A DNA stretch of 64,000 bases, from NCBI GenBank assembly GCA_001179505.1, contig CDMY01000376.1:186001-250000 (forward strand). Direction: 5' to 3'. Shown in pieces: positions 1 through 64,000 of the stretch. This DNA is from Vitrella brassicaformis CCMP3155. Lineage: Eukaryota > Protista > Chromerida. Position 1 is the stretch's first letter. The number at the start of each line of letters is the position of its first letter. Under the pieces are notes generated by a model that was not told the DNA's origin, made no database searches, and worked only from the letters and a program-made list of their open reading frames with translations. The position numbers and the translations under genes were made by a program.

Positions 1-25
1 TGGCGGCAACCTGAGCGTCAACTAC

Positions 26-1590
26 ATGCAGGGCGGCAGGCCCTTCAGCTACACACAGCCGCCCACGGCTCAGTGGCCGGCGGCTCCCCAGTTCCCCGGC
101 TCGTCCAGCGCAGCTGTGGCGGGCCGCATCCGTTCGAGCGAGACTGAGGAGAGCAATAGTTCCAGCAGCGACCACCCCATGGGTGGTGCCATCGCACGGT
201 CGCGCCACCCTGCCGCCGCCGCCGCACACATGACCAGGGCGCCCCTCATGCCCATCATGGAGGGCGGGTCGAGCTCATCGGCAGCAGCAGCAGCGGCTGC
301 AGCTGCAGCTGGCAGTGACGATGCCGGCCCGTCGCGGCATGACCTGCGGCCGCGGTCAGCCCGCAACCGCAAGCGCAGTCGTCCGGGTCGTTTGTATGAG
401 GACGAGGGGGAAGGGGAGGCTGAGGGTGGTGAGGAGATGGGCGATGACGATCCTGAAGATGAGGACGCCGACGAGGATGAGGAGGACGAGATGGATGAGG
501 ACGAGGAGGACGACGAGGAGGATGACGATAGCGGCCCGTCGTACTCGTGTGGCCGTGGCGGCGGCCGTGGGCGCCGCGCCAACGGCCTCGGCCAGGTGGG
601 GCCGGCGTTGGTCAAGGAGGAGTTCGACAGCGACGACGAGAACGAGCGCAAGATGGCGGGCAAGTACGGGCTCAAGTACCCCAAGGTGACGACGCCCCTG
701 GCCGTCATGAACGACATCTCAAACATTGACGAGACGCTCCTCAAGCGGGTGCCCGACTACTACGAGGGCATCAGCTTCGGCCTGGGCGAGGGCGGGCGGG
801 AGCTGCTCAGGAAATACATCAAAATGACTGGGTGAGTGGATAGGATCCGATCCAACACACCACACATCCATCCATCCATCCACGGTCATCTCATCTCTCT
901 GTTGGTGTGGTGTCTGGTCTGGTCTGGTCTGGTCTGGTGTGTGCTTATCTATCTGATAGGTACAAGGGTCGTGCGCTGCACAGCACGTCGATCCCCGAGC
1001 TGCTGGCGCTGGCGCGCAAGGTCAACATCTGGAACGTGGCCATCCGCATCCACCTCGAGTACAAGGCCTTCATCCCCCTCTCCAAGTGCCACTTCGACAT
1101 GCGCCAGTACAAGGCGTCTCTCGCCGAGCGCAGGCGCGAGAAGAACCGCACCAAGGCGCCCCTGGCGCTGGTGACCAACCAGGCGGGCCGGCCGACCATA
1201 GCCTACCAAGAGGGCATCCAGCTGCCTTTGGGAGGGGAGGGGCGGAAGCAGCTCCTGGCCAAGCTCAGACAGCGACACGACATGGACCGGGAAACCATGG
1301 ACGAAAAACTCGCAAAGTGAGTGAGGGGCTGAGGGGAGGGGAGGGGCGTCACAACAACACGCATTCACACATGCATCTCTCCCTCTCTCTCTCTCTCTCT
1401 CTGTTTGTGTGTTAGGTATGGTTTGCGGTATTCGGCGATGCGCGACGCGACAGTGGCGATGCTGCTGAAGATGGCGTGGGCGGTGGGCCTGTGGGACGAG
1501 GCCGTATCCCTGCACCTGCTCAACCAGAGCAAGAAGGGCGAGTCGCGCAAGAACGCCAAGACCAACTACCACAGACGATCTTCCGGATGA
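26..1590 (+). CDS. Hypothetical, probably nuclear protein: acidic/low-complexity N-terminus plus two copies of an unidentified ~60-aa domain; exons 26-831, 960-1316, 1416-1590; 5' end may lie before the window
   Basis: GT-AG introns 832-959 and 1317-1415 join three ORF-track segments in frame. The frame is open from base 2. Contains a D/E tract, a basic patch RPRSARNRKRSRPGR, and strong GC3 bias. Confidence 0.8.
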
Positions 1591-1653
1591 TCAACCAATC
1601 GGGTCATAGAAAGACACTGGACGACACGTACAGCTGTGGGGAGAGGGGAGGGG

Positions 1654-1953
1654 NNNNNNNNNNNNNNNNNNNNNNNNNNNNNNNNNNNNNNNNNNNNNNN
1701 NNNNNNNNNNNNNNNNNNNNNNNNNNNNNNNNNNNNNNNNNNNNNNNNNNNNNNNNNNNNNNNNNNNNNNNNNNNNNNNNNNNNNNNNNNNNNNNNNNNN
1801 NNNNNNNNNNNNNNNNNNNNNNNNNNNNNNNNNNNNNNNNNNNNNNNNNNNNNNNNNNNNNNNNNNNNNNNNNNNNNNNNNNNNNNNNNNNNNNNNNNNN
1901 NNNNNNNNNNNNNNNNNNNNNNNNNNNNNNNNNNNNNNNNNNNNNNNNNNNNN
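1654..1953. other. Assembly gap (300 N)
   Basis: Run of exactly 300 N after a G-rich tract. Confidence 0.99.
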
Positions 1954-2807
1954 GGCAGTTGGTGGTGCAGTGAGCGACGTACGCAGATTCATGGCGTGGA
2001 TGGATCCATCCATCCATGTGTCGCTGTGTGCGTGTTTGTGAGTGGATTGGTTAAGAGGGAGGGAGGCTGATTTTTCGATGGGGTTGCGGGTGGGTGGTGC
2101 AGTGGGGCCAGGGAGGGAGGGAGGGAGGCAAGGGAGGGTAGTGAGGGGGCGATCCGATCGACACACACATCTTGTACATGACCACCGACCATATCGCGTG
2201 TATACTGACTGAGTGAATGAGTGAGTGACCGCCCGCTCGCCCGCCCGCCTGACTGACTGACTGACTGCTATGTGATTTCCTTTCGTTCCTTTTTCAAAAC
2301 GGCCGTTGGTGTGTGTGTGTGTGTGTGTATGTATGTGTGAAGTTTGAAGGGCTATGGTGTGATGTACAACACAGGAATCGCCCTCGTCCTCTCACGTGCA
2401 CCTGTACGCCTCCAGAGAGAGAGAGAGAGAGAGAGTTGATTCGCCAGCAGTGAGTGAGGGCTGTAGAGAGCCGTTGATTCTACTACTGCCACACACACAC
2501 ACACTTACACACACACACTGAGTGCTCTCATGTATTGTGTAATTACACACGACGAACATGACTCCTGAGTGACGTATGGACGTACGGACAATCACTCCTT
2601 TCAATGAACGAACGGTCTCTGTATATCAAATGTGCTGACACGGCAACAGCACACATCTCTGCTGCCACATCAAACAGACCTGCCCTCATAGCTAAACCAA
2701 CTCACTCACTCACAGACAAAAACCTCTCGCCGACCCCGATACGAGAAACCACACCACACCCACTAGAAAGCCCTCGACCGACCAAAAAACCCCGCCTAGC
2801 CGCCCTC

Positions 2808-3410
2808 TCACTTGGCTACTGCACTCCTCTCCTGTGTGTGCTGTACTGGCCACACGACCCACCCCACACAGCCGTACTTGTGCTCGAACTTGGCCTCCCA
2901 CTCGTCCAGTATTTCCTTCTCAAACAGGTTCAGATCCCCCCAGTCCTGGCGGTTCATCTCGCTCTCCTCAAACGACATTCTCGCGAGGGCGCGCGAGGCG
3001 TCCTTGCCGGCGAAGCAGTGGTACGGCCCGCCCTGGCCGTACATATCTCTCCCACTCCTGGTGCTGCTCATGTCATACACCTGATCGGTGGATGGAAAAT
3101 GGCGCACACACAGGACACAATGAGATGAGTGGCGTCATCAGAGATGCTCTGCGCGTACCTTTCCTCTGACGGCCACATACACAGGAGCGCCATCAGCGCC
3201 TCGAAATGCTGCCAGTTCTTCGAGCGTGAAGCCTCGTGGGCATGGATCTGGCTTGGGAGGCGGCACGTAGGTCTCCTCTTCCTCCCGCTTTCGTGGCCAT
3301 AAGAGGTAGGTCATGAAGGCCGCCGCCGTGACGCCAACACCGAGCGCCACCCATGGCCACCGGATCAGATCTTTGACGCTCTGCAGCCTCTCGCGAAGCG
3401 TCGCTACCAT
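2808..3410 (-). CDS. MAPR-family (PGRMC/Dap1-like) cytochrome b5-like heme/steroid-binding membrane protein; exons 3410-3159 and 3080-2808
   Basis: N-terminal TM ([21 protein letters not shown]), then [19 protein letters not shown]|VYDMS and [16 protein letters not shown] (heme-ligating Tyr of the MAPR family), ending [11 protein letters not shown]. Phase-0 GT-AG intron 3158-3081. Confidence 0.92.
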
Positions 3411-3475
3411 TGCGTATGTGGGTTTCACGGAAAGTGTGGCACTAACTCACATACGCATCATACACCCATGGGTAA

Positions 3476-3694
3476 GGAAGCGGCCGGTCAGAGAGATGTA
3501 CGCGGGAATGTGCAGAAGAGAAGGGCAAGGGTGGGAAGGACAAGACTGGGTGTGGCGTCATGTTCAACTACAACACGGCCACCCCGGCCCGCAAGGCGAC
3601 CCTGGAGGCCTACTGTTGCGCCCGAGGCCGGCCCCTCAACGGCCGGGGCGGCTGGCTGGACCAGCCCGGCACCAGTGCGGCCCTCGGCATCTAG
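3476..3694 (+). other. Orphan coding-like fragment (..CTRECAEEKGKGGKDKTGCGVMFNYNTATPARKATLEAYCCARGRPLNGRGGWLDQPGTSAALGI*); small ORF from ATG 3560 or a gene remnant
   Basis: Stop-free frame not listed in the ORF track, with host-like GC3 codon usage and an acceptor-like TGCAG at 3511-3515. No upstream exon identified. Confidence 0.3.
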
Positions 3695-4174
3695 AGCCCC
3701 TACGCGCAGTGACCGATAACAAACGGCAACACCCAACCCCCCGTCCCTCTCCTTCCCCATCCCGACTGCCCTGATGGCCAGATCATCCATCCTGACCGCC
3801 CAGTGACCCAGCAAGCGGTGTGCAGCAAGACGCCATGCGTCGAAAGCATGCCAGTGCAGTCAACACACTGGGGGTGGGTGCATGACTGGCTGGTGCATGT
3901 TACCCACACTAGCTTTGTGGGAGCCAGTCTTGTTAGCCACATACAGTGCATCTGTAGGACAATTTGTCCATGTTACATACATATTTATCTATGAGGGAGC
4001 GATGAATTAGGTTCGTGGAGTGCTATATGCCACCACTCACGCAGCCACGACACTCACGTGCACTCTGTGGCTGCGTGCAACCTCAGGGTTTGGGCTTCAG
4101 GGTTGCAACCCTAAAGCCCAAACCTGAGGTGTTGCGAAGGCCCAAACTTTTCCCCCGGTTCGAGCACGACAAAG

Positions 4175-4927
4175 ATGCGGCGCGCCATTGGAGCTCCCGA
4201 GCTTCCTCCGTCGTTATGCCGCCCTGCGCGAGCCCCGCTCCGGCAGCCCTTCCCACGCGCATTCGCCACGACAGCAATGCCGACTCCCTCTACCTCACCA
4301 TCTCCCTCGCCCTTCCTGCCCACCCGCATCGTCGCTCCCATCGACCGCTCCAGCGAGATCTTCCAGGCCAACCTTGCTAAGATGACGTCCATCTGCGAGC
4401 AACACAGGGCGCTGGTCTCGCAGATCGCCTTTGGCGGAGGCGAGACGGCGCGGAAGCGGCACACGTCGAGGAAGAAGATGCTCTGCAGAGACCGCATCGA
4501 CGCTTTGGTGGACCCTGGGGCGCCGTTCCTGGAGCTGTCGCAGCTGGCTGGGCATGATCTGTATGAGGACATTGTGCCGTGCGGCGGCATCGTGACGGGC
4601 ATCGGGCCCATCGGCGGGCGGCTGTCGGTGATTGTGGCCAACGACGCGACGGTCAAGGGCGGGACGTACTACCCCGTCACGGTCAAGAAACACCTGAGGG
4701 CGCAGGAGATCGCCATGCAGAACTACCTGCCGTGCGTGTACCTGGTTGACTCGGGAGGGGCCAACCTGCCCAGACAGGCTGACGTCTTTCCTGATCGGTA
4801 TCACTTCGGCCGCATCTTCTACAACCAAGCCAACATGTCCGCAATCGGTCGGTCTGTCACCTGCCAGGCGCACACCCCTCACAACACAACACACCATTCA
4901 TCCCATCCACCTACATGACTCTGCTTG

Positions 4928-4966
<39 letters not shown>

Positions 4967-6323
4967 TGTGTGTTTCTTTCGCCAGGGATCCCGCAGATAG
5001 CGGTGGTGATGGGTTCCTGCACTGCCGGTGGCGCCTATGTGCCGGCCATGTCCGACGAGTCCGTCATCGTCAAGGGCAACGGCACCATTTTCCTTGGCGG
5101 ACCGCCACTCGTCAAAGCCGGTACAGAAACACAGATGCGTCCACACCAATCAATACAGATGCCGGTCCGATGACATTCGGTGCGGTGCGGGCTGTGTGTC
5201 CGTTTGTTCGTTCAGCGACTGGTGAGGTGGTGACAGCCGAGCAGCTGGGTGGTGCGGACCTCCACTGCCGCCTCTCCGGGGTGGCCGACCACTACGCACT
5301 CGACGAACATCACGCCATCCACCTCGCTAGACAAATCGTCAGCCACCTGCCCCCTGTCGGCGGTGCCGCCCCGCCACCGGACCTCGAGCCATCAGAGGAG
5401 CCATGGGAGGACCCTGACGACCTTATGGGGCTCGCCCCTACCGACCTGAGGCGGCCCTTCGATGTGCGGCCGGTGCTGTCGCGGCTGCTGGACGGCTCCC
5501 GGCTTGCGGAGTTCAAAGCGAGATACGGCACGACGCTCGTCACTGGGTTTGGGCACCTGTACGGTGTGCCTGTGGGTGTGCTGGCCAACAATGGCGTGCT
5601 CTTCAGCGAGGCCGCACTCAAGGGGGCCCACTTCATCGAGCTGTGCGCCAAGAGGCAGATACCCATCCTCTTCATCCAGGCAAGCCACTTGTTGACGGAT
5701 GGATGGCCCAGCCCGATAATGGAATGAATGTGTGTGTGTGTGTTCTGCGTGTGTGCAGAATATCACTGGCTTCATGGTAGGCCATGCGGCCGAGAAGGGC
5801 GGCATCGCCAAGAACGGCGCCAAGCTCGTGACGGCCGTCTCAACAGCCAACGTGCCCAAGCTGACATTGGTGGTGGGGGCGAGCTACGGTGCCGGCAACT
5901 ACGGGATGTGCGGCCGTGCATACGACCCCCGCTTCCTGTTCATGTGGCCCAACAGCCGCATCGCCGTCATGGGCGGCGAGCAGGCCGCCGGTGTCATGCT
6001 CGAGATCGAAAAGGCCGCCAGGAAGAAGGACAAGGGCGAGTGGAGCTCAGAGGAGGAGCAGAAGAAGAGGGAGGCTCTGCTGGACAAGTACGAGAGCGAG
6101 AGCCACCCCTACTACTCGTCTGCAAGGCTGTGGGATGACGGCGTGGTGAGAAGCACACAGGGTGGACATATGAGTGTGGGTCTGTCTCCCTGTCCGTCCG
6201 TCTGTGTGTGTGTGGTTCATTCAGGTGTTGCCGACGGATTCCCGTCAGGTGTTGGGGTTGGCGCTTCATGCGGCCATCAACAACCCAGGGGGACACACAA
6301 ACTTTGGGGTGTTCAGGATGTGA
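4175..6323 (+). CDS. MCCC2: Methylcrotonoyl-CoA carboxylase beta (carboxyltransferase) subunit, mitochondrial; exons 4175-4847, 4986-5120, 5216-5679, 5759-6145, 6225-6323
   Basis: Motifs [85 protein letters not shown] and C-terminal FGVFRM. R/A/P/S-rich presequence. Confidence 0.97.
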
Positions 6324-6734
6324 TGCACGAAAGCGGGTGTTGAGCGAGAGACCGTACTGTGGGCCATTTTCTGTCGTGCTAGTAGGGGGGCCGTGCGTGT
6401 CAGGTGTAATTCGATGTGGGTCGAGGCCTCTCTGTCGGTTCTCCGTCTTTTTGTCTGCTGCGTATGCCTCCGATGAGCCGCGTCGATTGGCAACGGTCAG
6501 CTGGGCTTGGCTGACAGTGCCAATCATACGCCATCATGGGAGGCACGTGCAGCAGATGACACGAAAGACCTGCAGCACTCGATAAATAAAGTGCACACAA
6601 GTTAGCTGTCTTCGACACCGACAGACACGTACACCAACACGCAACAGACGTAGAAAAACAGCAGTGGAGACAACGCTGAGCGGTACCCCGAAAACACCAA
6701 ACTACTTCCTCCCACTACGCCACACAACATCCCG

Positions 6735-9700
6735 TCACAGCTTTGCCCCGCCCCTGGTTTTCGCCAGGTGGTCTCTCAGCTCCATCCTCGCAATGGTCCT
6801 CAGATGCACCTCATCGGGCCCGTCGGCGAGTCGAATGGTGCGTGCCTGGGCCCACATGTACGCCAGCGGCGTTGTGTCCGACACACCAGCCGCACCAAAC
6901 AGCTGGATGCAATCGTCAATCACCTGCGAAGGGGCAAAAAGGCGTATGTACGTGTGTGAGGCTGTGTGCGTTGTTGACCTTGGTGGCGGCTTGCGGCGTG
7001 GCGACTTTTGCCATAGCGAGGGCCTTGAAGAGAGGTCGCTTTGACGGCAGTTTCCCTGCGGCCGCCTCGTCCAGAAGGTGGGCCGCAGAGTAACACAGAC
7101 ACCGAGCCTGATGGATGGATGGATGGATCAACCGACAGACATATATACCCACAGTGCGCGGCCCACTGACCTGCTCGATGAGTATTCTTGAGTGTGCGAG
7201 TGTGGCCTGCACGGAGCTCTGCTCGGCCAGGGGACGGCCGAAGGGTCGTCTCTCTACCACACGCTGAACACAGCACACCACACCACACCACACCACACAT
7301 ACACGCATGCAGTTGCAGCCAGTGGTGGCCTCTCTCTCTCACAGACACACCTGTTTGGTGACAGCGATGGCCCGCTCCGCAGCGCCGAGCAGCCTCAGGC
7401 AGTGGTGCAGCCTCCCGCCACCCAACCGGCCCTGGATGATCTGGAACCCACGGCCAACCCCACCCACCACACTCTCATCTATCGGCACCTGCACGTTCTC
7501 GAAACGCATCTCGGCATGACCTACACACACAACAAAAGGGAGGCAACACACACGGGCCAGGTTGCTTCTTCTTGTGTGTGTGTGTGTGTGTGTGTCCCCG
7601 TCCCTCCCTCCCTCCGTCCCCGTCCCTCCCTCCCTCCCTCCCCACTGACCATGAGGGGCGTCGTCATATCCGAAGACGGTGTGGGGTCTGAGCACTTTCA
7701 CCCCTGGTGTGTCCATGGGCACTAGCACCACTGTGTGTGAGGCGTGGGGGTCGACCTTGGCTGATTTTGCTGCTGGTGCGGCTGGTGTGCTTTGGTGTCG
7801 GCCCAGGACGATAGCGACCTTGCAGCGGGGGTCGGATGCGCCACTGATGTACCACTTGTGGCCGGTCACTGACACTGTGCGGCCATCATCCTGACAGACA
7901 CAACAGACGTGACACACACTATGATACGGTGGGCTGTCTGTCTGTCTGTCTGCTTACATTGGTGGCGATCTGTGTATGTATGTTGGTTGCATCCGATGAG
8001 GCCGTGTGGGGCTCAGTCATCGCAAAGCAGGACCTATGTGAGCATATGGGGTAACTAACACATTCATCCCTATATGTGTTGCCTTGCCGCGTTTCTGACC
8101 TGATCTGCCCTCTTGCCAGTGGTCTGAGCCACTTGTCCTTTTGCTGTGCGGATCCGAACTTGAGCAGCACCTCCATGTTGCCCGTGTCGGGCGCCGAGCA
8201 GTTGAACACCTCTGGCGCAAACGCACACCAGCCCGTCAGCTGCAGTGTGTGCAGCGAGTGGCAACATGCATACAGACATCCACACGGGCCAGCCAGACGC
8301 CTTGCGTTTTGTCTGTCTGTCTGTCTCTTTGTGTATCTATCACCTCACCTCGCACACGGGAGCATACTCGAGGTGTGTGAGGGCAGCACCGCCCCAGGAG
8401 CCCTGCGTGTGAGGTGGACGAATGAATGGGAGCAAGGTGCATTCACAATCAAACATGGTGCGTTTGTGAGTGAGTGTGTCTCACAGATGGGTCCATGTCC
8501 TTGGTCAGGAAGAAATTGAAGAGGTCTGAAAGACAGACACGAAGAGAGGGAGGCACGCAGGCAGGCAGAGGGGCAATGCCGAGAGCGATATCGCTTCGCC
8601 GGTGTTTATCTTTCTACTTACCCTGGTGGAGTGCATCCTTCTTGAGCTCTTCCATGAGGGGATGCACCTCACGCCACCGCCTCTCAGACGTCATGTGCTC
8701 ATACAGCACACCCCTGCACCCGCCAGACCCATCACATCGACACAGCATATGCCACCTCCTCCCCTATATTCTTGTATATCGCCTGCCTGCCTGCCTGCCT
8801 GTCTCCCTACTAACTCTGCAGGCAAGATGCGTTGAGCGATGAAGGTCCTGACTGCGGCGTGCAGCCGCCTGACCCTCTCACCCCATGGTCGCCCCATCAG
8901 CGATGGCAGCTCCACCGACGTGAGAGAGCTGGTGGGGGTGGGGTACGATATGGGCGCCAGGCCGTCACTCGCTGCTAATGTGTCAGCGGCGTGTGGCTCT
9001 CCTTGTTGTCCCAGGAGCTGCGATGCGGTGCTGGAGAGGCCTTCGACGATTTCCTGGACGCACCGAGCACGAAGGAGGAGGACAATCATCCGTCCATCGT
9101 CGCCCTGGGTTGTGTTGTTTTTGTTATGTATCGGCTGTCTGTTTGTCTGTTTGACCTTCATGCGTTCAGGTCCTATCCTCACAGCGACGTCCGAAGAGGC
9201 GTTGCCCAGCACCGTCCGCTTACGAATGCCTGCAGGGCATGGCATGCATTGCCCGCCACCCACACACACCCACACCCACACAATCGTCGGTGGTCGTCTG
9301 GCCTGGCTGTGCTATGCAATACGAATGTGCGTCATATCTTTTCTCTCTCTCTGCGGTACTGACCCTGCACGACGGCCGCGACTTTGAATAGGGCGAATGC
9401 CTTGTACAGACTCCACACAGACGACGGGAACGCTGGCACACCTGCACAGAATAGTGGCAGAAAGACGTGAATATGGCCGGTTGGCTGGCCTTGGTGTCCG
9501 CTGACCTCTCTGTTGGCAGTAAATGGCCCGCATGTCATCCTCGGAAGGAATTCCTGCAGCCAGGCAGGCAGGCAGGCAGACAACATCCATGTCTGCGTCC
9601 CCTCTGTCTGTCTGTCTGTCTGACCCCCACCTGTTTGCCGCAGTGCGTCTCCCCTGGCCCTCAGCGGTGGGATGAACGCGTCGAGTACGTCCAGTGGTGG

Positions 9701-12180
9701 GAGGTAGTAGGCCAGGCACAGCTGGGCGAGGTCGGCCAGGGGGTCGCCGATGGTGCACAGCTCCCAGTCCAACACTGCCACACACTGATGGACAGACAAA
9801 GACACACACATACTTGTGGGACGTGTGTGTGTGTGTGCTGTACCGTACCCACCTTGAGTGTGTGTGGGTGGAGGATGAGATTGTCCAAACGGTAGTCGCC
9901 ATGAACTGAATGCCCAATAAATACAGAGAGGTCGACGAGTTAGTTACATCCGTCCGTTTGCGCTTGTGCGTGTACCTACCTACCGAGTCGCCCCGACTCG
10001 ACAGCGCTTTCTGATCACACCACCGACAAACAAGGCCTTTCGTTACACGGCTCCGGGGCCCACATCCATCCATACTGACCGTCAAGGTTTTGCACGCGCG
10101 TCTTGAGAAGGCCGATAAGGCGTGTCAACTCTGGCAGTGTCTCGTTGTCCAGCTGTGAGCTCTCAACCTGACGAACCCACCGAGCCACCTGTCTGTGGAA
10201 AGAAATATCCCACACAGACGGCACAGATTAAGTGAAGTCGTGCACTGCAGTGCATCGTCCAAGGCGTTTGCACCGACCGACCTTTGCAGGTAGTGCTGTG
10301 GCTTCCCGAGGTCGGTGAGCCCAGCGGCCTTTAGGTCCACATCGTGGATGGCCGCCAGCGCACGGACGCTCTCTATGTAGACGTGGCGGCGCTGACACGC
10401 CGACAGCCCGGGCAAGTTGGGGTCCGATTGCACTCTGCCCTCCACATACCTACACACACACAGTCACACACACAACATTTATGTGTTTGGTTGTGTCTGT
10501 TCTGTCCCGACCTCATGATATAGAAGGCTGTTCCCGCGACGCTGTCGTCCTGGCAGAGTGCGAGCGGCTCAGCCACAGGCACACTGGCCCCGCTGGCAGG
10601 CGAGCTGAGGGCCCGCAACACTCGATACTCACGCTCTACATCGTGCGCACTGCATCCGTGGCACACAACCATCCATCCCATCAGTTTGTGGCCTCTGTGT
10701 GTGTCCCCACCCACCCACACAGACCTTCGCAGCAGAGGTCCCGGTGGTCGCCTGCGCAGCACCATGTGCAGAGGGGGAGTGTTGTTGCCGTGAGTCATGC
10801 GGCGCAGTACATATGTGATGAGGTATGTGGGGTTGGACTGCCCGTGGGGGAACTGGTGCACCAACACGCCTACGTACGTGCACACGCAGTACAGCACAGC
10901 ACATCCACAGCAACACGAATGCGGTGCATCACCGAATGAATGAATGAATCAGTGTCCTCCACTCCTTCCCCAGCAGCTGAGGTGACCTTCTGCGCTTTTG
11001 ACGGAAGGGTCGTGTGGCAGCTCCTTCTTGAGGAAGGCCAGCAGCCGGTCGGCGGGCACCTCCAGCCCCTTCCGTGGGTTGACCACTCGCGGAAGGGTGG
11101 GCATGCTGGCGCCGTTTGGCAAGAAGGAGAAGGCCTCCTGCAGTATGCCGAAAGCTTCCGTGGGGCCGCCACGGACCTGAGACGACAGACAGACAGACAG
11201 ACACATGATGCATGGCATGACTATCTGCCATGCCAGCATACATAAAATGGTGTGTGTGTCTTGCCTTGCTCACACACGCACCTCACCTGTTTGCACGTGA
11301 TTCCCAGCGATTCAGCCGCAGGCAAGTTGCCTGCACAGACAGACAGGAGAGAAGAAAACAGCTATCTATCTATTCATCCAAGCATCATCTTCCAACATCC
11401 GCACGAACCGGGCAGGTCATCCAGGAACAGACACGCCTCCAGAAACCTCCGCCTCATGGGTCCCTCCTCCGGCACACCCAGCCGCCTCAGCGCCACCTCA
11501 AAGACTCCACACCCCTCGCCCCTGCCCTTGCGCATCCCCTCCACAGCCGACTCCACCACCACATCGAACAGAGGACGGATGGACCAGGGAAAGGCGCTCT
11601 TGCTGCTGCGTGAGGTCAACAGGAAGTTGTTGGTGACAGCCCCTAGCAGGACACCGCGAGCACGGAGGTGCGCTAGAAGGAGCACTAGCTGAGGATCTGG
11701 GGAGGGGGAGCCAAAACGAGGCAACAAGACGATGGTGCTATGGCCGGTGTGTGGTTGTGTGTCTGTCTGAGTGTGTCACCTACCTGGTTGCAGGGAGATG
11801 AGCCTTCTGAACAGCGGCTGGAGGTCGATGTTGTGCTGCTGTCGGACCTTGGCCAGAAAGTCTTCCAGAGTGATGTTGCCGCTCTCAAGCTCATGCCACA
11901 GATCTGACATCCATGGACACGAGGACACACAAGACACCACACCCACCCACCCACAGAGGAACGAAGCATTGCAGATCTGCCTCAGAGCATCGTCGATTCA
12001 TTGGATCTATGCAAATCAGATCCGTGTGTGTCGGGATGTTCATTCACCGCTTTCTTTGAGCAGCCTTTGCAGCCGATTCTCTCCCAGCCCGTTGGCCTTC
12101 TCGAACTCGCGGAAGATGCCGAAAGGAGAGGGGCATACCACACCGCCGATATCAAGCAACACACAGCCATAACGCGTCAT
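6735..12180 (-). CDS. ACAD10: ACAD10-like tri-domain protein: HAD phosphatase + APH-type phosphotransferase + acyl-CoA dehydrogenase, with C-terminal PTS1 (-AKL); many exons
   Basis: HAD: [14 protein letters not shown] (ATG 12180), GAVTNNF, FDVVVES, FLDDL. APH: [54 protein letters not shown]: [51 protein letters not shown]. Ends GGAKL*. Confidence 0.92.
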
Positions 12181-12305
12181 GCTTCACCGTCTGAGCCTCT
12201 CAAATCGTCACCAAACGCAGGAACAGATCTCCCTGGGGTAGCGGAGTAGAGGCCTGGGGTCCCAGAACGATGCGAGCTTAGCAGTGCAGATCCCATTCCC
12301 CGACA
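12181..12305. promoter_or_regulatory. Putative bidirectional promoter (ACAD10-like / iGluR-like), 125 bp
   Basis: Divergent ATGs at 12180 and 12306; contains GGAACAGATCT (12220-12230) and GCGAGCTT (12272-12279). Confidence 0.6.
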
Positions 12306-14914
12306 ATGAATGTTTTTCGAGGTCTTTCGCTTTGCTTTTTCGGTGGCTACATTCTCCTTCTCATTCAGCCCCTCACAGCCGCCTACACGTTCGCCCCAAA
12401 CCAGACCCTCACATGCGCCCTGCTGGTCACAAACACGACTGCATCCACCCTCGCAGCATCCGAGAACCGATTCAGCATGGTCCTCTCGCCGCAAGCAAGC
12501 TCCCTGCCGCAGACAATCGCCGCCCTCCCGGCTGGTGGCACACTCGACATCAGTGGCAAGGTGACGGGGCTCAACGTCAAGCTGGGGGAGTATCTTGCCA
12601 AGGAGGCGGGGATCCCCTTCCGTCTGCTGGCCTACCGGATGCCTGACAGCCTGTTCGGGACGACTGACAGCGTGTTGCAGCTGCGGCATGTCTTTGGCGA
12701 ATTGGGGCCCGAGAGCGGGATTGACTGCCTGGTGGACAGCATCTTCTTGACAGAGGAGAGGAGGGAGATCACCTCGTTCCTAGCTCCACACGTACGCTAC
12801 GCACCATCATCACATCACCCCACACACACACACATCTCGCAACCGCACCAAATAGTGTCGTTGCCTGTCTGTCTGGTCTGTCTGGTCTGTCTGGTCTGTC
12901 TGGTCTGTCTGGTCTGTGTGGCTGTGTGTGCAGGTGCTGTACTCGTATCAGGTGGTGACCCTGCGGCGGCGCAAGGCGCAGACGGCCGTGTGGGCCAAGA
13001 TCCTGACCATGTTCACGCCCTTCAACGAGTGGGTGTGGGGGTGGATCATGATCACCGTCCTATGCTCGTCACTCGTCTACTATGTCCTCGAACGAAAGGA
13101 AAACGACCTGGACTTCGGAGAGCCCACCATTGCCGAAAACCTCTGGTAAGGTCAGAAAGAGGGGAGGGGGGCATTGTTTGTTTAAGTGTCGCGTCTTCTT
13201 ATCTGTGTGCGTGTGTGTCAGGAATTCGCTGTTTTTCGGCTTTGCAACTTTCACGCAGCTGATCACCTATGCGCCACGGACCCCTGTGGGCCGGCTGTTC
13301 TACCTCTCGTACACGTTCTTCATCCTCGGTACGCACCCACACACCACCACAACCAAGTGCCGTCCGATGCTGATCCCGCCAGTATGCCTGCGTGTGTGTG
13401 TCTCTCCCAGTCGTTCTGTCGTCTTACACGGCCAACCTGGCGGCCTTCTTTGGGAAGAAAGACGTCATCGAGGGAGCGGAGTCGCTCAAGGACCTCCTGG
13501 CAAAGAAACTGTGTGTCGCCAAGCAGCACCCGTCACACCGTCAGTGGGTCTCTGAACACCTGCCCGCCACCAAGATTGTCCAGGTCGATTCCGTCAAGTC
13601 AGTCGGGGGCGCAGGGACGCACCACACCGAGACACTGAGACATACCTACATCGCATTTATCGAGACACACAACATGTATCGTACCATGTTTTATTCTCTG
13701 TTGTGTTCAGGTCGATAATGGAGTCGGTGAGAGATGGGAGGTGTGCGGGTGGCCTGAGCACCGACCTGCACCTGAGGGGCGCCTTCCTGCTGGGCGACTT
13801 CTGCGACCTCACCCTGCAGGGACAGCCGCTCAACCTCGGCTACTACGCAATACCCTTCAGATACATCAGGGTGCGTAGGGAGGGAGGGAGGGAGGGAGGC
13901 ACGTCAGCCAGCCATCCATCCATCTATTCATCCCTCTGTTTGTGTGTGTCGTGCAGACGGCCCCGTCGTATTCGATCAACTCTCCAGAGGCGTACGACGC
14001 CCTCAACACGCTGCTGGTGCGTGCCTTGTCGAGCGGCGCCCTGCTGGACCTGCTGACCCTCTATATGCCCCCCAACCCCACCGCACTCCTCTGCAAAGAC
14101 ACCGCGGACGAGGAGAGCGATGGAGACGACGTCACCACACTGACCTTCTACGACATGGCGGGCATCTTCGCCATCCACGCCTTGCTGACCGTCTTCGTCA
14201 TCGCGCTCTTCTCGCTGGGCTATGGCGGGAAAGCGGCCGCCTCCTACTTTGCTACTGTACACCAAGGAGACGGCGGGGAGGGGTCGCTCTTTAGAAGGTT
14301 CGCCACCAACATCGCCGCGCAGAACCACAAGCTCGTGTCTCTCTTCGCACAGCTGTCGGCCGCCATCAGGTCACCCAGTCCCTCACTCACTCACCTGCAG
14401 ATGAACGTACGTACGACCATTCGCCTGTGTGTGTGTGTGTGCGTCCGTCCTCAGGGGTGTGGACCCAGAAGAGGTCAGGGCCGAGTTGGACAAGGACGAG
14501 GATCTCCAGGCTATGCAGGAGACACTGAACACCCTCCGCAGTTCGCAGGCCATTCGCGCATCGCTCCGCCTGTCGGTCGTCTCACCCACCACCCACCACA
14601 CCGTTGATGGAGGGGCGCCGGTCGTGGCATCCCCCCGCAGTGACGCCTTTTCGTGGCTGCGCACGGGGTTCGGCAAGCTGACCAGACCACTGGCCGACGC
14701 ACAGGCACAGATGCAGCACAGACATGGCGAGGCTACGGGCAGGGAGGCGGGCAGGAGGGGGGGCGGCCGGCGAATGGGCGATCGCCCGGCGGTGGGGGTG
14801 GATAGTGAGATAGCTGACGACACGGCAGGGGGTGCGACGGGGGGAGGCAGTCCTCTTTGGCACAGAACACATGCACAGAGGGAAAACCCGGCCGGCATGG
14901 AAACCGCCGTCTGA
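12306..14914 (+). CDS. Ionotropic glutamate receptor (iGluR/GLR)-like ligand-gated ion channel lacking the large N-terminal domain; multi-exon
   Basis: Signal peptide; S1 segment DCLVDSIFLTEERREITSFLAP; M1 FTPFNEWVWGWIMITV; pore NSLFFGFATFTQ; M3 VVLSSYTANLAAFF (hallmark SYTANLAAF); M4 LTFYDMAGIFAIHALL. Confidence 0.92.
12864..12918 (+). repeat. Intronic 9-bp tandem repeat (GTCTGTCTG/GTCTGGTCT), about 5 copies
   Basis: Visible directly; it explains the VCL repeat in the ORF-track translation, which lies in an intron. Confidence 0.85.
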
Positions 14915-16236
14915 CTGACTGAATGGCCGACTGGCTGACCTGCTTGACCAATGAAATGCGTGCATGTGCCTTTGAGACGCTGACTGATGTGGTGTGGGGG
15001 ATTTGGTCATTAGGTCGTTGGTTGATTTGATGGATGGATGGCTGTGACTAAGAGACAGACAGGTGAGAGAGAGACAGGCAGTTGTATGCATGTGTGTGTG
15101 TGTGCGTGTGTGTGGATGGATGGAGAGGAGACGGTTGGCTGTTTGTTGTTGTTTGTTGCGATGGCATCATATTCACAGATAAGTAACGTCATGAGCGGTA
15201 TGCAGCTGAGCTAGCTCCACGGCAGGCAGGCACCACACATACACACAATCACATCACACATAACATACAAAGTGGACGTATGTATCGATATCGATATCGT
15301 GTCCCTGTCGGACGCCAACCAAACCAGCTCAGACAGAGACTTCATTCATTCATTCATTCATTGACTACAACTGACACATACATACAACACCATACCGTAA
15401 GAGAGTCACCCACTCGCCAATCGCCCAAAACCTTCACAGTATTCATTCGACTAGGATCACCCAACAAACAAAGAAACATCACATCAAAGGCACACCATAC
15501 CACAACGCAAGACAACACACCATAACACACCACACCTCGCACACATGCAGACACGCACACGAAGGAGAAAAAGACAGAGATGGAGACAAAGTGTGTAGAA
15601 GTAGAAACCAGCAGGCAGGGAGGGAGGGAGGGAGGGAGGGGTTCATCCATCCATCCATCCATCCACTTCATTATTGAGGGTGTCTGGCCACACACTGTTT
15701 GTTGGGCCGTCCCGTCCTGTCACAGACATACGTATATACACACACCTGTATACCTAGCCTGTATACCTAGCCACGCATACACACATACACACATACATAC
15801 ATACACACATGCGTACACACATACATACGTACATATATATGTGGATCGATCGCGGTGAGGGATGATCGCACAAAAAATATACACAGGCAGGCATTTCTTT
15901 CATTCAGGCGAGCAGGCAGGCAGGGCGCGGTGCGGTCGGCGGCCTCACTAGGGCGAGCAAGTGTATGTATGTATTGTTGGATTGTCAGTCATTACATGCA
16001 GCCAGTCCATGCGGTCGGGCAAGCCAAGCATGCAGAACTTCGACAACATACCTGCGGCACACCAACATGTAATCCATCGCATGTAGCCATGCATGCTATT
16101 GACCCCACTCACTTCACTCACTCCCCAGCTCGCATTAATGGCACTTTCCAGGCGCCGACCGACAGACCAACCGACCCGCACCGCAAAAAGACGTCGACAC
16201 TCCAAAAGCCCCATCCATCCATCCATCGATCGATCA
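14915..16236. repeat. Microsatellite-rich tail-to-tail intergenic region ((CATC)n, (CATT)n, (GGGA)n, (CATA)n, (TG)n)
   Basis: Visible directly; no credible ORF. Confidence 0.8.
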
Positions 16237-19200
16237 TCACTGTCTCTTTCTCCTTCGCTCAGCCTCCTTTTCCCGCACTTTGTACAGGCCCGCGTAGCGT
16301 CCCAGCATCACATATGTCGCCATGGGATTCATGCGAGTCACCTGCATGTGTGAATCATTCACAGCGCATGAGACACACACACACATGTGTGTCGTGTGTG
16401 GGTGGCCTGACCATGGGTACGACTGATGCGTCGACGATTGAGAGGTCATCGATCCCACAGACACGGAAGTCATTGCCCACCACCTTGCCCATTGCCGCAG
16501 ACCTGCACACACATACACATATACACACAGCGAGACATGCCTGCAGGAGCCCGGATCGGCACCCCCTCTGATTTCACCTACCCTGTCCAGTGCCATATAG
16601 AGCTGCCGTGTGACCGCACGTAATTACCCAACGACTCAGGGTCCTGGAGATCTGATGTGCACCCAGCCACCCAGCAATCCAGTGTCTTGCGTCCTAATGC
16701 ATGGATGCACGTATCTTATCCTTGCAGTGGGTAAGTACCCTTGGGCAGTGGGGGAAAGAGTGCATACTCTTTGGCTGCCTCGAGCTGGTCCGAGGCGCTC
16801 AGTATCTCCGCCTGGTCGCAGTTTACACCGGGGGTCTCGGCACCGCCCAGGAAACAAGACGACGTGTAGTTGGTGCCACGCCGCGACCTCGCCCTCTGAC
16901 GGAGCTCCGCATCCTCCGTCACGGCCTTTATCTCCTCCTTGAGCCACTGCACGACCTCCGAATCGTCCTCACGGGGGTTCAGCCGATGCCGCCGCCTCTC
17001 CATGTCCACGGCGTCGTCATAGCCACCAATGCCACCCCCAAGCTCCTCCTGCAAAAGACGGAGGGCAGTGGCGTTGAGGTCCGTGCTCGCATCCTGCTGC
17101 GCCGCCATGGTGGCGTTGAAGGCCTGGGTGAGGGTGTCGTTGTAATTGGGCGGCGTGGTCTTTTCTGGCCGGATGAGCCGCAGGAAGGCGTCGATGGAGG
17201 GAAGCGGCGGGAACTCGATCTGGCGACGGATGGTCTCAATGGCCTATATATGTGCGACATGGCACACAATGGGCATGTCGGGTGAGGGTGTATGTTTGCT
17301 CACGTATTGGCTATTACCTCGAAAATAGGGTTTTGTTTAGGCAGCAGCCTCTGTCCCACGATAGCGAGGTCCAGCACACCGTTGAGCACGATCAGGGGAC
17401 AGGACAGCGGCGACTTTTTCTGAAAAATCCCTTCAAACTCGCCAGTACCAATCGCCTGCAAACGCATCGAAGCACAAAATGAGACATGTCATGCGCAGAT
17501 GCGATGTAGGGTCTGCCCATGAATGTACCCTGAGGACTCGTTGCAGGCCGTAGACTGCGTCGCGCAGGTCCTTGCCCTCCGGATCACCGTAGTAGTTGGC
17601 GGAGACAATGGGATCGCCTAAACCGCGCAACAGCACATGGACATGCCGGCCTGTCCTCGCACACTGTTTGTGTGCACTGCATGCTTACCCTTCTTGTTGA
17701 TGGTGACTGACCCCCGTGACCTGGGCACCGAGTTGAAGGTAAACAGGGCAGCGACGCTCCTGAGGCACTGGATGAGTGGCTTGAACGGGATGCACACGAT
17801 GTCGTTGAGGTTGGCCGAACACGTAGACAGAATGGTCACCAACCAATCCACCTCACTGACACCCACACACACATGCATAGCATACATGACTCACGCGCAC
17901 GCGAACGATCAGTGAGTGCGGTGGTTGGTTGGTTGTCTCACGGCGTGGATCTGTAGTGGGGAGGAAGTACGAATCGCGTGGCGTACAGGACGCCCTCGGC
18001 GATCTGTGCGCCTGAGAGCTCCTCCGTCGGCACGTACGCACACGTCGGGTTGGCCATCATCTCCGACAGACTACGAAGACACACACGCATCCGTGTGTCA
18101 GATGTCTGTTCCGTCCTCTCACTCACTCACTCACTCACTCACCCGAATCCTTTACAGCCCGTCCCCTCCTGCAGCAGCCCCGCCACCTGGACGAGCGTGG
18201 CGTTGTATCCCTGATCCGGCATCTGTTTCGGCTCGAAGAACGCGTCCACCGGCACAAAATTCCGATCCATCAGATTCTTGCCCAGATCGGGGACCTCCTT
18301 AACCATCTTCAGCTTCCGCACATCCTCAACAATTTCCCGCGGACCCACGCCATTGTTCATCAGCAGAGCGGGCGTGTAGATGGCCCCCGCTGAGAGGATC
18401 ACCTCGCCGCCCTTTTTGATGCACGCCTTCCGCAGAGTGACAGGCTTTGTGGGCTTCCTTTCTTGGCCAAACAGTTCTGCCGTGATGTTGACCTCCTCTC
18501 GTCGTGACGAAGAGGGAAACATGTCAAAGAATCCCTCGACGGTTTCAAAGAGGGAGTTGGCGAGACTGTCCACCCTCTCCAGAGACTCAGGCGACGGGGC
18601 GTAGCCGACACACTCGATCCGTGGGTTGCCGGTTTGCTCATCCGTGACGAAATGCAGCTTGTGCACGGTGGTGCGTTTAATCGTCTTCAGGGTCTGCTGC
18701 TCCTGTTGTCGCATCCGTAGGATCTCGTCTGTGGCCCGCCGCGGCCTCATGGGTGAGAGATCCTTCTCAAAACGTTGTTCGAAGAGGGAGAAGGCGTTCC
18801 ATGAGCCCTGGCTCAGCTCAAAAGACTCGCCATGGTAAGGCTCCCAGCCGACTTTTGCCGTGGCGCGCTGCCAGGCGCTGCCGTAGGGCTCTGAGAAGGG
18901 CATCGGGTGGCCGAGCTGTTCGCGGACCCACGTGTAAGACTGCAATGTCAGCCAACACACATGAGTGTGGTGTCATTCATCTGCTGACGCGAGACATGTT
19001 TGCTCACCTCGTTGACCATGGCCGGGTCGAAGTCAGCTCCGTACTCTTCGCGGATAAAGTCGAAGTAGTCGTTTTTCTCCTGGATCCAGATGGCCAGGTT
19101 GACGGCCGTGCCCCCACTCATGACGTTGCCGATATGCGACCTGACGCCCTCGAGCGTGAGCAGGTCCTGCGTCAGGTCCTTGTTGAGCAAACCCAGACCA

Positions 19201-19934
19201 GTGCCACCGATGGTCAGCCCCTCTGGGCTGTCCGACCTGTCCCCGCCCCGTTCGATCAGCAGCACCTTGGCGCCCGATTCCGCCAGGGTCTGAGAGAGGG
19301 GAATGCCTGCAGCACCGGCACCGACCACGATGTAGTCGAAAAGGTCATCCTCAGCGGGAAACCACGCCTGCAGGGGCGTGATCGACATGAACAGATGGAC
19401 CAAGAGAAGAAGGCCTTTGTGTGCCCGCGTGCGGTGTGTGCGTACCTTTTGCTCTGAGCGACTCCGCCCTCTTTCGTTGCCTCCCCTGTCGGGCAGCCCA
19501 CATGTGCCCTTGATCATCACGAGGAGGATCACGATGAAGACCCTCCCAACAGCCCATCGGCACCATCCCCTCTGCCGCCTGTGCCTTCCGCTCGTCTGGA
19601 GGAGGGGCAACAGACCAGCACGTGGGTCAGAGGGCATCGTAGGGAGGGGATGCGTGCCGCGGCTGGAGTTGTGGGTCAATGGATGAGGGGGGTCTGAAGG
19701 GACCGCACTCACCTGCCTTCTCACAGAGCCGTCACTAGGCATCTCGTGAGTCACCACCGACGTCGTCGAGTCCTTCCCCGTACACCGTAAAACCGTTGTG
19801 TGTAAATCTTCTTCCTTTTCTGAGCAGAGAGGAGAGATGCCCGCGGAAACGCCGTAATCTCCATCCAGATAGATGCACAGCTGCAGCTTCAGCGGCAGGC
19901 TAGGAGTTGGCGGCAGGCCGGGAGACTTCGCCAT
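16237..19934 (-). CDS. GMC oxidoreductase (HOTHEAD/mandelonitrile-lyase-like) with N-terminal TM anchor and large insertions; start uncertain (19934 or a later Met near 19636)
   Basis: FAD motif DYIVVGAGAAG..VLLIERG, GNVMSGGTAVN, GEVILSAGAIYTPALLMNNGVGP, VPDLGKNLMD. Small 3' exons give SSIWHWTG, VVGNDFRVCGIDDLSIVDASVVP and RMNPMATYVMLGRY (His/Asn catalytic pair). Confidence 0.9.
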
Positions 19935-20625
19935 TCACGTGGATCCGGTCGCTGACTGGATGCTGACAGTAAAGGCCACACGGGTGACTGACGCATATGG
20001 ATATCTATAGATAGCCAGATGTCTCTCTGTTGGCTCCCATAGATGCTCTTGTGCGGTGGAGTGAGTGACGGCGTGATGTGATGCCTGCGTCTGCGTTTTG
20101 TATGTGCAGATGGATGGATGGAGGGACACTATACAGACACACGTACAGGGGACCCGACGTGCATGCTAACTACTGCTCAATGAATGGAGTGTGTGTATGT
20201 ATCACTCCAGAATCAGAACACACAGACACATTTAGTCAATTGCATCACTGTCCATGGGTCAGCGAATTACACGAAATTCATGCACACCACACCACACCAC
20301 CACACACCACCACACCACACCGCACCATCCACACACAGCCTGCCTGCCTGCCTGCCTGCCTAGCGTCTCTTCACCCAAGCGTGCCGTGCGTCGCGTCGCA
20401 TTCCCTCACCCGCCCATCTATCTATTCAGCCACCGGACGGACAGCTACACACATCCACCATTCCATTCAGTCATGGCCCCGCCTACGATACGCAGCCAAT
20501 CCATCCACCAACGAATGCCATGCCCCTCCAGCCGGCCGGCCATGCAGCGAACGCACACACTACAGCAGCTGCACTCAACCACGGACCAATTGCCTGACTG
20601 GCTGACCCGGCCCATCGGTGGTCAC

Positions 20626-23600
20626 TCACCAAAACAGCCAGCTGCCCCTCTCCTGTGGCGTTTCCAGTATCTGCTTCGCCCACTCGCCCTGGTTGATGAG
20701 CCGCTCCGACTCCGGGAACACCTTGAGTGCGATCTGCACCAGCTGCAATCCGCCCTTGCCCACCACCACCTCCCTCGACCGCTCGTTGCCCTCTGCCACG
20801 GCCCCCAGGGCGCAGCAGCCGTTCTGCTGCACGAGCTCCTCGAATGGGTGGCTGCCCATGGCCTTGACGATCTCCTCCACGCCGTGCAGCTTGAGAATGG
20901 CCAGCTGGGCGCTGTGCTCGCGCTCGACCGCCGCTGTGATGACGTTGAAGGCGTTGGCCACTAGCTGGGGGGATGGCCGGTGCGTCGAGATGGCCGCCAA
21001 CACGATCGACAGCGCCTTCTCTGAATGGTGGGTGGATAAGGAGCATGCTTACGTGTACATGTCACATTTTCATTGATGTGTAGATGGCTCCCTTCAGCAC
21101 CTGATCCGATGATTTGTTTGATTTGCGGGTCTTTGGTGGCGATGACGGACAGGAGTCTGCACCCGTTCTCCTGCACCTCGAGCATGTCGCTGTGCATCTT
21201 CATGGCGGCCAGCACGGCGTCCACGCCGCCCAGCTCCTTGACCTCTATCGCGTTGGTCGGGTTGTCGTACGACAGACCCACCAGACCAACAAACCTGACA
21301 CACATGGAAAGATCATCACAGACGGATGGATGGATGGACGGGCGGATGGATGGATGGTTGCTCGTCCGGCTCACCCACCCGTTGGCCTGCAGTCCTCCCT
21401 GCTCGACGTATGCGCCGAGGAGGTCGACGATGAGGGTGATGCCGTCCCCGTCCGTGATCGCCTCCCTGCTCGCCGCGTCCACAAACGCCACTATGCCCAC
21501 CAAACGAAACGCCGCCGACAGCAGCCGCACGCGCACCGCTCCCCCGTCGTCCCCCTCCCCCTCCTCATCGATCTCTCTCTCGCCCGCCGCCGCTGCTGCC
21601 CCGTTCTCCCTCGCCCGTGCCGCAGCATGTGCCAGTTTGTCCTTCTCTTGTTTTTGGACGGCTCGGTGCTGGTATCCCAGCAAGGCCAGGAGCATGTCGG
21701 CGATGCGCGGCACGGATGAGGGGAGGCCGGTGCACAGCTGCTGTGCGTTTTCGGTGTTGCGTTTGGTGACGGCGACGATGGCCTCGATGGCGTGGAGGGC
21801 GACACTCTCGCTGGCGATGTTCTGCGAGAGGGCGGAGAGGAGGGTGGGGAGGACGGGCAGCGACGCCGTGAGCTCCTGCTGGAAGGGGGGTGCGATGTCG
21901 ATCATGGCCACGATGAAGTCACACACGGCCGGGAAGGCGGCGTCGAAGTACGGTGATGGCGGGGGCAGCTGACATACATACAAACACACAGCCACACATA
22001 AACAGAGAGATGTGAGTCGAGTCGGATGGGTGTGTGTGGTGGTGGAGGCATCGCATGGCATGGACGCCACACAGGTCAGGTTTATTACTTACTGTGAGTG
22101 CGGTCTTGATGAGCTGCATGAGGAGTGTGGTTCGGTGTTGGTCGAGCAGGGTGTTGATTTCGGTGAGCTGCTCTTCCGCGAGGTAGTTGAGTATGTTGAG
22201 GACATCGCCGACCAGCGCCTCCTTGTTGACCACCGACACGTTGTGCACCACACACTCCAGAAACGCCACACCCAACTCTACCACTGACAGACAGACAGAT
22301 GGGTCGAATCCAGTGACAACAAAGCAAAGCAGCCATTCCTTCAATCGTGGTGTTTACTTTCGGCAGCGGCTGTGTCGCTGGTCGTTCGCTTGCGTGACGT
22401 GGCGTCGCCACCCGACGCACCCGTGAACGTCAGCTGCTGAGTGAACCGGGGCGGGGGCCTCTCTGCCTCCCCCTCCCCCTCTCCCTCCCCCTCTCCCTCC
22501 CCCTCTCCCTGCCCCTCTCCCTCAACCTCTCCCTCACCCCTTCCCGCCCCCTGCTGCCCGACTCCATCTCCGTTGATTTGGTCGACCGGTGCGGCTGTGG
22601 ACGGCTCGTTGGGCGAGGTCTCCTCCTTGGTGCTGACCGTCTCGGCCGCGGACACATCGTCACCTCCCGCCTTGCTCTCCTCGTGTCTACTCGGGGCGAA
22701 CTCCGGCACACTCGCACGTGCGCCGTTGGCCTCCTGGTTGTGTGCCGCCTGGTCCACCGCAACGCCGCTTTTGGGCGTCATGGACAGCCGGGGTGTGGTG
22801 GGTTTGCTGCTGACGGGGCCGTCGTTGTGTCCGCTGCCCGCCCCCGCCTGTGTGAGGCGTCGGTGGATCTCGGACAGGCAGATTCTGAGCATGAGGAGGG
22901 AGTGGGGGTGCTGCGTGAGGGCCGATATGAGCTGGGCGTTGGTCGTCATGGTCGCCAGGCTGTACGCGCACTGCATGGGCGACAGAGACGGACCCAACGG
23001 CTCCTGTCATGTCACCAAACCACATGTGATGTGGACGCAGACAGACAGCCACATGTCAAGGGAGAAATGCAATGCGCCTCTCCCTGTGTGTGTGTGGGGG
23101 GGGGGCTTCCTGACGGTTGATGACGTACGGTACCTGGAGGATGGCCTCGAAGCAGTAAGAGTTCTGTCCGGTTCGGGGGTTGCGTGTGGCGGCAGGTGCC
23201 ATGACGGTCTCGAGTATGCGCTGGTACTCTGCGTTGGACCGCAGCGGATGGATGTGGTGCACAAGGACGCTGTACTGCTTGCCGCGAAGACACTCGAACC
23301 CAACCTCAAACGACTCTTTCTGCACACACACGACACAGGACAGACACACATGACATGACATAAAGTGTTTTCAATGTTTCGATGTCAGCCAGAATCGGAG
23401 GGCCCTCCCCTGCTCTTTGTTCTTGTGTGTTTCCTCCTCCTTGTCAATTCACCAACCAGCAGTTTGGGTGTGGTGGGCATTCGTTCGCAGTAGACGGTCT
23501 CGTCTTCGAACTTGATGGAGAAGCGCGGCTCGAAGTCGCCGTAGGTTTGGTCCCCATTGTTGGTGCCGGTGGCTGGCGAGGAGGGCAGCGACGAGGGCTG

Positions 23601-23666
23601 GTGGGGCGGCGATGCTGATGCATCCGACGGCTCAGACGAGTGTGAGTGCGATTGCGAAGACGACAT
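20626..23666 (-). CDS. Armadillo/ARM-repeat protein with a low-complexity (GE)n linker; multi-exon; both ends approximate
   Basis: Repeats such as GGVDAVLAAMKMHSDMLEVQENGCRLLSVIA and GVEEIVKAMGSHPFEELVQQNGCCALGAVA. Exons join by GT-AG introns. Confidence 0.8.
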
Positions 23667-23962
23667 TGCTGCGATGCGGCCCCTTCTCCTACAGGCAGGT
23701 GCTAATGAGATGACGCTTAAACGCTTAAGGCTTCAGCAGCAGCGGTTTCATGCAGTACCCTAGGCTTCCGAGGCGAGCTTGGCTTCATTCGGTCGCAGAG
23801 TGCTTGAGGTTTTATGCCCTCTGACTGACCTTATCTAGCAGCGGTAGCGCCGGTGGAACAGATCTGCAAGTTACAGCCCGTGTCGATGAGCACCGACAGC
23901 GTCAGAGATCAGCGTGTGGCCTACCATCTGAGCTGACACACCACACCCCTGTCAGGTCAGAG
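23667..23962. promoter_or_regulatory. Putative bidirectional promoter (ARM / cap methyltransferase)
   Basis: Divergent starts; GCGAGCTT at 23773-23780 and GGAACAGATCT at 23855-23865. Confidence 0.55.
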
Positions 23963-26900
23963 ATGCAGGCAACGAAGGCCAACGGCGAGGCATCCCGTCC
24001 TCGGGGCTCGTTCAACGCCCTCATCGACCGCATGTACGTCTTTTCATCGGCGTCGATGGCCAGCTTCGTCGCCCACATGCCCGCCTCCGACCCCCCATGC
24101 GACGAGTGCCGGCGGCGGCGCAGCGGCAACCCCTGCATCTGCCGCGAGGTCGACAAGGTGGGCAAGGCGGCGCCCTATGTGCTGGCCGAGGTCAAGGAGA
24201 GCAAGGAGCGGCTCAACGACACCAAGAGCAAGCTGGACGTGGTGGACCTTGAGCTGTGGAAGAAACACACACGCAAGACCGAGATGACCGGGGAGGTCGT
24301 CAATGAGTGCAGAAAGGTACGCACGGCAGATGGCATAGGGAGGTTGATACCAATAACACATTTCTGTGTGGGTGGACAGACACATTTCTGTGTGGTGTGT
24401 TGTGTTTGATGGATGGCAGAGGCTGGGGGATGGCGGGAGTGAGCCCGAGATGGTGACCCACGCGTGGTGCAAGATGTACGAGATGCTCTCCTGCTGCCAG
24501 CTCATTCCCGAATACGTCGCTAGCAAGGGAGCCGTCAACACAAGTAACCTAAGCAGGGGTGCTAAGCTACACAGCCGACATACACCTCCCTAAGCAGTCG
24601 ATTCACAATGCGCTTTGCAACTGCTTGGACGGTTTGTTTGGTTCGGTCAGTCCACCTGTGTGAGTGTCCGGGTGCGTTCATAGCAGCGACGAACCACTAC
24701 CTGAAGCAGGGGCAGCACGGGCGGCTGGCCCGCATCAAGTGGAACTGGCACGCCATCTCACTCAACCCTTACTGCGAAGGTCAGTCAGTCAGTCGGACAC
24801 ACAGACTCACACACAAACAGGCAGACACACGCACAGCTCACATGTGCGGGCGGGTTTGTGTGTCTGTCTGTCTGTCGGGTGGGGTCAGCCAACAATCTCA
24901 ACGCCATGATCGATGACGACGCCTTCTACAGGTGCGTGCGGACCGACCGGATCGACATGATCACATTCGTTCGCCATGGCTGTGTGTGTGTGTGTCAGGG
25001 AGACGTACCACTCGTGGCTCAAGGGGGCTGACGGCACCGGCAACATCATATCCAGAGGTAGGTATACACACTGACTTGACTGACACGCACACAGAGGCAG
25101 GCAATCAAGACCATCATCCCTGTGACGTGACAGAGAATATCGAGCACCTCTGGGACCACACGTCGCGGGCAAGACCACCTGCTACCACATTGGTCAGTCA
25201 GTCAGTCAGTCAGTCGGCCCACCACACAGCACAGCACAGCACAGCACACAAAGCGTCGTCATGATATATGTGTTTACCATGCCATGTGTGTCAGGCTGAT
25301 TTGGTGACGGCTGACGGGTCGGTGGACAGCCAGTGGGATGCCAACGAGCAGGAGTCCATCACGGCATCACTGCACTTCGCCGAGCTGGTGACGGCTTTGG
25401 GTGTGTTGGCTCCTGGCGGCAGCTTCGTCATCAAGCTTTTCACCCTCTTTGAGCACACCACACTGTCCATCGTCTTCTGCATAGCCGCTTTCTTCGAAGA
25501 GGTCAGTCAAGTCAACATACACTCAGACAGGGAGGGAGGGAGAGGGAGAGAGATCAGGTATGTGCCTCTGTGTGTCTGTGTGTGTGTGTGTGTGTGTTGG
25601 TGGGACAGGTGGCGATAGTGAAGCCGTCGATGTCCAAGTACGGCAACTCTGAGACCTACGCCATCGGCCTCAGATACAAGGGCATTCGATCCGTCTTTCT
25701 CAGACAACTCACACGGGGTGGACTGTCACATACACACACACCGATGCACCCGTACACACACACAGACACACCCCGTGTATGTATGTGTGTGTCGTTTGGT
25801 GTCCACCCATCAGCTGTGCGTGTGGATGGCTTTCTCGACACCGCCATCATCCCTCGCTCATGGATACCACAAGTGAGTCGCCAATCGACCCAACTCCNNN
25901 NNNNNNNNNNNNNNNNNNNNNNNNNNNNNNNNNNNNNNNNNNNNNNNNNNNNNNNNNNNNNNNNNNNNNNNNNNNNNNNNNNNNNNNNNNNNNNNNNNNN
26001 NNNNNNNNNNNNNNNNNNNNNNNNNNNNNNNNNNNNNNNNNNNNNNNNNNNNNNNNNNNNNNNNNNNNNNNNNNNNNNNNNNNNNNNNNNNNNNNNNNNN
26101 NNNNNNNNNNNNNNNNNNNNNNNNNNNNNNNNNNNNNNNNNNNNNNNNNNNNNNNNNNNNNNNNNNNNNNNNNNNNNNNNNNNNNNNNNNNNNNNNNCCT
26201 CTCACTCGCTGATGAGTGAGTGTCTGTCTGTCTGTCTGTCGTCATTCACCCACCGTACACGTAGGAGTTCTACGATCAGTACGTCGCGGCGGCCCGGCAG
26301 TTCGCACAGTGGCAGGAGCAAACCATCAAGAACAACCTCAAGTAGACAGACGGGCGAGGGATGGACGACACACAGACCCTCTGTGACCCTCTGTGTGTGT
26401 GTGTGTGTGCAGTATATGGAATGAGGGCGGTGTGCGTCAGAATGAGGAGCAGCAGCTGAGGGAGGCCAAGAGGAAATTCGCCTACATGTGGATGCAGAAA
26501 TTCAATATCATGTGCGCACAACACAACACGCACACACCGAAGCAAGACAAGCCGCACACCCAAGACACGCAAACTCTCTTCTGCTCTCCCTGCAGGCCGA
26601 TCTCTCCCAGCGATCGCATTGCGTACTGGGCTCAAGGCAAGCGTCTGACCGGCGCGCAGCCCAACACGACTCGCGAGAAGCCGCGGCAGAAGGTGCAGGG
26701 CCTGCAGCAGGACAGAATGGACCACAAACTGGCATATGACGACCTCCAAATCGCAAGAAAGGTCTGCCTGTAAGCCGCCCACCCACCCACCCGGTTTGTC
26801 TACTGTGTGTGTGTGTGTTGTGTTTGTGTGTGTGTGTGTTTGTTCAGAAGAAGTATGAGCGCCAGAGCAATGGCGCGTCGATGGGCGAGTTCTTCACGCT

Positions 26901-29900
26901 CGACTACCACCCGTCCAGCAGCAGCAGCAGCATCGGCAAGCGGCCCCGCGACGGCAGCAGCAGCAGCAGCCAGGACACCCCTGACAGCAACCCGGACAGC
27001 TCATCGCACGACAGCAAGAGGCAAAAGGTGGATGGTGTGAATGGCGTGTCGGGTGGTGGTGACGGCCCCAGCTACTCGGCGGCGGCTCGCAAGATGATGG
27101 CCAAGATGGGCCACCAGGAGGGTCAGGGGCTGGGAGTCGACGGCACCGGCATGGCTGACGCACTTGATGTACAAGGTGGGTCAGTGACCCACCTGCAGGC
27201 ACATGAGCGCCCTTGTACGTGCTTGTGTTGATGGAGGGATGGATGTGTGGGTGGATGGATGTGTGCAGCTCGGCAGGGCAGGAAGGGTCTCGGCGCAGAC
27301 CTGGTGGGTGCGCGGGCGGGTGGACAGACACATCAATCACATCAACCAGACAGAGCGGGGCTACCGTCGTGTTTATACCATCTATGTGTGAGTGCAGTCC
27401 TTCGAGAGGCCCAAGTGGTTCTCCCTCCTCGCCATGGACGATGGCACCTCCGACCTGTTTGGCGTAAGTCAGTCGTCAACACACACACACGCACTCACCC
27501 ACTGTAGAGGTGTGTGCCCTGGCTGCCCACACGCCTGCCAGTCTTTGCGCAAGGACCTCAACAGTCAGGAGTACCACAACTGGTGGGAGCAGTCCAAGCA
27601 AATGGGTGGGTACGCCACGCACGTCAGCCACACACAGACGAACAGACAGACAGACAGACAGAGACACACCGCCATGGCTCTGTCTGCCATCACTGCATGG
27701 GTGTTCTCTTCTTTCTCTGGCCTCACCAGCCCCCACGTCGCTGCAGCTGTCCAAATTCGCCACCGACCTAGAACCGTAACCAAGCACACAACCGACAAAC
27801 ACTCTCACCCGCACAAGCCGATAACACCGCTGTGCCCCTCTCTCTCCGTGTCCCATTTCTCCCATGCAATGCAGTCTGATCCGTGCGCGTCACGTGGCCC
27901 CCCTGACCCTCCCGCCCATGAGCATGGCCGACATGCTCATGAAGGAGTCGTCCCCCCCGCCAAACACACCCACAGTCGACACCGACTTCCCCCTCCCGCC
28001 ATACGGCGCCGCCGACCTGGCCTGCGTCCTGAGGGAACTCAAAACACGCAAGCAGCAACACACTAATGCCGTGAGTGAATGGGACGGCCCACGGATGGGA
28101 GGGCGGTATGGATGGATGGATGCAGGTCATCCACTCTCTCTCTCTCTCTCTCTCTGGGCGTCCATGCCATGGATGGATGCAGTCGTTTTCCTTTTGGCGG
28201 AGCTACCTGGATCTGAATCCGAGGGAGGGCTTTCCCACAGTGTGGCTGCTGAAGCGTCACGGGGCGACGGGCAGGGTGCTCTACCGCCTCCATGACGTAG
28301 ACGAGGACACCGTGCTCAAGCGGCTCAACGGGTACCAGGGTCTGGGGCGGGTGGAGGTTGCCAGGCGCGTGCACTACAGCACCTCCGCCTACAAGGCACT
28401 GCAGAAGGTGGGGTGGGAGAGATATATACACACCTGGGTGTTTTGATGAGTGGATGTGTTGTCTGTTCTGTGTTGTCTATTCTGTGTGTGTGGTGATATA
28501 ACAGATGGTTGAGGACGCCGGTGCGCGTCAGGAGTGTGACTTGGTGGTCATGGACGCGTGCGCCATGCTCTCCCACTGGCGGGAGGTGGCGCACACCGAA
28601 CTCATCGAACGACTTCTGCTCATCGCACCACTCGTGCAGGTACCTAGCATAGCATCCACAAACACACACACCCCCTCTCCCTCTCCCACTCCCCACCCAG
28701 ATGTGATGTGTCATGTGATGGTGCACGCAGGCCCTCAACGCGCTCAGGAGCAGCGGCGACCTGGTCATCCGCCTGAGGTCGACCGTCACACGCTTCACGG
28801 CCGGCCTGCTGCTCGTCCTCAGCTGTGGGTTCGCCGAGGTGGCCATCTACCGCCCACCCACTCTGCCGCATTGGACGTCCGAGAGATTTGTCATATGCCG
28901 CGACTACCAGACGGCCGGCTTCACGCAGATGGAGGCGGGGCTGTTCGTGCGATTCTTCGNNNNNNNNNNNNNNNNNNNNNNNNNNNNNNNNNNNNNNNNN
29001 NNNNNNNNNNNNNNNNNNNNNNNNNNNNNNNNNNNNNNNNNNNNNNNNNNNNNNNNNNNNNNNNNNNNNNNNNNNNNNNNNNNNNNNNNNNNNNNNNNNN
29101 NNNNNNNNNNNNNNNNNNNNNNNNNNNNNNNNNNNNNNNNNNNNNNNNNNNNNNNNNNNNNNNNNNNNNNNNNNNNNNNNNNNNNNNNNNNNNNNNNNNN
29201 NNNNNNNNNNNNNNNNNNNNNNNNNNNNNNNNNNNNNNNNNNNNNNNNNNNNNNNNNNNGTGTGTGTGTGATTGTGTGTTGATGATATGTATGGTGTGAT
29301 AATAGTGTTTGCGTGAGGCCATGTTCAAGGAGAAGCTCGGTGCGACGTTCATCCCTGAGGTCAGGCGGCTGAGCCAGCCAAGACACGCACAGACTGTCAT
29401 GCATCGCATCGCATCACACACACACGCCCCTCTCTATATCTCTCCTCCGCCCTTGTCGGTCGGTTCAGACCGTCCCGCCCCACTTCTACACAAAGAAGCC
29501 CTTCATCGAGTCAGTCAGCAGACCAGCAAACCACCACGTTGCCACGTCGCCTGTCCATGTCATGTCCCATGTGTTGTGTTGTGTTGTGTTGTGATGTGTT
29601 GTGTGTGCGCGTGTGCAGTTGGCTGATGGACGCCAACGACACCCTGATGGACCAGGAGGCCAAGGACATCAATGCGCACGGCACATCTTCGGCCACCAAG
29701 CACACCGCCGACCCCTCCCAGCCGTCGCCGCCCGCCACGTCGCCCTGGCGCGACGTGCCGGAGGACAAGCGCCGCGACGACTGCAACGACTTCCTCACAA
29801 ACGACATCCGACTTGACGGTGGGGACACACATAATGAGGGAGGGACGACAACAAACCGACCGCCTGTCTGTCGTTCCTTCGTCTCGCCTTCTGTCCCTAT

Positions 29901-30482
29901 GAATGAATGAATGAATGAATGCAGATTGGCTGCACCCTTCGGCCCCCTCTGTGCAGCCATCCCCCACCCCAGCAGCCAGGAAGCCTTCTCGCGCCAAGAG
30001 GCCGCCCGAGGAGTCTCCCGCCCTCCCCCCAACCCAGAAGCACGAGTTGCAGGCCGAGTTCAGTGACGACGAGGGCGACACGCCCAACAAGCGCCGTGTG
30101 GAGCGGCAGGACACCAATCAGCTGGAGGAGGGGCAGGGTGGTGGGGAGGATGGTGAAGGTGGGGAGGGTGATGAGGATGACAAGGGCGGCGAGCAGCATG
30201 ACGATGGAGACTTCGGTGTGGGTATTGGTGTGGATGACCATGGTGAGGAGGAGGAGGACATGGGGGTGGAGCCTGAGGAGCCGCAGTATGACGTGGAGGA
30301 CCAGGAGGACAACTACTTCGATGAGGTGAGACGGAACAAGCGTTGAGTATGCCCCGAGCGGATGGATGTGTATGTCTGGTGATGTGTATGTCTGGTGTTC
30401 GTTCACTGGCTTGGCTTAGGGCGATGATGCGAAGGGCTCCTCTGCCGCGGGCGATGCAGACGACCTACTCGCCGCGACTTGA
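23963..30482 (+). CDS. CMTR2: Cap-specific 2'-O-methyltransferase: CMTR2-type RrmJ/FtsJ domain + G-patch + degenerate CMTR1-like methyltransferase domain + acidic tail; last exon probably 30420-30482
   Basis: AWCKMYE, VHLCECPGAFIAATNHY, WNWHAISLNPY, ADLVTADGS, GGSFVIKLFTLFE, KPSMSKYGNSETY (K-D-K-E tetrad intact). G-patch ARKMMAKMGHQEGQGLG..QGRKGLG. Second domain ALNALRSSGDLVIR..TSERFVIC. Confidence 0.88.
25898..26197. other. Assembly gap (300 N) inside an intron of the cap methyltransferase
   Basis: The flanking exons (..WIPQ|EFYDQY..) join in frame, so no exon is obviously missing. Confidence 0.95.
28960..29259. other. Assembly gap (300 N) within the cap methyltransferase gene
   Basis: Run of exactly 300 N; an exon could be hidden here. 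Confidence 0.99.
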
Positions 30483-30956
30483 CAGACAGATGCATGTATG
30501 TCAAGACGCGGACGAACGTATGGCTGCCTGTGCCAGACAGGCAGCCAGTAAGGCCGTTTCGGTGTAGAGAAGAGTAGCAGGTGTGGTGTGTCTGCGGCGA
30601 GTGGCACTGATTGACCATTGTTCTCTGGTGGTGGCTTGACATCGATACATGAGCTTCACATCTCAGTCAGGACGGCACCCTCATCGCACAAAGGCTTGTT
30701 GCGGGGAGGGCACCGTCCTGGCCGACGACGAGAGGACGTGTCGACGAGTACAGGCCACAGCCGGCCGAGTCAGTCACTGTGTGTATGTATGTGTGTGCAT
30801 CACACACCCGATATACATACAGATCGAGACGAATGAATCAAGGACGGACATTTGTCAGTCAGTCAAATCTCCCGCCTGGCACCCAAGTCAAAGCGCCCTG
30901 TCTGCTGTGCTGTCTGCACCAGACAGCCCATCCATCAATTCTCCAACCCTCTACTC

Positions 30957-32142
30957 TCAACACGGCCCGTCACACCAGTCTGCTTGCCGCAATGCATTGA
31001 CTGTGGCTCGTGCACGCAGCGTGATGCCCAGCGAGGCATCTATGGGCGGCAGGAGGCCCGCGAAGCTCAGCCCGCAGAGGCTCATGTACGTGTGCAGCAG
31101 GTCCGGATGGCACCTGAACCAATCAGTTGATCAACCCATTTGCGAATGACAGACAGACAGACACTGCCTGCCCTGCTGGCCTTCTTGCTTACCCAGGCTC
31201 CCTTGCAAAGCCTCCCTTAGCATGTTCGCACTGCCTCAGAAAGGCCACGGTGCCCTCATGGGTCAGAAAGGCCTCCCCTCCCGTAAGAATCACAGCAGCC
31301 TGCACCCAGAACGAGTAACAGGCATCAGGCGGCTTGCCGACGCGGCCCTCTATCCCACTCATGGCACTCTGCCGCATCAACAGCCACTGCAACACACGCT
31401 CGCGGCCATCCAGGTCGGCCAATGAATCACCATGACAACAAAAACCATCCAGCAGGTTGGATAAGGCCGCGGTAGCGCAGTAGGTCGACCCCCCGTGTCC
31501 CTCCAGCCCCTCAGCCTGCCCGAAGCCGCCAAGGCGATTGAGTGAGCCCTCGATGAACCGCACCGTCTTGTGCACATCAAACACATCAGCCGGGCAGAGG
31601 CCTGCCAGCCGGCAGGATGCCGCTGCGCAATATACGAACCTCATGTCCGCATTCGCTTCTGTTGGAGAGAGAAATGGCCCGCCAGCAAAGCATCCGTTGG
31701 GCAGCTGCTGCTTCGCGATGAAGTGCGACAGCCTCTCACGATCCAGCCGCCTCATTCCATCACCCAGGATCGTCAGCGAAGCCAGTGCCGTGTAGGTGTT
31801 GGCCGTCGAGGGGAATGCATCGCCCGGCATACCGCAGAAGCCGCCCTGCGGTGCTGCAGACTGGCATGAGTAGATCCAGTCACAGATGGCGCGGTTTTGG
31901 TCACCATCTTGCTCCGGAAGGGCGTGCAGAAGATCAAGAGATCCAAGGATGAAGTAGAGCAGGGTCATGCGGTTGGATGCTTGGGTGGCATAGGCCGATG
32001 GGAGGTGGTGGAGAGCTGCCAGCAGGTGGTTGCGATGGGTCTTGAAGCGAAAGGCGCAGCCATGGTCAGGGCATGAGGATGCCATTGCACTGATCTCCGG
32101 CTTCGATGAGTCTGCGGGTATCATTTTGTCAGCATCTTCCAT
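30957..32142 (-). CDS. PGGT1B: Geranylgeranyltransferase type I beta subunit; long first exon plus a short last exon (about 31107-30957)
   Basis: HLPSAYATQASNRMTLLYFILGSLDLL, ADMRFVYCAAA, GLEGHGGSTYCATAAL, GRVGKPPDACYSFW, GGFAREPG|CHPDLLHTYMSLCGLS. These are prenyltransferase-beta repeats with a GGT1-type N-terminus. Confidence 0.88.
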
Positions 32143-32147
32143 GGCAA

Positions 32148-32207
32148 TCACCTCCGTCGGCGTACGCGGGCATGTCGCTCACTGATACACGTGTGCGCAC
32201 AAACACA

Positions 32208-32258
<51 letters not shown>

Positions 32259-32555
32259 ACGGTATGCACCCTGTTGTGTCCTCCCCAGCTGTTCCAACCA
32301 ATCACATACCTTTTTTCCCTCGTCCGGCAGGAAGTAGTCCACCGTCTTCTTGAAACCCTCCGGCCCATCCCTTGCGAGTGCATAGACACAGGCCACCATG
32401 ATGCACATGTCCTCGTCGAGCTTTTTGATCTTCTCCTCTGGGTTGGTGAAGTTCCCCTCCCGAATCTGTTGGCGCCACCTCTTCTCCGCCGCTGCTAACT
32501 GCTTCTCGTTCACAGGGTACGTTGACTGCTCAAGCTTCACCAAGACCATCCCCAT
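32148..32555 (-). CDS. Small hypothetical helical protein (about 100-115 aa; weak PWI-like resemblance); 3' splice pattern unresolved
   Basis: Host-like codon usage over MVLVKLEQSTYP...KTVDYFLPDEGKK. A (TC)n(TG)n intron with a TATCAG acceptor lies near 32182. Confidence 0.6.
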
Positions 32556-32668
32556 CGTGGCGAATACAGCGAGCGATCCCTTTCCTCTCCCTTCCGCAAG
32601 CTCGCACGGTGAGCTCGCAAGTGACCACGAAAGACAACATCGTAAGGCGGGAGGGCTGCCTTCTTTTC
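32556..32668. promoter_or_regulatory. Putative bidirectional promoter (small ORF + GGTase-I beta / transketolase), 113 bp
   Basis: Divergent ATGs; AAGCTCGC at 32598-32605 and GAGCTCGC at 32611-32618. Confidence 0.55.
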
Positions 32669-35600
32669 ATGTCTGCAAACGCAAGTAGGCACAACCCACC
32701 GCTCTTTTTCGTGATTCACGACACACACAATTCATGCCCACCACATCAAGGAAGACCAATAAGAAGCCAGGCGACAGGATGACACACAGGCTGTCCATGT
32801 GCTCTTGTTTGGCCCCTTGAATGCACCCCCTCCACCCCCTCCCTCCCCTGTGTGTCTTTGTGTGGTCCTCAGTGCCTGCCAAGCGACGTCAGGGCGGTAG
32901 TGAGGGGGCGGGTGCGGCGGCCAAGCAGAAGAAGACGGAGCAGGGGCGTGAGTTCGACGCCAAGTGCATCAACTCCATTCGATGCCTGGGGGCCGACATG
33001 CCATTCAAGGCCAACTCCGGACACCCCGGTAGGTAGTAACTTCAACACACGCAGAACCTCATCGGCTATGGCTGGCTGTGTGTGTGTGTGTTTCTTTGAA
33101 AATGTCAGGTGCTCCGATGGGCTGCGCCCCGATGGCTCATGCGCTGTGGGGCAGCATCATGAACTACGCGCCCAAACACCCCGACTGGATCAACAGGGAC
33201 AGGCAAGCCAGTCACACTATCCTGGCAATGGCTTCTTGCTTTCATTGCCGTCTGTCTGTCTGTCTGTATGTAATGGTGCGTGGTCCATCCACTCTCTCTC
33301 TCTTGTGTCGACCAGGTTTGTGTTGAGCAATGGTCACGGGTGTGCGTTGCAGTACGCCATGCTGCACTTGGCGGGCTACGACCTCTCCATCGACGACCTC
33401 AAGCAGTTCAGACAGCTCCACTCTAAGTCAGTCAGTGACAATAACAGACACACGTCTATGGACGTCTGTATAGGGGAGGGAGGGAGGGGGACAAAGCATG
33501 TGATGTCAATGTGCAATGTTTGGTGATCGAATTGCGTAGGACGCCCGGCCACCCCGAGTCCTTCGTCACGCCTGGCGTGGAGGTCTGCACCGGACCCCTC
33601 GGCCAGGGTATGTAAGTACGCATGTGTTCGTTCGTTCATGTGTATCGATAGCTGCAGCACCAAGATTGATCCCTTCATTTGCTTGAATGGTCGGTCGGTC
33701 CTGTGTGTCCGCTCCGCCAGGCATATCGAATGCGGTCGGTATGGCGATCGGTGCGCACCACCTGGCGGAGAAGTACAACAAGAAGGACCTGGAGATCTTC
33801 GACAGCTACGTCTACGCCATCTGCGGCGACGGATGTCTCATGGAGGGCGTCTCCTCAGAGGCGTGCTCACTCGCAGGTCGGTGCAGCCAGCCACGTACAC
33901 ACGGACAGCGCATCGATGGCTTGGCTGGATGTGTCGATGTGCAGGTCACCTTGGTTTGGGTCGGCTGATAGTGTTGTATGACGACAACAAGATCAGCATT
34001 GACGGCGATACCGCACTCGCCTTCACCGAGGAAGTCAACCAGCGATTCAAGGCCTACGGATGGCAGGTCAGGCCACACACACACACACACTCCGCAGACA
34101 AGACACACACTCACAATTGTGACTGACTTGTGTGTCTGTGTGTGTGTGTGTGCGTCCACATGTCTGTCTGTCAGACGTTGGAGGTCAAGCAGGGCGACGT
34201 CGACTTCACCAAGATCGTGGATGCGGTGCTCAAGGGCAAGAAGAACACCGGCCAGCCCACACTCATCAAAGTCACCACCACCATCGGATACGGATCCGTC
34301 AAAGAGGGCACCGAGTCAGGTGAGCAGAGCAGGTCGCCATGCATCCATCCCATACCCCCACACACGTGTGACACGTGCATCAGTTCACGGCGCGCCTCTG
34401 AAGGCCGAGGACATGAAGCAGCTGCGCGAGAAGTTTGGCTTCGACCCCGAGAAGACCTTCCATGTCGAGGAGGACGTTCTCGAGTTCTACCGGTCAGTCA
34501 GTCAGCAAACAGACCACCTCCTCCCGTCCCCCCAACACACACACACTTGCATGCCATGCGCATGAATGGGGGCTGTGTGTCTATGTGGGGTGCTTAGTGG
34601 CAAGTGCGAGGAGGGCGAGAAGAAATACGAGGAGTGGCAGGCGCTCTTCAACAAGTACTCGCAGCAGTACCCCGAGGAGGCCAAGGAGATCACCCGCAGA
34701 TTCGAAGGCAGACTCCCGGACGTATGCAAAGCACGCGAGGCCTCCTTACCTGCCGATCTCTCTCTCTCTCTCTCTCTGTGTGTGTTCCTCGTTCGTTGGT
34801 GCATGTGATGTGTATACGGTGTGTTCAGAACTGGAAGTCGCTGATGCCCAAGTACACGCCAAACGACGCACCCGCGGCCACGCGCAACCTGTCGCACACG
34901 TCCCTCAACGCCGTCCACTCGTTCCTGCCCGAACTCATCGGGGGCTCCGCTGACCTCGAGGGTGGGNNNNNNNNNNNNNNNNNNNNNNNNNNNNNNNNNN
35001 NNNNNNNNNNNNNNNNNNNNNNNNNNNNNNNNNNNNNNNNNNNNNNNNNNNNNNNNNNNNNNNNNNNNNNNNNNNNNNNNNNNNNNNNNNNNNNNNNNNN
35101 NNNNNNNNNNNNNNNNNNNNNNNNNNNNNNNNNNNNNNNNNNNNNNNNNNNNNNNNNNNNNNNNNNNNNNNNNNNNNNNNNNNNNNNNNNNNNNNNNNNN
35201 NNNNNNNNNNNNNNNNNNNNNNNNNNNNNNNNNNNNNNNNNNNNNNNNNNNNNNNNNNNNNNNNNNATGCACACGACACAGCATGGCATAGCATGGATGC
35301 ACTGCACTGCACCGATGCCATGTCATATGGTATGTTTGCTGTGTGTGTCGTGCCTTCAGAGTCCAACAAGAGCGGTTTGAAGGGCGAGGGCAACTTCGCA
35401 ACCGGCGAACACGGAAACAAATATATCCGGTACGAACGAACAGAGAGAGATATACACTGCATGCCATGCTCACGTTGAACCAACCAGAGGAATGCCATGC
35501 GTGTGTGTCTGTGCTGTGCGATGTGATGTGATGTGATGTGTAGTTTCGGTGTGCGCGAGCACGGCATGTCAGCGATCGTCAACGGATTGTTTGCGTACGG

Positions 35601-37152
35601 TGGGTTCCGCCCCTTCTGCGCCACTTTCCTCAACTTCGTCACATACGGATGGGGCGCCGTCAGACTTACCGCACTCTCCAGGTAGGCGACCCATGCACTT
35701 ATTTCATGGGCGCCGCGCCGTGCCGTGGGGTGTGTGGATGATGCATCCATACCATGGGTGACGGACGGTGTGGTGTCTTGTGTGTGCACTGCAGGTTTGG
35801 CGTTCTGTACATTGCCACCCACGACTCCATAGAGTTAGGCGAGGACGGACCCACACACCAGCCCATCGAGGTCAGCCAGCTGAGCTGCTTGCCTTGCTGG
35901 CTGTAGGAAGGGAAATCTGTGTGTCCATCCATCCATCCATCCATCCATGTGTGTGTGTGGTCAATCAGACCATCCCGTTGATCCGCGCCACGCCCAACAT
36001 GCTGATGCTCCGCCCTGCAGACGGCAACGAAACTTCCGGTCAGACAGACACACAGACACACACGTCCTTCCCTTCTGCATCTGTGTGTGTGTATGTTCAG
36101 GCTCGTATGCAGTGTGGCTGGAGAATCGCACCCGCCCCAGCGTCATGGCCCTCTGCAGAGGGGGTAAGAGTTAGTTGAGCTACGCATTCACCCAGCCGTC
36201 CATCCATCCATCCATCAACCCACCCATACTCACAGACGTGGCATGGCGTCTTCTATGTATGCGCGTGTGTTTCTGTCCGTCTGTCTGTCTGTCCGTCTGT
36301 CCATCCGTTCATTTCATTGATCAGCTGTGCCTCAGTTGGAGGGCAGTTCGTTCGACAAGGTGGCCCAGGGCGCCTACGTCCTGCAGGACTGGTCGGCCGG
36401 CAACACCGGCAAACGAGTGAGCGACAAAGAGCCACACACACATGCATGCATCAGCCATCGAGTGATTGCCATGTCCTCCTCGCTCTCTGCCTCTCTCCCC
36501 ATGCATCCATCGATCAGGCGTTGTTGGCTGGCTGCGGCAGCGAGTTGCACCTCGCCGTTGAAGCCAAGAAGCTGCTCATGGACAAGGGCGTCAGTGTCCG
36601 CATCGTCTCCATGCCCTGCTGGGACCTCTTCCGGGAACAGGTACACACACACACACAATTTACTTCCCCTTCCGTATTATCATATGTCGTGTGATGTGAT
36701 ACGTGTGGATCAGTCGGCCGAGTACCAGAAGAGCGTGATTCCGGCTGCCGACCCCAACCTGGCTCGCGTGTATTTCGAGCCGGCCTTCCCCCTGGGCTGG
36801 GAGCGCTACTTCGACGACTGGGTTGGCATGGAGACCTTCGGCGCGTCCGCACCCAAGTAACCCAACCCGTTCTTGCAGACTCACACACGTGCAACAGGCT
36901 CATCGGGAAAGTGTGGTTGGTTGGTTGGTGTCTGTCTATCAGGAAAGACACGTGGGCAGAGTTTGGGTTCTCGGCTCCGCACATCGCCAACCTGGCCCTC
37001 AAGAAGCTCGACCTGCCCACCGTACCAGAACCAATGGGTACGTATCTGATCTGGGTGGGGGTGGGCACACAAGCGCGCGTGTCCTGGCTAATCTCTTCTC
37101 CCCCTCTCTGCTGTGCCTGGGGTGTGTGTCTGCAGTCACCAGCCACGCCTAA
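32669..37152 (+). CDS. TKT: Transketolase (bacterial/yeast type) with a short basic N-terminal extension; 16-nt first exon 32669-32684
   Basis: [118 protein letters not shown]. Confidence 0.97.
34967..35266. other. Assembly gap (300 N) inside a transketolase intron
   Basis: Flanking exons join as GGSADLE|ESNKSG with no missing conserved sequence. Confidence 0.95.
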
Positions 37153-37518
37153 ACACACATACACATACACACACCACTCGCACATCCACATACGTGCAGT
37201 TTGTCGCTGGCTGGCTGAAAGGGCCCGCCACATCCATGCCATGCACTGCCATGCACTCGCCCGTCCGTCTTTCTTCCTGTGTCTGTCGATTGGCTGGATT
37301 TTCGCACTGCCTGGCCGGATGATCATTCAATGTCCCCAGTTTCTCTGTGTCTGTCTCTGTTGTCTCGTCCGGTTGGCTGCCCGCCCGTGTGCACACCGTG
37401 ACTGTGCGGGAGTTTTTTTCGCAAGTGACTGAATGGCCGGTTGCCTGCTGGCATGGCGTCGTATGACTGACAAGTGGATGGATAAATGGATGGACTGCTT
37501 TCTGGTCGTTGGTGTACA

Positions 37519-37549
<31 letters not shown>

Positions 37550-39526
37550 TGTCGATTCGATGAGTGAGTGAGCAGCTATTAGGGCCGGCTGGCTGACCGC
37601 CTGGCTGCCTGCAGTGGTGCTCTCTGCTGATATGATGGCTGGCCAAGAGATATGGAGGGAAGGAGCCAGGGAGGGATGGGCTTGTTTTGAATGCACAGAA
37701 GGGACAGACAGTCAGGGGTGGACGAGGGGATGGATGGATGACTATCGCTATCGACCTAACTAACTTACGCGGGGATTATTACGTTGACACACTGAAAGCA
37801 GCGACCACGGGGTGTGGCGGTGTTGCATTCATCTCATCCATCCCAGAAACAGGACTGATAAAGTCGGATCACGTCGTGCAGGCAGAGCGAGTCAGGGAGA
37901 GTCTCACGCGCACATACCACCACGCAAACAGCGTGGATCCACCTCACACACGCACAGATGGAGAGAGCAAGGTATGAGACAGAAACGAGGCAGCATCGGC
38001 ATCATCTCCTGGCTGCCTGCCTGCCAACAAAAAAAGTGGTATTACACATCATCCATCATGGGTACATACTGTCACCCGCCCCCATGCAAGGAAGCATCGA
38101 CCGCACCGCTGGGCCGCCATAAAAGCTCCCCGTAGGCACATGTGTGGGGTGGGATACAGGCAGTATCTGGCTGCCTGCCCGCCTGCCTGGTGGTGGTGGG
38201 TCTCCGCTTCTCACGACGGACGCCAGCAAGGACCCACATGTCAGTCATCTGTGAGCCCTTCGATCCGGCATCTTATCTTAGCAGAAGCAGAGACCCCTCA
38301 CCTACCCGCCATGCACTTCACCAATACAGGCTACGAACCAGGTGCACTGCCTGGCAGTGAGGGCGCTTCCCCTACCGACACGCACCCCGACAAGGACACA
38401 CAGATCGCTTGTGAGCCCCTTCCAGGATACCAATGCCCCCCAGTGCCAGGCAACACCAGAAAGAGCGAGTGTGGGTCAAGACAGAGCTCGACTCCACTGG
38501 CTGGCACGAAGGGCAGGCAGCAAGGCGGGAGATTATGTATAAGCGATAGAGTTAGACAATAGACAGACAGACAGACAGAGCGGAGAGTTTGTCGTCATTC
38601 GACAGACGCACAACGGCAGAACCACCCACCGATCCATCGAAGGAACGAAGGAAGCTGTCGTGCGCGTCTGTCGAAAAATACTGTGTGTGTAGTGTATGTG
38701 TGTGGGATGTGGGATGAGATGACGGACGAGGGGAGAGTGGGAGGAGCTGTACACAGTCGCTTATAGCGTAGCTATGATGACAGTACATTACGGAGTCAGT
38801 GGCCACAGAAAGGTACGCAGGCACGCACACATGGGGCGGGAAAGACAGACAGACAGACACACGAACGACCAGAAGCGAGGCGATCCGTGACAACTGAGGG
38901 CAGGTGGGCCTCTCTCTGCGTCAGACCATCCAGGCACGCAAAAACGCAAAACGCACTCACGGTGGTGGTTTGGCGGGCGGCAGCCACGAAATCACACACG
39001 ATAGAAATCTCAGCAAGTCGGTCACTCACCCGCTTGATAAAGAAGCAAGAAGACCTACACGGCACGGCTCACATACACATACACACATGACGCAAGGAAA
39101 AAGATCCTGCTTCAACGCAACGTTCCCTCCACACGATACTACAAGACACGGATGGCATGCAGTGACCTCCCCTCGTCCGTCAGCATAGCACAAGCCTCTC
39201 AACAGCCACGTACGGCACGGCAAACAGGCAGGCAGGCTGGCGGAGAGCCACCCCGTGTCGAAGTGCCAGGCCAACCAGCTGCCTGTCTGCCTGCCTGCCA
39301 GCCACTCTCCCCTCTCACCAACGCAACGTGCCCCGGTGATGAAGCCAGCCGGCACTCGTATGTGGCTAGAAACACATTCACATGCAGACTGACAGACAGA
39401 CAGACAGTCACTGCCCCGCCCCTACTAAGGCGCACTCATGCACACACCCAGGATACATAGTCAGTATGAAAGCCAAGCCACCCCACCCACACACCATCCA
39501 GACGACCGCTCGTTGATTGGATTGGC

Positions 39527-40188
39527 TCAGGTGAATGAGGGGTAGGGTCGAGCCAGAGGGCGGTAGAAGGGACGCTCACCTGAGAAGCCAACACACACAC
39601 CAGGCAAGCAGACACGATGCATGTCATGCATGCGGGTCATTCCTCACGTCCGTCTGTGTAAGGCCTACCGAGCACTTCGGCGCATGGGTAAGGTCCGCAT
39701 CTGGTCACCCTGCCGATGTTGCGGCCGATGTATCTGTTGGGCTGCTGCAGGCGGCGCCTGCGGCCCTTGCTCGTGTCCTCAGCCACCTCGCGCTCGAAGG
39801 GCGCGCTGAAGACCACCTTGCCGTCGGCGTCCGTGATGGCGTAGCCATCAAGGTCGACGGTCAGCTTCGAGCCGCCCGACAGGTGCAGCGTCGTGGTGTT
39901 GTCGGTGCGGGTGATGAAGTCGATGCGATACAGATTCTCGGCGTTCTCGCCAACCTGAAGGGAAATCACCCAGTGCATCCACCCGGAGGGTTATGTGCTT
40001 GCGGCTGTGTAGGTGTGTGGGTACCGGTATGATGACGGTCTCGACTGTCTCGAAGTCGGTGAGAGGGGAGGTCAAGAAGTCCCCCAGGTTGAAGCGGTCG
40101 CGGGCCGACCGGGTCCGGATGGGCACCTGCTTGCCCTTCACCATCAGAACGTTGGCGTCGTTGACAGAGGTATCCTTCATCACTGCAC

Positions 40189-40219
<31 letters not shown>

Positions 40220-40711
40220 ATGAGAGTGCGTTCACAGTGCCTCCTGCATCACATGCGTACCTGAGATGCCGGCAATGACGAGAAGCAGGACGATGGCGAG
40301 CGTGACGAGGTAGCCGATGCCCATGGCGGCAATCCCGCGCCACAGCTTCCTGTTGGTCTTCTGCTCACTCACCATCTGCACACATCACAAAACACACAAC
40401 ACACAACACAATGTGTCTCATGCGTGTGGGAGAGATCTCGCACGTGATCCCTTCCGCCTGCCCTCCCTCACCTGCTTGGCGGCTCTGGCAACCTCCTCGA
40501 GCGAAAACTGACCCGAGCCATCCGAGTCCCACGACTGTCAGAACGCACGCACACAAGACAGGACGTTGACGACGTTCCTTCGCCCTCCTTCTGTCCTTTC
40601 ATGTGCGTGGCGTACCTTGAGGATGTTGACTATCCGGTCGGATTCTCCTCCGCTGCCCACAGCCACCTTGAAGGCTTCAGTACGGGTGCTTGGAGGCTCC
40701 ACTTTGGCCAT
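39527..40711 (-). CDS. Single-pass membrane protein: N-terminal EF-hand, TM helix, luminal domain with an RRRRLQ motif; function unknown; last exon tentative
   Basis: Spliced sequence MAKVEPP..ILK|SWDSDGSGQFSLEEVARAAKQ|MVSEQKTNRKLWRGIAAMGIGYLVTLAIVLLLVIAGIS|VMKDTSV... with a canonical 12-residue EF loop DSDGSGQFSLEE. Confidence 0.8.
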
Positions 40712-40976
40712 CGTCGCTGGTTGATGCGACACGTCAGATGCGATTGATTCTAAGTGTTTGAAGGGTGATGCGGAAACGCTGACAGACCGTTGGGTGATGG
40801 GGAAACTCACAGAACGCTTCGAATGACTTGCGCAAGGAAAGGAACCTGAGAAGGGTAATGTGAGCTCACGATCGCGAATCTCGACGAAAAGCCAACAGCT
40901 CGCAACCGAAAAAGCCAATCCGACAAATTGCTGGGGCTTTGACGTCGCTCGCAGTCGATTTGTTCCAAAATACGTG

Positions 40977-43900
40977 ATGCAGAGGCCGGAGGCTCTCGTG
41001 TGCGCCATTGTTGAGGAGATCCTCCGGTCTCTGGGTGTCCCTGGTGGCTCACAGGACAAAGCACAGGTGGGCAGAGGCGGCTCAGAGCAGCGCAGCACCA
41101 GCTGCCACGGTCTGCAGAAGAAAAGATCCCAGAACATCGTCTCATATGGTGCTCTCCATGCAATGCATTCGATGTAGGGGCCCTTGGGCCAGCTCGAGGG
41201 CTGTTTGAGCCGGCTCAAGGTCATTCTGGTCAATGCCAATGAGAAGGAGGACGACAAGTACGTAAGCCCAGCCCGCATCGGTGCATGATGCATGCCGGGA
41301 CGTGTTTGCCATTGCCCTTTCGCAGGTATCGCAGGATCCGCCACTCCAATGCGGCATTCCACTCGTCGGTCGGCAGATGGAAGGTCAGCCAGCCGGCCAG
41401 ACAGCCAGGGAGCCAGCGAGACACTACAAGGAGACGGCGTCCCTGTTGTATTGCTTGTCGGCTCCTCTACCATGCAGACTGCTGTATCGTTCCTCAAGAG
41501 TGCTGGCTTCCAAGATGTGACGCTGGTGCGCAGAGAGAGGCCTCCACACACGCCGAGAGAGGTCCATCCACCATTGATTGCATGGCATATATGCGTGTAG
41601 GATGGGGAGGCCGTGCTGAGGATGCCATTCCGGCTGCCGTCGTCCGTCATGAGCTTCTTCGTCAAGCCCATCGATGCAGCCCTCGCCAGCATTGCTGACA
41701 AAGCCGATGGGGCGACGACTGCCTTGCCCGTTCCTCAGGCCATGACGGACTCGTCCACCTGCATATCGCGGCGACAGACCACTGAAGACTCCCTGGTGCC
41801 AAGCGATGCTTCACCACTTATCGACAGAGAGGCGAAGGCCCCAATGAAGGAGGAGCCCACATCTGGGGCACAGGAGGCTGACGAGGGGACAACAGTACCT
41901 GATGCACCGGCTGAAGCTGCCGAGAGAGAGCCGGTGGCCGTTGCTGCTGACGAGACACGCGAGCCCGAATGCCGTGAGAAGATATCCCCACACAAGCCTC
42001 CCTCAGTCCCGATGCTACCAAAGTACATGGAGGCTAATGTGACCAAGGCCGCCACACAGAGACCGGAGGGAGGAAGTCCACCTGTGTCGAAGAGGGGCGG
42101 AAGGGGAGGGGCGCGGCAGCACCAGGGGGACAGACCTAAGGGCGGCCCCCCTCCCCAACTGCCATCCTGGAGCGTGCGAGGCAATATGCACATCAGCGGC
42201 AGGAGCGGACGGAGGAAGAGACAGGAGAGAGCTGCTCAGGAGATGATGGCCAATGTGGAGAGGCAGCAGTGCCGCTCTTGTGGAAGGAACTTCCACCCTG
42301 GTGAGAGACGGAAGAGAAGCGCCGACATAGTATGCTCGTTTCTGTCTCTTTTTCTGTTATGTGAACAGAGGTCTTCCGCGTGCATGCGGCCAAGTGTCGG
42401 GGAGGCAAGAAGAGATCACAAGACAGGCGACCGGCAGGAAGGAGTGCGGGGGTGAGAGAGACAGTGTCCTGACAATGTCCACCGAATATTGTGTGTCCGT
42501 TTGGCACGTCAGTTTGACGACTTTCGTCATTATCTGAGGGGCACCCCCGCCCAGGAATTCTTGGAAGTGATCCACGAGGAGCAGACGTGTCTCAAGGTCC
42601 TCCGCGCCCAGCACAAGGCGCGCATGAAGGAACTCTTCCCCGAGAGCTTCCTGCCACCACCCGCAGCTGAAACAAAGAAGCCTCCTGCCGTCACTGATGA
42701 GCCGCAACTGCTTCCCGTGGCTGCTGTGACAAACCCCTGGGATTATGCCGGCTCTCTTACACCAAAGCCTGATCTTTCCACTCAGCAAGAAGAGGGCATT
42801 GAAGAGTATGGAAGAGACAATATGATCGAGTGTGCGGCGGATGACGAGCAGCATGAGGAGGCTATAATTGAGCTGGGGAATGATGAAGGTGATGCATCGT
42901 CCCCGATAGTTGACTTGCAGAGCGACTCGGAAGATGGGTCAGGGGAAGACAACGACACAAGCCTCCACGAAGAAGATATGAAGGCAGACGCTGCTCCCCT
43001 GCTGCACGAGCCAGTCAGTGAGGCCCAGCCGAACAGGGACATCAACAGCGACACACGGACCGCTTCCAAAGAAGACCAAAACGCTGATGAGGACGAGCTG
43101 CAGCAGATCGAGCCACAAGATGAAAGCGACCAAGGCCCTTCGGGCAAGATCTCGCTAGCCGACAGCAACGCCCCAGCTCACCAGCTCGAGATGGAAAGCA
43201 AAAACACTCTTGAGGAGAAGGAGCAAAGCTCGACCAAAGAGGTCCCTTGTCCTTTTGTTTGCGATTTGAATGCTCCGCCAGCTGCTCATCATCAGTCTTG
43301 GCGAGACATGATCCCGATGCGGTCAAATTTGTACCCCAAGAAGCGGCCGCCTCGTCTTACGGCCAAGAAGCATTACAGCTTCGACCCCTTCACCGACTCA
43401 CGGCCGACCCCCATCAGCAGGCGGACGAGCCATCTGGGAAAGGCCGAGACAGAGTCGCTGCAGTCAGCCGCAGCATTGGGGGACGAGGAGGTCGGCCGAT
43501 CCTCTGATGCCGAATCACCAGCCGAAGACCTTGTGGCAGAGACGAAGGTGGCGAAGGAGGAGAATCCTGAGACACATACCCCCCGCTTCAAGACTCAGCG
43601 CCCCACCCGTGAACTAGATGTGGAGTCAAACGGAGAAGCGGCTGGTGATTCGGAGTCTCAGCCGGGTGTGTCTGCCCCAGACGGATGCACTGGACAAGAG
43701 CCGGGCGTGCAGTCCCATTCTGAGGGAAATGCTAGGCGAGAACCAACACCAAAGGATGAGGCACCCCCGCCCACGATCTCTCTGCTGCCGCCTCCCTACA
43801 CCAAGACACATGCCCACCTGCGGCCACGAAGGGTGCAGACGGTCTCCTTTGCTGAAAAGGTTGTCACGACGGAGCCCCTCCTACACCACTATACCAACGT

Positions 43901-44919
43901 AGAGAAGGGCAAAGAGGCAGAAGAGCCGCAGAAGCAACCGCCGAGGGAAGAGCATCGGACCCCTGCCCCTCCTCAGCAAGGCCCGGTGGCGGCCGAGGAG
44001 ACCTGGCGAGGCTTTGACGATCCCGAAACGGAAGAACGGAAGCCCCATACCGCTGCGTACACGAGACGGACAAACTCTGCGGCCGATGTCCCCTCATTGC
44101 AACAGCGGCTCCACCCTCGGCCTCTCTCAGCCACCAACGGCCGAGCCACTCCTGCCATCTGGCCACTTTGCATAAGCCAGCCTCTGCACAGGGATGGATC
44201 CGGGGCTGAGTCGCTATATGCGGCAACGCAGATCCGTGTGCAGCATCCGTGGGGTCCAAAGGTGTCGAGGCCAGCCAGGTCGGTGTCACGCGAGCGGAGG
44301 AGGGGGTCGTTCCATGGGAGGGGGAGGAGCAGGCTACAGCGACTTGCACAGAGGAGGTGAGACACGCACCTTGCTCATCCGTGCCTTCGTGCGTGTGTGC
44401 TCTCTGCTGGCGTGTGTCTACAGGAACGAGCTGATGTTGCGATGCTCGCAAGCACAGAACAGGGTGAGCCCCATCCGTCTATCATCCATGCGGCCACACA
44501 TAATCGATCCATCTGCCGTTTAGCAGGTGCAGGAGTCAGCGGCAGAGAGCGCGACAGAGTCTGTCTCGAGGCCCAACGAGGATGCAGTCGTCACATCATC
44601 AGACGAACACCACAATCCCCCTCGCAAGGATCATGTCTCACCCCTTCCTGCCCAAGAGCCGCCGGACAAGAGGGAGGAGGACCCTGACGATCCACTGGGG
44701 TGGGGCGGCGAATTCGACCACTTCCTTGGCCCATGCGGGCCCCGCGGCTTGAAGCATCGCATCACGCGTGACGACGGCAAGAGCAAAGCGACAGGAGGCG
44801 CCACCACCAGCAGCAGCAACAGCTACTTGAGCCAAACCAAGACTCTGAGCAGACAAGGAAAAAGAGCGGCGGGTGGTGTCGCTGCGAGGAAGATGTCGCT
44901 GCTGCGCCGCAAGTTCTGA
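40977..44919 (+). CDS. PUB (PUG)-domain protein with a C2HC zinc finger and a long disordered acidic C-terminus
   Basis: LSRLKVILVNANEKEDDK|YRRIRHSNAAFHSSVGRWK|TAVSFLKSAGF (PUB). CRSCGRNFHP|EVFRVHAAKC (C-x2-C-x11-H-x3-C). Introns close in frame with ORFs 41613-42455 and 42489-44360. Confidence 0.8.
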
Positions 44920-45438
44920 CGGCTGTTTGTGGTGCTTATGCGTGTGTTCGTGTGAACGCATGGGACGCTCATTCCCGTAGCAGCGATGTGAAGGGACCCA
45001 ATTTCGTGACGATTGATCATCCTCCCTTCACATTGACCCTCAGTGGCATGTCTCTGGCCGTCATGTCCAATACAATTGATAGCACGAGAAAACGCGCGTC
45101 CACTTGCTCAGCAGCCCACAGACTCTCATCAGATTCTCACGTGTGGATGCGCGCACAAGCCTTCCTTGCATGCAAACTTTAGTTCTTTTGCCATCATGGC
45201 TTCAAAGGATGAGACACATGAGCAAGTCGGCTGATAGATAGCGGCCTTTGCGCTACATCCGCCCGGCACGCACACGCAGCCAGCCAGCCAGCCAGCCATT
45301 TATCTACCAGCCGATGGATGGATGGACGGATGGAAGCAGTGACACCACTTCACTTCATGCACAAACGAGCAAGCCAACAGAACGAAGCAAGACTCGACAG
45401 CACAAGAAGACTTGACTCACACAGACAAAGAGAAAGCC

Positions 45439-48400
45439 TCAATCCCACCGAGCAATTTTGAGGGGTACAAGCGCAGCCCGCAGCGCATGAGGCGACAAGT
45501 GATCGCTCTCCTCACCCATAACTCTATCGATCCACCTTGCCCACATTGCCCCCCACCCACCCCCACCGACCCACCAACACACCATTCACCGGAGAAATGC
45601 TCTGCTGACGTCATCCCTGACCTCGACATCTGGGCCGTTCATATTGTTCTGCCCCGACGGCCCTTGCCCCTGGCTCACCTTGAACTCGTGCAGCGGACTG
45701 ATCGTTGGCGTGATCGGCTCCTGCTGCCGGTGCTGGTGCTGATGCTGCTGGTGCTGCTGCTGACGAACACCCTTCCCCTGTGGTGCTGCATGTGGGTTAT
45801 GTGGATGATGGGCACCACCAGCAGCAGCGTGTGTCATCTTGAAGGTGAGCAGAGGTGGAGGGTGCCGCCGGTGGTGCAGTGTGTTGCCGATCTCCAGACC
45901 CAGCGCGTCCACGGGGTCGTTCTCCATCATTTGGTGTGTCTCCTCTGGGATGTCGAGGGCCCTCCACATCCAGCTGTGCTGGTCGATCAGCTGGTACACC
46001 ACCTGCTGCGTGTCGACGTCAATGCTCGTGGCCCAACGCGACAGTGGCAGCTGACCCCACTTGGCCGCAAACATGGGGGCCGGCTTGAGGCTTGATGACG
46101 GTCCAGGTCCAGACGCAGACCCAGGAGAGGAAGAGGTCTTCTGGTCTGTTTGGTCAAGGAAACCTTCGCGAACTGGCGACCAGTGAGGGTCGTGGGAGAC
46201 GGGTGGCGAGTCGGCGCCCTGCGAGCACCCCGTGCTGCTGTGGATGAACATGCACTCACTGGAGCAGAAATCACGAACCACACTCCCACACGACTGAACA
46301 GACAGAGACACAGCAAAAGCCAGAGTGACATGCATCAACACCATCTTTGCCCTATCGCCCTTCCTGGCTTGCCTACCCCAGCACACGTCTTCCAGTCGTC
46401 CCTTGCGGGCGGCAGCATGATGCTGTGGCGTCGCTGGAAACACGGACGCAGGTGAAAATACGTCTCGGACAAATCCTGGGTCATTCGTGAAGCCGCAAAC
46501 AAACACATCAAAGAGGATGAGATATGCGAAGGATCATCTGCTTACCGCCGGCTCGACGTGTTCAGGATCAAAAATCCCCGGTGCCAGGAAGAAGTGCAGT
46601 CTCTCATACTCCTTCATGGGCTCCTCCCGGCACAAACCCGCCCCACAATGCCCCGGCCAGCTCCGCCTTCTGTAAACCCCCACGGCTTCCTCACGCAGCA
46701 TCTTAAGCTTGTCCTCAACCTCCTCCATACCATTCTTCTCGCCAAAGACGTGCAGCAGAGACATCTTCTCGGGCGGCGGCGGGCCCTCGAGGTCACGCGG
46801 CGCACCGCCCATCGTCATCAGCTCCATCGGCTCACCCTTTGGCCGCACCCGACGAGCATACCCACCGAGGCCCACCCGTCGTTTCGCCGATTGTGCCGCC
46901 TGCACGGACGCCCACTTCTGTGCGGCAACCTCACAGACCGCCCGAAGGCTGTCGGTGGCGTCATTGAATGGAGGGGCAAGTCTTGGCGGAGGCGGGCCGT
47001 GAATCTCGGCCTCCAGCTTCGCGACTGAGGCGGCGTTCTCCGGCCCGTTTGAAGGCTGCCGCCGCATGTGGGTGGGGATGCATGCAAGCAGCTTAGTGGG
47101 GATGGCGATGTTGTGCTTGGACGCCTGGAGGATAACCGCATAGGCGCACGCGAGGAGCCGGTTGGTGAGGGCGGGGATGGCCGAGTTGAGTATGGAGGAG
47201 CCGGCCTGGATGGTGGGCGCGATCAAGTGAAGACCGCCGACCGGCTTGGCCGCCTGCACGGTAATGGATATGATCCGCTCCAGGATGTTGACGCCGTGCT
47301 CGCCCGAGTGGGGCAGGAACTCTTCCTGGATGGTCGAGGCGCTCAGATATGGGTCGGAAAGCAGCACAACCACCAGAGACGGCAGCCGGTTGGCGAGCTC
47401 GAGGTACATGGTGGGGAGGCTCCGCGGCCCCATGACGCTCTCGGCTTGTCTGGTTGGGGGAGGCTTGAGGCCGCCGGTTTGCTCCATCCTCTGGGGGTTC
47501 GTGGTTCTCTCCTCGAAGTCGGCATAGTCCTTGATGGCATACATGATGCGTGAGAGCTGCTTGAGGATGATGACAACCGCACAGGGCACCAGGTAGTCTC
47601 GATCCACATTCATGATCTTGAAGTTGTGCTGGCCCGGCGTCTCGCCGTCGTAGAAGCTCTTCTTCTTGAGCGACGGCGAGGACGGATTGGAGTTGTCCGT
47701 CGATGTGCTGGGAGCCCTTAGCGACTCGCATGTCGACCCAGGGTTGCTCCGCCACTCCTTGCAAGGGTGTTGCCGGTCCTCGCCAAGATGCCACATAAGC
47801 GACCGGTGTGCTACGCCGTCAATGTATGGCGGGAGGAGGTAGAGCAGGCAGTCGAGGAGATCGCGCGACAGAGCCAGGTGGTTGTTCTCGTGCACGGTGG
47901 GGATGTGAATCAGAGGGCACGGCCGGATAGTCGACACGTAACTCTCAAACGAGTTGGTCGACGCTGTCCCTTCCTTGGGCGACCCCGTTGCCTCGACAGA
48001 GCCCTGTGAGCCCGACCGTGTAGTGACAGTCGCGTCGGACCCCCTCCTCTGCCCCTTTTCGCGCGCCGCTCTTATACCCCCAGTGGAAAGCGGCCCGTTC
48101 TTGTTGAGGAACTCAACTCTTTGCAGGCTGAAGCCGTCGTAGCCGTCGGTGTAGGGGTCTGTCTTCTCCATATACCGCAGCTCCATGTCAAGCGAATGAA
48201 GGAGCAATAGAAGCAGGGTCCGAGGAAGACCGACGTCACACAACGTGTCCAGGACCTGCATACACGGCGGGAGGATCGGAGACAGGGTGTGTATGTGTCT
48301 CCGCCTGTGTGACTGTGTGTATTGTGTGTCTCACTTACCCTTGGCGGGCCGAAGTGAATGATCTTGAGGAGCAGGGCCGAGGCGAGTCCTCTTATCTCGA

Positions 48401-48966
48401 TGGGGGCATTGAAGTCGCCGAAAGCGCTAAGGATGTCGGGCAGACACACATCTGCCAGACGGGTGGTAAGCTTCTGCCCACCATATGTCTCATCGATCTG
48501 CAAACAAGACAAGCACAGCCGGCGAAGCCCCTTCTCTCAGGCTGTCTTCTCGCCATTTCTCCTTTCGCGCACTTGCCTGTCCGATGATGAGCAGCAGCGG
48601 CGGCCGAATGGAACTCAGCGGCCCCACAGAGCGGCTCTTGAGTGCACATGACACAGCATTGACAATGTCATCCACATCGGACGCGGGCCTCGTCTCGTCT
48701 TCCAGCTTTATCTCCTCGGGGGCCCTCCCATCGTTGGGTCTCGGCTTGCGGCTTACGGCGCAGGTGATCAGATTCTGCCACCAGCTGATGCTGAAAGGGA
48801 GGTGCGTTTGGTGGCTGTTGCGCTGGTTGCCATCCGCATTCCCTCCTTCCTTCTGCTGCTGCTGCTGCTGCTGGTTGTGGGGCTGGTGGGGCTGGTGGGG
48901 CTGGTGGGGCTGGTGCTGTGGGTGGGCGGCATGGTGGGGAACACGCTGGTGTCCCTTATCCTCCAT
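45439..48966 (-). CDS. Large hypothetical protein (about 1,000+ aa) with Q/H-rich ends and a predicted helical core; no family recognised
   Basis: Long GC3-biased ORFs 48490-49059, 46534-48261 and 45586-46506 linked by GT-AG introns. First ATG at 48966; a putative last exon ends ..KIARWD* at 45439. Confidence 0.7.
48870..48915 (-). repeat. Coding 9-bp repeat (encodes HQP x4) adjoining a poly-Q tract
   Basis: (GGGGCTGGT)n on the + strand. Confidence 0.85.
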
Positions 48967-49333
48967 TCGATTGCGGCAGCCAGGAGGCAAACTGATTGAA
49001 CAGGCTGGGGATGGATGGGCGGATCTTCTTCGGGAACCCAGAGGGAGAATTCGCTCCAAGACTGGGGAGCTGCTCTCGACGGTGGGTGGAACAAGACTCC
49101 CTCGTGGCCTGCACTCTTCAATCGGAAAGCTTCAGAGCTCGCAAATCTCGAGGTATCGGGCTCCGTGAAACTGCTCTCCGAATCCCGACAACTGGCGACC
49201 TTTTTGGACGTTTGAAGGTGCGTGAAGAGACTCATTGACATAAATGGTGGCACTGCATGCCATATAAGGACACTTATCGCATGCATCTTCACGTGCACGC
49301 ATAGCTGATTCAAGCCGACGTCTCTGAAGTGTC

Positions 49334-50331
49334 ATGAGCATGACGGACATGACGCTGTTGATTCACACGGCGTTGGGACCGATAAGCCAAGGCGAGTACG
49401 TCGAGGTGCAAGCGCAGGAGGGCGAGGACCAGTCGCCATGGCTGGCGCAGGTCGTCGGCTACCGCGCCGAGGACGGCATGATCGAGCTCCAGTGGCTGTA
49501 CAGCGCTGCCGATTGGAAGGGATGCAACCCCGAAGACCCCGCAGCCAAATACCTCGGCGAGCGGGAGTACATTCGTGTGACTGGAGAGAACAGCCGCGAC
49601 TGGAACCAGCCGGGATGCCTCAAGCGCAAAGTGACCGTCCTGCCCTACCACGAGTACCGCACCCTCACGCAGCCGCCCACCACCACATGGTTCTATCGCG
49701 TCGAGTGCGACCCCGAGGCATCCAAGTACCTGCTCGACCTGCCACTGGAGGTCTATGACCGGGCGGAGAGGGATGGGGAGGGCGATGAGAACGGCTTGGT
49801 GCTGGTGCCAAGACACCCTGACGAGATCCTCTGCCACTGCTCGGAGTCCGACCGCACCTTTCATCCGCGATGCGTCAAGGCGGGTGTCCGGCAGGCACGC
49901 CTCAAGCCCGCCCCCTGCACGCCCGACGAGGAGGTCACGTGCCCCTTCTGCAAGAAGTCCGACCACCAGCCCGACAACGCGAGCGACGCGGCACAGAGTG
50001 GTGCGGCGGATGACCAGCCACTGCCGCCGTCCAAGAAGCTGCGGCTCGATCTGCGTGAGGCCCAGAGCATGTCGGGGAGCGATGGGGGGCTCGACTCGTC
50101 GCGCCACGGGCACAGTGTGCGGTCGAGCGGGCTGACGCCGCACGATGGGCTGCGTGACAAGACGGTGGCCAAGCTGGCCAAGGCGCTGGAGGACGGGCAG
50201 AGGGAGATGGAGGGGGCGGGGGAGGCCGCAATGGCTGAAATCCGTGATGTGACGGTAAGCGGGCCGACGAGCCACACGCATTCACACTCATGTATGTATG
50301 CATTGGCCCTTCATATGTATGTTGGTTCCTG

Positions 50332-50362
<31 letters not shown>

Positions 50363-51722
50363 GTGTGTCAGGATTTTGCTCGGTGTGTTGAGGAGGCCAT
50401 GTTCGGTCACTATCAGGGCATCACCAAAGAGTACAAGGAGCGCGCCAAGAGCGTCTGCTACAATCTGAGTCAGCCCGCCAGCCAGCCAGCAACGCAACAC
50501 CACACACACACACCCCTTCACAGCCACTCATGTGCTTCTCTCTCGTGTCCGTTGTGTGTTGGGTTGATTGATATGATCAGCCGGTAGCAAGTTTGCGTCG
50601 ACCCGCCGCAGAGTGCTGACGGGCAACCTCAGCATCGTAGACCTGGCATGGAAGGCCGACTCCCGGGTCAGCACGCACCTTACACAAACTGCACACGCAC
50701 TTGTGTGTACACGTGTGCTGTCCGCGTGTGGTCGGTGTTTGTGTGTGCAGAAGCTGGCTCCCGACGAGTTGCAGCACCAGCGCGAGGAGGCCGATCGCAA
50801 GCAGCTGCGTGACATGATCATTGAGGAGCCGGTGGCCAAGTACCGTCTCACCCACAAGGGCCTGGAGGTCATCCAGCAGGACAACAACCCGGCCCTCGCC
50901 GTCCCAGGGGCCGCCAACAACACCAACAGCGGCGACGCCAAACAGTCCCCCGCACCCTCCCCGCCCCACCATGAGGACGAGCACGCGGCCGGCATGATGG
51001 ATATGGACCTGGAGGTGAGTCCCCGCATGGCCAACGGGGGTGGCGAGAGTGACAGCCTCTTCGGCAGCATGATGGACAGTGAGCTGGGCGAATCGCCAAA
51101 AGAGTCGCCCAGGGAGAAGAAGGTCAAGAAACCCGTGGCCAAGAACAAGAAGACACCGGCGGACCAGGGCAAGGGGGCAAAGAAGGAGAACAATGGCAAG
51201 GCCGGCACAGCCAAGCCGGCGGCCAACGGTGCCAAGCAACAGCAGCATCAGCCGCCCTCACATCAGCGGTCATCCCCCACACAGGCCAAGTCATCCACCG
51301 TGCTCCCTTCGCCCAAGGCGGCCAAACAGCCCCCAGCCCTGGGCCAGTCGCCCCTGTCGTCTGGTGCTGCAGCTGCCGCCCCTGCACTGCTCCACCCCGA
51401 CTCTCCCGCATACTCGGACCAATCGCGTGGCGACCGGTCACTCGCACAAACCCCACGTCCCGCTGATATGCCTCCTGCCAACCCCGCCCCGCCACCCGAC
51501 CGCCGCATTGACCGACAGGTCAGCAGCGGCAGCATGGGTGGGGGCCGGGATGGTGCTGGGGGTAACGCCGAGAGTCGGATGGACTGGTCGCTGGTGGCGC
51601 AGAGGGGCGGGGAGGGTGTGGGTCCCGAGCTGAGGAGCCTGGCCAAGTACGGCGGCAAGGACATGGTGGACCGGCTCAAGACGGTCTACAAACCTCTGCC
51701 TTCCACCACTAAGCAGACGTGA
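49334..51722 (+). CDS. Chromatin/transcription protein: BAH domain + degenerate PHD-like finger + TFIIS central (TFIIS-M) domain + disordered tail
   Basis: BAH: GEYVEV..SPWLAQV..IELQWLY..LGEREY..CLKRKVTVL..WFYR. Finger: HPDEILCHC..FHPRC..CPFC. TFIIS-M: LRDKTVAKLAKAL..VEEAMF..EYKERAKSVCYNL..RRRVLTG..LAPDEL. Confidence 0.85.
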
Positions 51723-52803
51723 GCGACTACCATGGGATCAACACACACGCACGAGAAGGAGACAGTCAGGTGCATTTCTCTCTCTGTATGTGTGTATGTG
51801 TTGGTCCATGCAGATTGTGTGGGAGCGTTGATGAGTACATCTCGCAACGCCGCGCTCAGCCTTTCGACACCCCAGGATGAGGGAGGGAGGGAGGGAGCAG
51901 GTCAAGGGGGGGATGGGACGCTGCGGATGTGATGCGTGTGATCTGATCCCGTGTGTGTGAGTGTGGGTGTGTGGGTTTTGGATGAAGTGTGTGTGTGAGT
52001 GAACGAACGTTTTAAAGGAATGGCTGGATGGAAAGGCCTGCCTGCCTACCTTTTTTCTTTCTATCCACTGATCGATATGCCGCTGCCTGCCTGCCTGTCT
52101 GTGTGTGTGTGTGTGTGTGTGAGACGGCCTGATTTTGGTTGAGAGAGCCTGGCGCCGCAGCTGAGGCCGTGTACAAAGTGAGGGTGTGGACGGATGGATG
52201 GATGGATGGGCGGAGTGTGTCTGTGTGTGCACTGCAGGCGTGCATGCACACATGACATGCAGACACGCGTCACGTCCGTCCAGCTGAGGTAGATTACAGG
52301 AGGGGAGGCTGACAGACAGGAGGGCAGACAGGCAGACACTCCTCTCTACTCTTCTGGTGCTCATGTCGCTGGCTGGCTGGCTGGCTGGCTGATTGCGTGT
52401 GTGTAAGTGCGGTTACGATACATGGACTGTTGGATGGATGGATGGATAAATGGCTGATGACTCTTATGCAGCAATGCATGAATCCACTGCATTATTCTCC
52501 CACGTGCAGCTCAGTTCAACCGTTTTCGCGTCTACAGGTCCATGTGTGTGACGGCACCAATCATGACCGACCCCAAGACTATCACCCCATAGCCGCAACA
52601 CAGGCGTCCAGCAGGGATGATCACCTTGAAGTCACACCCACGCAAGATGCAATTCATCTCACATCACCGACACAAAACACATCCAGAAGTCATCCCAAAA
52701 CAAGACACTGAAAAACCCCGCTGTGCTGTACCTACAACCAGGACGGCCCGCCTCATCTTTCCCCTCCCCTCCCCGGTCAGCTGCACTCACTGCACATCCA
52801 GCT

Positions 52804-53103
52804 TCATCCATTCCTCCTGACTTTGAGCTTCTCGATGGTCTTCATGTGATATCGATGCTCGTGTTCCTCCCGCCACCATGGGTGTCGGGGGTACTGCTTG
52901 CCGAGTAGCCAGGGGGCCAGGTGCTTGGGGATGCCTCTGCTGCGGGGCGGCGGGACGGACAGCGCCTGCTTGTGCCGCGGGTTGGCGTTGCAGTCCACGC
53001 CCATGATGGGCACGTGCCACTTGCGCACAACATACCGGCACGACGGGCAGAGGAGCGTCAGAACGCCTCGGTGCCACATCAGCAACACGCCAGACAGCTG
53101 CAT
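52804..53103 (-). CDS. MRPL36: Mitochondrial ribosomal protein bL36m-like with a C-terminal extension; 5' exon(s) unresolved (possibly up to about 53270)
   Basis: VLTLLCPSCRYVVRKWHVPIMGVDCNANPRHKQ matches the L36 zinc-ribbon pattern CxxC...C..NPRHKQ. Confidence 0.75.
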   Translation of the reverse strand: MQLSGVLLMWHRGVLTLLCPSCRYVVRKWHVPIMGVDCNANPRHKQALSVPPPRSRGIPKHLAPWLLGKQYPRHPWWREEHEHRYHMKTIEKLKVRRNG

Positions 53104-53466
53104 AGCGACAGACAGGCGGCCGGCAGCGCCTTGGGCAGTGCTGGGTGATGTTGTCGTCAGTCAGGGTAAGTCAGGGAAGCACCAGATGCGAGATTAACTG
53201 GACGTCATCGTCGCCGCCTGCAGAGATCAGCGTCGCCCTCTGAACAAGGAAACGAAGCAGCGCGTCCGTTGGCGAAGCTTGGCGCATCGGATCCGCTTAC
53301 TGATCTGGAAAATCCGTTCTGTCCTCTGCATTTTGAGATTTTGAGACCGGCAGGTCAGCTGGACGATGGATGCCACCAGTGGATTGGGCCCTCGCCCACT
53401 GAAGTGTAAGGCTCCTGTGGCTACCTCCAATGTGTGTACTCACTGGGGGGAGAGTCGCAAGCTGAG

Positions 53467-56043
53467 ATGTCCTCCCCCCGGACACCCTGCTCGCGCTTCC
53501 TGCCCTCGAGGGTGAGGGACGACACACAGGGCACACACAGGCACACACAAGCCTCTTTCCCGTCTTCTTCTTTTGCAGCTTTGTTGGCGAAGTGACCGAG
53601 AGGGAGTGTGTGGAGGTCGTGGTTGATGAGGGTGGGGAGGGTTGGGAGGTGTTTCGGGTCAAGCAGCAGTATCGGCCGCTTGAGGGCGACTCTGTGTTGG
53701 GGCGGGGAGCCTTTGGCACTGTCGCGTGAGTCGAGCAAAACAGTTAGCCGGCCACAGATGTGGGTCAAATTGTCATTCCCCTTTGTGCTTGCAGGCCTTT
53801 CTATGACACTCTCAACGACCGTCCTGTGGCCATCAAGAAGCTGCACAATCCATGCCTTGGATCCCTCAGCGCTTTGCTGTCGGCAGTGCGGGAAATCAGA
53901 TGCCTCCAACAGCTTCAGGCCTCAAAGTAAGGATTGAGGAGCCACGCGACTGACCATTTCTGCTTTCCATTGTCGTGTGTTCAGGTGTGGGTCGATTCTT
54001 CGTCTGTTGGACGTGTTCGTTACAAGGGCAGAGCGCCGCAATGATGACTGGGGTGATGGTTGTGATCTTGCGTGGCGAGCGATGGAGCACCCACTCGACG
54101 ACAGAGACATGTACAGGCAGAGACACATGGGATGCTACGTAAAAGAGACAGACACGTGTACGTGTCGTTGTTTTTGTGCGATCGATCCATCAGCTATCTG
54201 GTGACCGACATGATGGATGGGTCGCTTCACGATCTGCTCCACCACATCCGATGCAGCGATGGACAGCCCCTGTCAATACCAGACGTGAAGTCGATGGCCT
54301 GTCAGCTCGTCGAAGCACTCGCCGCGATGCACCGACTGGGCCTCATGCACAGAGACCTGGTGCGTAAGGGAGGCGACACCACAGCGAGACGAGTGGCCGC
54401 TTCGCCCATGTCTCTCTCCCCCTCTGTCCCTTGCTTTGTGTGCTGTTGACACTTACAACAGAAGCCCCAGAACATCCTTCTGAGGGACGATCAGCTGCAG
54501 GTGGCCGACTTTGCGTCCTGTCGGGTTACGTCTTCCCGTCTGTACGAGACACTCGGTCGCCCGCTGCCAGAGCACTCGCCCGTGCCCCCGTTCTGCGAGC
54601 GGCCAACGGATGACGACCAAGCGGGAGGAAACGTGACGCCGGGCGACCAGGTCACCACACTTTGGTGAGCAACAAGACCGACCGCCATGAGCTGAGCGAC
54701 TTTGTATGACAAGCAGCACACACATCCATGTGTATTGTGGGGATTATCAGGTATCGTGCGCCAGAGGTGTTAGCGAGCGCGATGGAATACGACGAGAAGG
54801 GTAAGCAGCATGTCAATGATGTCATTTAAAGAAGAGGCAAGACAAGACAAGACAAGACACACACACACACACGCCTTTCTGCTTCCCCCTGTCCTCTCAG
54901 TCGACATGTGGGCGGTGGGCTGCGTGCTGGCCGAGATGCTGGGCGCACCACCCCTCTTCGCATCGGCAGACCCAAAGCTGCTACGTAAGTCAACCAATCC
55001 AAACGACCCAAGCAAGCAGCTCGACACACATACATGTACTCATCCATCCATCCATCCGCATGTGTGTGTATGCAGCTTTCAGCCAGCTGACGTGTATCGC
55101 CAACCTGATCGGGCCGCCGACTTCAGCAGATCTGAGATACTACGCCCAGAATGTTTCCTGCGACCACGACGCCGCCCTGGACTGGTTCGAAAGACACTGT
55201 GTGTCGCCCGCCAAGCCCCAGATGGCGCTGCACGAGGTGCTGCCTGCTGATGCCGACCCCCAGGCCGTCGACCTCGTCAGAAGATGCCTCACATACAACC
55301 CACATGATAGAATATCGGTCAGCAAAGCATCGCGTGTATTACGAGGGGCGCGCCTTTCTCTGTATGGTCTCTGTATGTGTATCCATCCTCGTTCTGTTTG
55401 CCCTTGCAGTCGTCTGAGGCCCTCCGCCATCCCTTCTTTGCTGACGTGCCGGAGACGTCGCGAAATGGCAACGAGGTCAGTGAGTGAGTGAGTGGTGAGA
55501 CATGATGTGTCGCACATGACATAGTCGACCACACACAGGTGCGGTGCCTCCTGCAGACGTCGCCTGGCCTCAATCTGGAGAGCTTTGTGTTCGAGCTGAC
55601 ACTGGCGCCTGGCTGCACGGACCCACTGCCAGACCTCGAGAAGGCATATCTACTCAAACGTGTGTAGCGACACACACAGCAGCCGTCCAACCCACCCTGC
55701 ACGAAGGCGCGTGCCAATCCAATCCATTGGTGCAATGCATGCCTGTGCATCAGATGAGCTCCTACGCACGTTGGTGTCCATCCGCCGGTTCGGTGTGAGC
55801 GGCAAGGCGCCAGACACCAACACGCTCTCGCCTCCCTCGCCGCCAAGACACTCGAGCCGCCACCTGTCAACATCACACCTTGGCGAGCCGCGATGGTTTG
55901 TTTTCAATGATTACCTGGGCGACACGCGCTCAACTGCCAGCAGCAATATCAGTGAGGCAGACGAAGGGCAGAGAGGGCGCGGCAAGGGGGGCGGGAAGGG
56001 CAGAGCGGTGGGCCAGCTGCTGCGGCGTATGGTGGGCAGATAG
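53467..56043 (+). CDS. CMGC-group Ser/Thr kinase (MAPK/CDK-like, atypical); start uncertain, first clear exon about 53579-53725
   Basis: LGRGAFGTV, VAIKKL..REIRCL, YLVTDMMD, MHRDL|KPQNILL, VADFA, VTTLW|YRAPE, VDMWAVGCVLAEM, DLVRRCLTYNPHDRIS|SSEALRHPFF. Confidence 0.9.
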
Positions 56044-57655
56044 ACAGACAGACAGATGGATGGATGGATGGATGAAAGTGCATTAGATTGTGTGCGTGTC
56101 TCTAGCCGAGAGCGAGTGTTTCTGCCTGCATTAATTCAACATGCACACCACACCACACCCGCCGCCGGCATTTCTCGATCGGGGGACCGAGTTGATTTTT
56201 CGGTATGTGTCTGTGTGTGTGCACTGCTTTGGGGAAGAAATGTATGCATGTGTGTCGACAATGAGTATGGCAGTCGAGGACGGAAATGCCCTTGACTGAC
56301 CCCATGGATGGATGGGTGGGTGGGTGGGTGGGCTCTCTATTGAGAGGCTTCTCTCCGGGGTGTGTGTGTCTGTGTGAATGACTTGCATGTCGTGTGTGTG
56401 GGGAGAGCAAATGCATTGATTTAATACGTGTGAGAGACAGACAGAGGAAGGCTTCCTCCTTTCTGCTGCTGTACATGTGGGTTCCCTAATTCACAAAAGA
56501 AAGACCGAGTGAGTGCACAGTTGTTTTCGTGCTCATTTCTCGTGGGTGGGTGGGTGTGTGAGTGGGTGTGTGGTTTGCTGGGCTAACTGGGATGGTGAGT
56601 CCATTGGGAGGGACCCCAGAGGACCAATCACTGCCTGTAGGCGTCCCTACTTCGACTCGACTTGCCTGTTGATTCCCCCTGCCAACAAATCTATGCCTGT
56701 CTTTCGTTGGCGTGCATGTGTATGTGTATGTCTGTCTATTGTTCGTCAACAAGACGACTGACGATACATATGAATGCATGGACTGGACGGATAGGTAGGT
56801 AGCATCCGTGAGTGGCCCGGCCCCGTCATTCCATTGCCGACCGACTCAGCGTGGGTCGGGTCGGCAATGTCAAGCCTAGACAGACTGTGCACACATTCCA
56901 ATCCATCGGCTAAGTGTGTCTCCTCCTTTTCATATGTTTGTTGGCGTGGATGCATTCACTGCGTCAACAGACAGACGACTGTTAACTGTACAACAGACAG
57001 ACAGAGTCCACGCCTCTCCGTCACGTGCACGTGTCGATAGTATGTATGTATGTATGTATCTCTCCATGCCATGTGTGTACAGTGAGTACGTACGTGTGGG
57101 GTGGGGACTGCACATTCGCTCTGCCTACACTGACTGACTGCATGTTCGAACGAACGGTGCGGTGTGTCGGTCAAAACCTCTGGCTGCATGAATTGCCTGC
57201 CGCCCTCCTCTCTCTCTCTCTCTCTCTCACTCTCTCTCGTCTACGGCACGGCACGCACACACAGAAAAACCTACCACTCCCTATGTCACATCATCATCAC
57301 TCATCCAGCCGCCACGCCACGCCACCCGACCAAAAACAGCTAGCTGCCCACAGGCGCACCTCATCGCAGTCATTCACTCGAGTCAGCCAGCCCCCAGCCT
57401 CTCAGACGTCTGTGTGGCGTTCCGTCGGTCACATGACGCTTGCAGCACTCAGCAACACCTGATTATTGCACACACAGACACACACACAGACAGACGCACA
57501 CACACTGAGAATGGGCACGTGCATCTTCGGCTGAGGTTGCCAATCACTCACCTCTGACGTGATGCCTCTACACCGTGGGCAGTCCTCATTCTTGCCAGCT
57601 GCACACACACACACACCCACACACACACGCACACACATACATATACACCCCAGCA

Positions 57656-58067
57656 CTACCACAGCATGCCTGCCTCCCTCTCCGTCTCGATCCCTCTCTC
57701 CACCACAGCAGAGTGCTCACCTCTCTCGTCCACAAGTGCTGCGTCTTCGTCAGCCGGCGGCATGATCAGCGGCGGCGGCCTCTTGAGCGCGTTGTGGTGC
57801 CTCTTGGCGATGACACGCGGCATCGAAGGGTCGGTCTTGTCCATGACGGGGTTGCTGATGGGCTTGTTGACGCACCGCGGCAGACAGGCCACGTAGTAAG
57901 CCGGGTCGTATGTGGGGTCGGGCGGGGCCTTGCCGAACTCAAATCGACAGGAGAAGTCGGTGTAGTTGGGTCGCATGAAGAGGTCGACGCCCATGTCTTC
58001 TTTGAAGAACTGCTGGGTGGGGACCTTGCAGCCATTCAGACACAGTGACGCACACCTGAAACACTCA

Positions 58068-58101
<34 letters not shown>

Positions 58102-59073
58102 CAATCACCTGACCAGATCTCACGCCCATCAGTGCATGTCAGTGCAGTACTCACCCTGACTCCTCGAGGTATCTGCATCGTTTGATGAGCACCCCCTCCC
58201 CCCTCCCCACCGTGCCGTCGTCGTGCTCCACGTCGCACACCTCGGCGTCGCCCACCAGCCAATAAGACACCTTGGTCGTGAAAAAGGCATTCAGCCTCCG
58301 CGAGATGACCGGCAACGGCTTCGCGAAATACTCGCGAAAGGCCGCCGGCAGCCACTTGGGCATCATGCCTGTTGCCCAAGAGGGAGAGGGAGAGAAGGAT
58401 CCATCAGATGAATGTGGTGTCCGTGGTTTGTGTTGGCTGCATTCCGTGCATACCCGCGATGATTCGCCTGCTGGCTGCGTGGACTTGGCGCGGGTCTGGG
58501 GAGCGGAATATGACGTCGCGGACCATCTCGACTGTGCCCTTGAAGGACTCATCAGGATGCATCCACCTACACAGAACCACACACGCACACAACCAAGTGC
58601 ACACGTAGACGCCGTGATGCCCGCGAGCAAAACAGTCGCCTCCCGTACCCGGCCTCCTCCGCCACTTGTTTCCTGAACAGCCTGTGCAGGAATCTGTCTG
58701 TGCGAGAGAAGGTCTCGTCACCGTCGTCGGGGCGCGGATCTGATGGACCTGTCGGCCGCTGCAGCTCCGGGATCTCAACCGGCGATACCTGCACACCACA
58801 TGCGGCCATGGATGCGTGTATCCAAACACATATTTGATGCGTGCTGCATTGACTTACTCGCGGGGATGGCGTGTCGTCCTTGACCCGTGTGGTGGCAGCC
58901 GACAGCCTGCTGTTCCATCTCCTGCGCAGAGGGCTGAGATCTGCAGGGCCTTGCCTGAGTGGCGGCCGATGAGGCGCGAATGCTGCTGACAGCAGCCACC
59001 GACGTGCAAGCAGCAGCCTGAGGACGGTCAGGGAAGCTGTGAACAGTCGTGCCGTAAGGGACGACGCCTTCAT
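57656..59073 (-). CDS. D27: DWARF27 (DUF4033) beta-carotene isomerase-like protein with a bipartite plastid-targeting leader
   Basis: DRFLHRLFRKQVAEEAG, LNAFFTTKVSYWLVG..EV, GVLIKRCRYLEESG|CASLCLNGCKVPTQQFFKEDMGVDLFMRPNYTDFSCRFEFGKAPP. The leader ends LSAAF-APHRPPLR. Confidence 0.92.
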
Positions 59074-59372
59074 GACTGTTGCAGAGGGCGGGTTGGAGTG
59101 CTCAGATTTTGAGCGTTAACGTAACGGAAAGCGACCAGAACGTCTGATCTTGAGTCTACCGTATCAGGAGAGTGCTCAGACCCCTCTTTCCATGGCGAGC
59201 TTTCTCTGCGAGCTTGAATGTGCGATGAAGCAAACGACTTAGTCGGCTCGCGGTGCTTTCCTCCAGGCGAGCGCATCTGTTGGACCTACACCTTCGCTGC
59301 TGAGTCCTCAGATCTCCCTTTTGGCGACAAATCTCTTAGCCTCGGCCATCGCATCTTCGCCTGAGCCTCGAG
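59074..59372. promoter_or_regulatory. Putative bidirectional promoter (D27 / ER p23)
   Basis: GCGAGCTT twice (59195-59202, 59208-59215), GAGTGCTCAGA twice (59096-59106, 59170-59180) and CAGATCTCCCT (59309-59319). Confidence 0.6.
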
Positions 59373-60506
59373 ATGAGGAGTGGCGTTCGCCTACCCCTAC
59401 TACCCTCCGACTGCTCCTATTTGATCGCATTTCGCCCCATCTCCCTCGTTGTGGCCGTGCTGCTCTTTCTCTCGAGGCCGCTGCGGCCATCAGCATCGAG
59501 TGCATATGACCGCTTCCACGACGAGGCGGACGCCAAGACTTTCTACGAGCAGCACATTGACGACAAGATCGTCCCTGGCGACCTCGAGAGCGTCATCAAG
59601 CGGGGCTGGTTTGACCTCGGGGCGCAGCTGATCCTCAAGTCGCACGAGCAGGGGCTGGACATGGCTGCCGAGGTGCGTGCTGCGGTGGCTGAGGTGCGCA
59701 AGCAGGCCGACGAACTGATCCGGCTGCTCAACAAGCAGCACAACGACATCCAGGTGATGTCACCGGCCTTCCAGTGGGCGCAGAGCGCCAACCATATCTT
59801 CCTCAACATCAAATTCGCATACCGGTTCAACTCGCCCGGCGCCCTCTCGGTGGAGAATGAGAACGTCACGGCGACCGACTGCTGCTTCTACTTTTCGGGC
59901 ATCGGCACACACAGCTACCTCAAGAAGAAATACGAGCTCAACCTGGTGCTGCACGAGCCCATCGACCCCAGCAGCACCGAGTGGTCCTTCGGGTCGGTGG
60001 GCAAGCTGACGGTGACTCTGAAGAAGCAGCGGCCGACCAAGTGGAAGCGGCTGACCAAATCGACGCAAAAGATCCCAAATATGCACGTGTGGTGGGAGAT
60101 GAAAGAAAAATACGCGGCAGAGGTCAACCGGCTCGACGATGACGACGACGACAAGAGCACCGCCGCCAACGCATCAGCGGCAAAGTCTGCTGCTAACGGC
60201 AGCAGCAGCGGCAGCAAGACCCCCCCGGCACAGACAAACAACAAGGCAGCAACACCACCATCCTCACCACCGTCACCCATCCTGAGCCAGCAAGACAGCG
60301 GCAAGGGCGACGAGAGGGCAGCAGAGCCGCCATCCACACCACCAGAGAGCGAGCGGCAGCCTCAGCGGAGGGAATATGACGACGAGGCAGAGGAAGAGGA
60401 GGAGGAGCTCGAGGAGCCCAATGGCAGTGAAGACGATGAGCCCTCACAGCTGTCACAGGACTCACTGCCGCCAGTGAATGGCAAGGCGGCCAAGGACGAG
60501 CTGTGA
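59373..60506 (+). CDS. Intronless CS/p23-like (HSP20-fold) co-chaperone with a signal peptide and C-terminal KDEL
   Basis: Hydrophobic ISLVVAVLLFL leader. PAFQWAQSANHIFLNIKF..YELNLVLHEPIDP..GKLTVTLKK..WKRL..NMHVWWEMKEKY (CS domain). Ends AAKDEL*. Confidence 0.88.
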   Translation: MRSGVRLPLLPSDCSYLIAFRPISLVVAVLLFLSRPLRPSASSAYDRFHDEADAKTFYEQHIDDKIVPGDLESVIKRGWFDLGAQLILKSHEQGLDMAAEVRAAVAEVRKQADELIRLLNKQHNDIQVMSPAFQWAQSANHIFLNIKFAYRFNSPGALSVENENVTATDCCFYFSGIGTHSYLKKKYELNLVLHEPIDPSSTEWSFGSVGKLTVTLKKQRPTKWKRLTKSTQKIPNMHVWWEMKEKYAAEVNRLDDDDDDKSTAANASAAKSAANGSSSGSKTPPAQTNNKAATPPSSPPSPILSQQDSGKGDERAAEPPSTPPESERQPQRREYDDEAEEEEEELEEPNGSEDDEPSQLSQDSLPPVNGKAAKDEL

Positions 60507-60568
60507 CGAAGCTGTCACGGGCAAGGGCAAGGTGAAGGAGGGGGAGGGGGAGGGAGGTGGGAGGGGCG

Positions 60569-60868
60569 NNNNNNNNNNNNNNNNNNNNNNNNNNNNNNNN
60601 NNNNNNNNNNNNNNNNNNNNNNNNNNNNNNNNNNNNNNNNNNNNNNNNNNNNNNNNNNNNNNNNNNNNNNNNNNNNNNNNNNNNNNNNNNNNNNNNNNNN
60701 NNNNNNNNNNNNNNNNNNNNNNNNNNNNNNNNNNNNNNNNNNNNNNNNNNNNNNNNNNNNNNNNNNNNNNNNNNNNNNNNNNNNNNNNNNNNNNNNNNNN
60801 NNNNNNNNNNNNNNNNNNNNNNNNNNNNNNNNNNNNNNNNNNNNNNNNNNNNNNNNNNNNNNNNNNNN
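60569..60868. other. Assembly gap (300 N) in a G-rich tract; the flanks share a 17-nt duplicate
   Basis: GGGAGGTGGGAGGGGCG ends the left flank and begins the right flank. Confidence 0.95.
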
Positions 60869-61368
60869 GGGAGGTGGGAGGGGCGGGTGGGCGGCAATAT
60901 ATGGCTTTTTGCGATGGCCGCCAGTGGGCGATGCGTCGTGGGGCGAGGGCGGGATGGACTTCAAATTAATGACCTACGTAAGGTCCTGTCTGTCTGTCTC
61001 TCTGTCTGTCTCGTGCGAGCATGATGAGTGAATTAGACGGCCTGCCTGGTGCGTGTGTGTCCTGTCTGATAGATGTGTCATGTGCATCCCCCGTCCACTG
61101 ACTGTGGTATTTGTGACGCAGCCCTGCTTGAATGAATGAGGGGCCCATGGATCCGACTTGTCTGGCATGTGAGCTACTGCAACTCATGCTCCGCGTCGCT
61201 GACGGCTTTCGCAGAAGCAACGCTGGCCCTTTCCGATTGCGAGCTCACATCTCCGAGTCGTCGGCAAGCGTAGGAACGTTCCGAAGCAGTAGTCTGTCCT
61301 ATCCTGGGGATCACCAAATTGGTTCCGTCCGTTGCGCATGGTTGGCGGTCCCCACTGCAGCCCTGCGC

Positions 61369-64000
61369 ATGGTTTGCTTAGAAAGCCCTAGGAGTGAGCG
61401 ACAGTCCCACTGCCTCCTCCTCCTCATCGTTGCAGCTGCGGCAGCTGTGCAGAGGTAGCGACATCAGCAACATCACATCAACACACGCATGGCACGGGGG
61501 GAGAGGGGGAGGTGCATTTGCATTCGCTGCCTGCTGGCATCTGCTGTGGTGCGTTTGGTGGCGTGGTGTGTGCGTGTTGTGCAGATCTGTCGCGTTTGTG
61601 CCCTCACCGCTGATTCGAACAGCCCCCCTAAGTGCGCGGTAGGTACATACAGTGCACGACTAGCACCCAGCTCACAGAGAGAGCCCTGCCTGCGTCGCGT
61701 CTACCGCACGAATGCTCATGCAGCGAGCTGTGCTGTGCATACATACTGTGTTGTGTTCAGGCCATCCCGTTCTTCTGTGTCTTTATCATCAATGGAGCCC
61801 CGTTTGCGGCACCGCAGCCAGATCGCGCAGCAGGCGCATCGCGACCACCGCACTGGCGGGCCTGATGGGGGGAATGCGGCGGATGAGGATAAGAAGGGCA
61901 ACAAGGGGGACTTCTTCCCATTCAGAAAGGTATGACCGGTCGTTGAGAGAGAAGGTGTAATAGTGACGGACACACAACACACCCATACATACATCGTGAT
62001 GTCTTGTGTGGGTCATGCGCATGCGATGCGGTGCGTGTGTGTGTAGGATGAGATAGAGAGCGAGAGCCGGAACTTGCAGTTTGTCGAGACCACCACACTC
62101 AGGTATGTAGGTCAAACAATTTGACGACCAGGCAGGGCAAGCAGCAGGGCAGGCGGTCTGGGGGCTGCTTAGTGACGTGACGGACGAACAGACGAGCACG
62201 CTTGGTTTGGTTGCTTCCGTGCGGTTCGTGTGCAGGAAGCAGCTCAAGATCTTCAAAGCCCTCGCGTGGCCATACTTTCAAAAGGTGTGTATGGGTATGG
62301 GCCTTTTGGCTTGGCTGTCTGTTCGTACGCTCTCAGTCAGTGTGTGCAGTGCATGGTGCGTCTTGTGTTCTGTTGTGTGCCGTGTAGGAGTCGCGAGCCC
62401 GCCAGCAGTTTGGGCTGGTGATCCTCCTGACCCTCCTCAACTCTGGTGGGTACACACAACACAGAGAGAGACGACGTACACACACACACACACAGACACA
62501 CACATGGATGGATGGATGGATGACCCGCGTGTGTGGTGCAGGTGTGTCGGTGTTGTTCTCGTACATCGGGCGGGACTTCTGGAACGCACTCAGCGAAAAG
62601 AACGAAGAACTTTTCAACACCGTATGTGTGAAGAGCTCCACACACACAGCCAATCACACACTCCCCATATCTATGTGGGTGTGCGTTTGTCAATTGCGCA
62701 TGGCCTGTGTGTGCAGATGTTGCTTCGGTTCTTCGGAGCGTTGGTTGCGGGCATTCCCATCACCGTATTCTACACATTCGTCAGAAGACGGGTCGGTCGC
62801 TGGGGGTGGATGGACCCACAAGACACACACCCACACCCAGACGCATGTGTGTGTGTGTGTGTGTGCTTGTGCTGTGTGTCTATTGCCTGTGACATGACAG
62901 TTGGGTCTGGAGTGGCGTCAGTGGATGACCACCGAAGTGATGAAGGAATACTACGCACACAGGTCGGTTCGGACCACTCCCACTCCTACACATACAGACA
63001 GGGGGGCTTTTATCCATCCATCCATTTATCCATGGTGCATGTGTGTGTGTGTGCGTGGCTCTGCACTCACTGCCCTCCCTGCAGGTCGTATTACCTCATA
63101 GAGAGCAACAAGGAGATCGACAACCCCGACCAGCGAATCGCAGAAGACATCAAGTACACACCTACACACCACACACCACACCCACCGCACACACACGCCT
63201 GGCATGTCTGTCCGTGTGCTGTGTGTCATTGAATGCAATGCAATCATTGGTTTGATGAATCGAATCTCTCAGCTCCTTCACGAATGTGTCGTTGGATTTC
63301 TTCATCACGTGCATGACGTCCGTCATCGACTTCCTGGCATTCAGCGCCATCCTGTACTCCATCGACCCCAACCTCTTTCTCGCCGCGGTAAGTACGTGGG
63401 CACTTCCCCTGCACACACATCCTTCGTGTGTGTCTGTGTCTGTGTCTGTCTGTCTGAGTCAGTTCCTCTATTCAAGCGTCGGGACCTATTTCACCGTCAC
63501 CATCGGCCGCCAGCTGGTCGGTTTGAACTTCGAGCAGCTCCAGAAGGAGGCCGACCTCCGATACTCGCTCGTCAGGTACACCTGACCCCACCCCCCCGCT
63601 GCCACCCCACCCACACACATCACATCAACCACGCACACCACCATGTACTTGTCCGTGTGTGTGTACTTAGGGTTCGCGAGAACGCCGAGAGTGTGGCCTT
63701 TTACGGCGGCGAGGAGATCGAGGGGATGGAGAACGAGCGGCGGCTCAACCGTGCCGTCAGCAACTACCGCGACATCATCGGCGTGCAGCGGAATCTGGAG
63801 TTCTTCACTGTGGGATACAGATACATCATTCAGGCAACCAACCACAACACAACACAACACAACACACAGTCCATCGCATTGCACCTTCTTAGCGCACATG
63901 CCGTGTGTCTTGATTTGTCCTGTGCTGTGCTGTGTCTGCAGATATTGCCGGCCTTTGTGGTGGCCCCCCGGTACTTCGCGGGCGCGATTGAGCTGGGTGA
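61369..64000 (+). CDS. ABC transporter subfamily D (plastid/bacterial YddA-ABCD4-like clade) with a bipartite leader; truncated by the window end
   Basis: VSVLFSYIGRDFWNALSEK, LGLEWRQWMT, SYYLIE..IDNPDQRIAEDI, FEQLQKEADLRYSLVR|VRENAESVAFYGGE (EAA-like motif), ILPAFVVAPRYFAGAIELG. Leader CLLLLIVAAAAAVQR|SVAF-VPSP. Confidence 0.9.

Follow-up and report, generated by a model that had tools for sequence, protein, structure and literature searches.

The window, a stretch of 64,000 nucleotides of Vitrella brassicaformis DNA, contains at positions 23963 to 30482 of the forward strand one real, transcribed gene, and sequence comparison identifies its product as an ordinary CMTR2 ortholog, not a unique fusion. 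We put the probability of the reading taken whole at roughly 80%; it comprises an ordinary CMTR2 carried on one spliced mRNA, three putative functional steps, and an evolutionary interpretation of the second half of the protein as a degenerate CMTR1-type unit. Human CMTR2 (hMTr2/FTSJD1; adrift in Drosophila) is the cap2 2'-O-ribose methyltransferase, and human CMTR1 (hMTr1/FTSJD2/ISG95; structures 4N48 and 8P4E) is the cap1 methyltransferase.

The complete coding region was modelled as 26 exons encoding about 1190 amino acids. The exons, all on the forward strand, are located at 23963-24316, 24420-24543, 24651-24779, 24889-24931, 24999-25057, 25134-25192, and 25295-25501 (exons 1-7), 25609-25717, 25814-25872, 26265-26341, 26413-26511, 26596-26761, and 26848-27175 (exons 8-13), 27269-27303, 27398-27463, 27542-27605, 27730-27775, 27875-28070, and 28183-28407 (exons 14-19), and 28505-28639, 28731-28959 followed by 5 nt in an assembly gap, 29306-29359, 29469-29509, 29619-29818, 29925-30325, and 30420-30482 (exons 20-26). 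All 25 introns have GT..AG borders and the reading frame is unbroken. The public Vitrella brassicaformis protein P0001, which already carries the name CMTR2 in UniRef, is identical to the model except that 10 amino acids at the second gap are missing from it. Intron-free contigs from two public runs of two studies (run X7, record 14, and run X8, record 15) cover the entire coding region. We infer that these contigs represent cDNA because all introns are absent from them; the runs carry no RNA label on record.

The two assembly gaps are harmless to the gene model. Gap 1 (25898-26197) lies within intron 9 (25873-26264) and hides no exon, and the joint from 25872 to 26265 with GT..AG borders is present in the spliced contigs of X7 and X8 as well as of a further run, X1. 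Gap 2 (28960-29259) covers the final five nucleotides of exon 21 and the 5' portion of the intron that follows. In the contigs, TGC stands between 28959 and 29304; this indicates five hidden exon bases and gives the in-frame reading ..VRFF-VQ-CLREAM...

Intron 12 (26762-26847, forward strand) joins the CMTR2-type half to the exon that encodes the linker and the G-patch (..QIARK|KKYERQ..). In the X7 and X8 contigs, the pieces of exons 7 and 13 were 512 nt apart, where exons 8-12 account for 510 and 2 are added, the pieces of exons 13 and 18 were 213 nt apart as predicted from the exon sum, and the pieces of exons 21 and 24 were 100 nt apart, which equals 5+54+41. The agreement of these spacings with the predicted exon sums indicates that the 26761|26848 junction is spliced and that gap 1 contains no exon. 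Thus, the in-frame splice that a first-pass annotation of this DNA had placed at a donor near 26760 is borne out by the 512-nt spacing; with intron 12 kept, 598 nt would be expected, and the frame would end at TAA 26771-26773, nine bases into the intron. Run X1 yielded fragments of the gene only, and the several junctions that they bridge do not include 26761|26848, whose support comes from X7 and X8. Since the proportions of isoforms are invisible in contigs, a minor isoform with intron 12 retained, ending at 26773, may exist.

The in-frame stop in intron 12 and an ATG early in exon 13 (..ASMGEFF..) would suit a pair of adjacent genes misread as one, in which a CMTR2-like gene ends at the TAA and a G-patch/CMTR1-like pseudo-enzyme starts at the Met of exon 13. 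Neighbouring transcripts can merge in contigs, and the X8 contig extends about 1.9 kb beyond exon 25. However, the 512-nt spacing was found in both X7 and X8, and the order of the three domains is found in single polypeptides of dozens of species, including open reading frames derived from transcriptomes and an uninterrupted open reading frame of 3.6 kb. Human CMTr2 requires both domains (PMC3113572, PMC3941023) and needs them in one chain (PMC3941023). The two-gene interpretation is largely refuted by the contig spacing and the shared architecture, and we regard it as very unlikely. Intron-free contigs that run across both gaps and the 26761|26848 junction indicate a single gene spanning the N-domain through the C-domain, as had been proposed at first pass.

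The catalytic Rossmann-fold 2'-O-methyltransferase domain is encoded at 24453-25677 of the forward strand (exons 2-8), and Pfam assigned residues 130-348 of P0001 to FtsJ with an E value of 8e-26. Its residues K136 (24471), D263 (25313), K303 (25433), and E340 (25651), as well as the SAM motif IHLCECPGAF, lined up with vertebrate CMTR2, in which motif I has His in place of the usual Asp (HLCE.PGAF; PMC3113572). Over the N-domain, the protein is 34-39% identical to human CMTR2 (E value of about 1e-68). When a profile of the N-domain was searched against PDB, EP424R of African swine fever virus (ASFV; 9IQ4, 9W69) was the best match with 162 bits, followed by CMTR1 with 118 bits, and exon 7 by itself matched EP424R with 40 bits. 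Among solved structures, EP424R is the one nearest to the N-domain; its solved chains have 418-426 amino acids, most of which the N-domain profile spans (residues 56-409), whereas the C-domain profile covers only residues 205-314 in the catalytic domain. These comparisons support an active-looking methyltransferase of the CMTR2 type in which the K-D-K-E tetrad and the SAM loop are intact, in agreement with the initial description.

The region between the two methyltransferase domains contains a true G-patch (PF01585) at 27082-27300 of the forward strand, which corresponds to residues 574-615 and is split by intron 13 (27176-27268). It was accepted on the consensus hhxxxGaxxGxGhGxxxxG...GLG and a score above the Pfam gathering cut-off; P0001 scored 44.1 bits (2e-11) against a cut-off of 22, and exon 13 by itself gave 3e-8. 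Basic KRPR and KRQK motifs are present directly upstream. The Vitrella G-patch aligns with that of CMTR1, and two of the three Leu positions shared among DHX15-binding G-patches are Leu in Vitrella, while the third is Met. The G-patch of CMTR1 binds the OB-fold of DHX15 (PMC6071836). In contrast, the characterised human CMTR2 has been described without a G-patch (PMC3113572), and Pfam detected none in a primate CMTR2 (P0211).

The second Rossmann domain, counted with the extension that precedes it and the helices that follow it, is encoded at 27301-29718 of the forward strand (residues 616-1003, exons 14-24). The motifs of CMTR1 that the first-pass annotation had cited have their counterpart in the PDB sequence of CMTR1, of which segments including KPITSRPANSERYVVC align with YLDLNPREGF.., ELIERLLLIAPLVQALNALRSSGDLVIR, and RPPTLPHWTSERFVIC of Vitrella. 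These alignments revealed that the SAM loop is gone, since CAGPGGF of CMTR1 reads NP-REGF in the Vitrella motif I (YLDLNPREGF, 28204-28233), and that the position of CMTR1 K404 is occupied by R874 (28770). D364 and E441 of CMTR1 are kept as D832 (28553) and E911 (28881), and no Lys is found at the position of K239, which falls anywhere from G719 to D722 depending on the alignment. The tetrad thus reads (G/D)-D-R-E versus K239-D364-K404-E441 in CMTR1, so that the loss of the SAM loop and the replacement of the catalytic Lys by Arg had been read correctly from the DNA. The segment FERPKWFS, which had been taken as a CMTR1 hallmark, has no CMTR1 counterpart in any of the alignments and simply comes after the G-patch.

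The likeness of this degenerate domain to CMTR1 was observed in both sequence and predicted structure. Against PDB, exon 21 matched human CMTR1 residues 391-450 (3e-5) and gave no other meaningful match, and exons 19 and 20 searched singly gave nothing meaningful. With the C-domain family profile, CMTR1 scored 168 bits, FTSJ1 63 bits, and the N-type EP424R 42 bits. An AlphaFold2 model of the domain showed a Rossmann fold with a pLDDT of 80.9, and Foldseek placed CMTR1 4N4A on top of its matches (E value of 5e-14; TM score of 0.62 for 4N4A/4N48). A CMTR1 HMM gave two separate, collinear matches on P0001, the G-patch at 570-617 and a domain match at 811-976, and scored higher on the N-domain (58.7 bits) than on the C-domain (36.6 bits). 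The C-half resembles human CMTR1 in its order of G-patch, pre-methyltransferase extension, Rossmann domain, and C-terminal helices, and differs from it in the altered tetrad, in the loss of the GxGxG SAM loop, and in its position downstream of what appears to be another, active methyltransferase. CMTR1 is typified by a guanylyltransferase-like domain and a C-terminal WW domain, which are absent from some protist CMTR1; Pfam detected neither on P0001. As an anecdotal observation, WW domains were seen at the C-terminus of the metagenomic protein P0017 and at the N-terminus of P0021.

Like human CMTR2, the Vitrella protein combines an N-terminal Rossmann domain with the K-D-K triad and HLCE.PGAF and a C-terminal Rossmann-like domain that is non-catalytic. 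At the position of the second Lys, vertebrate CMTR2 C-domains have Pro, whereas Vitrella has Arg there and has conserved the tetrad's Asp and Glu. The Vitrella protein is also longer than human CMTR2 (1190 versus about 770 amino acids) and possesses a long tail, which is encoded at 29719-30482 of the forward strand, is low in complexity and rich in Pro and Ser before it becomes acidic, and ends at the stop TGA 30480-30482. Pfam, which lists only FtsJ and G-patch families for P0001, assigned no family to the tail, and residues 960-1180 had no relatives among the homologous proteins collected.

The best relatives of P0001 were CMTR2 proteins of Chromera, apicomplexans, and animals, with E values from 1e-138 to 1e-68. 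The search for the same architecture elsewhere, which had been suggested at first pass, was successful. A central G-patch at an equal position was present in 43 of the 253 collected proteins, and the order of methyltransferase, G-patch, and pseudo-methyltransferase in 22 of the 45 representative clusters with two domains. Besides the alveolate Chromera velia, it occurs in green algae (chlorophytes), Amoebozoa (Planoprotostelium), bdelloid rotifers, a fungus (Jimgerdemannia), the metamonad Paratrimastix, and a malawimonad (Gefionella). An inter-domain G-patch in about half of the sampled two-domain clusters is apparently an undescribed feature of the CMTR2 family. The decay of the second domain varies among these proteins; Rotaria and Jimgerdemannia retain the second Lys, and in the second domain of the metagenomic proteins P0016 and P0161 the K-D-K-E tetrad is complete and motif I is a CMTR1-type GGxGGF.

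The domain trees placed the Vitrella N-domain and C-domain alike beside Chromera, the nearest relative in both, and apicomplexans. The three-clan tree, which includes CMTR1 of metazoans only, is unrooted without an FTSJ1, FTSJ3, RlmE, or viral outgroup, and gives clans and stem lengths, had supports of 100/100 for the N clan, 99/86 for the C clan, and 95/96 for the CMTR1 clan. The C clan takes in vertebrate, mollusc, sponge, and apicomplexan C-domains together with that of Vitrella. It is hardly probable that CMTR2 was fused with a whole CMTR1 in chromerids specifically to form a new helicase-coupled enzyme unrelated to the ordinary second domain of CMTR2. The match of exon 21 to human CMTR1 as its only meaningful one in PDB and the lack of a G-patch in the human and primate CMTR2 mentioned above are in line with such a fusion, but the C clan unites Vitrella with ordinary CMTR2, the C-domain is placed as its own N-domain is, and the central G-patch is known from at least six distant eukaryotic groups. 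The position of the C-domain in the tree and the wide distribution of the G-patch among eukaryotes thus refute a chromerid-specific fusion, and the earlier suggestion that the protein could be a lineage-specific machine finds no support. The first-pass annotation had itself named these two findings, a C-domain that groups with ordinary CMTR2 and a common architecture, as ones that would refute its idea.

The evolutionary part of our preferred reading concerns the CMTR2 family and not Vitrella specifically. A family profile of the C-half including the G-patch matched CMTR1 in one collinear stretch (residues ~76-524, 215-242 bits), versus 42-53 bits against the N-domains of the same proteins. 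As a database query this profile was swamped by unrelated G-patch proteins, and the sole CMTR1 retrieved, P0254, served as the seed for collecting CMTR1 sequences. When the G-patch was omitted, hhalign scored C-CMTR1 at 334, N-CMTR1 at 240, and C-N at 170. The order was the same after removal of the nine most CMTR1-like C-domains (234 versus 135), and with myzozoan sequences only the scores were 126 for C-CMTR1 and 109 for C-N, by which the extra CMTR1 likeness appears marginal for the Vitrella lineage alone. The origin of the second domain from a fused CMTR1, raised at first pass, is supported at the level of the family, as judged from the profile, hhalign, PDB, and Foldseek comparisons, but not as something special to Vitrella. 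These data support the derivation of the second domain of CMTR2 from a fused unit of the CMTR1 type with a G-patch and a methyltransferase.

The second domain might also have arisen by internal tandem duplication of the catalytic domain of CMTR2 with independent insertion of a G-patch, in which case its likeness to CMTR1 would reflect fast evolution of the N lineage. The long stem of the N clan (1.55) fits such accelerated change, and the myzozoan comparison barely favours CMTR1. A domain free of catalysis is, however, expected to be the most diverged, yet C and CMTR1 form the closest pair. Moreover, the G-patch, the pre-methyltransferase extension, and everything down to the C-terminal helices match CMTR1 collinearly, the C profile ranks N-type EP424R under FTSJ1, and the second domains of P0016 and P0161 keep the tetrad and motif I of CMTR1. 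Because the tree is unrooted and its CMTR1 sequences are metazoan only, internal duplication with fast evolution of the N-domain keeps a formal, small probability; we consider it improbable.

In the mechanism that we propose for the ordinary CMTR2 of Vitrella, the N-terminal domain of the adrift/EP424R type would use SAM as the donor to methylate the 2'-OH of a nucleotide next to the cap; the target of human CMTr2 is the second nucleotide. The C-terminal domain, predicted to be unable to bind SAM or to catalyse, may act as an RNA- or cap-binding partner by analogy with human CMTr2, and the central G-patch, like its counterpart in human CMTR1, may recruit and activate a Prp43/DHX15-type DEAH-box helicase. 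The G-patch and the second domain would together be a degenerate CMTR1-type unit that CMTR2 already contained in an ancestor shared by many groups of eukaryotes, and the G-patch was probably lost later in vertebrates and apicomplexans. For a more extended scenario, the odds appear even. In this scenario, the CMTR2 family was born when a methyltransferase of the adrift/EP424R type fused with a complete CMTR1-type unit before the main eukaryotic groups split, the CMTR1-type half mostly lost catalysis and stayed as an RNA-binding platform, the forms with a G-patch are still coupled to Prp43/DHX15, and P0016 and P0161 may hold two active domains and thus be single-chain cap1-plus-cap2 enzymes.

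For the Vitrella locus itself, the outcome is mostly deflationary, as the gene is a normal CMTR2 already so named publicly. For the family, the G-patch and the 'mysterious' non-catalytic domain of CMTR2 look like a decayed CMTR1, of which no description was found in the literature searched, including PMC3113572 and PMC9479742. If true, this interpretation would account for the origin of the essential second domain of CMTR2, and it predicts that many eukaryotes, among them free-living relatives of the apicomplexans, couple cap2 methylation to a helicase; the apicomplexan parasites themselves have no G-patch in CMTR2, which we read as loss. The G-patch-bearing CMTR2 family may also include naturally occurring proteins that are candidate bifunctional cap1/cap2 enzymes.

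With exon 7 as the query, HMMER was run against 1.84 billion representative proteins and returned P0001, a public Vitrella protein of 1180 aa that is named CMTR2 in UniRef. The locus is an ordinary CMTR2 ortholog, and its name is already public. Set by hand, the coding region (23963-30482, forward strand) comprises 26 exons; all introns start with GT and end with AG, and the joined exons form a single open frame with 936 codons before and 252 codons after the second of two assembly gaps (gap 2). The resulting 1190-aa model was identical to P0001 apart from 10 residues at gap 2 (AGLFVRFFVQ; 28929-28959 plus gap 2), which are supported by spliced contigs and are missing from P0001; the annotators were forced to set a donor ahead of the gap. 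The public model already joins both halves of the protein and needs this 10-residue correction. Another retrieved protein, P0002 (4736 aa), in which the exon 7 methyltransferase segment was matched at 21 separate places, is a giant repeat protein or else a model that was assembled wrongly. The G+C content of the window is 58%, and the CMTR2 introns are short with many TG and CA runs; within 24317-30419, many have GTCAGTCAG-like donors and are ~70-125 bases long, CA-rich toward the 5' side and TG-rich toward the 3' side.

Logan contigs from four public sequencing runs, among them X1, X6, X7 and X8, were mapped onto 24550-30549. One long contig lacking any intron was found in each of X7 (study P4, 2013; 3498 letters) and X8 (study P2, 2015; 5617 letters). 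X7 and X8 are not recorded as RNA runs and the contigs give no isoform proportions; we infer that the long contigs are cDNA because every intron is absent, whereas X6, which shares its sample with X8, gave intron-containing contigs. Gap 1 (25898-26197) lies within intron 9, starting 25 bases past the GTGAGT donor and ending 67 bases short of the TAG acceptor, and the joint from 25872 to 26265 (GT..AG) was found in X7, X8 and X1 contigs. Gap 2 (28960-29259) starts within exon 21, and contigs joined 28959 to 29304 with three additional letters, TGC. These letters and the AG at 29304-29305 indicate that gap 2 conceals five exon bases, and the reading ..VRFF-VQ-CLREAM.. is in frame. The spacings between the contig pieces of exons 7 and 13, exons 13 and 18, and exons 21 and 24 were 512 letters (exons 8-12, 510, plus 2), 213 letters and 100 letters (5+54+41), each agreeing exactly with the exon sum of the model. 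Since the spacings match the model, gap 1 conceals no exon. The junction QIARK|KKYERQ (26761|26848) was spliced as the first-pass annotation had proposed; retention of intron 12, which would need 598 letters instead of 512, is ruled out in the long contigs. The X8 contig extends ~1.9 kb past exon 25. Downstream, a convergent ORF on the minus strand (31189-32151) codes for a prenyltransferase alpha-alpha toroid domain (PF00432, 4e-69). The overrun suggests a possible overlap of the two genes at their 3' ends, or else a merger of both transcripts in assembly.

Pfam assigned an FtsJ domain to residues 130-348 of P0001 (8e-26) and a G-patch to residues 574-615 (2e-11; 44 bits, where the cut-off is 22), confirming the G-patch read from the DNA. 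Alignment with vertebrate CMTR2 placed the tetrad of the N-terminal domain at K136, D263, K303 and E340, in agreement with its description as CMTR2-like and intact. Its SAM motif, IHLCECPGAF, is the CMTR2 family's own form (PMC3113572), and its closest solved relative is EP424R, the methyltransferase of African swine fever virus. The G-patch has the complete glycine pattern, and at the three Leu positions common to DHX15-binding G-patches it has Leu twice and Met once. Upstream of it lie the basic motifs KRPR and KRQK, which are reminiscent of a nuclear localisation signal.

Within the second Rossmann domain (C-domain), exon 21 alone hit human CMTR1 residues 391-450 in PDB (E 3e-5). The CMTR1 motifs that the first reading had cited agree with those in the PDB matches, and both losses it described were found: the motif I glycine loop is gone, with NP-REGF in place of CAGPGGF, and the catalytic K404 of CMTR1 corresponds to R874. 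D364 and E441 are kept as D832 and E911, and no Lys occupies the K239 position (G719 to D722, varying with the alignment). Residues 615-993 were modelled with AlphaFold2 from an alignment with 30 relatives; the model was confident (pLDDT 80.9, pTM 0.86) and predicted a Rossmann fold with helical extensions at the N- and C-terminal sides. Its best PDB matches were the human CMTR1 catalytic domain (4N4A/4N48; E 5e-14, TM 0.62, ~380-390 aligned columns), followed by EP424R (E 2e-9, TM 0.52).

A profile from 20 C-halves (G-patch to end) matched metazoan CMTR1 in one collinear stretch with 215-242 bits and the N-domains of the same proteins with only 42-53 bits. The stretch spans the G-patch, the pre-methyltransferase extension, the NRAAMKMA helix, motif I, the D/K/E motifs and the C-terminal helices. 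When the G-patch was left out and each set was aligned separately, hhalign scored C-domains versus CMTR1 at 334 (E 6e-46, 344 columns), N-domains versus CMTR1 at 240, and C- versus N-domains at 170. The ranking was kept after the nine most CMTR1-like C-domains were dropped (234 versus 135), and was marginal with myzozoan sequences only (126 versus 109). Against PDB, the C profile gave CMTR1 168 bits, FTSJ1 63 and EP424R 42, and the N profile EP424R 162 bits, CMTR1 118 and FTSJ1 47. A CMTR1 HMM run on Vitrella alone gave the N-domain 58.7 bits, more than the 36.6 bits of the C-domain. Across the family, C-domains are decayed to different degrees: the first Lys and motif I are absent in most, and the second Lys is Arg, or Pro in vertebrates. 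The closeness to CMTR1 is telling because, of the three, a domain freed from catalysis should have diverged furthest. Since the C-domain is closest to CMTR1 and a CMTR1 G-patch is rightly placed before it, the good family-level evidence favours descent of the C-half from a CMTR1-type unit, as judged with an unrooted tree and a metazoan CMTR1 sample. In two metagenomic proteins, P0016 and P0161, a cold-shock domain at the N-terminal side precedes the catalytic domain, the G-patch and a second domain that keeps K-D-K-E and a GGxGGF motif I of the CMTR1 type. P0016 is an uninterrupted 3.6-kb ORF (L001:651-4280; Pfam order CSD, FtsJ, G-patch, FtsJ). Both are candidate single-chain enzymes with two active cap methyltransferase domains.

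The maximum-likelihood tree of the common core (81 rows, 154 columns, LG+C20+F+G4) resolved clans of N-domains (support 100/100, stem length 1.55), C-domains (99/86, 0.26) and metazoan CMTR1 (95/96, 0.39). The Vitrella C-domain grouped with those of Chromera, Cryptosporidium, Babesia and Theileria, in a clan that also includes vertebrate, mollusc and sponge C-domains. The N-domain grouped with the same species, indicating that the two-domain protein was inherited vertically.

A G-patch was present at the same place, 120-280 residues past the catalytic domain, in 43 of 253 retrieved CMTR2-type proteins. Both domains occurred in 45 of the best 150 cluster representatives, 22 of which have the G-patch. 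By Pfam, the same order is found in Chromera, Planoprotostelium, Adineta and a pedinophyte; by name, further sources are the algae Trebouxia, Dunaliella, Gonium, Pleodorina, Volvox and Ulva, as well as Rotaria, Didymodactylos, the fungus Jimgerdemannia, Paratrimastix, Gefionella and Protostelium. No G-patch was found in the vertebrate and apicomplexan CMTR2 among the retrieved proteins. The first-pass observation was confirmed, and its interpretation stood in part, as to a CMTR1-type second half at the family level. Its proposal of a special fusion was not borne out: both the position of the C-domain within the ordinary CMTR2 clan and the wide spread of the architecture contradict it.

The bdelloid rotifer proteins P0041 and P0026 (Rotaria, Didymodactylos) have the catalytic domain, G-patch and second domain, yet are named 'methyltransferase 1' in UniRef, likely because a well-kept second domain triggered a CMTR1 naming rule. 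The WW domain of human CMTR1 is an RNA polymerase II CTD-binding module; a WW domain also occurs in two G-patch CMTR2 proteins from metagenomes, placed C-terminally in P0017 and N-terminally in P0021. In P0173, a CMTR2 model of Branchiostoma floridae, a 27-residue segment is repeated several times in tandem, which looks like an assembly or annotation artefact.

Werner et al. 2011 described the hMTr2 family with two Rossmann domains, the second degenerate, and mentioned a G-patch for hMTr1 only (PMC3113572). Literature searches on CMTR2 or cap2 methyltransferase with G-patch found no description of a CMTR2 G-patch or of a CMTR1 origin of the second domain. The architecture can be seen in public domain annotations and so counts as unreported, not as undiscoverable. 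In human CMTr2, RNA binding and activity both require the C-domain in cis (PMC3113572, PMC3941023), and the human CMTR1 G-patch binds the DHX15 OB-fold (PMC6071836). By homology, the N-domain of the Vitrella protein would be the catalyst, the C-domain would be required in the same way, and the G-patch between them would be expected to bring in a Prp43/DHX15 helicase. The protein represents an uncharacterised, widespread variant of the CMTR2 family, and its architecture lends support to an evolutionary hypothesis that merits rooted analysis and simple biochemistry.
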